A stretch of DNA of 64,000 bases from Ginglymostoma cirratum (taxonomy: Eukaryota). Within the stretch, counting starts at the first letter, position 1, and each line of letters opens with the position of its first letter. The stretch lies in the NCBI GenBank assembly GCA_024137785.1, contig JAHRHZ010000062.1, positions 22,502,015-22,566,014 on the forward strand. The letters are read 5' to 3'. Of the stretch, positions 1 to 64,000 are shown in pieces. The position numbers and the translations under genes were made by a program. A model generated the notes under the pieces. It did no database searches and was not told the DNA's origin. It worked only from the letters and a program-made list of their open reading frames with translations.

Positions 1-519
1 TATTTAACAAATTCTTTTCTGAGGGTTACACTGAATCTGTTCCCACTGCCATTTCAGATACCACATTTAGAATACAACAATGTGCCACACGAAACAAAAT
101 TTCATCTCACCACTTTCTTCTGCCAATGATGTATTCTTTATGCCCTGGTTAACTGATTCTTCTACTGCTGTAAAACATTTCTCCATGCCTATTCTAACAA
201 ACAGATTCACAACAATGAACACCTCTAATAAATGTCTTAACCTTTGACGGTCTAAGGAGTCCCTCAGTCAAGAACCACTTCCAGTTGGACAGCAAGAGAT
301 CCATTTGATTTCTGATTGGCCACAGGAAGGCAAAGCACTGGATGGATGGGCCGTTTGGACGATCAATGGCAACAGTGACCAGTTTGGATGATGGAAGTGG
401 CGGGCCATGAGATGATGTATCTGTGGCTCAAACTGTATTGACACAGTAAAGGTAAAGTTGCCACAGTCCTACTAGACCATATGGCTGGGTCTCTCAGTAG
501 AGAGAGAGATGACTGGAAG

Positions 520-1369
520 TGTTATGAAGTTGTGTAGAGTAATCGTGAATTGGAAGGCAGGAACCCAGAATTTGTTTGCAAAAAAAATGGTAAGGAAGAA
601 GAGTGCGTGGTTCCTTTAAGAGGTAAATTGTTTTTCTAAGCATAGAGATTTTTATAGGAGAAAAAAATGTGTCTGTATGTTGCGGAAGATGTACAGTCAG
701 TTCTGAAATTGAAACATGTATCAACTGGTTGTGTGATTGGAAACTTTAGGCTTGTTTTGATGTTTTGGCAACAAGCTGGAATTAGCCAATTAATTTAAAC
801 TAAGCACTTAACGATTGAAAGCCAGTTGAATTTAAGTCTGATGGCCTTGACAACCTCAGGTCAATGCTACTGTAAGAAAATTGGTATGTCATCCAAGGTA
901 TATAAGGAGAGGGGTTTTGAAAATCGGTGTGAAAACAAACTTCCATTTGAGAAATAAGCATCTAACTCTCACAAGAAATTGCTAATCTCTCTAAGAAAGC
1001 ATCATCTATACATAAAAGGTATGACACTTCTAGCTAAGAGTCCTCACAGAAGACTTCACAGAGAAAACATCCCTGACAGTTGAATCAGCGGAAGAAAGGC
1101 ATTTATGACTTTGAGAACAGCAGAAGGTATGCAGACATTGAGAGACTAAATTTTAATTTATTTCCTTATTGCTTGTGTTTATTGGAATAGCATACCAGTA
1201 GAATTTAGTTCAGTTAGGGAATAGTTAGTAGTAAAGGGGGAATTGTTCAGTTTATTAGTAATTCTGTTAATTTGTTCACTGTTAGGGTTAAATAAATAAA
1301 TTGTTACTTATTACTTATAAAGTGAATATCAGGGATTTTCTTTCATTTAACCTCCCCTTCTCCGTAACA
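520..1369 (+). mobile_element. Probable solo LTR (~850 bp) inserted into a SINE
   Basis: Termini TGTTATG...CGTAACA (6/7 inverted repeat); TATATAA at 899-905, AATAAA at 1291. The flanks are the two halves of one SINE. No clean TSD. Confidence 0.7.
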
Positions 1370-1528
1370 GTGATGGTTAACCTAGGGGTCACCACTCCTC
1401 AGATGAGGGGACAGATGGAGAACAAGAGTCCTTTGTGGTAACTTCAGCTGGTATGGGAATTGAACTCAAGCTTTTGCCATCGGTATGCATCACAAACCAG
1501 CTATCCAGCCAACTGAGCTATCTGATCA
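1370..1528 (-). mobile_element. tRNA-derived SINE, 5' part (3' part at ~448-519)
   Basis: Matches the uninterrupted copies at 41930-42146 (+) and ~60928-61145 (-). Confidence 0.75.
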
Positions 1529-2270
1529 CCTAAAAATACATGTGGAGTGCTTCACAAATCTGCACGAAGGTAATTAATTGTAAGGTCCAGCAGCAGGAAA
1601 ATAATTTAGTTAACACTTTACCAGCGCCAGATGGCTGGCAATATCAGATAAATATCCTTAATTATATGAAGAAATATTTTGCTGTTGTCATGTCAGTGTG
1701 CGGGTACATATTTTTAAAACTTGTTGGAAGAAACTTTATATATCAGGGTCAGGGTAAAACACTAAATCCAACTGAGACAAACTCTTGTAGTTAATAAAAC
1801 TTTACTTGACCAGCCCACTGCTATGCTTAACGGAAAACGTTTCACCTATAAGATTAGAATTCCAGAAAGAACCAACATTAATGGAAAAATACTCCAACAT
1901 CTAAAACACGGTGGCTGAGCATTGCGAGTAAACTAGGAATGGAAGAACAAATTTGCATTTATATTGTGCCTTTCACATCCTAAACACACCCCAAAGTATG
2001 TACTTCAAAACCACAATGTTATTTTCCAGAATGCAGTGGAATCTTTTACAATGAAGTCACAATACTGAAACAGACTACGTGACACAGATGGCCTGCACCT
2101 GTACTTGTGCGCACACAATCCCATTCTCACGCTCCTTCACCTAGCAGTGTCAGCACATCCTCCTTTTCTTTCATATCATCTCCCTTTGTGCCCACTTGAA
2201 GAATAGATCGGGGCTTGGTTCAATGTCTCACCTGAAAGATAGTATTCCCCTCAACACTTCTCACACTTAC

Positions 2271-2444
2271 CCAGAATTTCACAAGGAAAAAAGCATTATG
2301 GGGTCCTTTCCCATATAGTTCTTTAAGGCCACCTTTCTTCTCAGGGAACTTATCGTAAATTTGGCGAATATCCACAGATTCAAGCAAAGGGTCGCTGTAG
2401 GAATGGTTGGTCTGTCCAATATGTACAAAGAGGTGTTTGTTGTA
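2271..2444 (-). CDS. TEAD1: TEAD1 coding exon [58 protein letters not shown] (YAP-binding domain)
   Basis: 174 nt by manual translation; acceptor taacAG, donor GTAAGT. The gene presumably continues beyond position 1. Confidence 0.97.
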
Positions 2445-3335
2445 CTGTTATGAAATAAAACATTACAAAGTTATCACTTTTACATGAGTCATTTCAACAC
2501 CGTAGGCTTGCAAACTATGAGGTCATAGAATGGCTACGTATTTCAAAGGCTTGGGCAAATAATCCAAAGAATGAGCCTGTTGTGTCAGTCTGAATCTAAC
2601 TCAGCATAAATAAAATCTAGGAAATTGGTGAAAGTGACCATAAGCTGTGGGAATAAACCCTACTGGCTCAATAATGTCCATTGATGGAAGGGAAGGCACC
2701 ATCCTTATTCAGTCTGGCCCTGACATATGACAGCAGAGCAATACTAATGCAGTTGACTCTTAACTATCCTTGGAAATGGCCTACCAAGACAACAACGGAA
2801 ACTGAAGATGAGAAATAAATGGAAGTCTTGCCATTGATTCCAAAACCATTACCAAATTAAGTAATCTACATGCATCCTTTTGTAATATTGCATCCTACTG
2901 TTGATCAGCATTTTGGACTTAGTACTTTAAAAACATACTTCAAGATTAAATTAGGTTTGAGAATAATGGTGGAGATCAGTCAGCAATGTAATCACCCTGA
3001 CATTTAACACAGCAATGCCAGGTTCTCCTTCCTGCTCTTTCAACAGAGATTTCAAGCTACTGAAAATAATGGCTCTGAGAGCTTTTGGGAGGTATGGATG
3101 GGATGATTTGGTGGAAGCTCATTTAAGCTCCTATGAAGGACATCACTACCTTTAAAACTAGCATGTTTGTGTAGAAAAACTGAGGGAATCTTTCCTTGCA
3201 TTTTAAAAAAAAAATTACACAGGTCAAAAATTCATGATGCTTCAGGTAGCTACATTCAAGACAGACATGTTGCAATGTTGGACGTACAGGTCGCAAAATC
3301 ATAACCTACAGATCAAAGGAAAAGTGATAGACTCA

Positions 3336-3548
<213 letters not shown>

Positions 3549-3959
3549 TCATTCAGCAAATAAGGCTATTTGTTACGTTCTGTCAGCACTGGCTCTTTGA
3601 AAGAATTATTTTTTAGTCGCTCCACATGGTCACTTGGCTGCATCAAACTCCATCAAGCAACTCAAGAACACAGTAGCCAACTACTATGCTTTCCAGGAAA
3701 CCAAAGTTTTGAACAACAGCAAAATTTAGGAGAAAGAACTATTTTAGATAATCAGCTAACCACTGCACCTTTGAAGCAAGAATGATCAGAGGGAATATCA
3801 CAAATGGTTCAGGTCTTGAGCAGGTCTTTAAAAATCTTGACAGGTTTATAGAAAGAGGAGAAGCAGCAAAAGACAGAAGAGCAAAGAGGGTGGGAGAGCA
3901 GAAAGTGAAGTGAATAGGGATATAGATGCAGAAGCTTTGAAGAAAAAGGGGTTTCTTAC

Positions 3960-4021
3960 CTGAAATGGGTGTTGTAACTGCTGGTTGGCTCGCATACGGC
4001 TGTTGAGCAAAGGGCTTCACA
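3960..4021 (-). CDS. TEAD1: TEAD1 coding exon VKPFAQQPYASQPAVTTPIS(G)
   Basis: 62 nt within ORF 3739..4044; acceptor ttcccccAG, donor GTAAGA; phase 2 to phase 1. Confidence 0.95.
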
Positions 4022-4259
4022 CTGGGGGAAAACAAAGTAAACATTACTGTCTGTCAATTATCACAACAAACGTAACCTCAACAAATAACTCTGCTCTCTA
4101 AATTTCAAAGAGCTAGCATATAGTGCATAGATTCATTCAAGATCTGTCCCACGACTGGAACTAAACTAATGTGGCTCCTAGCTCCCAATACTGGCAATAC
4201 GGTCAGACATAGCAATCAAAATGACTTTTCTATTCTGACTTGTCGACTTGCTCTGTTTG

Positions 4260-4610
4260 AATTTCACGCACCAATTTGCACACAGAGAGCTTGTACAAAC
4301 AGCAATTTAATTATCATAAAATAATCTGTTGGCTGGGGGGTGTGGGAGGTGGGTTCTTTTGGTCAGGACACTAGGAAGCACGCTCCTGCTCTTATTTGAA
4401 ATAGTGTCATGAGTTTTACTTACAGCTACCAGCAGGGGCAGACTTGGCCCATTTAAAGTTGCTCATCAGAAAAACGGCATTTCCAACAGAGCAGTATTCC
4501 CTCAGTACAACAATACCAGTGTCTGCTTGGGTTACATGCTCTAGTTTCTAGAGTGGGCATCTAATTCACAACCTTCCAATTCAGTGATGAGAATGCCACC
4601 TACTAAACTG
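4260..4610 (-). mobile_element. SacSINE/DeuSINE-like SINE
   Basis: Recognisable Deu-type block (ctcctgctctt..tgaaatagtg.catg...tcatc.gaaa.acggca..tcc.acag.gcag.a.tccctcag). Related decayed copies lie near 2190-2255, 9050-9400, 32680-32900, 44180-44510, 45200-45440, 57560-57880 and 61140-61470. Confidence 0.7.
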
Positions 4611-5246
4611 ACATCTACACAAAGTCCCATGTCAAACCCAGCAATTTTAAAACACATCCAAATTTGCGCATTCAGCATTATTTTAAACATCGATCGCGGT
4701 CATCTTGATTGCAATATCGAATGGACTACTAAAAGCTGGTCAAACGCAATTTTCAAAAGGAAACTGGATGAATATTTGAAAAGGAAACACTTGCAGCACT
4801 GTCGGTAAAAGAGCAGAAGAAAATAAAACTAATTGGATCGCGCTTTCAAAGAACCAGCACAAGCACAATGGGCCGACTGGCCTTCTTTTTGAGCTGCTTT
4901 ATCCTACAATGACAACACAGATATAGGAATGCCCAACTTTCTGGAAACTCGGCAGATAAACAGGAAATCGGTTTTCAAGTTTGGTTTAAAAAAAATCGAA
5001 GTAAATATTGGATATAAAGTAAATAATCTGGGAAGACTGAGGTTCTGGCGATGACAGTTTAAGATTGTGACACTTTGTTTATAAGTTTCTGGAGGTGGGC
5101 AGTGCTGGAGAAACCTTGACTGAATAAACCACATGACATCCAACTGGACAGGGGACATGGAGGACGACAGTGGGACTTAAATGGGAATACTTTAAGTTCA
5201 CTCACAGCTCAAATAAATCTTGGTACAACTTGCACTGTTTACTTAC

Positions 5247-5293
5247 TCCTGTGAGGATCCTGGTTGTCCTGTTGGTATCACACTGTGCCAGAA
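5247..5293 (-). CDS. TEAD1: TEAD1 coding exon FWHSVIPTGQPGSSQ(D)
   Basis: 47 nt; acceptor tttctttAG, donor GTAAGT. Homologous to mammalian FWPGMIQTGQPGSSQD; phase 0 to phase 2. Confidence 0.94.
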
Positions 5294-6019
5294 CTAAAGA
5301 AAGCATAAAACATGTTAAAGAAACATACAGCAATCAACAAGAGAACAACAGACCTTCTAAAAACATAAAGAAATAAATCAAAGAACACAAACAGTGTCAG
5401 ATGCTGACAGGGAATCACTAAGTCTTCGAAGGTAGTTTCTACAGAGCCATAGAAACCTGCAGCACTGGAGGCGGCCATTTGGTCCATTGCACTTGCCCTG
5501 GCCCATAGAAAGAACGGTTGGAAATTTTATACACAATAGGCCAGATACTTTGCCTTTACATAGGCTGGCTACTTTTAAAATGGTTCAGGCATCAGTGATG
5601 AGAGCGAGAGGAAGAAACTGGAGACTATTCAGCCTTCCCGCACTTAAGGTCTTGCTAGCACACCTTCACCTGGAGCTTATTTAATCCAATGTCTGCATCC
5701 GCCTGAAAGAATCTATTCAGCTCTTTGAAACTTTTGGTAGGGGAACAGGGGGAGTTGCTCTGGCACCTCACCCTCTCCATTTTCCTTCAATTGTTTTACT
5801 TTCTTTCTGTTGGTTTCCTACATCAGTAGCACTTTCATTGAAGACTGAGGGAGGACCACAAGCATATAGGTGGGGAGTAAGCACAGAGACAAAAAGGGAC
5901 AAGGAGAAAGCATTTCTTTCAGGAACGTAGGGAGACTGAGGCAATCGAGTGTCTTGAATCTGTACTGTAATTTTATGAGACAATGTCTGATCTCCACCTC
6001 AACTATAGAGAGGATATGA

Positions 6020-6500
6020 AATTGGACAGGGGTCAGAAAAAAATTACCAGGATGTTGCCAGAAATGGAGGGTTTGAGTTTTAAAATAGACTGGAAAGGCT
6101 GAGACTTTTGTCACTGGAGTGTAGGAGGTTGAGGGGTGACCTTATAGAGGTTTATAAAATCATAAGGGGAATAGACAAGGTGAATAGCAAGAGTCTTTTA
6201 CTAGGGTGGGGCAGTTCAAACTAGATGGTATATTCTTAAGGTGAGAGGAGAAAGTTTTAAAAAGAACATGGGTCAACTTTTTTTGTTACACAGAAAGTGG
6301 TTCATGTGTGGAATGAACTGCCAGAGAAAGTGGTGGATACAGGTACAGTTACAATATTTAAAAGACATTTGGATAGAGACATGAATAGGAAATGTTTGGA
6401 GGGATATGGGCCAAATGCAGGCAAGTGAGACCAGTTAAGGTCGGCGTGGACTAGTTGGACCAAAGGGTCTGTTTCCATGCTATGAAGGAACTCTACACTC
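6020..6500 (+). mobile_element. CR1-clade LINE, 3' fragment
   Basis: Similar to the 3' part of the young copy at 56400-57415, including its 3' tail. Confidence 0.85.
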
Positions 6501-6909
6501 TGATACCTTTAATGATTAAAAAACTTTCCACCTTGGTCTCAAATATATCAACTGATCTCCATGATTCTGTAGCTTTTTGGGGTAAATGAGCTCAAGATTT
6601 CCACTAACATTTCTCTGAAAAAGATTGTTTCCTGATTTCAATTTTAACATAGCATCCCCTTCTTCTTTATTCCTTACTGGACAAAATACTTCCTCTTTAC
6701 TTAATGAAATCTCCCATTTTAAATGCTTGAATCAGTTTACCCCTCAACTCCACGGGAATACAACTTATATTTAAATAGCACCTTTAGCAAACCAAGTTTA
6801 GACAACCTATGCTCATAACTTAGCCCTTTAAACAACTCCCAATAATAAAGAACAGTATCAGGCAGACCCAACTGGAGATACTGCCTTGCCTTAAAACTAC
6901 TTCACTTAC

Positions 6910-7044
6910 CCCAGGTGCTGCTTGAAAGGATGGGCGAGCGATACCTGGTAGGCCCAGCTTATGCTGGATGGTTGTTGCTGATACAATCTGTGCAGAAGAC
7001 ATTGCCGCCATGCTCTGAAGGGCTTTATCCTTCACTGCTTGATC
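6910..7044 (-). CDS. TEAD1: TEAD1 coding exon DQAVKDKALQSMAAMSSAQIVSATTIQHKLGLPGIARPSFQAAPG
   Basis: 135 nt within ORF 6820..7092; acceptor ttcaAG, donor GTAAGT. KLGLPGI.RP.F..APG is TEAD1-like among the paralogs. Confidence 0.96.
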
Positions 7045-7412
7045 CTTGAATACAACAGAACATAACATACTCTTACATCTATGTTCCAACACAAAGCAAT
7101 GTGCTGCTCCCCGAATCTAGAGCTGCATGCTTCACTCAGTTACCCAAATGCAAGCAATAATTTCCTATCCATACACTCAATGGTCTTTTAAATGGAGAAA
7201 CATACGATATCTGGTTGTGAGTGGTGATTCAGTCAATCCCACAAACTAAACTGAAATTCCCCCAACTAAGCTCCCTCTGCCAGTCCTTCTTTTGCATCTT
7301 CTCTGTTCTTGCACGATGAGATGAGTTCATAGAACAAAATAGCACATGAGGAGGCCACTCAGCCCCAATGATTATACTGGTTCATTGAAAGAGCTATCTA
7401 CTAATTCCACTA

Positions 7413-8128
7413 GAGATAAAAGGTACTGCAGATGCTGGAGAATCCGAGATAACAAGGTGTGGGGCTGGATGAACACAGCAGGTCAAGCTTGACATTTCGG
7501 GCCTAGAACCTTCATCAGAAATGGGGGAGGGGAAGAGGGTTCTGAAATAAATAGGGAGAGAGGGGGAGGCGGATAGAGGATGGATAGAGGAGAGGATAGG
7601 TGGAGAGGAGGCAGACAAGTCGAAGAGGCGGGGATGGAGCCAGTAAAGGTGAGTGTAGGTGGGGGGGGTAGGGAGGAGATAGGTCAGTCCAGGGAGGATG
7701 GACAGGTCAAGGGGGCGGGATGATGTTAGTAGACAGGAGATGGGGGTGGGGCTTGAGGTGAGAGGAAAAACAGGTTAGGGAGGTGGGGATGAGCTGGGCT
7801 GGTTTTGGGATGCGGTTGGGGGAGGGGAGATTTTGAAGCTTGTGAAATCCACGTTGATACCATTGGGCTGCAGTGTTCCCAGGCTGAATATACCCCCCAC
7901 CTACACTCACCTTTACTGGCTCCATCCCCGCCTCTTCGACTTGTCTGCCTCCTCTCCACCTATCCTCTCCTCTATCCATCCTCTATCCGCCTCCCCCTCT
8001 CTCCCTATTTATTTCAGAACCCTCTTCCCCTCCCCCATTTCTGATGAAGGGTCTAGGCCCAAAACGTCAAGCTTTCCTGCTCCTATGATGCTGCTTGACC
8101 TGCTGTGTTCATCCAGCCCCACACCTTA
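7413..8128. mobile_element. Penelope-like element remnant with inverted pseudo-LTR and 14-bp target-site duplication
   Basis: TSD TACTAATTCCACTA at 7399-7412 and 8129-8142. Inverted arms at ~7454-7670 and ~7891-8127. Minus strand ~7825-7890 encodes FSLGTLQPNGINVDFTSF, the C-terminal motif of the Penelope GIY-YIG endonuclease. Confidence 0.85.
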
Positions 8129-9999
8129 TACTAATTCCACTATCCTGGCTCTTCTCCCATTACCCTACAAATAATTTCCCTTCAAACATACATTCAAATT
8201 CAAGAGTATGCCAAATTATAACATCTCACTTTGTAAGAAAATATATGTCTCACTGCGCATCCTCTCTCAATTATCTTGTCTCCTCTGCTCACTGGGCCTT
8301 CTGCCAATTGAAACTGGAGTTTCTCACTATCTTCTCATCTTAAAACCCTTCAAATAATCAAGCTAAATATTCTTTTTAACCCAACCATTGTAATTAGATA
8401 TACATCAGGTGCAGAATTGGAGGTTCTAACCCCTATTTGTTGCTATTCAATGAACTGGAACTATTTTTACAGAACAGATGCTTCAGAAGTTGCTCCCAAA
8501 TGATAGTACACGGTAACTATTTAATGTATTCAAGTGGCTTTCCATTGTAACACAAATGTTTACATACTTATTTAAATGGGTGGACGCAATGGATACTCAA
8601 ATTGGTGCCTGGGATGCTAATCAAGCAACATTCTACATCCAGGTGGTGCTGAGCTCAAGTACTGGAGCTGCACTTGTCCAAGCAAATGAAGATTATTACT
8701 CAACTGTCCTAACTTGTGCTTTGTACATGTTGGACAGGTTTTGGTAAGTCATGAAGTGAGTTACTCACAACAGATGTCCTAGTGTCTGACCTGCTTTCGT
8801 AGCGTTAACAGTGACGTGACTTATCCTGTTGAGTTTCTATCAAATGTTGATGGAAAATTCAAAAAAAGTAATTCATTTGAGCGCCACAGGATGGTGGTCA
8901 GGTTTCCTTTCTCGTAGATGCAGGTGCAAATCCGAAATCAAAACTAATTTGCCCCAAGAGCATGAAAATATACCAGGAGAATAGCTGAGCTGTCCAGGAA
9001 AGTTTAGCAGCTTTTATCAAAATGGTGGGACAGACTCTGCAACGTGTCTCAGTGCTGAAACATCAGGAAGATGACAAAGGGTCATCGCACAATTGACTCA
9101 GTCTCCATCCACACTGCCCTGAAGAATGTTGTACTGTCAGACTGGTGGACTTCTAGGTTAGATAATAAGTCAATACTCGGTGTCTGCCCCCTTAGTTGAA
9201 GGTAAAATATCCTATGGCCGTTATTCTAAACAGGAGTTCTATTTGACTAATATTTATTTCTCAGTGATCTAAAACTGGCCATTTATCTCAATGCAGTTTC
9301 CTATGCATAAATTTGCTGATGCAACTTTCCATATTACAGCAGGAACTGCAAGCCCCAACTTGAAAAAGAAACATTTGCCGATATGGGATGAGCACGGGAG
9401 TGGAAGTAATTGGATAGCTTTCATATAGCCTGCACAGACTAGATGGGTGCAATGGCCTCACGTGCTGTGACATTTAATGATGCATCTTTAAACATAATGC
9501 AAGACCAAAAAGAATCAAACAAATATTTTTGACATAACTAAAGTTATTACTAGAACAACTAAATTACTAAAATAAGGTTCTTCAGCACAACTAACACAAA
9601 GTATGAACTAGTTTGCTTCACAACATTATAATAAACGATAAAAACCTGACTAGTGGACAGCAGAGGCAATATATTGACTATTTTAATTCACAGTTATGCC
9701 TTTTTAAACATGGCTTGTCAACATTAGTTGCGAATCACTCAGTGAACTAATGTAATGTAGATCCAGTCATACATGCAATGTGTGCTTTTTATTTTAAAAT
9801 AAAAGGAAATTCTAATTTAATTCTCCTCTCAACCTTCAGTGCAATGACATCTTAACGTCTAATTCCCCAATTGTTGAAAGGATACTCGATATCATGTCCA
9901 ATGAACATTGTCTTATCTGCAAGTCTAGAGTGTTAACAAGCTGTTTGATTGCATAAGCATCAAGTTGGTCAGTAAACATGAGTTCATCCAAAATCTCTT

Positions 10000-10450
10000 T
10001 TACCCATCATCCTGATGCTCATTGATCTACATTGGCCACAGGACCATCAATGCTTCAAATTTACTACTCCTAACCTCGTTTCGAATCTTTGCATGGCCTC
10101 ATCCCTCTCTTTCCCACTCTCTAACACCTCAACCAGCCCTCCCATGATTTCAGCATCTCTTTAATTCTAGCATCCTATGCAAAACAATCTAAATGCTCCA
10201 ACCGCATTGGGCTCCCTCGGCCCCATGTTCTGGAGCTACCTCCAACTGTCAAAGCTCTCCTCTCTTTCCCCCGACAAATACCAGCACCCCCCAACCTTTA
10301 GGTTACTCTTTAAAAGCTATTTATTTAACCAAGTTTTGGTCATCTGCTTTTGGTCATATCCTCTTACAGCTTGGTACCAAATTCCGTCTGATAAGCTTTG
10401 AGTAGTTTTAGTACATTAAAGGTGCTATTTAAATGCAATTTTTGTTGCAG
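10000..10450 (+). mobile_element. Old L2-like LINE 3' end
   Basis: Ends in ...taaaggtgctatttaaatgcaatttttgttg. Similar fragments lie at ~29690-30085 and ~43000-43220. Confidence 0.55.
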
Positions 10451-11460
10451 CTGTTGTCACCCACTTCAAGTCATTCACACCGGAGCAAGAACTCCAGTTA
10501 ATTCCTCTCCACCCAACTCTTTGCCCCAGTTAAAAGATCGAGGCCCAGTGTAGAACCCATTACCAAATAAAACTGTACTTGTGATTATGGAAATATTTAT
10601 TTTTGATTTTCTGTTCAAAATTTGTTGCGCTCTCAATACAGCTATGTAACACGCACACACTGATTGCCCCTCGTGCATTGCTCAGTCAGAATGGAAAAGC
10701 TAGAATCGGTGTTTGAAATCTTTTAAGTGCCAACATGTACTCTGAAAAGCACAAGTTCATTCATTACAATCTGGTTCATGTCATCCAAATACAGCAGACC
10801 TCTATGCATCAACAAATTAACATATGAGAACAGGTGGTCAACCCCTCAAACCTGCTCTGCCATTCAGTTTGGGTGATCAACAGGTAATTTGCACCTTGAC
10901 TCCAATAAGCCCCCTTGGTTCCATAACATTTAACGACACTTTTCGCTATCAAAAATCTGCAGAGTGTGAATCAAGTTGTCACTTCTGTTCTGTGTCCTTT
11001 CTTCAGGACAGTCAGAGCCAAAAATGTTAACTCTACTTCTTTCTTCACAAATGCTGCCTAACCTGATGAGTATTTCCAGGGTTTTCTGTTTAATTTCAGA
11101 TTTCCATAGTGTGCTGTTGTTGTAAAAATCTATCAATCTGTCTTGAAATTAGCAAATTGCCCAAGAGCTGCCTTTTGTGTGTGGAGAACTATTCTTTGAC
11201 ATTTCCCCTGAAGAGCCTATCTCCAACCTTTAACTGATGCTCTTCATTTCCACCTCCCAAAAACCAGAGTAAATAGCTTTCAATGACGACATGGGTGTCT
11301 TAAATCAAATCAGAGGAACATTGTCAATAATACAGGTCTCCAGCACGCACAAATGTTCAAATCTTACTATGGACGGACATAGCCTTTAAATTTGGGACCG
11401 TTCTCATTTTGGGGCTTGAGATGAACATGTTTAAGCACAAGAGTCAAACAATTAGCTCAG

Positions 11461-11600
11461 ACATGGGAAGCAGACAAGGCAAGGCAAGGCAAGGTGGGGG
11501 GCAGGGGACATGCAGGGGTGGCAAGGAATGAGCAGGCTGGCATGCGGACCACGCAACCACTGTTTCAGAATGGCAGGCAGGCAGGCAGCAGCAAGCCTTC
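11461..11600 (-). promoter_or_regulatory. Intronic splicing-regulatory cluster downstream of the VTNM microexon
   Basis: On the pre-mRNA strand: TGCATG (11509-14) and GCATG (11541-45), which are RBFOX motifs, plus runs of YGCY (MBNL motif) from (CCTTG)n and GCTTGCTGCTGCCTGCCTGCCTGCC. Confidence 0.6.
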
Positions 11601-11726
11601 CGAGAGTATAAACTTCTCTCACGCACACAATTCTAATTTGCCAAGCAAACGACAATTTCTCCCAGACATCCAAGCACTCAGATAAAGAGCAAAACGAACA
11701 AGTGTCAGTCTTTTGAAAATACTTAC

Positions 11727-11738
11727 CATGTTGGTTAC
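11727..11738 (-). CDS. TEAD1: TEAD1 12-nt alternative microexon, VTNM
   Basis: Minus strand reads ...ttgcaaacAG|GTA ACC AAC ATG|GTAAGT. Frame-preserving, and at the position of the mammalian TEAD1 VTSM microexon. Confidence 0.9.
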
Positions 11739-12414
11739 CTGTTTGCAATAATAGATAGTTTGTTAAAATATTTTTGGATGGTAGAGTAAGTAAAACCAAA
11801 TTACATTTGTTTTTTTTTTAAAAAAACAACTCAACAACAAATCGATACAAAATGGCAAAACTGCTCTGGATTTTCTCCTATACTTGGGTAATTTAATGAC
11901 ATCAGTAAATACTGCCCCTTTATTTATGAATGACACACAGATAGTCCATATGTTACCATTTGTTCAGCATCAGCATCAGCTGCCTGCTTGTAAATGTCCA
12001 ATTCAATCACAGCACCAACGGGAAGAAATAGCAGCAAAATTGCTCTTGTTGGTTTTAAAAGCTTTGTCCAGCTGTCTGACTGTTTGATCTGCGTAGTTAC
12101 AAATTGCTCTCGTCACTTAAAGTTAATAATTGTTGCCTTCTTCTGCCTTCAACCATCATCAGCACCACCAGTCCACCCAAAAAAACACACACAGAGGAAA
12201 ACTGCGACTGCTCTGCTTCCCATCTCTAACTCATCACTCCAGGAAAAGTAATATTCCAAAATAGTGGATTTAATGACAGAAGCTAAAGGGCAAAAAAAAA
12301 AATCACTTCAGCAACCAACATGAGGAATCGACTGAATGGACAATTTGCTAGAACAGTCTGCTTTTCTTTTAAAGAGTTTTGTTTTTGTTGAAGCTCACTT
12401 TTGCACTCTTATCA

Positions 12415-12900
12415 TAGACCTATACAGGAGGCTATACAGCCCATTGTACCTGTGCCAGTTCTTTGCAAGGGCTATCCACTTAGTCCCATTCCCTTTTTTT
12501 CTCACAGCCTTGAACTTTTTTAAAAATTGTATATATTTCCAATGCACTTTTAAAATTTCCTATTAAATCTACTTCTGCCACCATTTTAGCAAACACATTC
12601 CAGATCGTTATTCCTCACTTTGTGAAACTGAAACTCATTCCCCTACCTGGTTCTTCCATGAACTATAGCAAGTTTGTGTCCTTTCATTATCAACACTTCT
12701 GTCATTGGAAATGGGTTCTCCTTCCTTACTTGATCAAGGTCCTTCACAATTTTGAAGACCTTCATTAAATCTCTCCTTGACCTTCCCTGTCCTAAGGAAA
12801 ACAATCCCAGTATTTCCATCCTCTGCACATAACCCAAAACTTTTATCCCCAGTAGCTAACATTCAATAAATTTTCTTTGCGCTCTTTCTGAAGATTTGTT
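12415..12900 (-). mobile_element. CR1-clade LINE, 3' fragment
   Basis: ORF 12643..12837 (LGLFSLGQGRSRRDLMKVFKIVKDLD) resembles the CR1 ORF2 C-terminus. Confidence 0.85.
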
Positions 12901-15900
12901 ATTCTTTTTGCATTTTTTTTTTAATCTGTGCCAATAATGGGACTTAAAACGACTACCAACATGAGGTTCTTCAGGGTACATTTCAGTGCCTGACACCTTT
13001 TAAATGAGGTAAAGAACAATTTCACATAAGTTTAAAATATCTGCAACATAAATGGGAACATGTCTCAGAAATAAACAAAGGGGAGTGGAAATAAATCCTT
13101 AAACTCCAGTTCTTTAATACCATTTATTTTGTATAATACAGATTCAAGAATATTCGTGAAACAGTAAAAATCCAGGACAGTTAGGATCAATATCAGCAGA
13201 AATTTTAAAGCTCTTGAAATATTTGAAATTGCTTTCAAAAATGAATTGAATCATTAAAACTTTGTTAAATCAGATAAATTTTGCATTCTCCCTTTCCCCG
13301 CTAGAATACTGAAAGCTTTGCACAAACTGTGCTGCAGACTCTCAAAAATTACTGAATAACTCCTGAGCCTTGTTGTTGCCTTTTATGCTATGAGTAACTT
13401 TCTATTAGAGCAAATGTAAACAAAACAGGTGTACAGCATTTGTTTCTTTTTTCTCCCTCTAGATCTGCTTTCTAATTTGCTTTTCAGTGGAAAGAAAGCG
13501 GTTAGTACAAAAAAAGCTAGCTGTGTCAGCCAAGCAACAGCCAATACCCATGAAAGAGCGTGCATACATAGCTACCCCGACATAATGCATAATGAGCATT
13601 AATTAATCCTTTTCATTGTGTAGCAAAACGCTGCTGACCTCACATTCAAGGAGTTGTGTTTCTTTTTGTGTATAAATTATTAAAACCCTCTTCTTTTAGT
13701 AACGTTAGTGGAAAGTTTCTGGCACTGCCTTACGAATGCTTAATAACTGGGTGAAGTATCAAAATACATTGCTACCTTCCTCTGAGCACAGTCCACAAAG
13801 AGACCAAAGGCTCACGTCTTGTTTACAGCTATTCTCATTCCTCCAAAGCAAGCTACATTCTTGTTTTCCGACTGATTTTTGAACAATTCAGGAGCGTTGT
13901 AATCTTACTTTTCAGTCTGGCCTACACGGCAAAAATAAATCTTAAAAGTTATAATTTGCTGGCAGTGGGAGGGTGCAGGCACAAGCATGAGAATTTAAGG
14001 TGCATTATTGGGGTTGGGGCTGTCCTGGATTCCATCCAGCTCTCAACACCTTTACACAGAATGGTTTTTTGTTTGAATGGAGAGAGCGGGGGAGTTTGTA
14101 GAAAATTTCACTTTGAGGGACCAGTACAAATCTCAGTTGGACTGTTTACTTTATAAAAGCTTTTTCATATTGCTGCTCTTGTATTAATTCCTTCAGTACT
14201 CACAGCTAAGCACTAATCTTTGTAAAATGTAATAAATCATGACCGGGTCAATCAGGTGAGCATCAAGTACATATGCACTGACAGTCAAATTCTATGAACT
14301 CCTATTTTAACCTCTGACTACGCAAACTGCCACAGTCATGCAAGTCTAGCCAAGTAACGCTTTCATATGCATTATCACCACGTAAAATAGGATCTGATTA
14401 CAGTGAACCAGAACAAAATAAATTCCCTCAATAAAGCCTTCACCAGTCCTGGCATCCTGTGCATCTATATAATAGGTCCAATTGAAAAGTGTATTTATTT
14501 TTAATTAGGAAGTGCTTAAGCTTTTCTCCTAAACGTTCTAATGACACACTGGTTGCGTTGGGAGGGACTGTGACTCACACCAACACTTTCATTGTGCATT
14601 CCTAACGCACAAGCACGCAAGAATAAAAGATATAGGAGTTGCAATAGCCCAGTTGACCCCTCAATCCAGTTCTGCCATTCAGTGAGAACGTGGCTAATCT
14701 TCTGGCTCATCTCTGCTACTCAGCACTATCCTCATATACTTCAATTCCCTTCGTCCCCAAAAAAATCTACCAACATGTGTTTTGAATAGATTCAATGGCT
14801 GAGCATCCACATCTCTCTCAGGCAGTGAATATGAGGAGAATTTATATTTCTGGTATGCTCTGGCAAACTTACATCCAGGCTTACACAAGATCAGACAAGT
14901 TCTAAAAAGGAAACTATCAAGAGTGCCTTAATGTAATAATTTCCACACCCCTTGAAGATGACCCCTTATTATTTCTCCTTTGTCTCATCTTGCCTCATTA
15001 AAAAGCGGTGTCAATGCCCTCAATCAAGTTTGTTTACAAGTGCTGCCCATGATCAATGTTCAAAAGGGCCACCTTTCTCTTCACTTTCTAGTGGGGAAGA
15101 AGTTATAATTAACTCCCCACGCCTCCTCTTGCAGCTGGCTTGGAAAGCCCAAAGCTCTTCACAAAAAATTGTTGGCTTATTTGTGTACCAATTATCTCAT
15201 TAAATATCAAAGTAAAAATCCAAATCTTTCACCTGGACTACAAGTGACTAGGCAGAATACTGAAAAATCCTTTGGAGGAGCTACATGCTTCTGGTACTTG
15301 GGGGGTGGGGGAGGGAATGTAATGGAGTCAGGTTATGGAGGGTCGAATGACCATTATTTGATGGGACATAAAAAGATTTTTGAGGCTCTGTGCCTGGCTT
15401 ACTGAGTGTGTAAAGGCTGTTCCCTGTTGCATGCCAAGTGTATCTGGCGATGCAGAGGCTGGAGGGAAATGAGAGAAAAGCACTCAGACTTCTTTTTCCC
15501 CACCACTAGATGGTGTAATGCCAGAGGTAAATAAGCCAGTGCTCCAAAAAAGCTGAAATCATTCTTCTAGAGAATTAGGATCTTAGCATGAGAGGATCTG
15601 AATAACTATGTCACCTCCTAGCACATGTACATTGTTTTACGGAGCAATCTGTACAGAAAGTGATGGATTCCCACTGCTTCCCTGTAAGCTACGTGGTTAA
15701 GATAGAACTGATTCTGAGTCAGTCACCAGCTGCCAATCACCTTTGCCAGCATGTTCCTCTCACTACATTCAAAAAACCAGATGCCTCCTGTATTTAACGA
15801 GCCCAACAGAGCTAGGCCAGCTTGTTATCTTCATCCTGTAATTTAGCATATCTGTTGGAATTGTTTTTTTTTAAAAAACTGCCTATTTTTGTTTCTGTTC

Positions 15901-16232
15901 TGTGTCACCATTTTTAAGCCTCTAAGCAACAGTGTCCATTTACACAGAGGCAAATTATTTCCACCCAATTGCTTGTATTCTTTTCAGTGCTACTGATAAT
16001 TGTGTTGCATGAATCAAAGCCTGCCTTATGGCCATTTTAGCAATGAAACACCCATTTTAGAAAGTATTTTTTATCTTAATCTCAAATGTTGTGAGAATAA
16101 AAGTCTTATTTACAAACTGTGTGAGAGTGTGCATGTGCATTTTACTTAAAATGCAACACCCAGTGCTAATAATTGCATTGTCCAAAGCTCATTATAAATT
16201 CGTACACATGATGCAAGAGCCAAGCTTCCACA

Positions 16233-16421
16233 CATGCAGTTCAAGCAGATTTTAATGTTGGGAGCTGGAGGTTGATTCAGTTCAATATTAGATTCCACCC
16301 CATGATTCCACCACCCACCAAAACCAAGCAACCAAATGAAAGGTTTAATTGTTCTGATCTAATTTTAAAACATGCATGTGCTCAGTGTTAAATTGAAACA
16401 GCTAAGCAGACAGAGCATGCA
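16233..16421 (-). promoter_or_regulatory. Three RBFOX motifs (TGCATG) downstream of the duplicated exon pair
   Basis: Plus-strand CATGCA at 16233-38, 16371-76 and 16416-21, all within about 310 nt of the exon B donor. Confidence 0.55.
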
Positions 16422-16543
16422 AAAGGAATGATACAGTCAGAGAAAGTTTCAACATAGGATAAGGGCACTCTCTGTGGAAGAGGGAAAAAAAAAAAGAGGT
16501 CAGAAGCATAGCAACTGCAAGCCCAAAGCAGACAAGCGCATAC

Positions 16544-16606
16544 CTTTAGCTTGGAATGAATCTCACGAGATTTCCTTCTGGCAAGAACCTGAATGTGACT
16601 AGACAC
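16544..16606 (-). CDS. TEAD1: TEAD1 TEA helix-3 exon B (canonical type), VSSHIQVLARRKSREIHSKLK
   Basis: 63 nt; long pyrimidine tract then ttAG (16607-08), donor AAG|GTATGC. Closely matches mammalian TEAD1 VSSHIQVLARRKSRDFHSKLK. Confidence 0.96.
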
Positions 16607-16700
16607 CTAAAGGGTAGGGGAAGGGAGGAAAACAAAGAGAAAAAAAAAGCCTGTAACCATGGAAACAAAAGCCCCTTGCAACTAGGCGAGCCAGACGTAC

Positions 16701-16763
16701 CTTTATGGCAGCTTGAATTTCCCGAACTTTCTTCCTTGCTAACACCTGTATGTGACTAGACAC
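16701..16763 (-). CDS. TEAD1: TEAD1 alternative TEA helix-3 exon A, VSSHIQVLARKKVREIQAAIK
   Basis: 63 nt, open frame; acceptor gtgtAG (16764-65), donor AAG|GTACGT (16699-700). Paralogous to the adjacent exon at 16544-16606. Not shown in the ORF track. Confidence 0.88.
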
Positions 16764-17980
16764 CTACACAGTGCAACCCATAAAACAGAAAAAAAACAAA
16801 AGGGAAATTAAAGGTGAAACATGTCTTCTGACTGTGGTTGTTGGCTTTTTTTTTGGAAAACATTATTCGTTCCTTTTTAATGAGCTTAGCACTTAAGAGG
16901 TAATTGCATTCCCAGCAGGCAACTATACACCAGTGCAGCACCAAGTGTCATCACTGCAGAAACCTTCTTGAAGAAAAAGATGTGCGGCTACTGCTTAGTC
17001 TTTTTGAAAACTGTGAAATTGGAAGGCTGACTTCACCTTACTGCCTCCAACACTATTGACATCAATTAATCAGATTGGAACGCGAGTTTTTCAGAGCCAG
17101 TTACACAGAAATCCATGCAAGTGATATTAACAAAAAAAACCACAGCTGTCAGCAGACAAGATTTCAATTACAAAAATAGAAGGCATACTATCAGCTTCAA
17201 TAAGGCTTCAAATAGACCAATAAAAAAAGGCATGCAAAATTCTGGAACAGAAAACCGTCTTAAGCTGCTTATAAAGAACCAAATGAAGCAGTTCCCAATC
17301 AATTAATTGATGTAATGAGTACGTTAATAAAGGTACAACTCGGATTTAAATCCTCAGTCTTAAATATAAACTCAAAATATCGGTAGCAATTCTGGATGAG
17401 ATTGCTGAGCCTTTTGCAAAGCATTGAAATGTCACCACACAAATTCCAACTTTAATGCATCCTGATCAACAAGTTAGGCTTAAAGAGTAGGGACTGTACT
17501 CTTCAAAAATGTTTAGACCGGAGTGTGATCCGACCTAGGTTTATGTGGGGATGAATTATAGGATCATGGATTGGTTACGATACTGAAGAGACTAGTCAGT
17601 CCTTCCTGTCTGTGCTAGTTTCTGCCAGAGCATATCAGCTAATCCTACATTACCTTTATCCTCCATTGGCTTGCAAACATTTTTTCTCTCTTCACATAAT
17701 TATCCAACCACCTTAGATCAGAGTACCCTGGTGCTTGATCCTTGTCAATGGGAATACCTTCTCCTTATCTACTCTGTCCAGTCCCATCACGAATCTGAGC
17801 AAATATCAACTCTCTTTCCAACTTCCTTTTGCCCAACTTCTTAAACTATCCAAGTAACCATGCTCGTAAATATTTTCTACATCCTCTCCAACGCTTTCTC
17901 AACCTTTTAAAAAGTGCAGTGCACAGAATTGGATGCGATATTATACTGATTTGACCTCAACTAGAGTATTTTATGAAAAC

Positions 17981-18190
17981 CTGTGGATGCTGGGAATCAG
18001 AAAATGAAAACATAAATTGCTGGAAAAACTCAGCAGGTCTGGCAGCATCGGTGGAGAGAAATCAGAGTTCATGTTTTGGGTCCAGTTCTGAGGAAGGGTC
18101 ACTGGACCCGAAATGTTCACTCTAATTTCTCTCCACAGACGCTGCCAGACCTGCCGAGCTTTTCCAGCAAATTCTGTTTTTGTTTCAGCA
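17981..18190. mobile_element. Penelope-derived fold-back element inside a decayed minus-strand CR1 fragment
   Basis: Arms ~18007-18087 and ~18101-18180 are reverse complements. Centre reads CTGAGGA-AGGGTCACTGGACCC-GAAA. Confidence 0.75.
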
Positions 18191-20403
18191 GATTACAAAG
18201 GTTTATCATAACTTATTTGCTTTTCAAAGCTATGCTTCAATTATAAAGCTTAAGTTGTCAAAGGCTTTATTAACCACTTTCTTGTTAAGTCTCACATATA
18301 TAAATTTTTTTTAAAAAACAACCCTAGGTCCTCCTGCTCCTGCAAGCACTAGTTTTATCACTGTGTCTCTTCATTCTTCCTACGAAGATGCATCACTTCA
18401 TTCCTCAATGCATGCTATTTCACCAGCCTTGCATCTACCCATGCCTGTCTAAGCTCTCTTGAATTCTATCACTGTCTTCATCTCAATATACGGTACTTGG
18501 AATATTTTTGAGTGGGACAGGGTATGTATGTACCACGAGTGACATATTCACAATTTGGATAGACTGGAGAGGTTTCACTTGTCCTTTGTTGTTCATATAA
18601 GTGTACCAAACAGCAGAGGACTGGGAGATTAGGCATCTGTACTGAAATATTCTACCAACAGCGGGGTTATTCAAATTCACCAGCAATCAATGTCATTGAT
18701 GAAGAGACATATGGGATTAAAATAATGGGATTTATTTACTAATAAAGTATAGAATTGAGACTGGAGGCTGATCAATAGAGAAACAGACCAAGTGAATAAG
18801 TATTGATTGCATTTAGTGCAGCTGTCACATTCACAATTTCACAAATTATGAATGAATTCTTTAGGCATGGTGTTCTGCTGATCCAATTTTGAAGACCAGA
18901 GACTATGGAATTCAACTATTCAGAAACATACATACCTTCTCAGCCTTAAGAAAAGGTTGACAGCAAAATGCAATTTTACCCTCAGATTACTTAGAACTAG
19001 GAAGTGACCATTCAACCCCTCAAGACTGTTCTGATACTCAACTCAATCTACGAGACTTTCATTTCTTGCAACAAAAATTGATTGACGCAAGTTCTATGCT
19101 GTTAATTTAAACTTCCAGGTTAAAACCTGCATGTCGGAGCATGGAAAAATTTTCTGGATAGAAGATAATCCTCAAATCATTCAATAACTAACTAAATATT
19201 ACATTCTAGGATGGTTTAGAGGCACTGAATGCTTGTACTCCACTGTATATATCTTGTGGAATTGTTTGTAACAGGAACTGATGCAATGGCATTAAAACTG
19301 AAAGCATCCTTTGATTTTAATATCAGTCCTTCACTTAGAGCATCTTCTCTGAAATAAAAGAACCTTTAAACTTTCTCTTTATAATGACTGGGCAAATCAA
19401 CACTTCCCTCCATATGCATGCATATCTATTCTAACAATACATTCCAAACATCTGGTTTAAAATGGAGAAGTGTAGTGATATAGAGAAAAAGAGCAAAATG
19501 CAGAGAGGTGGTTTCTTTCAACTGACCATGTTATGTGGCCATGTATCAACACATGACTTATTGCATTTTCTGCCATTCTCAAGAATTTCCAGATGGTCAG
19601 GTTTAAAAAAAAACAGCATTTGTATCACTTGCATGGAGACATTATTGATTTGAAAAGATGAATGCATTTATTCACAGAGGTTACATCTTTGTGACTCCAC
19701 CCAAAAGCAAACCTTCAAATGATAACCATACACAAAGAGATGTAGTCTTTCGTCCAAACACTGAAAGACAAGGCCATCATTTCACCCCTCAAGCCTGTTC
19801 GTTGCTGATCTGTCACTTATACACTTCCTTGTATCCCTTAACTTATTTGATTAACAGGAACCTATTCAACTCCGATTTAAAATAACATTTAACCACCATC
19901 AACTACCGGTTGCAGAAGAGATTTCAACATTTCTATGACTCTGTGCACAGAAGCATTTCTTAATTTCATTCCTGAAAGATCCAGCACAATTGTTTAGACC
20001 TAGTCCCCTAGCCCTAGACTTCCAGTTTCTCTCTAATATGCTCCATCTATCCTTTACTTCGGCATTTTGTTTGTCTCCTGATAACACGATCACAACTGGG
20101 ACATGCAAATTTGTACTTGGGAAATAGGTACCAGAATACTTAAACAAACAATGAGATGCTCCAATGTTCGCAAAGAAAATCCTAATTTCTGAAGCTACTT
20201 AAGATATAATTGCGAAAACGCTCACAGATGATGGAAATTATTCTGTTTTATGTGAATGTAACTGCAGTGATGACAGCAAACTATAAAATTAAACAGAAGA
20301 AGCCAATGACAAACAGCAGCTCAACAGAGCCAACTCAGCCAACGTGAGTGACACCTACCCCAATAGTCTTCAACATGCATATAAGCCCAACGATCTATTT
20401 TAC

Positions 20404-20468
20404 CTGCTTCCTAGTGCGTGTCTTCCCTGTTCTTAGCTTGATATACCTGGCTATCAACTCATTACGAC
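20404..20468 (-). CDS. TEAD1: TEAD1 coding exon, TEA domain (G)RNELIARYIKLRTGKTRTRKQ
   Basis: Manual translation gives the invariant TEA segment. 65 nt; acceptor ttgcAG (20469-70), donor GTaaaa (20402-03); phase 1 to phase 0, as in the known TEAD exon structure. Confidence 0.97.
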
Positions 20469-23400
20469 CTGCAAAAGAGAAACACACCAAATTAGAACTA
20501 TATACCTTTGCAAAAATAGGAATTTAATTCCACAATTGCAGAGATAGACTTGATAATTTTGTATGTTCATAAAGTATAATCAAGTCATAAATCAGTGGAT
20601 TCCTAGATACAGAAGGACATTTGAGTGTTACAGAGACAGAAAGGGAAGGTGTGTGAGGTGAAGATCAGCCATTATTGGATTGAACTGCCAAGTACACTTG
20701 AGGGCCCCAAATGGCCTAGTCCTGCTCCTACATTTTTAAGAAAACTATATATACACACACTGTTCTTAAAGTAAGATATGGGTTCTGTGGTACTGTAGTT
20801 TGCAAAGAAATTTTACTTGGAGCTGAAAAATAAATGCATTCTCTGCTGGAATAGTAAGCTGACCATCGCACAATATTTTATATCACAGAAACAGATGATT
20901 TGGTCCAACAGGTCTATGTGACAGTTCACGCTTCACACAAGCCTCCTCCTGTCCTTATTTCATCTCTGCTTATCACCATATGCTTCTATTCTATCTCCCT
21001 CACATTTATTTTGCTTTCATTTAGAAATATCTTTGCAGAACACGTTTAATTGATTTTAAGCAAACTGAATGGGGTGAAAATCAACGGTGGGGGAAGGGAT
21101 TTGCAGGAGGTGAGATTATACACATCTCAAATAATTTACAAAGAATAATTCTGTTCATCACTCGCAACATGATGCATTTCCTTTTGAAACAAAGACTGAT
21201 GCATATTTATACAACGAATTACTCAAAATAGAGCTTACACCAATGTCAGCACTGGGACTGCGACAAAACTGTTAAATTTATGTTACATTTTTCACAACCT
21301 CAGGATGTCTCAAAGTGCCTTGGGATTAGGCTGTAAATGCAGAGTCGCAGTGTGAATTTATTCCGGAGCTCTGTTCTGGAATCTGTTACAGCCAGTTTTC
21401 AATATCATTGAAGCAGAAGGTGGTCACCATGCCCATGCTGCACTTTGACAGCGCTATCCATTGGTCTCATTTCCCCTGCTCTTTCCCTGGAATTCTGTAA
21501 AACAATTTTTCCTTGCTGTAATTGACGTAAAGCTCACTATTGAAAGGTATTATTAATGTTGCTTCCACTAGACTTTCAGGCTTTGTGTTCCAGACAGTCT
21601 CGCCCTCCAGTTGCGTAGAACGTAGCTTTGGAACGGGAAATTGCAAGGTCACAACTAAAGTTTAATCAAAGCGCAGAATTTAAGTATCAAGCAGGAGCTT
21701 GAGTTTCAAGTTCAAGATAACATGATGCCATAGTCTAAGCCTTGATTGGCAAGACACAATTCACTGAACTTGGGTCACACTCAACATATCTATTGGCCCA
21801 ATTAAAATAGCTTAATAACAACATGCATTTATACAGTACCTTCAATACAATAAAAAGACATTTCAGAGCAGCGATTCTGAAACAGACTAACACAGACCCA
21901 CATTCCTCAATCAGATGAGGAAAACCTTGGCCAAAGAGGCGAATATGAAGGAGTGTCTTACAGAAAAGTGCAGGAGTGAATTTCAGAACTTAAGAGGTCA
22001 GGCAGCTGGAAGCAGGGCCATCTCTGGAGTGAGCGAAGGAAAGTGGAAGGGTGCCAATCTCAGAGGGCTGTGGAGCTTGCGGAGATACCAGAGACAGGGA
22101 CAGTTAAGACCATGGAATAATATAAGAATAATGATGAGAATTTTAAAATTAAAGGTTGAGGAATTGGAAACCAATGTAAGTGTCTCTAAGTCAGATTTAT
22201 GTGCACAATTGCAGGCTGTGTTATGGGTCAATAGCAGAGTTTAGGTTGCACCATTTCTTCCATCCTACCATTCTGTATTTTCCCCAGCTGAGGGCAGGCT
22301 TGGAACTTACTTCCAGCCTCCCCTAACACTGCCCTCCAGTGGGCTGCTTAGGATGTGCAGAACCACATGGTAATTCTCCCTCAAGTTTGTTCTATTTTGC
22401 AAAGTGTTTGATGGTGCAGGAGTGGAGGAGGGGTAGACTACCACTGGCTGAGATCGAAGGAGAGGACTTTGCTGGTCCCTGCACTGAGGCAGAGTGCAGA
22501 GGTTCCAATGTGACGTTCTGCCATTGTACCACTGACTGTGCATACAACAACAAAGAGGCGTCTGCACAGCCTTTTAAGTGCTCCAACACATGCGTTTAAA
22601 ACAACTTATTCCACAGAAATATGCAACTACTTCCACAAAGCACAAACATAACATCAGAATTGCAACTGATCTGTGGTTTCCCCACCTGTCCATTCCTGCC
22701 CCACCCTGTCGGATGAGACACCACCCCTAGCTCCAGGAATTGTAAATAATATACCTGCTGCGTAACATGAGGAAGTATATTAAAGAGGGAATGTTCAGAT
22801 TCCAGAAGCACCTGTGACAGCTGGTCAACTGTAGTCTCAATTCAAATTCCTAGAAGTATTATTCGCTGAGTTTACAGAACAGCTTTCAAGTGCCCAAGAT
22901 GTGGACTCAGTTGGCAAAAATTTAAAGTGTTTAGCTTGTTATCCCGTGTCTCTCACAATCCAGGCTGACCCTTCCAGCAATGCTGCAATGCCAGGAGATG
23001 CTGGACAGGAATTACACCGATTAGAAAGGAAACACATAGCGCCAATCCGACATGGGGCAGCCGGTGGTACTTGACCCTGAATTTTAACAGCACCAGCTAT
23101 TGGTGCTGCTGTGCTGACAACCCGTTCCCCAGGTGGAAGCTCGTCAGTGCCAGGAGGGGGTACCAGCAGCTGCCTACAGCAGGGGGCTGGCAAGGGGAGG
23201 CAGTTAACACAAACATTAAAGCATTTAAGCAGTCCCGTTTTGGACAGGAACCCACCCCCACCCTCCACCCAAAAACCAGGAGGAAATTGATGGGGTCACA
23301 ATCCCTGCCTGCAGCCTCTCCCACCACCAATCCCCAGTGCTGCTATTGGGCCCCATCCACTTAAAGTGGGAGCTTCCTCTCATGGCAGAGCGTTTGGCTG

Positions 23401-23999
23401 CGGACAGCATGGAAGGATAACCTTTGATAGGTCCTTTACTGATGTAAGTTGACCAAGCACTCCCTTAAGGTGGCAGCCTGCTTGCTTTCAGTCTTTCCAT
23501 TGGTAAGATTCCCAAAAGGCTGGGCATTTATATAGTGCCTTCAATGTAATAAAACATTCCAAGGTATTTTGCAGAAACGATTCTGGAAAAGAATCTAATT
23601 CAGTCCATATTTTCAAAGCCAAGCTGGTTCTTCATGGTTTTATTGACCCTCCCTGGGAGCCAGTACAATTGCAAGCTTGTCGTCTTTTGATTGAAGCTCT
23701 GAATCTCTTCTGCTCCTTACTGTGGTTTCATGATTTATGTCACAGGGAAGTTACCTGGTGTTAGGGCCCAGCATTCCTTTCTGAATCAATACAGCTAGAG
23801 GGGGATTGTTCAGCTCAGGAATATTGGATTAACCTTGCTGTATGCAACGCATCAATAACTTTGGCTTCCAAACATTCAACTTAATTTCGTCCACTGGATG
23901 TGCTTCAAGACATTTCCAACCAATGTGGTGAGAGAACAAAATATGCAATAAAATAAAGAAATTAACAAAACTGTGCTCCTGTACCATGTTTCACATCTC

Positions 24000-24500
24000 C
24001 TGAATGTCCTGTAATACTTTTTTCGTGAATAAAATACATTTGAAGTACAATCCCTGCTGGAAAGCAGAGAAATAGATCAATTTGCGCATAACAAGATCCC
24101 ACAGTGGCTCAATTGCTGTACAGATAGCTATTGGTCAACACACCAGAAATAACTCCCCTTGCTCATTGAAATAGCAGCCACAGGACCATTCAGGTCCACC
24201 TGGGAAAGCAAAGGAGGCCTTGATTTAACATTTTGAGAAAGAGAGCATCCCTGACAGTGCAGCACTCTTCCATAAGACCATAAGAAATAGTATGGTCCTT
24301 CAGCCTGCTCTGCCATTCAACAGGATCATGTTCCTCATGTCCAGTTTCCTGCATTTTCCCCACAATCCATGATTCTCCAACTGATCAAGAATCTCTCAGT
24401 TCTGTCCTGGGAACATTAGCTTTGATTCTGTGCTCAAAGCTCTGGACCAGTTCTATGAACATACAACCTTCTGACTAAGAGCTGAGCAAACACTGACACC
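24000..24500 (-). mobile_element. SacSINE/DeuSINE-like SINE interrupted by a short CR1-type 3' tail (~24271-24395)
   Basis: The SINE sequence breaks after cagtgcagcactcttcc and resumes at ctcagttctgtcctggg. The insert begins with the ataagaccataaga tail repeat. Confidence 0.65.
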
Positions 24501-27500
24501 ATAATTATGTAAGCAACATTTAATTCTTATCACCATTTATTTAATTGATGCTTCCACTCTGATTCAGTAAATGCATTCATTTAGTATCAAACTAAGAAGT
24601 CATGCCATAATATCTCATAATTTACTTAGAAATTAATTTAAAAGGTCAAACAGGATGCAAAGATAATGCCAAAAAAACTTTTTACATTAATTTAGTCTTC
24701 TTCCTTAGTTAAAGAAATGGTTTACATTTGTCAAAATTAAAGGTTCTGTAATGGAAATAGGTCCTATTTCACACAGCCTACAATTAAAAGAACGTTTCAG
24801 CATTCATATAATTAAGTATATGGGTTAGCAACTAACCCACCAACAAAATAATATATCAACCTATTGTCAAAGTAGCAAAGGTAGCATGATTTTATGCTTA
24901 AATTTAAAAAAAATCAAATTGGTGCTACCTATCACAGTGGATTGGAACTCTCTTTTGTTGGAAAAGTCAACATCTGTATGTAAAGTGGACATGAGCCCAC
25001 TTGTTGTGGAAAACCAGCTGTTGCTTTGCAGATGATGAGAAGACTGCAGCACATCACACATACACATACTCTCTCTCTGACGCCTGTTGTCGGGGATCAT
25101 CTTGGACAGAGGGCAGGGAGATTCAGAGAAAAGCAATGTAGGTGACTTTGAAGACAGGTCACTGCACTCCAAATGTAACACTGTTTTCCCTTCACAGATG
25201 CTGCTAGACCTGCTGTTCTGCTCCATCAATTTGTTTGAAATGGGCAGGGAAAGGGATGCGGGTAAGAATGAAAGGTGTGAGTTTGAACCAGTCAGAGAAA
25301 ACTCAATATGAGGTGGCTGCTGTGGGGAATGAAGGAAAACCTATGACAATACGAAACGTAGCAGCTCAGACACAAGAGCGAATTGATAAAAACTGGATTG
25401 CCAATATCTTAAAGCTAATCACAGGAAAATTATTGGACAATATCTGACATCACAGACCAGGGAAGAGGACCTAAAGGATCGGCCAAAGAGGTGGTTTATG
25501 TTGTGTCTTGAAGGAGTCCAGATATAGGGCTCAGGCAGCTGAAGGCTTGGCCACCAACAGTGGAGCATTAAAACTACAAATGCCAAATACATCAGCAGTG
25601 AAGGAGTGCAGGGATATCAGAAAGTTGTAACCTGCAGCTAAGTTTATAACCAACTGGTACCCATTCCTCTCCGTATCATTGTCCTGAATGCAGTGTTGTT
25701 TTCCAGCTTTTCCTGGTTGTCATGTGAAGCTCAAGCCCAATCATTTCAAGCAAGTGTTTTTAAAATAACCCATGACTGGAAAATTTGTTAGCATCTTCCA
25801 GCATGCAGAGGTCCCTAAACAGAGATTTAAAAGCTTTCTACTAACTTTAGGTTTGTTTAAGTGCAATTCAGAGAATGTTTCCACTGTGAGGGAGTTGCAA
25901 ACTAGGGACTATAAATTTCAGATAGTCACTGACAAATCCAACTGGGAATCCAAGAGAAACATCTTTACCTACTGTATGGTGAGAATATGGAACTCACCAC
26001 CACAGGAAGTGGTTCAAGCAAAAAAAAAACAGATATATTTACAGGGAAGCTAGGTAAATACAGGAATAAAGGGGTAGGTGAGCAATGTTAGATGAAGAGG
26101 TGTGGAAACAATAGTTCTGTGAACCCGCTCTGCCATTCCTCTAGACCACAGGTCATGTGTATTTTAACTATTCGACTTCTTCTTCCCGAATTCCCCAATA
26201 TGCTTACCAAACAAAATTCCAATCAATCTCAGTGCTGAAAGTTGTAATTAACACCCCAGCAGCCACAGCACTTTTGGGAGAAGTTGTTCCACATTTCCAG
26301 TATCCTTTTCGTGAAGAAACATTTCCTACATGATCTGTAAACAGTTTGGTTCTAAATTTAAATTTCTAATTTCATTGATCTGGGTTCTCCCACAACAGGG
26401 TACACATTCTCTACATCTATATTATCAAACAATATTTTAACCTCAATCAAATCAACCCTTAGTACTCAATACAATGCTACTTTATATAACCAGTCCTCCA
26501 TACAAACCCCTCAAGTCCCAGTTTCTTGACGCAGTGCAACTACACTGGGATCATGAAGGGACGGGTCAGCTTACGAATACAGTCGCACCACAGCAGCAGA
26601 ATACTAGACTGTGTGCTCTATGGCCTAACCTTTCTGGCACAGTGAAATAATCTGAGATCCCATTAACTGTAAGCTATGTCATAGGAACATGTCAAATCTT
26701 ATCTAGAGTCAAAGGCCCTTCCAGACCACGTCAAACATAATTCCAAAATAAATTAGCCCCACCTGCTTGCTCCTGGCCCATATCCCCCGCCAAACCTTTT
26801 CTATTCAGGCACTTATTCAAATGTCTTTTAAACGTTGTATTTGTACCTCCATCCACCACTTAGAACACAGAGGTATAAGAACAACATGGGAAAATGGCAT
26901 TGAGGCAGATGGTCAGTCTGCTTATGAGGGTGAATGGCCTGGCTCCTACCTTTCCAAGAATAAACAAAACAGATACATGATTACTGCTACAGGACAGGAA
27001 GAATATGTTTCTCATTGCAATGTCTACCTGGATTATTGCAGTGTCATCTGGCCATGAGCCTACATTTAACAACAGAACAGTTTTAAACCATTAATTTAAG
27101 TACAGCATTTTCTTTTATAAAAGTGCATTTTCCCTCCACCAGATGTGAGTATCAGTAGAAAGGTCAGTACTTATTACCGAGACCCACTGTCCTCGAGAAG
27201 GTAACGGTCATCCACCTTCCTGAACCACTGCGGTCAAGTGTTACTCAGGAGTGAGTTCGGCAATTTTGACCCAGCAAGAGAGAAGAAATTTGGTCTGGAC
27301 GCAGTTTTTGCCTCTTTACTCATCCCATTACTTTTCCATTATTTTTAAGTTTCTGCCAAACCCTGTGTACTACTGAAAACCGTTAAATCGTTCCAGTTCT
27401 TCCAATTCTGATGAAAGTTCATGGATCTGAAAAATAACCAGTTTCTCCTTCTGCAGGTCCTACCTGAACTGCTGTGCATTTTCTAGTATCTCAGTTTCAT

Positions 27501-27849
27501 TTAAAATGCATTTATTGTATTAATTTTGGGTGTTACACTTTATCTGGAAATGAGCAACCATCCACACATCCAAATACCATTTATTTCACCCCTGTAACAT
27601 GACAGCATTGTCTCCCTGTCACACGTCACCTACAACTTTGCCACCTTTTGACTTTGAAATCAGACTCAAATTCGGATGGCCATGAAATTCTGACTATGAA
27701 GTTGTCAACCATTGCTACAGGCAGCACTGCAAATCCAAGAGAATAAAGCCTATGGTGAACAGAAATCCAACCCTGGTAACTCCTGATCAGGCAAAGCTGA
27801 CTCAGTTTGTCATATGACTATTTTGACCAATCAGAGCAAGTGGAGTTAG

Positions 27850-29320
27850 GCAACATAAGAACGCAAAAATCACTGAGCGCTGGGCAAGGCATCAATTTGA
27901 CATCAGGCCTTCCCTTGAAAGGGAACTCAAATTCTGAAAGGATAATCAAAGCTGTGAGAGAGTTAAGTGTCAGCAAACAAAGAAGGTGAAGTTGACACAA
28001 GAAGTGGAAAACCATGGCATGGAGTGAAAAGTGGGCAGCGTGAGGGGCCGTGGCTCCACCACTGATTTTGTCCACTATTCTGAAACAGCTTGGAACAGTT
28101 TAACAAGTGGGCATACTCTCCAGCAAATAAAGTGGAGATCAGCTTCATATCCTGCCATTGATGAAGCTCTAACTAGTGTGGTTCAAGGCCAAGAACGTTT
28201 CCATCTCTGATCCAATACTGAAGGAAAGGCTTGTCACCTTGTCAAAACTGTTGGACAACAAGGTGTTCACTTGCAGGAAAGGGTGGCTGGGACGATACAA
28301 GACAAAACACAGTATTATCTTCTGTGCAGTAAGCCGTGACGGTGTGACAGTTACCATAGCAATGATGGATGATTGGCTCCAAAACACTCTCACCCAGATC
28401 CTGAACACAAACGCTCTAAAAGATGTTTTTAACTCAAATGAACCCAGACTGTTTTACTGGCCTTTGACAAATCCCCATTTTATGTTTAAAGGTGAAACGT
28501 GCAACGATGAAAACTGGACCAAGGGGCATGTCATTGTTACATTCTGTGCCAACATGGATGGCCCTGAAAAGTTGCTGCTTCTGTCAAAACACTACCCACT
28601 CAGAATGAAGCTAACGATACTACCTGGGTGACCACCAGCATTTTTAGAAGCTTGGATCAAAATAGTACACAAAACATCCCGATGCTTTTGCATCCTCATA
28701 TTGCTGATCTTAAGTGTCATGCGGAAGTCTTGCCTCCCAACACCAAGGCCAAGCACCAGCCAATGGATCAGTGGGTGATTCGGAACCAGCAACCTAACTA
28801 TTGATCATAGATGATCTCTTGGATTATTGAAGCCATTGATAAGAAGCAGGAGTATAACCCAACTGCTTGAGAGGCCATGTTCAAGCTGGAGATGGCATGG
28901 AAGGATGGGAAGGGAAACCACAGTTGCCAACTGCTTCTGCCACGCTGAGTTCAAGTGGGCTACAACTGCGAAAGAAGTGGAGAATAAAGAGGAAGCCAGC
29001 TTGGAAATTCTGGCAGAAGCAACCATGGAAACTAGGCGAAGGTGTGTGACACTGCATACTGCATAGCGGAACTGACAGATGAGGTTATTGTGGATACAGT
29101 ATGTTCTTCAGCCAAAAGACTGGTGATCCCCAGGAGTCCAGTGATAAACACCTCCTCACCGGTCTGTTTCCTTAACCAAACCTGCAAAGGCCATTGAGGT
29201 GCTCCAGGATTTGGCACTGCAGCGCATAAACACCAAAAACATGTTTCACTACTTGATGACATGGTAGACTGTATTGCACTCATCCAGAGACGACGCACCA
29301 AGCAATAAAAAATTACTTAG
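27850..29320 (+). mobile_element. Decayed pogo/Tigger (CENP-B HTH + DDE_1) transposase
   Basis: ORF 28176..28631 has WF...ISDPILKE...F..RKGWLGRYKTKHSI and DVFNSNEPRLFY (consensus DIFNADETGLFY). LPPNTKAKHQPMDQWVI at ~28730-28780. Stops and frameshifts are present. Confidence 0.85.
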
Positions 29321-32300
29321 CATTCCTGGAGCTAACGCTCAGCATTTTTCAAAGCCATGTACAAAGTGAGACTATTGAAAGTTTAAATCAATTTAACAGT
29401 AAAGACATTTTTCACACATTTAACATTGATTGCTACAGTATGTTTTAATTTGGCATTTTTGACACATCACATTTAGAGGCAAATCAGTTTATATAGTGTC
29501 CTCTTCAGCTATCCCAAAGCTCCACTTTACTGTGAGCACATCTCCTGACATTCAAATCATTAGGACATTACTGTAACCAAATGGTCATACCTCATTGGTT
29601 ACCTATCTTCTATCCTCTGAGAATCTGAACTCAGACACAGACTTTGCTGTCCTTACCAGTTTATCCATTACTCCCATGTTTGCTTACCTCAGTGGACACC
29701 TGGTCTAACACACTCACACACTTACAATTCTCATCTTAGGTCTCAAATCTCTCCGTGGTCTTGACTCCCCCATTTTTGCAAAGTCTCCTGCTTTGAGATA
29801 TCAGAGCTCCTCCAATTCTGGTCTCTTGCATCTCCACAAATTTAAGATCATGACACCATGCCTTTGAGACCCTAAATCTACTCTTAAACCACCCCTCCAA
29901 CTCTCTATCTCATTCTTCTCCTTTAAGGTACTCCTTAAAACTTATCACCTTGAACAAATCTTTAGTCACCAAACCCAATATCTACCTTGTATAGTTCAGT
30001 GTCAAACATCTGATACTTACTTCTGTGAGGTGCCATGACACATTTTACCCTGTAAAACGTGCTATTAGAAATACAAACTGTTGTTGTAACAATCAGACTA
30101 GACTGTACAACTGTTGCATTAATTCAATTTTCTTGCCTTGGAAGTTACTTTCGACTTTTAACTGTTGTGGATGTTGCACTGACAAGGTCACAAGGAAATG
30201 TGCTCAGTTTTCAGGTAACTAAATGATCTCACTCTGTCATTAGGCATCAGGACAGCACTGCTTAGAAATGGCCACATATCGCAGTGTATGTCACTGTACA
30301 CATTTCTCATTCACCACAGCTTACAGCTAGACATATTCCTACTTCTTTTCGCTTTGATGGTGTTACTGCACTAAAACTATAATGTATTCAAAAATCAAAC
30401 AAGTAGAACTCATTTGTTCAATGTCCTGATACATGATATTTTTGAATTAGAAAATTCAGACGGAAAGAAAATGTTTCCAAAATACCGTTTATGTCCTCAG
30501 ATGTCTGAAAGTATTACATCCAATCAGATACTTTTGAAAGTGTAGCCACTGTTGCCGTAGGAAGTGCAACGGCAAATTTGCATTCAACAAGTTCACAGAA
30601 AGAGCATAATAGAGAAGTTCAAAGATCTGTTTGAGTGGCCTTTGTTGAGGGCTAAATATTAGTCAGGGCATCAGGGAAAACTCAATGTAGGAGCAAATTA
30701 CTGCAGATGCTGGAATCTGTACAGAAAACAAAAAATGCTGGACATCACAGTGGATCAGGCAGTATCCATCTGAATGGCTCTTCATCAGAACTAGGGTTAC
30801 TTCAACTTCTTCATCCAGCTCTACCAGTGTAGCCCCATTGCAGGTTTAATCTGAAGATTGTAGGTTCAAGGCCTTAAACGTAATTTGAACAGCGAACCTA
30901 GGCTGATATTTTAGTGTTGAGCTATTGGAAGTGGTGTCCCTCAGATTTGATAGCGCTGACCAAACAGCCAACGCAAAGACAATGGGCTGAATTGCTTCTG
31001 TGTTACATCATTCCAAAAATCACAAATGATGAAATGCAGAACTACTGAATTGGTAATCAAATTTTACATTACATGCAATTTGTTTTTTTGAAAACTTTTT
31101 AAGAAGCTTTGTTTTTATTAGTTCCTCCACCAACATTTTGTACTCAAACCTGGGTTGTTTTTATATAATGGAGTGTCTCACTCAGTCACTTATGAAAGCA
31201 GTTACCCTTTTGGTATAGGACAGCAGTCACAGATGGGCCTCGTCCAGGCAAGGACAACGGGTTTCCTTTCCTAAAGGAACATCAATGAACCAGTTGAGAT
31301 TTTATAACAATCTGACACCCTAATAGTGAATTTTACGCTATCTTCATCAGAGGACACACCACAACTGGAAATGTTTATCTGTGTACCCAATCAACTTCTT
31401 TCAAAATCCTAAAAAAAAATTTATTCTATCCCTTTGTAAAATTATATTTAACAAAGAATAGAAGCCTTGTTAATGTAATTTTTCTTCATACCTTTGGTAG
31501 TATTCTCAAGTGTATGCAATGTATTCCTTAAAACGAATATAAACTTTCTAACATGTGGTGGCTGCATCTGCTCACAGTATTCCATTTGTGGTCCAGACAG
31601 GGCTTTATATAGCTACGGAAAAACGTCCACCCCTATTTATCTCAGGTGAAGTTATGCCCACAACCCTGTTGAGGTACTTTGATGGTGCAGATCTACCCCA
31701 ATTAGTCTTGTCTTCACCAGATATTGTCTGCCAAGTGAATCAGGAAACTTTTTGTTGCCACAATGAAATTGCAGATTTTCCTTCTGAAAAAGTCTAACAG
31801 AAATTAAAACAGGATAATTTTAATTACATACTTTTAATTGAAAGATTGCTGCTGGCAGACCACATTATTACTGACTTCACTGCCAATGTCAATTAAAGAA
31901 CTCTGCTCCTTCAAGGACAGTAACTTTAGAAAAGTTGAAGTTCTGTTTCAACAGACACAGTGAATCAGATGTGATAAGGTGGACTATTTATCATTGAATT
32001 TGTGACTGTCATGGAATTCTGCTGTGTAAATATTATTTAGTGATTGGATGACAAGTCGTGAACAACGATGGCAAGTTAAAGTTTTATGTCAAGGGTCATT
32101 ATGGACAAGATATAAGTGTCTTTTCAAAGAGACACAAGCAAATCTTAATGAGTTAACTGATCCAACCAACGTCAAAAACATGATGCATTTGTGTCTGCCA
32201 TTTGTCAAGCTGATCATTTTATGGAGACTGGATAGTGTTAAAACATATGACCGCAGGGATCCTATGTATGGCAAGTGTATAAAGCAGCTTGCCTCATGGA

Positions 32301-33289
32301 AGAAAATTTAACTAGGTGGGGGATGTCAACTGATGGACAAGAAGTTGAGATGGAGCGAGCTGATCACCTGTTCTGTTCTATCTACAGACAAATCCATGTA
32401 AAAGGGTTCACTTGTGATTTTAAGCATTGTATGGGTAAGATTTTTGTATTTTTTGTAGTGCACTTTGGCTATATTCTGTTGTTAAAACTACCTTGGGTTA
32501 TTGATATCCACAGTAAACTCAAAAGACTAGGGAAAGTGAGAATAAAATCCAAAACTTTATATGCTATTTAGAAATCTGGCATAGATACATCACTCTCAAT
32601 TCAGGTCATAGATCAAGTGTATTTAAGCATATATTACAAGCTGATACTTCAATATAAGAGTGCCCCCTTTTAAAAGTGCTATCTTGTGGACGTGATATCA
32701 AGCCAAGGCCCTGGACTGCCCTTTCTCAGATGGATCCCATGATAGAGCCTGGAGAATAGCTCAGAAGTTCTCTGTAGCATCTTGGCAAATACTTATCCCT
32801 CAGTCAATGTCAGTATAACAATTTATTTTGTCACACTGCTGTTTACTGTACTCAAGTCGACTGCTATGTTATCTTTATAATGACAGTAACTACAGGTTTG
32901 ATTCTGTGGTCACTCTGCCTGCACAGAATAGGCTGCTGAGGGGAATGCAGAAGAGATTCACTGGAAACATTAAAAAGGCTGATGGGAGGACTGCAACAGC
33001 ACCAACTACCCCGTGCAATCAGAGACATTGGTCCCCAGGAGTTGCTCATGCAATGCAAGATTCCAGCGTTGTCAGTTTATGTCCTTAAAGGTCAGAAAGC
33101 TCTGACACAGTGCTGACTTTCTGTTGTGCAGCCAGCTCCTTGGAATTGTAGAGATGCAACGCGGCCCATGTGACACTGGGAAAATTTTAATTTTAGTAGA
33201 AGATTGCAGTCAATTAACTGTCTATCCACCTCATTTGACTTCCTACCACTGCAAGCAGGTTACTGTCCTCGTCTATGAATCACAAAGAG

Positions 33290-33950
33290 CTAGTATGCAA
33301 GTTCGGGGGTGATAGGGAAGACAAATGGAATATTTGCCTTTACTTTTGTACTCCATTCTCTTTGAAATAAACAGGTTTTGCCTAAAACTGTACAAGACAC
33401 AAGTTATACCAGAGGTGGAATACTGAGAACTGTAAGGAAAGATATACTGCACTGGAAGCAGTCCAGAGAAGGTTCACTCAGCTGAAACCAGGTATGGAGG
33501 GACTGTCATCGGAGATGTTGGGAAGACTTGACTTGTACCCCTTTGAATATAGGAGGATGTGAAGCAACCTTATGGAAACATTTAAGATTCACAAGAGACT
33601 TGACAAGGTAGACGTGGAAAGATGGCTTCCCTTTGTTGGAGAGTCTAGGACAAGAACGCATAATCTCAGAATAAGAGGTCACACATTTAAGACAGAAATA
33701 AGGAGGAACTTCTTCTCTCAGAAGGATGTGAATCTGTGGAATTCTTTAGTATAGAGCACTGTTAAGGGTCGGTCATTAAGTATATTCGAGGCTGAGATAG
33801 ACAGATTTTTAATCAGTAATTGAATTGAGGGCGATGGGGTAAAGGCAGGAAAGTGAAGTTGAGGATTTTCAGATTAGGCACGATCTCGCTGAATGGCAGA
33901 GCAGACTCGATAGGCTGAATGGCCTTCTTCCGCTCCTACATCTTACAATC
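33290..33950 (+). mobile_element. CR1-clade LINE, 3' fragment
   Basis: ORF 33572..33754 (ETFKIHKRLDKVDVERW...RRNFFSQKDVNLWNSL) followed by a typical 3' tail. Confidence 0.88.
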
Positions 33951-36900
33951 TTCTCGACCTCGCCCCTCACCTAAAGCGTGGGGGACCCTCAGTTTAAACA
34001 AACACCAATCATCTCTCCTGAATGAGAAAGGAGTCCGGTTGACCGGTAGGACTATTGTGTCGTTACTTTCATAACAATCCCGCACAACAGAGGCAAAACT
34101 TAAAGAAAAACAATGTTATTTAATGAAGGATATACTTGCATGAGAGGCAGCTCAAAGAAGGTTCACTAGGCTGATTCCTGGGATCACAGGATTTCTGGGG
34201 GATTTTCATCTCAGAGACAATTGAGACTTTTTATATATTACCAACTTATAAAATATTACCAACCTTGCCTTATTAAATAACTAACCTGCCCTATGGCATC
34301 AATTATGTCCAATTCCATCCCCATTTTATTACACGCTGGTCCCAGAACAACTCGTCATCAGTGAACATCTGTCAAAAACAGACGAGCATCCCTCGTTCCT
34401 GCAACAACCCTGAAAGGTCGCTGCACACCCAGACAATCAGCGTTAATAATCCGGCATCGTCCCTCGCTGTCGATAGAATGGCACAGCAGTCACGAAGCTC
34501 TGCTGCCCATGGGACATAACTGACACTCTCATACAACTCCGTCATCTCATCCTAGCTGCTGTGTAATGACCAGGCTACACGGTTCACCTGTCCTTAGCTA
34601 TATCCCATCTAATCAGTCTCCGAGTCCATGCTTTTCTTTCCCAAATACCCGGTGGGCACCTCTATCTGGTCGTCATCCATTAGGGGAACATCACAGACAG
34701 GCAAGCAGTTGGCCATGTCCAAACATGAGCTTTTATTAGCAGCCAGCAAAAAGGGACACAAATAAAATGAACACAAGCTGCAACACTTCAAACCAAATGC
34801 TGGCATCTTGACCTTGACAGTCCATGATGATCATCTGCACCCAGCTCATATCTACTGATATGAGGTGGCAAACAGGTCCTGTCTGACTCGTAGAGACAAA
34901 TGCAGCTGGGCTTCGTCATGCACAAGGAGAGCTTTCTTCAGCTCAACGCCCTTAACTTTCTCCTCTGATGACTGCTCGCATTCTCTGGCTGCTCAGCATC
35001 TATGTCAACGTCAGGTCGTTGGGTGCTTCAATTATGCAGAGGATAGAAATGCCAGCACAGTGCAGCACTCTGTCTGGAATATATCGGAGGGCCTCCCCAG
35101 CCACCTCCAAGCTATGAAAATGTATCTTCAGCTGGGACAGGCAATAGTGCTGCCCAACCAGCTATACCCATGACCTAGGAGTGAATTACAAAAAGACCTA
35201 TCATCTGCTCCATCATGGACCTGGTTTCAGCATCTGCACCTCCTCGGTGAAGGTACTGTGCTGGCTGAGTGACCATATGTAACATTGAAAAGGGAACGTA
35301 TGCTGTGCTGAGTTCCTTTCCATCTCAGACCCATAAAAGAGCTCTTTTCACTGCATTCATTTGAGTCCACTGTTACAAGTATATCCAATGCAGCCTTGCC
35401 CCCCTCATAACATCCTCGAAAGTTCCACAAGTGTTGGGGCACTTTTCTTTTCATTTGCTTCTTTTTAAGTTAATGTTTCGAACTTCTGCATCACGATGTT
35501 AATGTTAGTTTGGTTAGCACCAATCACACTGCGCAATTCACTTTTGACCAAAATTTGACGCATCAGCACATTTCGATCGTGTATATACGATAAACATTTG
35601 CAAATGGGTTTGTCCCTTCAAAATCCAAGCATCCAGCTGACATTGATCTCGTACTTTTACCCAAAGTGACAATGAGCTTTGTCCTATCTACTTTCCTGTT
35701 GCATTTCGCATCTAGCGAATGCCAAATAATGGCAGGAAACCTGGCTCAGGGTGGGCACAGTCAGCACTGCGCTCTGCCTGGTCACCAGGTAACCCCCAAA
35801 ACAGTCTTCACATCCCCTTTGACCCACACCCCACCCATACCCATCCCTGCCATGGGAAGGCCCATCACATCAACCTTTGCCTCTAACATTACACCCTGGT
35901 CCTCTCCACTCACCTTGTTGTGTTCTCTGCCAATAATCCTTCTTCACAACCTCCAATGCTGTTCTGCATACCCTTGCAGGGACCTCGAGCCAATCCCCTC
36001 TCCAAAGACACCATCCTTGATTCCACTTGTAGAATTGTGCCCACTAACCCCCTCCAAACTGAACACCCCATTCCCCCACCCAAGGGGGAAATCACCCTGC
36101 TGCCCTACATGTCGTCCTTGCACCATCCTCAACAATCAATGGACTACTCCAAGGGCTGTATTTGTCCCAGATCTCTGATCAACTTCGACAAGCAGCACCG
36201 AAGCATCACAGATCCAACACCAGCACGCTATAGTAGCACCTGTCCATCTGACATTACACAATCCCCTTGACTGCTGCTGCTGGCCCAACAGGACAGGCAA
36301 TTATCCACTCCCGGACACATCTCCTGACAGAGACCGTCCCAAGCTGACAACTGACTATGACCCAGGTAGCAGTGGCCTCTCTTGACTGGACTGAGGACCA
36401 GTCCCCATCTAGTTTCTGATAATAGTAATATGGTTGAAAACGCATGCAATGTAGTTGCCACTTATGCAACTGGCACATGCTGTAGGTATTAAAAAGACCC
36501 CTAGTGTGCCATACAAGACACTTCCTCCCACACCCCTGCAGCCAGTAGCAAGCAGAAATCACATTCCGAGTTCCACATGAAGATTTCTCAACATCTAGCA
36601 GGTAGCTGAATACTGATGAGTGAGTTGCTACATTTAACAACCTACATTGCCAAGGGGGAATTTATCATTGCTTAGCAAGAAAGTTGCTTCGCCACTTGAC
36701 AAAAGCATAAATAGATGTAGCAAGTTGCTCCCAATGTTAAGAATCTTGTCAAATTTTGCCACAAATCTCACTCAGACCCCTACAGGATTCTGCCCAACAT
36801 TTCAGCTTCTGAAAATTAGACCTAAAACTTTAAATGCTTCTCTCCACAGGTGCTGTTGCCTGACCTGCTGAGTTTTCCCAGCCTTTTCAACCTAATCTTA

Positions 36901-37379
36901 CATTTACAACATCCACGGTACTTTGCCCTCATCGTTTCAGCAGCATTTTGTTGAGGGACAAATATTGGCCCTCCCTGAAGTTCAATGACGAAAATGAAAT
37001 GATGACATTCATGAAATGAATTTTCACTTCGAATATAGTTTTGACAGCTTCTGCAGTCAAGCTCACATCTGCAATACATTTACAGCCTTACAGGGTCAGC
37101 ACGCTACCACCTTCAAGGTGTCATCTCAGATTCACTTTTTAATTGGCCATAAAGTTCTCCTGTTACATCTGTGTTTGGTAATTGGTTCAAACAGTACTTA
37201 ATTAGCTGCTAGTTGTTCAAACACTTGAGCAATTTGGTATTTAAATTAAGACATCCTGATAGTAGATAGGCTTTTGTACCTCCCACAGGACTCAAATGAC
37301 TTTTATGGTTACATTTGGCACGCTATATATGACAGAGATAAACTACTCTGTGTCCTCCGCTTTCAAAGACTTGCAACTG

Positions 37380-37880
37380 TCATCCAGCTGGGTGGCATGG
37401 CCCTTACCCAGGTTTCTATTCTTATCAAACTGCAGCTAGAGAATCACATGAAATGCCTTCTTTCCTGTTCCTGCACTATTAACTCTGGTATCCCCAAGGC
37501 TCCTGCTATTTCTCATCTACGTGCTGCCGCTCAACAAAATCACAGCATTAGTTTTCATACAAATTCTAATGATTTACAATTCTGTCCCACCCTCACCTGT
37601 CTCGATCCCCTAATTCACCTGTAAACATTTAGGCTGCTTACCTGACATCTAGTACCGGATAAGCAGAAACCTCCTCCAAATCAGTATTGGGCAGAGCAAA
37701 GCCATTGCCTTTGGCTCCCACTATAGTCTATGCCCTAGCCATCGATTCCGTCCCTTTCCATGGCAACTGTCTACAGGCTAAGCCCAGATGTTTGCATGAC
37801 TTGGTGTCATATTTGACCCCTGGGGGAGCTACACTCGTGGCATCAGAAAGACCACCCATTTCACCTTCAACCTCTTCACA
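37380..37880 (+). mobile_element. Decayed L2-like reverse transcriptase fragment
   Basis: Remnants of SGIP-type and downstream RT motifs in ORF 37274..37624; heavily degraded. Confidence 0.5.
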
Positions 37881-40800
37881 GCATGATCAACGAGGCAGAG
37901 TTTCAAGAGCATCTTAAAGATGACAGTCACAAAAAGAGATTAGAGAATTCTGCACCTTAGGGCATTGGCAGCTGAAGCTGTGGCGTGGAGATTAAATTGA
38001 GACAAGTAGAAGCAGCCAAAATAGGAGGACCATAGAGGTTGGCAGCGTGGAGGTCATTGCATTGGACCAATAAGCTAGGAGATCTCAGACTGGAATTCAA
38101 TTCCCATCACAATACCTGGAAGAATTTGAATACAATGAATTAACTAAAATCTGGAAGTAAAAAGCTAATATTAGCAATAGTAGCCACGGAATTAGCAGAT
38201 TGTTGTAAAAAGCCACCTGGTTCACTAACGTCCTTTTCGGGAAGGAATTAGTTATTTTAATCAAATTGTTCACTGGGACTTGAGACTAGGTCTTCTGACC
38301 CCAGAGTTAAGAACATGACCACTGCACTACAACACTCTTCAAGGCAGGAAATACACCCCTTTAATCATCCTTAATCATTTTCACCTTTATGTGGCTCCGG
38401 GTCCACAGGAATATGGCTAAATCTCAACCACTCTCTGAAATATTCTAGCAAACCACTCAACTGTATTCAGCAAAGCTGGTAAGCGATTACAGGATGGTCG
38501 GGAAATTCTGGCTTCACCAATCACGCCCACCTCTCATTAGTGAACAAAAAAATGTAGTTGTTGAGAGTTTGAGAGTTAGGACAAGAGGCAGCAAATTTTG
38601 AAATTAGTTCAAGTTCCATGAGGTGCAATGTCAACCAGAATGCTGAAAGAGTCAAATCGAAAGTGTTTTTTTAAACATTTTCTTTTTTTTCAAAAAAAAA
38701 AATTACAGTTCTTAATGAATCATCCCCGTTGGCTGAAAAAGTCAGGAAGCTACAAGTTCTCTAATCACAGCTGTATTCAACCACATTAGCACCTTTGATT
38801 AAATGTATAAAGCTAACATGTTGCTGAGTGAGACGGCTGCAAGTGTGTGAACAAATACATTACTGTGTAAATATGATTTCTGACATGAACTGTAGTTTCT
38901 TTATTGCAAACGAACATTGGCATTTTCCCCTTTAAAAATTAATGATACATTGTCAAAAGCTTTAAGAAATTATTCCCACAAGCAGGTGTTTGTATAGCCT
39001 TGCAGGGGGAGTCTTCTGAGGTGCGTTGATGGGTTGGTGAGAAGAAGGGGGATGGGTTGCTTTCCCTTGGTGAGTCCAGGCTAACAACACAGGATCATGT
39101 GACAGAGGGACCAAATAAACAGCATCTGGGGACGTTCAATTACAGCCCTTTTTCCCAGCATGCTTGCATTGTAATCTCTACCAGATGAGGATCAGCATTT
39201 TCAATAACACACTATGTACACACAACACCAGAATAAAGGCATTCAATGCAGCCTCCTAATAGACAGATCAAAGCACACAAATGACCAGCTGTAAGCATGC
39301 TTACTGCTGAATAATTCATTCCTTTCACAAGATTTTAAAAAACACTCAGCAGGACTTGGCAAGCTTTTGCTCCTTCCCCCCCACCCACTCCCTCCACCCC
39401 CTCCAACACCCCGTGCAGTTTAAGTTACAAATATTTCGAAGACACTCTGCCCTCCTAGGATCCTACAGCACAGGAGGACTCGCAATACAGGTGGTAACCA
39501 TTCGGTCCATCATGCCTGTTACAGTCCTTTCAAAGAGCTATCCAATTAGTCCCATAACCCAGCTCTTGACAATTCATGCTGCAAACTTCTCATTTTGAAA
39601 CATCTTTTGGAAGTTACTATTGAGTTTGTTTTCACCACTTTTTCAAATACTGCACTGCACATCACAAACTGCTACATTTAAAAAAAATTCTCCCCATTCT
39701 CACCTCTGGTTATTATACCCATTACCTATGTCTGCATCCTCTGGTTACAACACTGCTGCACACGGAAACAATCTGCCCTTCCTGATTTGCTTAAAATCTT
39801 TAATATGTTTGAAAACCTTTACAAAATCTCTCCTTAACTATCCTACTCGAAGCTCAGGTACTCCAGCTTCTCTAACCTCTTCAAGTAAATTAGTCCTTCA
39901 CCCTTCTAACACCCCTCATAAATCTTCCCTCATTCATACTACTTAAAGAAACCAGTAACTTGAATCAATGTTATTGATAAACCACGGAAATCCTGGTATC
40001 CTATCTATTTTGTAAAATATTGTTTAAAAACACACCACACAGATTACAGATCTTGTCTGAACTGGCTGAATAAAATCTCACTGGCACAATGTGGATCTTT
40101 TAAATTTACTCACAAACTTTGAATCAAGAGCAAAATGGCATTTAGCCCACTGTGCATCTAATTGGTGTTACATTCAGACAGAAGCTGTAGTAGAACACGG
40201 CTCCAGCTGTGTTTGCAAGGTGAAGTTGAGGTTTTTTTCAGTGGTGTTATTTTGGAGATGGATGGTGGTGAATGTGGGCAAAACAGGAGGTCTGTGTCTC
40301 AGGAAACAATTCTTCTACCTGAGCAATTTGACAAACCCAATTCTACAATTTTCTTTTTATTCATTCACAGGATGCAAGCATCACTGGCTGGGTCAGCATT
40401 GACCACCCATCACTGACTGCCTTTGACAAAGTGCAGGTGAGCTGCCTTTGTGAATCACTCCAGTCCATGTGGTATAGGTACATCCAAACTGCTGTTCAGG
40501 AGCAAGTTTCAGAATTCCCGACCTCCAACTTGCTCTTGTAGCCACAGTTTTAACATGGCTGGGTCCGGGTCAGTCTCTGGCCAATCGTAACCTGAGATGT
40601 TGATAGCGAGGATTCAGTGATGGTAACGCCATTGAATGTCAAGGACTGTTAGTTAACATTCTCTCTTGCTGGAGATATTCATTACCTGATATGTTTTTTG
40701 AGCATAGAAGGCATGATTTTGGATGGGGGTAGATAGTGTTCCATATTTCCACCACCCTTTTTGTGACAAAATGCTTCCCTTCATTACTCCAAATGATTTA

Positions 40801-40928
40801 GCTCGCGTTTTAAGCTCATGTGCTCTTTGCCCAATGAAGAGGCATTATCATTGGAAAATACCCTGTAGTCAGAATTCACAGATATTTTAAGGTTCTTTTA
40901 TTTTCGTGGTGGTTGGCAGGGGGCAGCA

Positions 40929-40961
40929 GGGAGGTGGGGAGGTGGGGAGGTGGGGAGGTGG
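40929..40961 (+). repeat. (GGGAGGTG)4 tandem repeat, G-quadruplex-capable
   Basis: Direct reading of the sequence. Confidence 0.8.
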
Positions 40962-41929
40962 AAGCGGAAAGAGGCAAAGAAAAACCACAATGCCAAGATA
41001 GTAAAATGCTTTTTACTTATTCAGTCACCATAAACTCCCGTCTGTAATCATCCATTTTAGAGCAACTAAAATTAGGCTACACAGCCCCATAACTGATTCG
41101 CCATTAATTGAGTTTCCTTTTAAAAATAGCAGATTACAAATATAAATCTAACACTATTACTTCCACTCAAGAGTTTACAGAATCTGAAATCTTTTAAACT
41201 TTAAGCAGAATTCTTCAATTATCCCATATAATCTCAACATGTATTCCCAATCATTTTTAATAAATATTCTGAAGCTTTAAAAAGTACAATGTACATATAA
41301 TTAACTTAGTGCTCTTTTGAAGATTAGGGAATCAAAGTCATTACTAAAATTGGTATTTTAGTAACAGACATAAATAAAGATGGATACAGAAACATACATA
41401 TTCACAGTAAGGGTAAATAGTGAGAGCAAGGTGCACAAAGTCACGTAGGTATATACACAGAATGACAGACAGACGAGAGAACATAAGACACAGCAGATGT
41501 AGGGCATAGAAATTCCTTCAGCCTGCTCCACTATTCAAATTTATTCCTAACCTAGCTCAACTCCACCTTCCTGTGCTATCCCCATATCCCTCAATTTCAC
41601 CAGTGCCCTAAGATCTAGCCATTTCCATATTAATATGCTCACCAGTTGGACATCTCCAAACTTTTGGGGTAACAAAGTCCAAAGATCAACAATTCAATAA
41701 CTAAAAGAAATTTTAATCTCAGTCCTAAATGACTGAACACTTAGCTAAAGACTGTGGTAATGAGCTTTAGAATATCCATTTAGGGAAAACAGCCTGTGCA
41801 TTTACACTGTAAAATCCTTTAAGAATTTTAGACTTTTCAATTAGATCACTTTTTTTTTCTAAACTCCAGGGAGCACAGGCCAATTCTAGTCAATCTCCCT
41901 TCATACAGTAGCCCTCTCATTTCAATAAC

Positions 41930-42146
41930 GGGGATCAGTTAGCTCAGTTGGTTGGATGTTTGGTTTGTGATGCAGTGATGCCAACAGGAGGGGTTCAATT
42001 CCCCCATTGGCTGAGGATTCAGGACTCTCCATCTCAACCTCTCCCCTCGTCTGAGGCGATACGTTCCTCAGCTTAAACTACCACCAGTCATTTCTCTCTC
42101 ATGAGACAGCAGCCCATGGTCTGGTAAGACAATGGGGAACTCTACC
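41930..42146 (+). mobile_element. tRNA-derived SINE, near full length
   Basis: A box TAGCTCAGTTGG and B box GGTTCAATTCC. Same family as 448-1528 and 60928-61145. Confidence 0.8.
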
Positions 42147-45100
42147 ATACCACGTACGAATTTAATGTATTTTCGCTGCACTGTTTGTGTGTCAAGACAT
42201 CCTCTTCTTTACTACCTCAGTTCTGATTAAACATGAATTGATCTGCCTGAATTGACTATTTCCAGCATTTTCTGTTTTCGTCTTTCTGACAACCGGGGCA
42301 GCAAATTGGACAAGGCGTTACAGTGACAAAATGGTCACACTTTTACTTCAAACACTTTGCAATCAAGGCCAGCATTTGTTTTCCTAATTGCCTTCTGTAA
42401 CTGCACGTTAACTAACATACCGCACACTAGCACAGAGAGATCCACAAATAAAATATACAAGCAATTGCTTTTGGTCAGATTTTAACGGAAGGCCTCAATT
42501 TTCAATAGTTAGGAGCCGGAAAAAGGATAAATTCTAACTTGGAATTCAAAGCCACTTGAGAAATCATTTCCAGATGAAATCACCTCCCTGAGCTCACAGT
42601 AAGTTGCCCAGAACAGGATCACACAAAGTGAACGCCAGCTGCCCGATATCAACACAGGCTTTTAGCTTAATCTAAAGTGTGAATCCAGTGCTCGTCAGAC
42701 ATTTAAAAGAACCGAGCAGAAAAAGGAGAAGGGAAGAGGAGGCAGACATAAATCCTCATTGTTTATGTTCCGCTCTGTGTAGAACATCCTGTTGTGAAAT
42801 GTGTTGTACACGATGTTCAGGCAAATTAAAAGATGTACTTCAATCGTGTAGTCATAAAATGATTCAGCCCTATGCTGACGCTTTGTTTGAACTATCCAAT
42901 TAGTTACACTCTTTGGATTTTTGTTTTTGCATCAGTTTCCACTAGTTTTGCAATAAACCTCCAAAATAAAACAAAAGGACATTTTTGTAACATCCTCCAA
43001 TATTCCTAGAGATCTGCATCCCTTTAAATCATGCCTCTTGTGCAATCCTAATTTCCTTCACTTCACTGTCAGCAGCCTGGGCCCTGAACTCAAATTCCCA
43101 CGCCCTCACCCAAATCCCTTATTTGCCTTTCTCTCCTCCTCTAAAGCCTATCCCTTTGACCAACATTTTTGGACACTTGTTTAATATCTCCTTGTGTGAT
43201 TCTGCGTCAAATTCTAACAGCTAACATTGCGGGATCAAATCACAGGGAGATCAGAACAGAAGGAAGCCATTTATGCTCTTGGACAGATTTGGATGTTCAA
43301 TGAAACAAAGGGTGATCTACAACTTAAATCATTATACCATCATTACTCCATGTCCATCGACAATTTGACAATTTTAACAAATGCATCTAGCTCGGTATTA
43401 AAATCAACAATTGATCTATTAACAATTGTACTTTGCAGAAGAAAATTCCAAGCTTTTATCATCCCCGGTGCTTAAACACAATTCCTAATTTCACTCCTGA
43501 AAGGCTAGTTCTGTTTTTTAGACTAGATCCATTGACCCTAGTCCTAAATTTCCCAATTAGCAGTATTAATTTGTATCTATCCTGTATATTTGAGTTAATC
43601 TTCTAAATTCAAGGGAATATGACTGCAATTGTGTAGTCTCTCCATGAGATATAATCCTGGGATCCAGGTAGCATTCTGGCAAATCCATGGTTCTCTCCTT
43701 CCAAAATCAATGTGTGTTTCCTAAGGCGACCAAGCACTGCCCACAGCGGTAAAAACACGAGATAAATACAAGTTGTTGTGTTGAACATGAGGACATTTTT
43801 AAAATTTAATAATTCATAGCCACTGAGATTGCTTATGGGTTGGTGCAGAAAGGATTACTAGCTAAACCTAAGGCACCAACAGGCAGGTTGGTGCATTACT
43901 TTAGACCAGATGAATGATCACAAGAAAACAGAAGGTGACCAAGACAAAGATTAGAGACTTAAACATGTCTAGAAGGGCTGGTGGTAAATAAAGGTCACTT
44001 CAAATATATGGAAATAACTGGCAGTGCAATATGAAGTGCAGAATTAAAAATTGCTCAATTTTAACTAGGAAACCAAGTTAGACTTTACAAGGGACCAAAG
44101 AATAAGTCTTAGTTTCTGTAATTTACAAATTAATACATTACCTTTGACCAGAACTACAAAGTTCATGGAAAGAAAAGTCACCGAGTGCATGGATTTGTGT
44201 CGTGTCTTTCACAATCTCTGACCATCCCAAAGTGCTTTGTAGCCAATGACGTTCTTTTGAAACATAGTCACCAATGAACATGGCAGCCAATTTGTACATA
44301 GCAAGCTCCAACAAGCAGCAACATAATAACAATATTTAATCACTTTTTCGTGATAGTGAACGAGGAATAAGTATTGATTAGGATACTGGAGAGAATCTCC
44401 TTGCTCTTCTTTGACATGGTGCCGTGAATTCTTCCAGCACATCTGAAATATGGAATTTTCAGCAACACAGTATGCACTGAAGTGTCAGCCTGACATCTGT
44501 GCTCAGATCTCTAGTTTTTTTAAAATGAATTTATTCAATATTGAAACGACACTCAAAGTTTCTTCATAACCTTAAATGTACAGAACCAGCTTCTTGAGAC
44601 AGTTTCCTTATGAAGTTCTTAAAAGTCCCAACTGCTACATTTCTGATGGCCGTGCTTCCTTTTTTTTTAAAAAAGCAACAGTGAGAAAGGTTGCTCCTCA
44701 TATTCATCTAATTCACCTCATAAAGCATCCTGTCATCTTCCTCCATCCTAGGGTAAGAGAATGAGTGGTTAGGGCTGTTCAGGGAAGTCAGTGAACGAAA
44801 GACAGACCCTGGAGTGAGGTTTAAATCTATTATTTCTTGATTCTGAAGCAAGGCTGCTGAAACCAACATGCTGCATGATGCACAGTACGGACAGAAGATT
44901 GTTGTTCAAGTCACAAGCTTCTTGCATCCAGGGCTCAGAATATTATCGTGTTGATTTCATGTTATGATGAACAGAAATAATTTAGAACAGGTCAGTCACA
45001 TGAATCAGTAATCTCCTTGCAAGGCCACAGGTATTACAGCTTCCATGGAATTGCACAGCTCAATCACCATCATGAAACTAAATCCAAGAATCCCACATCA

Positions 45101-46726
45101 CTAAATCAGAATTTGTGTCAGTGAGAAATGCAGAATAAGCTTCCAAGAAACAAAGGCAAAATCTCCTAATAATAATGTAATTTGACTTATTCAATTAAAT
45201 AGGTCCCAAAGGTGGATTTTAAAGGCCCCAAGGTACTATTAGAAAAACAGCAGGCAGATTCTCTTTAGTGTCCTGGCTACCATTCATCCTTAAACCGATA
45301 ATACAAAAACAGATTATCTGTTCTCACAGAATAAGTGATTAACACATTTTTGATTATGGCTCTTGTGGAAATTGGTTGCTGTATTTCTTACATTTATAGC
45401 AGTGACTAAACTTCAAAAGTACTTGTAAAATGCTTTACGTAAATCAGTGATGGCAAGAGCGAGCAAGAGAGCAAACAAGGGAATGAGAGGGAGTCAGCAT
45501 CCGAGCCAAAAGAAATGTGGGTCTTTGTGGCCAGTGCCTGTCTCTAGGCTAGTCTTGGCAAGGCATTTCACCTGGAGTTCTTTTCCTCTGCCTTTGGCTA
45601 GCTTTGCTTAGCAGTGAAAATGTTGAAAGAAAAAGACCAAAACATAGAGAAATCCCATGCAAGACAAGGAACACAAGAAAGAACAGATGAGTGAAAGAAA
45701 GCAAAGGGACTGAGAGGGGAAATAAAGACAACGTGAGAGAGAAAGAAAAAGAATAAGGGAGGGAAAAGAAAGGAAAATATGGTGGGATCTAGAAAAATTT
45801 TGTTATCCTTATCTAAATAACGCTTCAACTCGGCAGTTGGGGCACAGTTCAGCATATAGTTCAGACAGTACTGCTGGGGGCAGTGGGTTGAAAGGCAAGT
45901 CACTTATGTTACTGCTCTGTCCGCTGTTAAAGCAAAGATGTGAGCAGTTTTATATCACGAGGGAGTGTCCATATTGTGTTAAAGTAACAGACTGAGGAAT
46001 ATTACGTAAAGCATCATCTAGACACCAGGAATCATGAAAGCTTTAAGACCCCATCTTTACATTAACAGTTTGGGGCATTTTGATAAAAGGGAATAAGACT
46101 TCAATGGACATGTCTGAGAACTTGCTTTTTGTCAAGATATCTGGGGGAAGGGCCTGGGGCAGGATCAGGAACATTATGGTTAACGGTTTCAACAATTCTC
46201 TGTATTGAGTTGCAGGTGCAAACTAGACAAATGCATTATCCAATGCTCACCCTTGGACAGTGAAGGAATAGCTCCGGGCACGATGAGGCTGTCGTGGAGA
46301 AAATCACACACAATGGTTACCGTACAATGGATTCATGAACCAGAACCACTGTATAAATTAGAATACATTAGAAAAGGCATTTTACAATAGCTGCCAGCGA
46401 GTGGGAAATGGATCGGTAATAGGATTCCAGAAATTTTCTTCAAATAAAGATTCGTAAAGACCTTTAGTAAATTATCAACTGTTAAGTCCATCTCTAACAA
46501 TAAAAATCTATTCCTGACTTCAGAAACCTGCCTGGAAACAGTTCCAAGGGATTATCAGACAGGAGCTGGTCTTCTAAGCAACAACAGGTGCGTAGAGTGG
46601 GGGTGGGGGTGGGGGTGGGGATGGGGATGTGGAGCAATGGCGGGGCAAAAGCAGGAGGAATATAAATACCACCTGCCTCTTCATTTTTCAGCAGCTCTGA
46701 CAGTTCATTGTGTGTTTCATGGGCAG

Positions 46727-46764
46727 AGAGAGAGAGAGAGAGAGAGCGAGAGCGAGCGAGCGAG
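46727..46764 (+). repeat. (GA)n-(GAGC)n microsatellite
   Basis: Direct reading of the sequence. Confidence 0.85.
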
Positions 46765-47299
46765 CATGTGAGAGCGCTGTACCCACACGGCCAGTCTCCA
46801 GAACAGATTTGACATTCGGATTCTGGAAGGTGCCTTGCCGCCAATCAAAGCAGCTGGGACAAGATAAGCTGTTTGTGACCTGACCCCAGAGCGCACACAT
46901 GCTGTTCAGCAGCTGCAGGGCTATGTGCTTGTCCCCCCTCACTCCTTCCCTTGTCATTCAGAGCAGCTTCCCAGAATATGAATGATCCAAGACGTCCTGG
47001 AGAATATCAATTGCTCTCGAGACTTCCTTTCGACAGACCAATACTTGGGTTTATAAAGTTATGCTCAATACAAACCCATTTGAGTGCCTTTGGCGCTCTT
47101 TAAAAGGAATTTCACACTGAATCCCAACAGTAGCAGCAATAAGACAAAATGTTTTTGAAAGATCATGCCATCATATTTAAAGGCTTCAACTGTCGATCAA
47201 AGAAAGTTTTTTTCAAGTTACAGGTTATTTGCCAGTTGCATGCTACAGTTTTAATATTGGAGAGATTAGAGTAGCTGGAATTATTTTCAGTAGGGAATA

Positions 47300-47490
47300 A
47301 CAAAGGCTAAGAAGAAACTCAGCAGGTCTGACAGCATCTGCGGAGAGAAAACAGAGTTAATGTTTCAAACTAGCTCTGAAGAAGAATCATTGGACTTGAA
47401 ACATTAACTCCACAGATGCTGCCAGACCTGCTGAGTCTCTCCAGCAATTTCTGTTCTTGTTTGCTTCAGATCTTCAGCATTTGCAGTTGT
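47300..47490. mobile_element. Penelope-derived fold-back element
   Basis: Inverted arms (actcagcaggtctgacagcatctg / cagatgctgccagacctgctgagt) around CTGAAGA...GAAA. Confidence 0.7.
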
Positions 47491-49127
47491 TTAACGTTAA
47501 GGGGAAACTGTTCCCAGGTGGAGAATGATCAGTTGCCAGAAGACAGAGATTTAATCGGCAAAACGAGATCAGATGATTTTGCTTAACATAGTGAGTTCAT
47601 GCAATCTGAAAAGCTCTGTCTGACAGGGTGAAGAAAGTAGATTCAATGATAACTTTCAAAAAGGATTGGATAAATATCTGAAGGGGAGGGAAAAAAATCA
47701 GGAAGTGCAAGTTTCAATGAGGAAAGAACATGACATGGAACAAGTTGGATCACTCTAACAAAGAACCATTACTAGCACAATGTGTCACATCATCGACTTT
47801 GGTGTCAGATGATTCTAGGGGTCTTGTGAATGTAAAGCTCAGAAACTGATAATTCATTCCAACAGCGCCAGTATTCATGATACACTTCACCCTACTACTC
47901 TTTGGTCCTTTGTGTGTATCCAGCATCCCTTTAAATGCCCGTGTGATAGAATATTCACCACTTCCTTGGATGGATGCAGCTCGACCATCCCTTGAAGCTT
48001 GACACCATCCATGACAAAGCAGTCCACCTGAGTGGCACTCCAAACACAGCCTTCAATCCTGTCAGACCACAGTGGCAGTGGAAACATCTACAGGAGGCAC
48101 TGCAGCACTGCCACAAGGCTCCTTTGAGGGCCCTTTCAAAACCTGTGATCTCTGCCATCTAGAAGGGTGAAGGCTACTGGTGTATGGGAAACACCATCAT
48201 CTGCAAATTCTCCTCCAAGCCACCCATCAGCCCAAGTTGGAACTATTTTACTGTTCCTTCAAAATCCAGAAACTCTCTTCCTAACAACACTGTATGTGTC
48301 TCAAGGACTGCAATGATTGAAGGCAGCAGCTCTTACTGTTACATTCTCCAATACATTTGAAGGTGGGCAACAATGTTGGCCTAATCAATGACAACAACGT
48401 CCAAGAACAAAGGACAAATGTAAAGACCTAAAATCACTCCATTTGCAGCACATTCTCACCACTGTCTGGATAAAAAAAAGTTTCGCCTGAATTCCCAATT
48501 AGATATATCGATGACTGCTTTATATCTACATCTTCTAGTCTCTGACTCCCAAGTGGAAAAATTTTCTGTTTATCTTGGCAAACGCTTTCATAATTTTAGA
48601 AACCTCTATCAATTTATTTTGTTAGTCTTAGTTTTATAGCAGAAAAAAAATGGAATCAGAGAGTTTAGCTTTTCACAAGGTCTTAAAAGCATGAAAAGGC
48701 CTACAGTTTAGGGAAGGAACTCCACAGTGTGGTGCCTAAATTGATGACGTGACTCTCAGAGATAGGGAAACAGAAAGGGAAGGAGTGCACAAGAGGTTGA
48801 AATCAGAAAAAGAGGCAAAGTAAAGAGTTGTGATATTCGATGAGGAAGATAGAAAGGTGAAAAGCCATGGAAAAACTTAACATGAGGGGGCGGTGAAATC
48901 AGGGGCGACAGGCACTGCGATCGGGTCCTGCAGAAGTCATTTCTTGAGTGAGCCAATGTTATGAAAGGATAGACAAGAATGGAAGAACGGAAAAGAATGG
49001 AAGGACAACCTGGCGAACATTGCAATCAGCCTGGAGGCAAATAAAAATTTTAGCAACAGTGAAAGCTGTGAGGGAAAAATCTCAGAGGTACAGCCAGTGT
49101 TGTGTGTCAGGGACAAAAAGAATACCA

Positions 49128-50033
49128 TGTTAAGAGATTATAAACTGCTGTGAAAGATGTCCTGTCTGAAAATTTAGTTCAGATTATCTTTGACTGGGCA
49201 TTTATATATATTTGGATGTTTTAGAAGGAACCTTTACAAAGCAAAGGAGACTGGTTGCAGCAGGGAAACATTGCTTTTGCAAAGAACACGAGCCACATAA
49301 CTGGAGTTACAGTCTTTCAGAGGTCAGGCGTTCCAGTTAGTGGATGTAATAAATTTAACAGGTTTTTGAAGACAGAGACTGAAATAATTTGCCTGCAGCA
49401 ATAGCCTTTGCCCTCTCCCTCTTTTTTTGAGAACTGTAAAACCAACAGAGTACCTCAACACCAAAATGGACAGATCATTGCTGCAATCGAAGTGTTCTTA
49501 AAAGAGAATCAGGAATCTACCATTGCTGGCTCCAGAAAAAAATTCAGTCAGCCATACCCGATCCAGGAAGAAATCTCTGGGCTGACAGTCTGTGAGCAAT
49601 ATGTATTCAGCTGCAGAGCAATGTGTGAACAATCTGTCAATAATTCTTATTTTCTGAATTTAATTGCTGCTTGGCCAAAGTGTGTTTAAGATCACAGTCT
49701 ACATAGATTTTATACTTTCCCCAGACTTGGAGACTATGCGTATTCATTTGTCTGCTACCTTTCAAGATGGTTGGTATATACATTTGCATAGACAAACTTT
49801 TGTTCATAATCTTTATATCTTTGCATGCGCGAGTTCTGTTTGCAATAAACCTGTTCTTTGCTGCTTCAGGAATATGGCTGACTTAGTTTCTGATAATAAG
49901 CTACATACACTTTAATATAATGTATATAACTGGTTATATCATCTCCTTTTCAAAAATTCAAACTTTGCTGTGATCATTGGAAAATTGGGGTAAGGAATAC
50001 AAACAGGTCACCTCTCCTAACATGGTCATAACA
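49128..50033 (+). mobile_element. Possible solo LTR (~905 bp)
   Basis: TGTTAAG...CATAACA termini and AATAAA at 49844. No convincing TSD; the left boundary is uncertain. Confidence 0.45.
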
Positions 50034-50624
50034 AAACCTGTAAGTTCCCATTAGGAAAAGGGAAAATCACTATAGAACACATTCGATCTACGAAGTAAGC
50101 TCGAGTCCCAACATGACAAAGTCAATTTAGTTCAAGTTGGCACATGTTCAAATTGGGAATCCAGTCTGTAGACTTCTCCTTTGCTGTGATTTTGAAAACA
50201 GAACACATTAATAGTTGTTCAAAGACAAGGGGGAAATGACTTGTAATGTTCTAAATGTACAGCCACTATTAATCCACTTTTTAAAAAACTCAATTACTGT
50301 GCATCACTTTCTAACTACACACCCACACACACTCACTCACAAAGTCTAACTTTGGCTATTTTTTGCCCACGGACTTTTCATTAATCTTTGAAAAGTGATA
50401 ACTCTTTACACTGAACAGACTGCGTACTCACTATAGTTTGAGTACATAGGACATGGTTATGTCTTGCTGTTTGAGTACAGTATTTTTGATAACAGAAAAG
50501 CTTCATTCTTTGGAGTTATGTGGCTGGTCACCAACATAATAAAGGATAAAGAAATAGTTGAGAAGGTACGACAAAAGGTCACACTAGAATGGAGAATACA
50601 CTTATCAAGGCACTTTTCAGTACA

Positions 50625-51440
50625 TTGGAATACAGGAGTAGGCTATTCAGCCCCTTCAAGCCTGCTCCACCTTTCAATAAGATCATGGCTGATCTGTGAC
50701 CTGCTTTTGCTTTACAAAAATTTATCTATTTCAGATTTAAAATTAACAAATGATCTAGCATCCACTGCCATTTGTGGAAGAGTTCCAAACATCCGTCACC
50801 CTTTGTGTAGAAGTGCTTCCTAACATTTCTCCTGAACAGTCCAGGCCCTACTTCTCAGACTAATTCCCTAGTTCCAGAATCACCAACCAGTGGAAACAGT
50901 CTACCTTTTTCTACCCTGTCTTTTCCTGTTGATATCTTGAAGACTTTGATCAGATCATCTCTTAATGTTCTAAATTCTAGAGAAAACAGACCCAATTTGC
51001 ATAATCTGTCCTCATAACCTAACTCCTGCAACCCTGGTATCATTGTTGTAAACCTACATTGTACTCTCTCCAAGGCCAATTTATCTGTCCTAAGGTGTGG
51101 TGTCTGATCTGCTCACAGTACTCCAAGTAGGTTCTACACAGGGTTTTGTATACCTGCAGCATGCCTTCTGCAACTTGTACTCCAGTCTTTTAGACATAAA
51201 GGCCAGTATTCCATTAGTTTTCTTGATTTCCACACCTGTTCATGACATTTTAAAAGGTCTATGCACTTGAACCTATAAGTCACTTTGGACATGCATGGCA
51301 TTTAACTTCATACTGTCGAAACAGTACCCTGACCATTCCTATTTTCAGTTCAAAACTGGATAACCTCACGCTTGCTTTCACCTAACTCTATCTGCCACGG
51401 GTTTTGCGCATTCACTTAGTCTATCAATACCACATTGTAA
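50625..51440 (-). mobile_element. CR1-clade LINE, 3' fragment
   Basis: ORF 50855..51079 (ALERVQCRFTTMIPGLQELGYEDRLCKLGLFSLE); 3' tail near 50625-50660. Confidence 0.9.
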
Positions 51441-51929
51441 TTTTAGCTATTTTCTAGTCAACCTGTTTGGAGATGTTGTTATACATTTCCAGAGGTGGTG
51501 GGACGTGAAACCAGGTTTCCTGGTTCAGAAGTAGGGACTAGCATCTACATTGTCTACGAATTTGCATCTTTAAAAGACTGAGGTGTGATTTAACGAAACG
51601 GTGGATGGAGAGATGTATCCAGTTGAACGGGAAAATTAAACATGGTCCAAAAATAAAAGATATTTACAAATAAATAAATTTAAAACTTTAATCAATTTAT
51701 GAATAAATGCAACAGGGAATTCAGGTGCAAGTGGTGAAAATGTGGAACTCACCAGTCATTGAGGAATATAAAAAGATGTATATGAGGGGAAATTAGATAA
51801 GTACATTTTAGAGGAAAGTATTGAAGGATTTAGTGGTAGAGTAAGAAATGTGGGCAGAGGCTTTAGTGGATCACCAAGAGTAGCAGCTGAACTGAATGAA
51901 TGGCCTGTTTCTGCACTATAAGTAATTAC

Positions 51930-54900
51930 AGAATGGTTACAGCAAAGTGGGTGGCTATTCGGCATGTCATGTCTTTGCTGGCCTGAAGGAGCCATTACCC
52001 TACAGACCTGTCCATTTTCCTTTTTCATATCATGACAACATTCCCTTTATCCTTTAGAATGCATTGGTTGAGTCTGTCTCCACCACATTCTCAAAACAGT
52101 GCTTTCCAAACCCCAATCACTCACTACACAAAGGAATTTTTTTGTTACGTTTCCTCATAATTTGCCAATTAACTTAAATCTTCGTCCCCTTGTTCTCAAT
52201 CCTTTCACCAATGGAGATAGGTTCTTCCCAACTACTCAGTCTCAACCACTCATGATTTTGAATCCCACTGACAGATGTCCTCACAACTTCATCTTGCGCA
52301 AGGACAGCAAACTCAACATGTGCAATCATTCTGTGAGACTGATGTTCCTCATCTCTGGAGCCATTTTCCTGACTACTTTCTGTAAAATCTCTAATGCCTT
52401 CACATCCTTCCTATAGTGTGCCCAGATTCAGATGCAACATTCCAATTGAGTCTGAACCAGTTTTCCACTGCTTCCTTGCTCTATGCCTCTATTCAGAAAA
52501 GCCCAGGATGCTGTATGCTTTATTTGCCTTTCACTCAACCAGTCTTATCATCTTGACTGATTTAAGCTCACTTACTTCCCTTTAGAACCTGTACCCCTTT
52601 TAGAATCATACCCTTTCTTTTATATTATCTTTCTGCATTCTTCCTACCAAAATTAATCAGTTCACACTGATTTCATTCAGTTGTTTGCCCATTGCTGAAT
52701 ACAGAATCCTGGGGAACACCACTACAAACCTTGATCTTGTCTGAAAAGCATTCATTCTAATTTATGTTTGGAAAAGAGTGGACTTATTAGGGATAGTCAG
52801 CATGGCTTTGTGCTGAAGAGGCCTCGTCTTACAAATCCAATCTAGTTTTTTCTGAGAAGCTGATGAAGCTGACTGATGAGGATAGGGCAGTGGATGGTGT
52901 CTAGATGGGCTTTACTAAAATATATGACAAGCTCTCTCTTGGTAGGCTGGTCCAGAAGATTAAGTTACATGTGATTCACAGTGAATTGGTAAGTTGGATA
53001 CAAACTTAGCTTGGTTACAGAAGACACAGGGTATTTGTAGAGGGGTGTCTTTCTGACTGGATGTCTGTGGCCAGTCGTGTCCTGCAAAGATCAGAGCAGG
53101 GACCACTGTTGTTTTTAACATATATGAATGATTTGGATGAAGATATAGGGGTCTGAATAATAAGTTTGCAGATGACATAAAATTGGTGGAGTTGCGGATA
53201 GGGAAAAAGGCTGTCAAAAGATACAGCAGGATATAGATCAGGTGGAAAGTCGGACAGAGAAATGGAGAATGGAGTTTAATCCAGACAAGTGTGAGGTGAT
53301 GCATTTTGGGAGGTAAATGCAAGAGGAAAGAATACAGTAAATGGCAGTACCCTTAGGAGCATCGATGTACAGAGGGATCTTGGGGTGAAAACCCATAACT
53401 CCCTTGAAGTGGATAAGGTGGTAAAGACAGCTTGTGGCATGCTTGCCTTCATTGGTTGGGGCAGTAAGTAGAGAAGTTGGCAAGTTATGCTGCAGCTCTA
53501 TGAAACTTTAGTTAGGCCACATTTGGAGTTTTGTGTGCAGTCCTGGTCACCCCACTATGGGAAGGATGTAGAGGCTTTGGAGGGGCTGCAAGAGAGGTTG
53601 CCTGGATTGCAGTGTATTAGCTATAAGCATACATATAAGGATAGATTGGAAAACCTGGATAATTTTTTGATGGATCATCAGAGCCTGAGGGGTAACCTGA
53701 TAGAAGTACAAAAATTATGAGAGGCATGGATAGAGTCGATAGTCAGAGTCATTTTCCCAGGGTGGAAATGTCAAGTACCAGGGGGCATAGGGTTATCGTG
53801 AGAAGAGGGAAGTCTAAAGGAGATGAGCAAGGCAAGTTTTTGTCTTACACAGAAGGTGATAGGTGCCTGTAACATGCTGCCAGGGGAGGTGGTAGAATCA
53901 GATATGATAGCATTGTTTAAGTGGCATTTAGACAAAGACATGAACATGCAGGGAAGAGGGATCTGGACCATATGCAGAAATGGTGTGCAGAAAGGCTGTT
54001 ACTGTTCTATGTATTCTTTGTTTTCTAGCACTCGGCTAGTTCATGTCAGTGTTGCTGCTGTCCTTGGTATTCTTAACTTTATTCACAAGTCGATAATGCG
54101 GCACCTCGTAAAATGCCTTTTTGAAATCCATGTACACCACAGTAACAGCATTATCGTTGTCAACCCTTTCTGTTAGACCAAAAATCTCAAGCAAGTTAAA
54201 CACAATTTACCCTTAATGAGTCCATACTTGCTAATAATTTTGCCTAGATTTAACATTCCTAAAAGCTTTCCCACCCCAGAGATAAACTGTCTGGCATATA
54301 GTTGCTGGGCTCATCTTCTGTAATCAAGGGGTAGCATTTTCATTCTTTAGTTTTCTGGCACAATCCAAGTCGAGGAAAACTGGAAAAATTAATATCAATC
54401 ATCCTGCAATTTCTACACTACCTTCCTTAAGTTCCTTGAATACACCTCATCTCATTCTGTTGTCTTCAAAATATTTAAATACAAAGATCTATCCAATACT
54501 GCTCCCATATCAATTTTAAATCCTTCAAGTGTCTGCACTACTCCCTCCTTCACCATAACCTCAGCAATATCTTCCTTAGTATAGCAATGCAAATCACTTT
54601 GTAGTTCAGCCATGTCTGCTGCCTTCATGTACAAGTTATCTTTTTGCTCCTAAGCAACCTCAGTTCTGCTCTTCCCACATTTATTCATATGCCGATAGAA
54701 GGCTTTGGATGCCCTCTTATGTTAGCAATCTCTTAACAATCCCTTCTCATACTGTTTCTTTATCTATTCTCATGTGCTTTTTTTAATTCCCGTCTGAATT
54801 TTCTATACTCATCCCAATTCCCAATGGTGTTATTCATTTGAATAATGTCATAAACACACAGTTGCTGCTTTATCTTCATCTCTTTCTTCATCATCCAGGG

Positions 54901-56400
54901 AATACTGGACTTGTTTTCCCCACTTTTTCCCTTTATGGGAATATATATAGACTATACTTGAGCTATCTCTTCTTTAAAGGTTGCCCATTGTCCAGTAACA
55001 GTTCTGCCTGCTCATCATTCAATTTCAATTTTTTTGGACCAGATCCATTCTGACCACATTGAAATTGACTTTCCCCCAGTTAACTTTTCTTACTGTGTAC
55101 TTGTTTCTTGTCCTTTTCTGCTCCTAACCTGAACATTGTTAGTTAACTAACATTCAATGAAATTTTCCTGTCTTGAAACTTGACCAATTGTCTACGTCAT
55201 CCACATGAAGCAGGCCCAGCACATTAGTAGTACATTCTCCTGATCACACTTCAGGAACTTGTACCTCTCTCCTTTACTGCTATCCCAGTCTATGTTGAGA
55301 TAATTAAAATTCCCTTTTATAACTACCCTCTCATTCTTCCATCTCTCTGTAATTTCCTTGTACGTTTGTTCCTCTACATCCTTCCCACTGGTTGGGGCCT
55401 ATAGTCTACAACAGGCAATATCACTGCACATTTTTTGTTCCTTAGCTCCAGTCAGATCTGTCCTAGTCCCCAGTGAGGAATCCTTTCTTGCCAGCACTGT
55501 GATGTTCTCTTTAATGAATGCTTCCACTACACCTCTGCTCTTTCCTTTACAACTTCACGTATCTAGGAATGTATATAATGCAGTCATACCCTTCCTTGAG
55601 CCAGGTTTGTTATCAACTTGTCATATTTCTACAAGGCCATTTACATCTGCAACTCACTAACCTTAATTGCTACACTCTGTTCGTTGCATTCACAATCATG
55701 CACTTAATTCTAGTTTAGAGTTTATTACTTTGCATTTTAGGCTGAACTCTGCTAATACCCTACCGCAGCCTACTCTAGCACTATCCGTCTATTCCAATAC
55801 TCTTTGCACATCGGTAGCTCTAATATTACCTTTAGGGTCCCAAACGCCTGCCAAGTTAGTTTAAACCTCTCTCAACTGTACTACAAAATCGGTTTAGACA
55901 GCAATCATTGCCGTCTATGTTTAGAGGCAGCTGGTACAGCTCCCATTTCTGCGTGAGCTATCCGAAATTCCAAGATTCTAACTGCCTTCTCTCCTGCACC
56001 AACTCTCCAGCCATGCACAAATCTACTCAGCCCTCCTAATCCAAATTTACGGGAGACTGAGTATTGGGAATAATCCGGAATATACTACATCCATAGATCA
56101 TAACCACCAGCTGTTCAAATTCCCTCCCCCACCACCCCAAACCCACACCCATCCTGACATCTTCCATCTGCAAGTGCAGAAAAGCCTTGCCTAGCACCCC
56201 CATCAGATCTCCGATCACTATTGCTCTTCTAGTGTCCTCCTGTACAACTGAACCAGCACACTGCCATGGAGCTGGCTTTGGCTGCACTCCCCAGATGAAC
56301 CATCCCTTTTGTCAGATTGAGCACCAAATGCTTATTGAATAGTGTGACACATTCAGGGGTCCCCTGATTAACTGTTTCTTCTCAATTGCCTGTTGATCAT
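51930..56400 (-). mobile_element. Old, long CR1 LINE (ORF1 esterase, APE and RT remnants), interrupted by a younger CR1
   Basis: Minus-strand motifs occur in the correct order: RAIVIGD (~56210-56230), GNFNYLNIDW (~55284-55314), VYMDFKK (~54115-54140), SGVPQDSV (~52698-52724), 3' tail (~51930). Confidence 0.75.
52765..54015 (+). mobile_element. CR1 LINE, 5'-truncated, degenerate RT
   Basis: Starts near the DSQHGF motif; KFADD at ~53162; ORF 53487..53720 (LYETLVRPHLEFCVQSWSPHY). Several stops. Confidence 0.9.
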
Positions 56401-57415
56401 GGAAAATATTCAGCCTAGAGTCCGGTTACTAGTGGTGTGCCACAAGGATCTGTTTTGGGACCACTGCTGTTTGTCATTTTTATAAATGACTTGGACGCAG
56501 GCATAGGTGGATGGGTTAATAAGTTTGCAGATGACACTAAAGTCGGTGGAGTGGTGGACAGTGTGGAAGAATGTTGCAGGGAGACTTTGGATAAACTGCA
56601 GAATTGGGCTGAAAGGTGGCAAATGGAGTTCAATGCAGATAAATGTGAGGTGATGCACTTTGGGAAGAATAATAGGAAGGCAGAATACTGGGTCAATGGC
56701 AAGATTCTTGGTAGTGTGGATGTGCAGAGGGATCTTGGTGTCCAGGTACATAGATCCCTGAAAGTTGCCACCCAGGTTGATAGTGCTGTTAAGAGGGCAT
56801 ACAGTGTGTTAGGTTTCATTGGTAGAGGGATTGAGTTCCGGGGCCATGATGTCATGCTGCAACTGTACAAAACGCTAGTGCGGCCTCACTTGGAATACTG
56901 CGTACAGTTCTGGTCGCCCCATTACAGGAAGGATGTGGAAGCATTCGAAAAGGTGCAGAGGAGATTTACCAGGATGTTGCTTGGTCTGGAGCGAAGGTCT
57001 TATGAGGAAAGGCTGAGGGACTTGGGTCTGTTCTCATTGGAGAGAAGGCGGCTAAGAGGGGATTTAATAGAGACATACAAAATGATCAGAGGATTAGATA
57101 GGGTGGACAGTGAGAGTCTTTTTCCGAGGATGATGACATCGGCTAGTACGAGGGGGCATAGCTGCAAATTGAGGGGTGACAGATTTAAGACAGATGTCAG
57201 AGGCAGGTTCTTTACTCAGAGAGTGGTAAGGGCGTGGAATGCCCTGCCTGCCAATGTAGTTAACTCAGCCACATTAGGGGCATTTAAACAGTCCTTGGAT
57301 AAGCATATGGATGATGATGGGATAGTGTAGGGGGATGGGCTTAGATTAGTTCACAGGTCGGCGCAACATCGAGGGCCGAAGGGCCTGTTCTGCACTGTAT
57401 TGTTCTATGTTCTAT
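56400..57415 (+). mobile_element. Young 5'-truncated CR1 (HER1-like) LINE with open RT C-terminal frame
   Basis: ORF 56437..57330 (297 aa) contains PQGSVLGPLLF, KFADDTK and LYKTLVRPHLEYCVQFWSPHY. Ends in (TGTTCTA)2. Confidence 0.96.
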
Positions 57416-58019
57416 CACTCGTACCCTTTCTTCAGGCATGCTTTGGGGTTGGACAGGGTGGCACTGCGTGCGTGTGACTGCATCTATAAATGTTTGGGTA
57501 TCAACTAAAAGCTGGAGTTTTGATTGGCTTCTTTCTATTAAGTCCTTCTTACAATTTCAGAACAGTTCGCAGGTAGTGAAGTGCATCTGATGTGAAATAA
57601 TGTCACTACTATGACATAAGAAACTACAGTCAACTGGCAGACAGCACGATTCCACAAACAACGATGAGATCATGACTAAATAATCTGCATTGATAAATAA
57701 TGTTCTCAGTCACAGAGAAGGATTCCCTTGCTAATCTTCAAACAGTAGCTGCTGGACCGTTCGACTCTACCTGGGAAGCAGGCTGTGAGGCCTTCGGCTG
57801 CGGACTCAACATTTCTGAAATGCAGCACTCGTCAATACTGGAAAGACAGTATTAGTCTGGATAGTGTGCTAAAGTCTTGGTAATAGGTGGTCATTTAAAT
57901 TATTTAACTATTAAACGTTACCAAAAAGGCTTTGACATAACCTGGCATATTCAGCATCAGCTTCTCGAGACAGCTTGCTTATCATAATCACGAAAGATCC
58001 AATCAAATCTTACTCAGCA

Positions 58020-58290
58020 TTCCCCACAGTCCCACAGCCTGATGGTTAGCAACTCCTTTGTCTGTCCAACTGCCTTTCTCTCTCTTTGGGCTCTATCCTA
58101 TCGTTTACTCCCTACCCCACGCACCTCCCTATTTTCTGCACATAAACTGACGTTTTCCCAGCCACCACCAGTTCTGAGGAAGGGTCACCAAACCCGAAAC
58201 GTTAAGTCTGTTTTATCCTTCATTGATGCTGCCAGACCTGCTGAGCTTTTCCAGAAACTTTATTTTTGTTCCTGATTTACAGCATCCGCA
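58020..58290 (+). mobile_element. Penelope-like pseudo-LTR fragment with hammerhead-like core
   Basis: CTGAGGA-AGGGTCACCAAACCC-GAAACGTT at 58174-58203, followed by the gatgctgccagacctgctgagcttttccag block shared with the copies at 18.1 kb and 47.4 kb. Confidence 0.75.
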
Positions 58291-59439
58291 TCCGAATCAA
58301 ATCTCACTCTTCAGCTCAACCTTCTGAAATCACCACCTTGACTTTGTGGAGAGCAGTGTATTTTCTGAAGATCCCTTGAGTGATATTGTCAGAAGCTTCT
58401 CATTCCTGGTGGAGCCACCCATCGTTGCAAGATCAGTGTGAGGTGCCAAATGAAGTGTGGTCCACAAAGGCATAAGAAAAGGCAAAACAGGACTGTGCAT
58501 TTCACAGGGCACAAAGATGCCATCAATCAGCAAGGTAGCCACAGTCATTATGGCTCAACATGGCACCAAAATCAGAGTACCAACCAGTCAAGATTGCGTG
58601 GACAACACTTAACAAGCGGACCTCAGAGCACTATCAAAGTCACAGACAGCCTTGGAGCAGGGTTCCTCTGCCAAGTCCAACTACGATGGAGAACTGGCAA
58701 CAGCAACAGGTCCTGGCAGCCCCCCGGCAAAATTCTGCTGCAGGCAACAAATGAAAGGGATGTCGCTGGACACCCAAGTTGGGACAGAAATATCTTTGGG
58801 CATCAGCATCAGACAGAGCAGTTGTCTTCAGAATACCGTCTACTTTACCCTAAATGGTGAATGGGCTAAAAATGAACCAAAAAAATAGTGGGGACACCCT
58901 ATCTTCTGGCTGGGGAATTACACACTGCAGGATTTGAAAAATAAAGTCAAGTGCCTTTGGCGCAAATTTATGGAAACCTTAATCCAGATGCTAATTCCAT
59001 GATATGCAAAGTCAGACCAAAATAGCCTTTTCTCTGTTTTATCCATTATCCATCGGTCCAGGCCTCTCTGGTAGAGAGTCTAGCATCTTCACAAATCCTG
59101 TCAAGGAACGGACAATGGGCTGGCTGTCTTGTCATGCATGATGAAGGGCTCCAGAGGCTCAAGCCTAGATTAACATTACAATGGACAAAAAAAAACCCAA
59201 TATGGAGCGTTACACTAGGAGGTCTAGTGCAAAGGACAAAGCTTTTCAAAACCTTGTGCTTTATTGTGAAGAATTAAAAGCCAGTTAAAAGTCTCGCCTG
59301 CCTTCAGTCTCACATCCAGCGCCATTTTTATAACTTCCTTTTGTAAACAGTACTGTGCAGTAAAACACAGACAGAATGAATGAAAGAAAATGAATTTTAA
59401 AAACTGAGGGAAGAAAATTAATTTAAAATAATGCAAGAC

Positions 59440-59790
59440 ACAGGAAGGGGAACATGGGGGGGGGGATCTCAGGGAAAGAGAAGGGGGTCACGGGGCGAGG
59501 GGGCGGGCAACAGACAGGCAGAGGGGCAGCGAGGGGCTACAAACAGAGGGGGAGAGCTGGGGGAAATGGGGGTGTACAGAACGTGGGAGTGTTTGAGGGG
59601 TGAGAGTGAAGGGGGCATGGTGGGGAGAGACTGTGAGGGGTGTATGAGAGAGAAAGGGTGGGAAGAGAGGAGGGAGCAAAAGGGTGGGAAGAGAGGAGGG
59701 GGTGAAAGGGTTGCGGAGCTGGGGAAGAGAAAGAGGGGAGAGAGGACAGGAAGGGAGCCGGAAGGAGCAAGAGAGAGGGAACAAGACCCC
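59440..59790 (+). repeat. G/A-rich low-complexity tract
   Basis: Strongly purine-biased sequence that produces spurious G/R/E-rich and P/S/L-rich ORFs. Confidence 0.7.
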
Positions 59791-60537
59791 GAACAGGATT
59801 TTGTTCTGTGAACAGTACCAAAAGTGTTTCTTTCGTTTGGGGGAGGAGGAAGGAGACCAGCCCTTTCATCCTACTGAACAGAGGGTCAGCATTTCAGTGG
59901 CACCACCACAAGCAGTGGTCTCTGCTCTAACTCTCAACGGCATGTGCCCTCACAACGTGATAACTGGGTTCTTAAGACACAAGGCGAGGTGTGGTTTTTG
60001 AACTAGATGATGCTGTGTTGGTGGTAGTGGATGTTGGGGTGGAGGTAAAGTTTGGTGAATGGAGTCCTTACATGGGCCAAGAGTGCCCAAATGAGGCCCA
60101 TACCACTTCCAAGTCCACTAAGTATCACTGGACAGGTTTCCACACAGCAATGGTCGAAATGGCATGAAGAGGTGTTTAATTTGATTCTTTTGCGGTTCAA
60201 TTAGCCTGTGGGTGGGAGAGCCATCTGCTATCTTAAATATCAGCAGGAAGATAATGGACATTCCACCCCCTGCCTCCTTCACCGTCTGATGCGGGCTCAC
60301 CACCCCCAGAGGGTTAATATTGTCCAACCCAAAGTTTTACATTATTATAGCGCTTGTCGCTGGCTCTGGCTATAAAAGATGGAGACAACCTGTGAAAATG
60401 TTTTGAAATACGTTAGTGAGGCAACCTAAAATAATCCACTTATACAATACTCTTCACAACCATCAGATGTCTCACAGTATTTTACATCTTCTTAAAGTTA
60501 GTTACTATTTTAGCGTGGATGATGCTCAGCCAACTGA

Positions 60538-60836
60538 GCAGCACGGTGGCACAGTGGTCAGCACTGCTGCCTCACAGAGCCAGGGACCCAGGTTCGACTC
60601 CAGCCTCAGGCAACTGTCTTTTAGGAGTTTGCACATTCTCCCCCATGTCTGTGTGGATTTCTTCCGGATGCTCCGACAGTCCAAGAATGTGGATAGGCGG
60701 TGCTCAGGGATGTGCAGACGAGGTGAATTAGCCATGAGAAATGCAGGGTTACAGTCAGTGGATGGCATGCTCTTTAGAGGGTCAACGTGACTCAATGGGC
60801 CAAATGGCCTGCTTCCATACCGTAGGGATTCTATGA
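60538..60836 (+). mobile_element. HE1-like elasmobranch tRNA-derived SINE
   Basis: A box TGGCACAGTGG, B box GGTTCGACTCC, V-domain-like ggagtttgcacattctcccc, and a CR1-like tail ending gggattctatga. Confidence 0.88.
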
Positions 60837-60927
60837 ACTTGCATACAGCAAGTTCCTACAAACAACAATGTAATAAAGCAACTGGCTTTTTTTTTAGAAA
60901 ACTGGTGATTGAGAGGTGAGTAATGTG

Positions 60928-61145
60928 ACATTGCCACAGACTTACCACAACATATGGCTGCTCTCTCGTTAGAAAGACAGAGGGAACAAGTGGTGGTGGT
61001 TTAATCAGAGGGTCACTGCACCTCAGGCGAGCGGAGAGATTGAGAAGGACAGTTTTTCATGGTAACCTCAGCCACTTCAGGAACTGAACCCATGCTGTGG
61101 GCGTCAATGTATTGCAAACCAGCCACCCCCAGCCAACTGACCTAC
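60928..61145 (-). mobile_element. tRNA-derived SINE (same family as 41930-42146)
   Basis: Reverse-complement similarity along its full length. Confidence 0.75.
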
Positions 61146-64000
61146 TCAAGAGACAAGTACTGGGCAGGGCGATGAACTCAATATTGTAACTGAAGAATGA
61201 AAGTACCACCAACCGAACCACATGTTACACTCAGGAGGACTTATAAGGTATCACAACATGACTACAGCCAGAGATGTTGAGTTCTTCCCATTGTCCTGGA
61301 CATCACTAAAACACATTGCCCGGTCATTATTACATTTTTGGGTTTTGGGAGATTGTTGTGCACAAAATAGTTGGTGAATTTCCGACACTGCATTAGCAAC
61401 CACACCTCAAAAAAACAATCAGCTGGTACAGCTCTTCAGAACATCCTGAGATCACTGAATATACTGGAGAAATGCAAATTACTTCTTTCTTTCCCTCACA
61501 GTGCAAATCAATTTCTCAACAGTTTACTGGAAGATGCTGCGCTTTCATCAGCTCATAAGTTTTGGAAGAACAGGAGTTAAATAGAAAATGCATTAAAGCA
61601 AGACTTTGCACTGGCCAATGCAATCAAATGCTACATTGATTTTGGTGCATATCTTGAGGGATATTTTTAAGCTACTGCAGTGTAACTAGTGCCCAACATG
61701 GGGCATGCAGCAGTTGTGTTTTGAATGAGTGAAATTCATTTTATGAAAGGGATTTACACATAATCCTACTTGTTAAAAAGTGGTGCAAATCCTCATAAGG
61801 TTTAGCTGGACAAAGGTGCTGACAACTACACTAAATATAACTGGAGTCACTCTGCTGTCAAATGAAATAACCCGTAATATGAGGAAAATGGATCATTTCA
61901 AGTTTAGAAGCCTAGAGTAAAGATTTAAGCACAAGCTTAAAAATCAAGGATTTACAAATGAGAGGTGCGCAGAAATATCACTGCAACTTTGGAACTGAGA
62001 TGCTGAGGTTATCATAATATGGACGTGAGCCAGAGAGATGGTGTCTTGTTAAGGCCGTTGTTATCTGGGCAGAAATTACATTGGGATAAATTGAATATAC
62101 ATCATTCAACAGAGAAACATGTCGACATTAGTTATTGGGGGAAGTACAAAGAGCCAAATCAAAGAAAATCTAGGCTGACATTCTTACCTGCATCAGGAGG
62201 GCACGGGCTGAGTTGAATCTTGGTTGACATCTCTTGTGATGTAGTGAGGGAACACTACGCTGTCGGTGATGTCTTTCAGATAAGCTATCGCACAAAGGCA
62301 CCACCCTCAGCTTCACTGATTGGCAAAATGGCAGGTCTTAATAAAGAGTCTTAAAAGGGGAAAGAGTTAGGGGAAGCAGTTCCAGAGTGTAGGATTTAAG
62401 CAGCAAAAAGGAACTCCTGCTACTGATGGAGCGATGAAAATCGGGTGGTGGTGGAGGTGTGTGTGTGTGAGCGTGCAAGAGGCCGGAACTAGAGCAGCAC
62501 TAAGTGGGACAAGGTAGTTTGAGTGTAAGGATGGAATTTTGAAATGGGAGCATTACCAAACAGGGAGATAATGTAAGTTATCAAATACAAGAAGGGTGAT
62601 AGGTGAAAGCCCAAGCCATTACCTTGCAGCCCAACACATCCATCCAGCTGTGTTTAAAAGAGGCAGAGCATTTCACTAACGAACATCAATATTCTTTGTG
62701 CAATTATGCATCTGATGTGTGCACCACAGTAACAGGTTCAAGGAACTAATTATTGTGGATCTCTCTAGGGGGCAAAGCACCTGGGTTTCAACTTAAAACC
62801 CATCACCCATTCTCTCCCAACAGCTATGTAGCTCTGAATAGTTTTCAACTCATATTGATCAGTACAATACAGGATGAAAGCATCTAATTAACGCGCAGGG
62901 AGCTTCACAGGATGTATTTAGCCCTCCAAGCTACCAGACTCAAAGAAAAACATCCTCATTTTCACCTGCACAAAGACACCTCCAATAATTTGAAAGGGAG
63001 GTCACTGCTGATTTGAAAGAATAAAGCATCCACTGAATGTATCAAATAGATGTTGACATTAAGGTTATCAGTCCAATGGACTGGATTAAACAATTGACCT
63101 TTGTTTTACTTAATATCTGTTTTATTATCATGATCACACTGATTTAAAGACATTTAGATTTTAGACCACACATTAAAAAACATTATTATTTCTAGTTTAA
63201 ATACCAATTTTACACATTGCAGTCAGTGTTTGAACATATTATATAGTTATAATAGTTACAGATTAATTATAAATTATTCAGTTATTGCTCAGGTGGCATA
63301 GGTAATTTACTGTTGATCCTGATTTTAACTGCAACATTTCTCACCAGCTGTTTACTTACGGTGGCAACATGTGATCTCCAAGATGGCACTGATGAGAGTT
63401 CACAATTGTAGACAGATAATCTGAACATTCCGAATCCTCTGGAGTGTGTTAGTAAGAGGAAAGATATTATCTTCCCACTAAACAGTTGCATTTGAAAATT
63501 TTAACAACTTTAATATTTCTTCAAACAGGGACTGAAAAATTAAGCTCACATTGCACAGTAATTAGCCAATCTTAGCCAAGCTAAATCTTTCCTCTGAATT
63601 TTTCTTAACAGGTGTGCAATTGAGCCACTACATCTGCTTTGCTCTTTAAAACAACTATCCCCAACAGTCCACTCAGCAAATTTCTGCATGGGTAAGACTC
63701 AAATACAATTCAACAGATTTTGGTCCTGCAGTTGATCAGACGCCACAAGAGAGAAAGATCCACCTTACACTGATACAAGAATCTTCCTGTGACTCAAGCA
63801 ATGGAGTAACATCAACTAATTAAAAGTTGTGGATAGAATTAAAAAAAGGAAGCGCAATTAAAGATAAAATGATTGAACTGTAGGGTTCATGTGACACAAT
63901 GGTAGTATTCCTATATCTGAGCCAGAGATCCCCGGATGCAGAGGTTTGTAATAATATCTCTGAACAGGTTGATTAGAAGTATCTGCTAGACAGATACCGA

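Follow-up and report, generated by a model that had tools for sequence, protein, structure and literature searches.

Two exons of equal length stand side by side in the TEAD1 gene of the shark Ginglymostoma cirratum and encode, twice over, the same segment of helix H3 and its adjoining basic cluster, which raises the question of whether this transcription factor holds two versions of its DNA-recognition helix, how the two are used, and when the second was acquired. The preliminary description of the locus had answered that a tandem duplication provides two interchangeable recognition helices, spliced as a mutually exclusive switch of DNA binding or nuclear import, and had dated the event to early gnathostomes. 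The window analyzed here, the whole stretch of 64,000 nucleotides (contig JAHRHZ010000062.1, positions 22,502,015 to 22,566,014), upholds the structure of the pair and corrects its age, its effect on the protein and the strictness of its splicing.

The exon pair and its gene

Both exons are 63 nt long and of phase 0, each with AG before and GT after, and the intron between them is 94 nt, as first described; the end of the upstream exon at 20404 likewise agrees with the exon mapping. The features of the region, all on the minus strand, are:

20404..20468, minus strand: upstream TEAD1 exon, 65 nt; GRNELIARYIKLRTGKTRTRKQ; H2, the beginning of H3 and the RK that forms the N-terminal part of the bipartite NLS; PF01285 match
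16701..16763, minus strand: exon A, the derived copy, 63 nt; the rest of H3 with a KKVR basic cluster and no RRxS site; peptide VSSHIQVLARKKVREIQAAIK
16607..16700, minus strand: A-B intron, 94 nt; a long pyrimidine tract, the 42 nt before B's acceptor being free of AG
16544..16606, minus strand: exon B, the ancestral-type copy, 63 nt; completes H3 and includes RRKS, which holds Ser102, in human TEAD1 the PKA site; peptide VSSHIQVLARRKSREIHSKLK
6910..7044, minus strand: next full exon, phase 0; DQAVKDKALQSM...AAPG

Adjacent, equal in length and phase, and with intact splice sites, the two copies form a tandem homologous exon pair. Over codons 1-10 they differ at five codons, all five synonymously and at exactly the codon pairs named earlier, and past codon 10 they diverge as described, with six amino-acid changes within codons 11-21. 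A chance likeness is excluded, because among the 127,870 windows of 21 codons in the six frames of the window the exon A peptide scores 96 against itself, 72 against exon B and no higher than 29 anywhere else. Joined together, the exons add 63 + 63 nt and keep the frame, so that exclusion enforced by frameshift and NMD does not apply to them.

The identification of the gene as TEAD1 is secured by the scores of its YBD exon, by exon mapping and by clade placement. The YBD exon reaches 93 bits against human TEF-1, compared with 74 for TEF-3, 64 for TEF-5 and 57 for TEF-4; the shark TEAD1 protein P0124 maps to the locus exon by exon at 87-100% per exon and is placed in the TEAD1 clade with support 100/99; and the domain exons match PF01285 (TEA) and PF17725. 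Elsewhere in the window, inside TEAD1's long upstream intron, an open frame of 303 codons (56419-57330, plus strand) encodes a reverse transcriptase in its C-terminal portion (PF00078, E 1.4e-12) and is probably a truncated LINE of CR1 type.

Conservation and age of the duplication

Absence of exon A from other chondrichthyans and bony vertebrates would have told against the preliminary description; the opposite is seen, as exon A is conserved in both. Its peptide is the same as the shark's in 161 of 174 TEAD1-type A peptides (isoforms of one species counted separately), drawn from chimaera, rays, sturgeon, teleosts, frogs, reptiles, birds, platypus and placentals, and the suspicion that the exon itself might not be new was right, since TEAD1 annotations, from those of rays to those of mammals, contain the identical peptide. 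Each copy is conserved across species and is nearer its orthologue than its neighbor. By these sequence comparisons both copies are intact and under selection.

At least three TEAD genes and five helix-3 exons are present in this genome by pattern and family searches, which set lower bounds, and two of the paralogue exons have 100% matches among whale-shark protein models. The TEAD3 gene (on C271) carries the same A/B pair, 86 nt apart, and the third gene (on C8) has a single B-type helix-3 exon. That third gene, at C8:21181248-21249423 on the minus strand, is annotated in chondrichthyans as 'TEF-1-like'; in a tree of 27 chosen rows built on the region after the helix-3 exons it groups with coelacanth TEAD2 (support 100/95), and by this grouping it is probably the shark TEAD2. 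A hidden or decayed exon A was sought in it over 22 kb, a span that starts at the upstream exon and runs past the next full one, and none was found; the best other score there was 23 against 72-100. TEAD4 was not found in this genome by the same pattern and family searches, which give lower bounds only; its absence may stem from a gap in the assembly, from the limits of the search or from loss of the gene.

Given that A resembles A and B resembles B across genes (over 63 nt, 53 identities between TEAD1 A and TEAD3 A and 57 between the two B exons, compared with 45 between A and B of TEAD1), the duplication must be older than the split of TEAD1 and TEAD3. Further, a lamprey TEAD cluster carries both types, with KKMREFQTSIK for A and RKSREFQAKLK for B; its 15 listed proteins comprise four with both exons, five with B, two with A and four with neither. 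The duplication thus predates the lamprey split, and the early-gnathostome date first proposed is too young, since shark TEAD3 and a lamprey TEAD have the same pair. Invertebrate TEADs are of the B type in all 22 retrieved, a set without any amphioxus or tunicate protein, which marks B as ancestral. Taken together, the sequences indicate one duplication common to a lamprey TEAD and to both TEAD1 and TEAD3 of the shark and predating jawed vertebrates, in which B is the ancestral type, A the derived one, and TEAD2 kept B alone. Among teleosts, the tead1a / TEF-1a proteins printed are all B-only and the A-containing models belong to the other copy, a distribution that suggests that exon A was lost once more after the teleost duplication. 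The cluster of P0305, which mixes TEAD1a with alpha-parvin proteins, probably because of a fused gene model, was left out of the counts.

Predicted consequences for the protein

The segment is indeed the TEA helix H3 with its basic/NLS cluster, and it corresponds to residues 98-118 of TEAD4 in the DNA complex 5GZB. H3 is the helix that reads the DNA major groove (PMC5876656). The notion of two DNA-recognition helices nevertheless goes too far: codons 1-10, the half of the helix that reads DNA bases, encode the same residues, among them codon 3, the equivalent of the TEAD4 residue S100 that is required for DNA binding, and the Pfam TEA match ends at exon codon 9. With an invariant first half and a TEA match that stops at codon 9, exchange of the exons alters only the C-terminal extension of H3.

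A difference in nuclear import between A and B forms is similarly unlikely, as both copies keep four of the five basic residues of the NLS cluster, and a difference in NLS strength is ruled out by these basic-residue counts. By residue comparison with the bipartite NLS defined in Scalloped (PMC3121794), A and B each complete such a signal. An effect of the two exons together on nuclear import is another matter and has some support in mouse.

What does distinguish the copies is a short stretch in which A has RKKV where B has RRKS, so that Ser102 is absent from A; S102 maps to codon 13 of B, within RRKS, given a length of 426 residues for human TEAD1. On residue comparison, the clear functional difference between A and B would lie here. 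S102 is given as the PKA site of TEAD1 (PMC13335116), and PKA phosphorylation is reported to inhibit TEAD1 DNA binding (PMC6628201); the first of these sources also describes the mutants S102A and S102D as leaving TEAD1 condensates unaltered. A TEAD1 containing A alone would escape PKA control at Ser102 and would have a changed outer end of H3. The serine is also missing from shark TEAD3-B (RRKA) and from many invertebrate B-types (RRKL, RRKA), so that PKA control cannot have been what first favored the duplication. Consequently, the PKA-site idea bears on the present use of the pair in TEAD1 and not on its origin.

Where both exons are joined, structure prediction places A in the H3 slot, and B would extend the helix as a second basic helix. 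The predicted A+B model P0069 has a single helix at 69-115, with a pLDDT near 90 in exon A and of 71-79 in exon B, and its A aligns to TEAD4 98-118 of 5GZB (Z 10.8, rmsd 2.4, 91 aligned). The single-sequence fold of full-length A+B P0097, of low overall confidence (mean pLDDT 45), was used for the TEA region alone.

Intron elements and proposed splicing control

Comparison of the introns among paralogues points to two conserved elements, both on the minus strand:

16650..16662, minus strand: motif CCATGGTTACAGG, conserved in the intron; its A at 16654, 47 nt downstream of the donor of exon A, is the candidate branch adenosine
16514..16543, minus strand: start of the intron after exon B; 26/30 nt the same as in TEAD3, 8/30 with TEAD2

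The motif stands at the same +47 in shark TEAD3, with 32 of 39 columns identical and none of 2000 shuffles as good, and it is not present upstream of the single TEAD2 exon. Downstream of position 16654 come the pyrimidine tract and the 42-nt AG-free zone, as expected of a branch point, which makes this adenosine a candidate for that role. Branch points follow the consensus yUnAy, and at -3 of that consensus the motif has a G and no pyrimidine. It is recognizable in 68 of 69 TEAD1-type intron read-through proteins, and in 65 of the 69 its A falls between +45 and +50, in a set that is mostly teleost and redundant and was retrieved with a query containing intron letters; the exact motif occurs in none of six bony-vertebrate TEAD3 read-throughs. 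The element after exon B is likely, from its conservation, to be regulatory in splicing, and both elements are common to TEAD1 and TEAD3 and lost in TEAD2. Likewise, pS is 0.20 between the B exons of TEAD1 and TEAD3 as against 0.77 between TEAD1 B and TEAD2 (about 14 sites), and such synonymous-site conservation between the alternatively spliced paralogues may reflect selection on splicing.

Steric interference is expected where a branch point lies less than 50 bp from the donor (Hatje et al., PMC5740500). The candidate branch point at +47, positioned by sequence and conserved in two paralogues, is just inside this limit, and a branch point for B located 47 nt after A's donor would cause partial steric interference. 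Joining of A to B would then be disfavored, yet not barred, which fits the many models that retain the A-B intron, and, with both exons multiples of 3, no frameshift would remove the A+B messages. Control by RNA pairing of the docking-site/selector kind was considered and rejected, since a possible TEAD1 duplex, for which 9 of 500 shuffles do as well, is not preserved in TEAD3, where 399 of 500 do; other pairings of the flanking introns are at chance level. In the cluster of the teleost TEAD1 P0053, 11 of 15 listed models retain a 90-nt A-B intron in frame, giving A, 30 aa and B. Retention of the 94-nt shark intron would shift the frame.

How the exons are used

Annotated proteins attest three arrangements. 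Six clusters seeded from A+B proteins, with 15 members listed per cluster of 39-520, contain 84 listed non-seed members, of which 15 have A, 27 B, 27 A+B, 10 A+intron+B and five neither. The chondrichthyan TEAD1 proteins (n = 28, annotations from other sharks and rays) divide into 12 with B, eight with A and eight with both, and A-only and B-only substitution isoforms are annotated in these animals. Spliced A+B models, mostly predicted (XP_) entries, occur in rays, catshark, frogs, birds, crocodile, mammals and lamprey, and also in TEAD3. Retrieval by a distant exon, regardless of the pair, gives a different view of each gene: the TEAD1-type proteins among the best 120 hits comprise 35 with B, eight with A and none of 43 with A+B, and the TEAD3 proteins among the best 120 include 20 of 55 with A+B (the two sets being the best 120 of 2958 and the best 120 of 2128 hits). 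In five Logan-assembled proteins from relatives (P0423, P0004, P0006, P0026, P0066), A follows straight on the upstream exon; P0423 is full-length A-only, and the other four retain the A-B intron.

In mouse, a preprint (10.64898/2026.04.17.719138) presents a full-length Tead1 (ENSMUST00000059768) in which a 63-nt exon 4 precedes exon 5, and numbers a serine 123 (102 + 21); on overexpression the form with exon 4 is nuclear, and the form without it is partly cytoplasmic in some cells. From its length and position, mouse exon 4 would be exon A. The proposal of a mutually exclusive switch is accordingly only half sustained: alternative use is evident in the A-only and B-only models, but strict exclusion is doubtful, as A+B accounts for four of 15 lamprey proteins and for eight of the 15 members listed in the shark/ray TEAD1 cluster, whose seed was itself an A+B protein.

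The probable explanation is a tandem duplication of the helix-3 exon whose copies are spliced as a leaky either/or pair, so that B-only, A-only and A+B proteins all arise. It is unlikely that the pair is strictly mutually exclusive, with only A-only and B-only mRNAs functional and the A+B models no more than annotation artefacts or splicing noise. Such strictness would suit a candidate branch point inside the <50-nt steric range, the cataloguing of human TEAD3 as a substitution event (PMC8373072), the lack of A+B among the 43 TEAD1 proteins retrieved regardless of these exons, and the frequency with which the A-B intron stays unspliced in teleost models; it is hard to reconcile with spliced A+B models from lamprey to mammals and in TEAD3, or with a mouse Ensembl transcript that has both exons and serves as the full length. 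The strict-MXE catalogue (PMC5740500) rejects pairs with in-frame joining reads, and TEAD1 and TEAD3 were not found in the available content of its ten supplement files, which speaks against strictness as well.

A quite unlikely account makes A an add-on cassette before a near-constitutive B, lengthening H3 and supplying a second basic cluster for nuclear retention or DNA affinity. B-only is the commonest form, the A+B model predicts a continuous helix, and the mouse localization, although resting on overexpression in one preprint, points the same way; but A-only models are widespread (15 of the 84, together with P0423), the human TEAD3 reference form is A-only (PMC8373072), and a purely additive role leaves the full, invariant recognition half of A unexplained. 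That A and B confer different DNA sequence specificity, the headline of the preliminary description, is highly improbable: H3 is the major-groove helix, but codons 1-10 are identical, including the residue equivalent to TEAD4 S100, and the differences begin beyond the Pfam TEA match. A change of affinity between A and B is plausible, and a change of motif is not supported. TEF-1 beta and gamma isoforms, presumably corresponding to exons A and B, are said to have been described in Biochemistry in 2000 by Jiang et al. as having an altered affinity through substituted or inserted residues that directly follow the DNA-binding domain. A leaky either/or pair remains the preferred reading.

Relation to known systems

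The human TEAD3 pair is catalogued as a tandem exon duplication with Vertebrata as last common ancestor (Martinez Gomez et al. 2021, PMC8373072), where its presence in the lists of Lam et al. and of Kondrashov and Koonin is noted too. The entry resembles shark TEAD1 in exon position, in the 21 aa encoded, in the order of A then B and in KKVR versus RKSR, and differs in an A-B intron of 189 nt by the listed coordinates, compared with 94 nt; the table has no row for TEAD1 and, in the portion available, the paper makes no statement of a common origin with it. RefSeq/UniProt models of shark and ray TEAD1 have the same A peptide in the three arrangements (XP_048462764.1 A-only, XP_043561584.1 B, XP_051884966.1 A+B), these entries being gene models. 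The mouse preprint treats Tead1 exon 4 as a skipped exon, and the section available is silent on duplication of exon 5. The SCN-alpha exons 5a/5b offer a parallel in a duplication older than the paralogues and in ancestral intronic splicing elements, although they belong to another gene family and are described as mutually exclusive.

A further alternative exon of the same gene lies in the window:

11727..11738, minus strand: microexon VTNM, 12 nt, orthologue of human TEAD1 exon 6 (VTSM); TGCATG at 11514, 213 nt downstream

The RBFOX2-regulated exon 6 of TEAD1 (PMC9410899) thus has its orthologue and a downstream TGCATG, a motif of the RBFOX type, here, but it is a four-residue cassette affecting YAP binding and involves no duplicated exon; alternative TEAD1 exon 5 is mentioned just briefly in the available text of that paper. 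Four-residue inserts at the microexon site also occur in TEAD3 (AMNV/AMNL), TEAD2-type proteins (AINM/TINM) and lamprey (GMNM), so that the microexon is older than the paralogues.

TEAD was not found in the text and one supplement of PMC9741552 or in the main text of PMC4417111, and the available parts of PMC5867882 and PMC8694039 hold nothing on helix-3 exons. Within the open-access literature, subscription journals lying outside it, nothing was found that traces the TEAD1 and TEAD3 pairs to one origin or that describes the +47 motif or the loss of S102 in A.

Implications

The exon pair is real, ancient, functional and already on record, and as a known pair its shark copy adds little; the interest lies in its common origin before gnathostomes, in the intron element fixed at +47 and in the proposed PKA-site switch. 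A broader scenario may be sketched tentatively. The first vertebrate TEAD may have gained a second helix-3 exon together with a branch point that has since stayed, over some 500 million years, about 47 nt from its donor, creating a tunable three-state switch (B, A and A+B). In TEAD1 this switch would decide whether the DNA-docking helix has an inhibitory PKA site, and splicing might so free Hippo/TEAD1 output from cAMP signaling in certain tissues; TEAD2, and TEAD4 to judge by the known protein, would have fixed B, and the TEAD3 reference form is A. Comparison of the paralogues provides two leads in this direction, a conserved branch-point-like motif whose spacing is constant between TEAD1 and TEAD3, and a PKA site that may be controlled by splicing. 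Most work on TEAD1 uses the B-only protein, and the conserved exon A changes the end of H3 and removes Ser102.

Follow-up and report, generated by a model that had tools for sequence, protein, structure and literature searches.

The window analyzed here, a stretch of 64,000 nucleotides from the nurse shark Ginglymostoma cirratum, carries on its minus strand the gene TEAD1 (TEF-1), which surrounds the intron under study (Table 1). A downstream exon in the window shows 100% identity to shark, ray, and chimaera TEF-1/TEAD1 proteins, and the exons are collinear with a cartilaginous-fish TEF-1 protein; the matched cartilaginous-fish TEF-1 proteins possess both the TEA and YBD domains defined in Pfam. 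TEAD1 and TEAD3 constitute the DNA-binding end of Hippo-YAP signaling, and the duplicated exon pair, here termed A and B, swaps the end of the recognition helix. In solved PDB structures, the peptides of exon A and exon B each find their match at the end of the TEA domain. The two exons are identical at 45 of 63 nucleotides, share one open frame, and diverge from exon residue 11 onward, with RKKV in A and RRKS in B. The serine of RRKS is one that we take to be Ser102 of human TEF-1, reported as a PKA site; hence, the A/B switch may remove a phosphorylation site. In exon B of the shark TEAD3-like locus described below, an alanine occupies this position.

Table 1. TEAD1 features around the exon A/B pair, in window positions
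Feature	Position	Strand	Remark
TEAD1 upstream exon, 65 nt, TEA domain helix 2 region	20404..20468	-	
Exon A, 63 nt, helix-3 exon copy 1 (VSSHIQVLARKKVREIQAAIK)	16701..16763	-	
Intron between the exon A/B duplicates, GT-AG, 94 nt	16607..16700	-	
15-nt element CCATGGTTACAGGCT, intron 39-53	16648..16662	-	same letters in TEAD3-like paralogue and L022
A47, predicted branch adenosine	16654..16654	-	sole internal TNA word, top U2 score
A-free pyrimidine-rich tract, 36 nt, intron 50-85	16616..16651	-	
A86, 8 nt from 3' end, possible minor branch site	16615..16615	-	weak context
Exon B, 63 nt, helix-3 exon copy 2	16544..16606	-	form in solved TEF-1 structures
Conserved YGCY-rich intron start 3' of exon B	16509..16543	-	possible regulator site
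Micro-exon, 12 nt (VTNM)	11727..11738	-	same residues in shark models
Next large exon, 135 nt, linker start	6910..7044	-	

The VTNM micro-exon likely corresponds to human TEAD1 exon 6, and annotated shark models occur both with and without it. A simple pattern search of 20 kb of the TEAD3-like locus gave no convincing counterpart, and the next large exon lies beyond that span. The intron preceding the 135-nt exon holds an inverted repeat of 190 bp with 97% identity between its arms (window 7454-7666 and 7893-8127), which could pair in the pre-mRNA. A palindromic interspersed repeat of about 175 bp, with a 79% self-match, lies at window 18007-18185 and has copies near 47311-47462 and 58168-58287.

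Intron composition and branch-point candidate

The 94-nt intron has adenosines at positions 3, 18, 24, 25, 41, 47, 49, 86, and 93 and nowhere else. Positions 50-85 comprise 0 A, 21 T, 12 C, and 3 G (92% pyrimidine), and A86 leaves 8 nt to the 3' end of the intron; our recount reproduces exactly the adenosine positions and the A-free, nearly pure pyrimidine stretch given in the preliminary description. Several comparisons indicate how unusual this is. When the minus strand of the window is divided into 680 tiles of 94 nt, 5 have an A-free run of at least 36 nt, and the region from -44 to -10 is A-free at 2 of 95 pyrimidine-rich YAG sites, one of which is possibly this very acceptor. When the letters of the intron were shuffled 100,000 times, positions 50-85 lacked A in 1.7% of cases. 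The zone from -45 to -18, whose edge is the analyst's choice (A49, at -46, falls just beyond it), contains 0 A and 0 TNA words at the exon B acceptor, as against 2-14 A and 1-6 TNA words at the seven other TEAD1 acceptors located (exon 9 excepted). The support given by these composition statistics by themselves is modest; stronger support comes from conservation in two further introns. The exon B acceptor is preceded by no AG at intron positions 51-92, and downstream of A47 there is no TNA word save that of the acceptor itself. As a separate observation, the intron contains no stop in the frame of exon A; at 94 nt its retention would shift the frame, and the 90-nt intron of the L022 contig described below is a multiple of three.

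In the window intron A47 is the sole internal TNA word, and it (A49 in L022) attains the top U2-pairing score, a simple pairing count against the branch-site consensus, in all three introns compared. The predicted branch thereby lies at donor +47, +47, and +49 in TEAD1, the TEAD3-like locus, and L022. Table 1 of PMC2991248 gives a mapped branch site of MBNL1 to which the 9-mer around A47 has two mismatches. An AG stands 2 nt past A47; as AGs nearer than 12-18 nt to the branch point are blocked, according to PMC5378181, the spliceosome should skip it. The distance of A86 from the 3' end equals the minimum of 8 nt given in the same source (PMC5378181), and A86 lacks a U at -2; it is retained in L022 and missing from the TEAD3-like intron, and from its position it could act as a minor escape route. 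Since no usable A is available farther downstream, we infer that A47 is likely the branch point of exon B, a prediction made from the sequence.

This candidate makes the earlier assertion of a branch point within 49 nt of the exon A donor the most likely arrangement, with the best U2 match conserved at +47, +47, and +49. The candidate is not a distant one: it stands 47 nt before the 3' end in TEAD1 and 39 nt before it in the paralogue, in contrast to the branch points of tropomyosin and OGDH. The interval from -15 to -55 holds about 96% of predicted human branch points (PMC2991248). The class of distant-branch-point introns, for which PMC2991248 requires over 100 nt between branch point and 3' splice site, was rejected as a description of an intron that in its entirety measures 86-94 nt. 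The 23 supplement files of PMC5378181 covered, from a total of 27, hold no TEAD entry.

A 15-nt element in TEAD introns

The nurse shark genome holds two TEAD-like loci besides TEAD1. One of these, on contig C271, scores best against named TEF-5/TEAD3 proteins and has an A/B exon pair too; its 86-nt intron carries CCATGGTTACAGGCT at positions 39-53, the same distance from the donor as in TEAD1. A third intron comes from L022, a contig from a metagenome collection recovered by a pattern scan in which one locus was confirmed among the 596 matches listed. It is a TEAD1 locus, bony-fish-like or ray-finned-fish-like by its exon B peptide, and has the same CCATGGTTACAGGCT at positions 41-55 of a 90-nt intron. 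The A-free stretches behind the element measure 36, 35, and 30 nt in TEAD1, the TEAD3-like locus, and L022, respectively, and are 89-92% pyrimidine, and the 32 nt on its 5' side are identical between TEAD1 and the TEAD3-like paralogue at just 15 of 32 positions. The probability of sharing such a 15-mer by chance is roughly 7e-4, and lower still for an equal position. The intron of a near-identical relative, seen in a single contig of depth 2.5 from one of four sequencing runs, differs from that of the window solely in 2 nt inserted into the tract that follows the element. Genome-wide, CCATGGTTACAGGCT has 9 occurrences in 4.36 Gb, about the level of chance, 2 of which are the TEAD sites; the idea that it is a rare word was thus rejected, and what counts is its shared place in TEAD paralogues.

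The remaining TEAD paralogue, on contig C8, is compact, with just one B-like exon, which encodes the same peptide as TEAD1 exon B. No A-like exon was found in the preceding 1.3-kb intron or in the following 10 kb, and the best match to CCATGGTTACAGGCT at this locus covers 11 of 15 positions. Its acceptor is ordinary, with 5 A and 2 TNA words before it. TEAD2, TEAD4, and a second TEAD1-like gene are all candidates for its identity.

The distance from donor to candidate branch is kept in all three independent introns and in the near-identical relative, a small sample in which values of 47 and 49 speak against strict fixation. The preliminary description had called for comparison of related introns in respect of length and A-depletion: the latter is conserved, as an A-free tract of 30-36 nt in each of the three, and length is similar but varies (94, 86, and 90 nt). 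Given that the element and the A-free tract are common to these three introns and absent at the single-exon paralogue, we conclude from sequence comparison that the geometry is real and ancient. Further, as a branch site needs about 7 nt, the invariance of all 15 suggests that the element has an additional role beyond the branch site and outside a steric model.

Double inclusion and the basis of exon choice

An untargeted protein search gave 120 proteins, 65 of which cover the site: 41 are B-only, 17 A-only, and 7 A+B models, so that each of the tandem homologous exons is used singly. In a targeted search that ranked A+B first, all 120 proteins, the best 120 of 267 matches, were A+B models; those of TEAD1 come from cartilaginous and bony fish, amphibians, reptiles, birds, and mammals and those of TEAD3 from fish and lamprey. 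Among 36 newly listed cluster members 13 are A+B, a proportion biased by the picking of the six clusters for their A+B representatives. In rays, skates, bichirs, teleosts, amphibians, birds, and mammals, A+B appears as numbered isoforms alongside A-only and B-only ones. These models are computed annotation, which establishes neither how abundant nor how certain double inclusion is, and none of the 120 listed stems from run assemblies; alternative isoform models usually require introns supported by RNA-seq.

Nonsense-mediated decay (NMD) is powerless against such products, as had been noted beforehand, because 63 + 63 nt keeps the frame and the A+B proteins are open; exclusion enforced by NMD is thereby ruled out. 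In an A+B protein, exon A corresponds to residues 72-92, and the Pfam TEA match ends at residue 80; as the match ends within the first residues common to A and B, double inclusion would keep an intact TEA domain and add 21 residues. A structure model of low confidence (mean pLDDT 57.6) likewise keeps the fold and lengthens helix 3 into a single helix spanning residues 69-111. With the TEA domain predicted to remain intact, selection for an absolute block to A-to-B joining may be weak.

How near the geometry comes to such a block depends on the limit assumed. Passages of PMC7969005 place the donor-to-branch limit at about 50 nt, terming it a "proposed" threshold, and give mapped OGDH branch points at +25 to +41 in human and +46 in a fish. 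A distance below 50 nt from donor to predicted branch was found for 57 of 629 human mutually exclusive exon clusters in the part of PMC5740500 concerned. A pair resembling tropomyosin exons 2a/2b in the nurse shark itself (L042 1167-1665, contig C81), with exons of 126 nt each and a 247-nt intron, shows the classical steric geometry: its best branch candidate is at +36, and no AG occurs at 15-245. Against these values the TEAD distance of +47 to +49 is marginal. Similar spacing between donor and branch occurs in constitutive introns of about 70 nt, which are spliced nonetheless. The preliminary description had spoken of a built-in steric block, which overstates the case for a distance at the edge of the limit in genes with A+B models across vertebrates; the predicted TEAD distance lies at the edge of the limit of about 50 nt that it took as established, and the limit itself is termed "proposed" (PMC7969005).

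The intron start downstream of exon B is also conserved between TEAD1 and the TEAD3-like paralogue. Relative to the window, it is identical at 30 of 35 and 28 of 35 positions in the corresponding segments L002 1713-1747 and L022 596-630, and farther into this intron identity is 47/90 and 46/90. YGCY occurs 4, 3, and 3 times per 60 nt after exon B, against a background mean of 0.66, and MBNL is a reader of YGCY. By sequence, this conserved stretch suggests protein regulation of the A/B choice. In human TEAD1, exon 5 is an alternative exon under the control of SRSF1 according to passages of PMC9410899, in which the word "mutually" has 0 occurrences.

Taking these findings together, we propose a partial steric brake at A47 combined with protein regulators that set the A/B choice, a reading to which we give slightly better than even credence. 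The conserved element would fix the branch point of exon B at A47, near the exon A donor, where U1 on that donor and U2 on A47 would crowd each other, making A-to-B joining slow but probably not impossible. We postulate that through this crowding most transcripts join the upstream exon to just one of A and B, and that, with 47-49 nt being at the threshold, some A+B message escapes, which would be tolerated because the TEA domain is complete within the residues common to A and B. The choice between A and B would fall to proteins bound to the long U-rich tract and to the YGCY-rich stretch after exon B. Were A+B common, the geometry may matter little.

A strict steric block, in which no transcript joins A to B and the A+B models are artefacts spread by cross-species protein alignment, is the stronger version, as first proposed in the preliminary description. 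It accords with a predicted TEAD distance that falls under the 50-nt value used in passages of PMC5740500 and PMC7969005, with the fish OGDH branch mapped at +46 (PMC7969005), with the many species having A-only (17/65) or B-only (41/65) models, and with the lack of any run-assembly protein among the 120 A+B listed. We nevertheless consider it unlikely, as numbered A+B isoforms stand beside single-exon isoforms across vertebrate groups, and the TEAD distance sits at the threshold, as opposed to +36 in the tropomyosin pair of the same genome. The A+B products in the annotation also fit another proposition, namely that RNA-binding proteins regulate the pair, that the 15-nt element serves chiefly for protein binding or regulation beside a branch point of the kind usual in short introns, and that the spacing is incidental. 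An element exceeding the length of a branch site, the conserved YGCY-rich start of the intron after exon B, and a branch 39-47 nt from the 3' end, within the usual range of -15 to -55, all agree with this. It leaves unexplained the A-free 30-36 nt common to the three introns and the fact that their differences in length fall mostly behind the element, while the single-exon paralogue has neither feature; we regard incidental spacing as quite unlikely.

A conserved RNA structure might also enforce the choice, be it docking-selector pairing or a hairpin that covers a splice site. In each of the three loci the exon B donor is predicted to lie in a hairpin, and the element itself could form one of 4 bp. 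No fold in nine RNA segments beats its shuffles (z, -0.47 to +1.75), and the intron folds give no signal either (z, +1.83 and +1.20). The best long-range partners found for the element do not surpass those of its shuffled versions, and their places differ among the three loci; competing conserved docking/selector pairing is not above shuffles, in what, with three loci only, is a weak test. A search of Rfam yielded no credible match, with one at an E value of 0.89. Enforcement by RNA structure thus appears very improbable. Incompatibility of U2 and U12 splice sites was likewise rejected, the donors being unlike the U12 donor consensus as judged by eye.

Returning to the partial brake, a bolder form of it would see the 15-nt element as an ancient tuned valve predating the TEAD1/TEAD3 duplication, with the branch exactly at the steric limit, so that cells would produce A, B, and A+B as three DNA-binding forms in regulated proportions, and with the RRKS serine beside the recognition helix present or absent according to the exon chosen. 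We view this as doubtful; if true, a central factor of the Hippo pathway would offer a natural, in-frame readout of the minimum donor-to-branch distance of the spliceosome. If A47 is the branch point, the TEAD pair joins a short list of pairs with a physically explained exclusion rule. As it sits at 47-49 nt, and as A+B escapes NMD and can be counted, the pair offers a natural test of the limit of about 50 nt. One would expect variants that fall within the 15-nt element to alter TEAD isoforms.

Relation to known steric exon pairs

The steric class of mechanism and the annotated TEAD exon pair are already known. The supplement of PMC8373072 lists, as event 210, a human TEAD3 pair of the same A-type and B-type exons and dates it to Vertebrata; by its coordinates the intron there measures 189 nt, as against 86-94 nt here. 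The rows on this pair catalogue the exon duplication without a splicing mechanism, and TEAD1 gives 0 matches in that supplement (PMC8373072). The steric class in the part of PMC5740500 concerned shares with the TEAD pair a predicted branch less than 50 nt from the donor, and the text and supplement files searched, appendix figures excepted, have 0 matches to TEAD1 or TEAD3. The supplement of PMC7954323 was flagged for TEAD3, yet it has 0 matches by name. A link of TEAD to a steric or branch-point mechanism was not found in the literature and supplements covered (PMC5740500, PMC8373072, PMC7969005, PMC7954323, and PMC5378181); figures and subscription journals might hold one. As far as this search shows, what appears new from the sequences is the 15-nt element with A47 common to TEAD1 and TEAD3-like introns and the putative use of a steric device in TEAD.

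In the alpha-tropomyosin gene, Smith and Nadal-Ginard reportedly described in 1989 exons 2 and 3 as equal-length, in-frame duplicates with a donor-proximal branch point. The TEAD pair resembles these in having duplicated in-frame exons and a candidate branch close to the donor. It differs in that the tropomyosin branch is well within the limit and truly distant, as in the same-genome pair with its candidate at +36 in a 247-nt intron, whereas that of TEAD is at +47 to +49. A close parallel is offered by OGDH exons 4a/4b, which, as described by Kralovicova et al. in 2021 (PMC7969005), share with the TEAD pair the tandem duplicated exons, a short intron, a branch near the donor, an A-poor, U-rich tract behind it, and conservation throughout vertebrates, with the fish OGDH branch at +46. 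There the branches are mapped and far from the 3' end, whereas those of TEAD are predicted and 39-47 nt from it; the OGDH intron is 122 nt in human and has long AG-free zones in fish, against TEAD introns of 86-94 nt; and double inclusion shifts the frame in OGDH, whereas A+B of TEAD is in frame (PMC7969005). In terms of sequence features, the TEAD pair, with its branch predicted at the edge of the distance limit, resembles the steric class apart from the long branch-to-acceptor distance.
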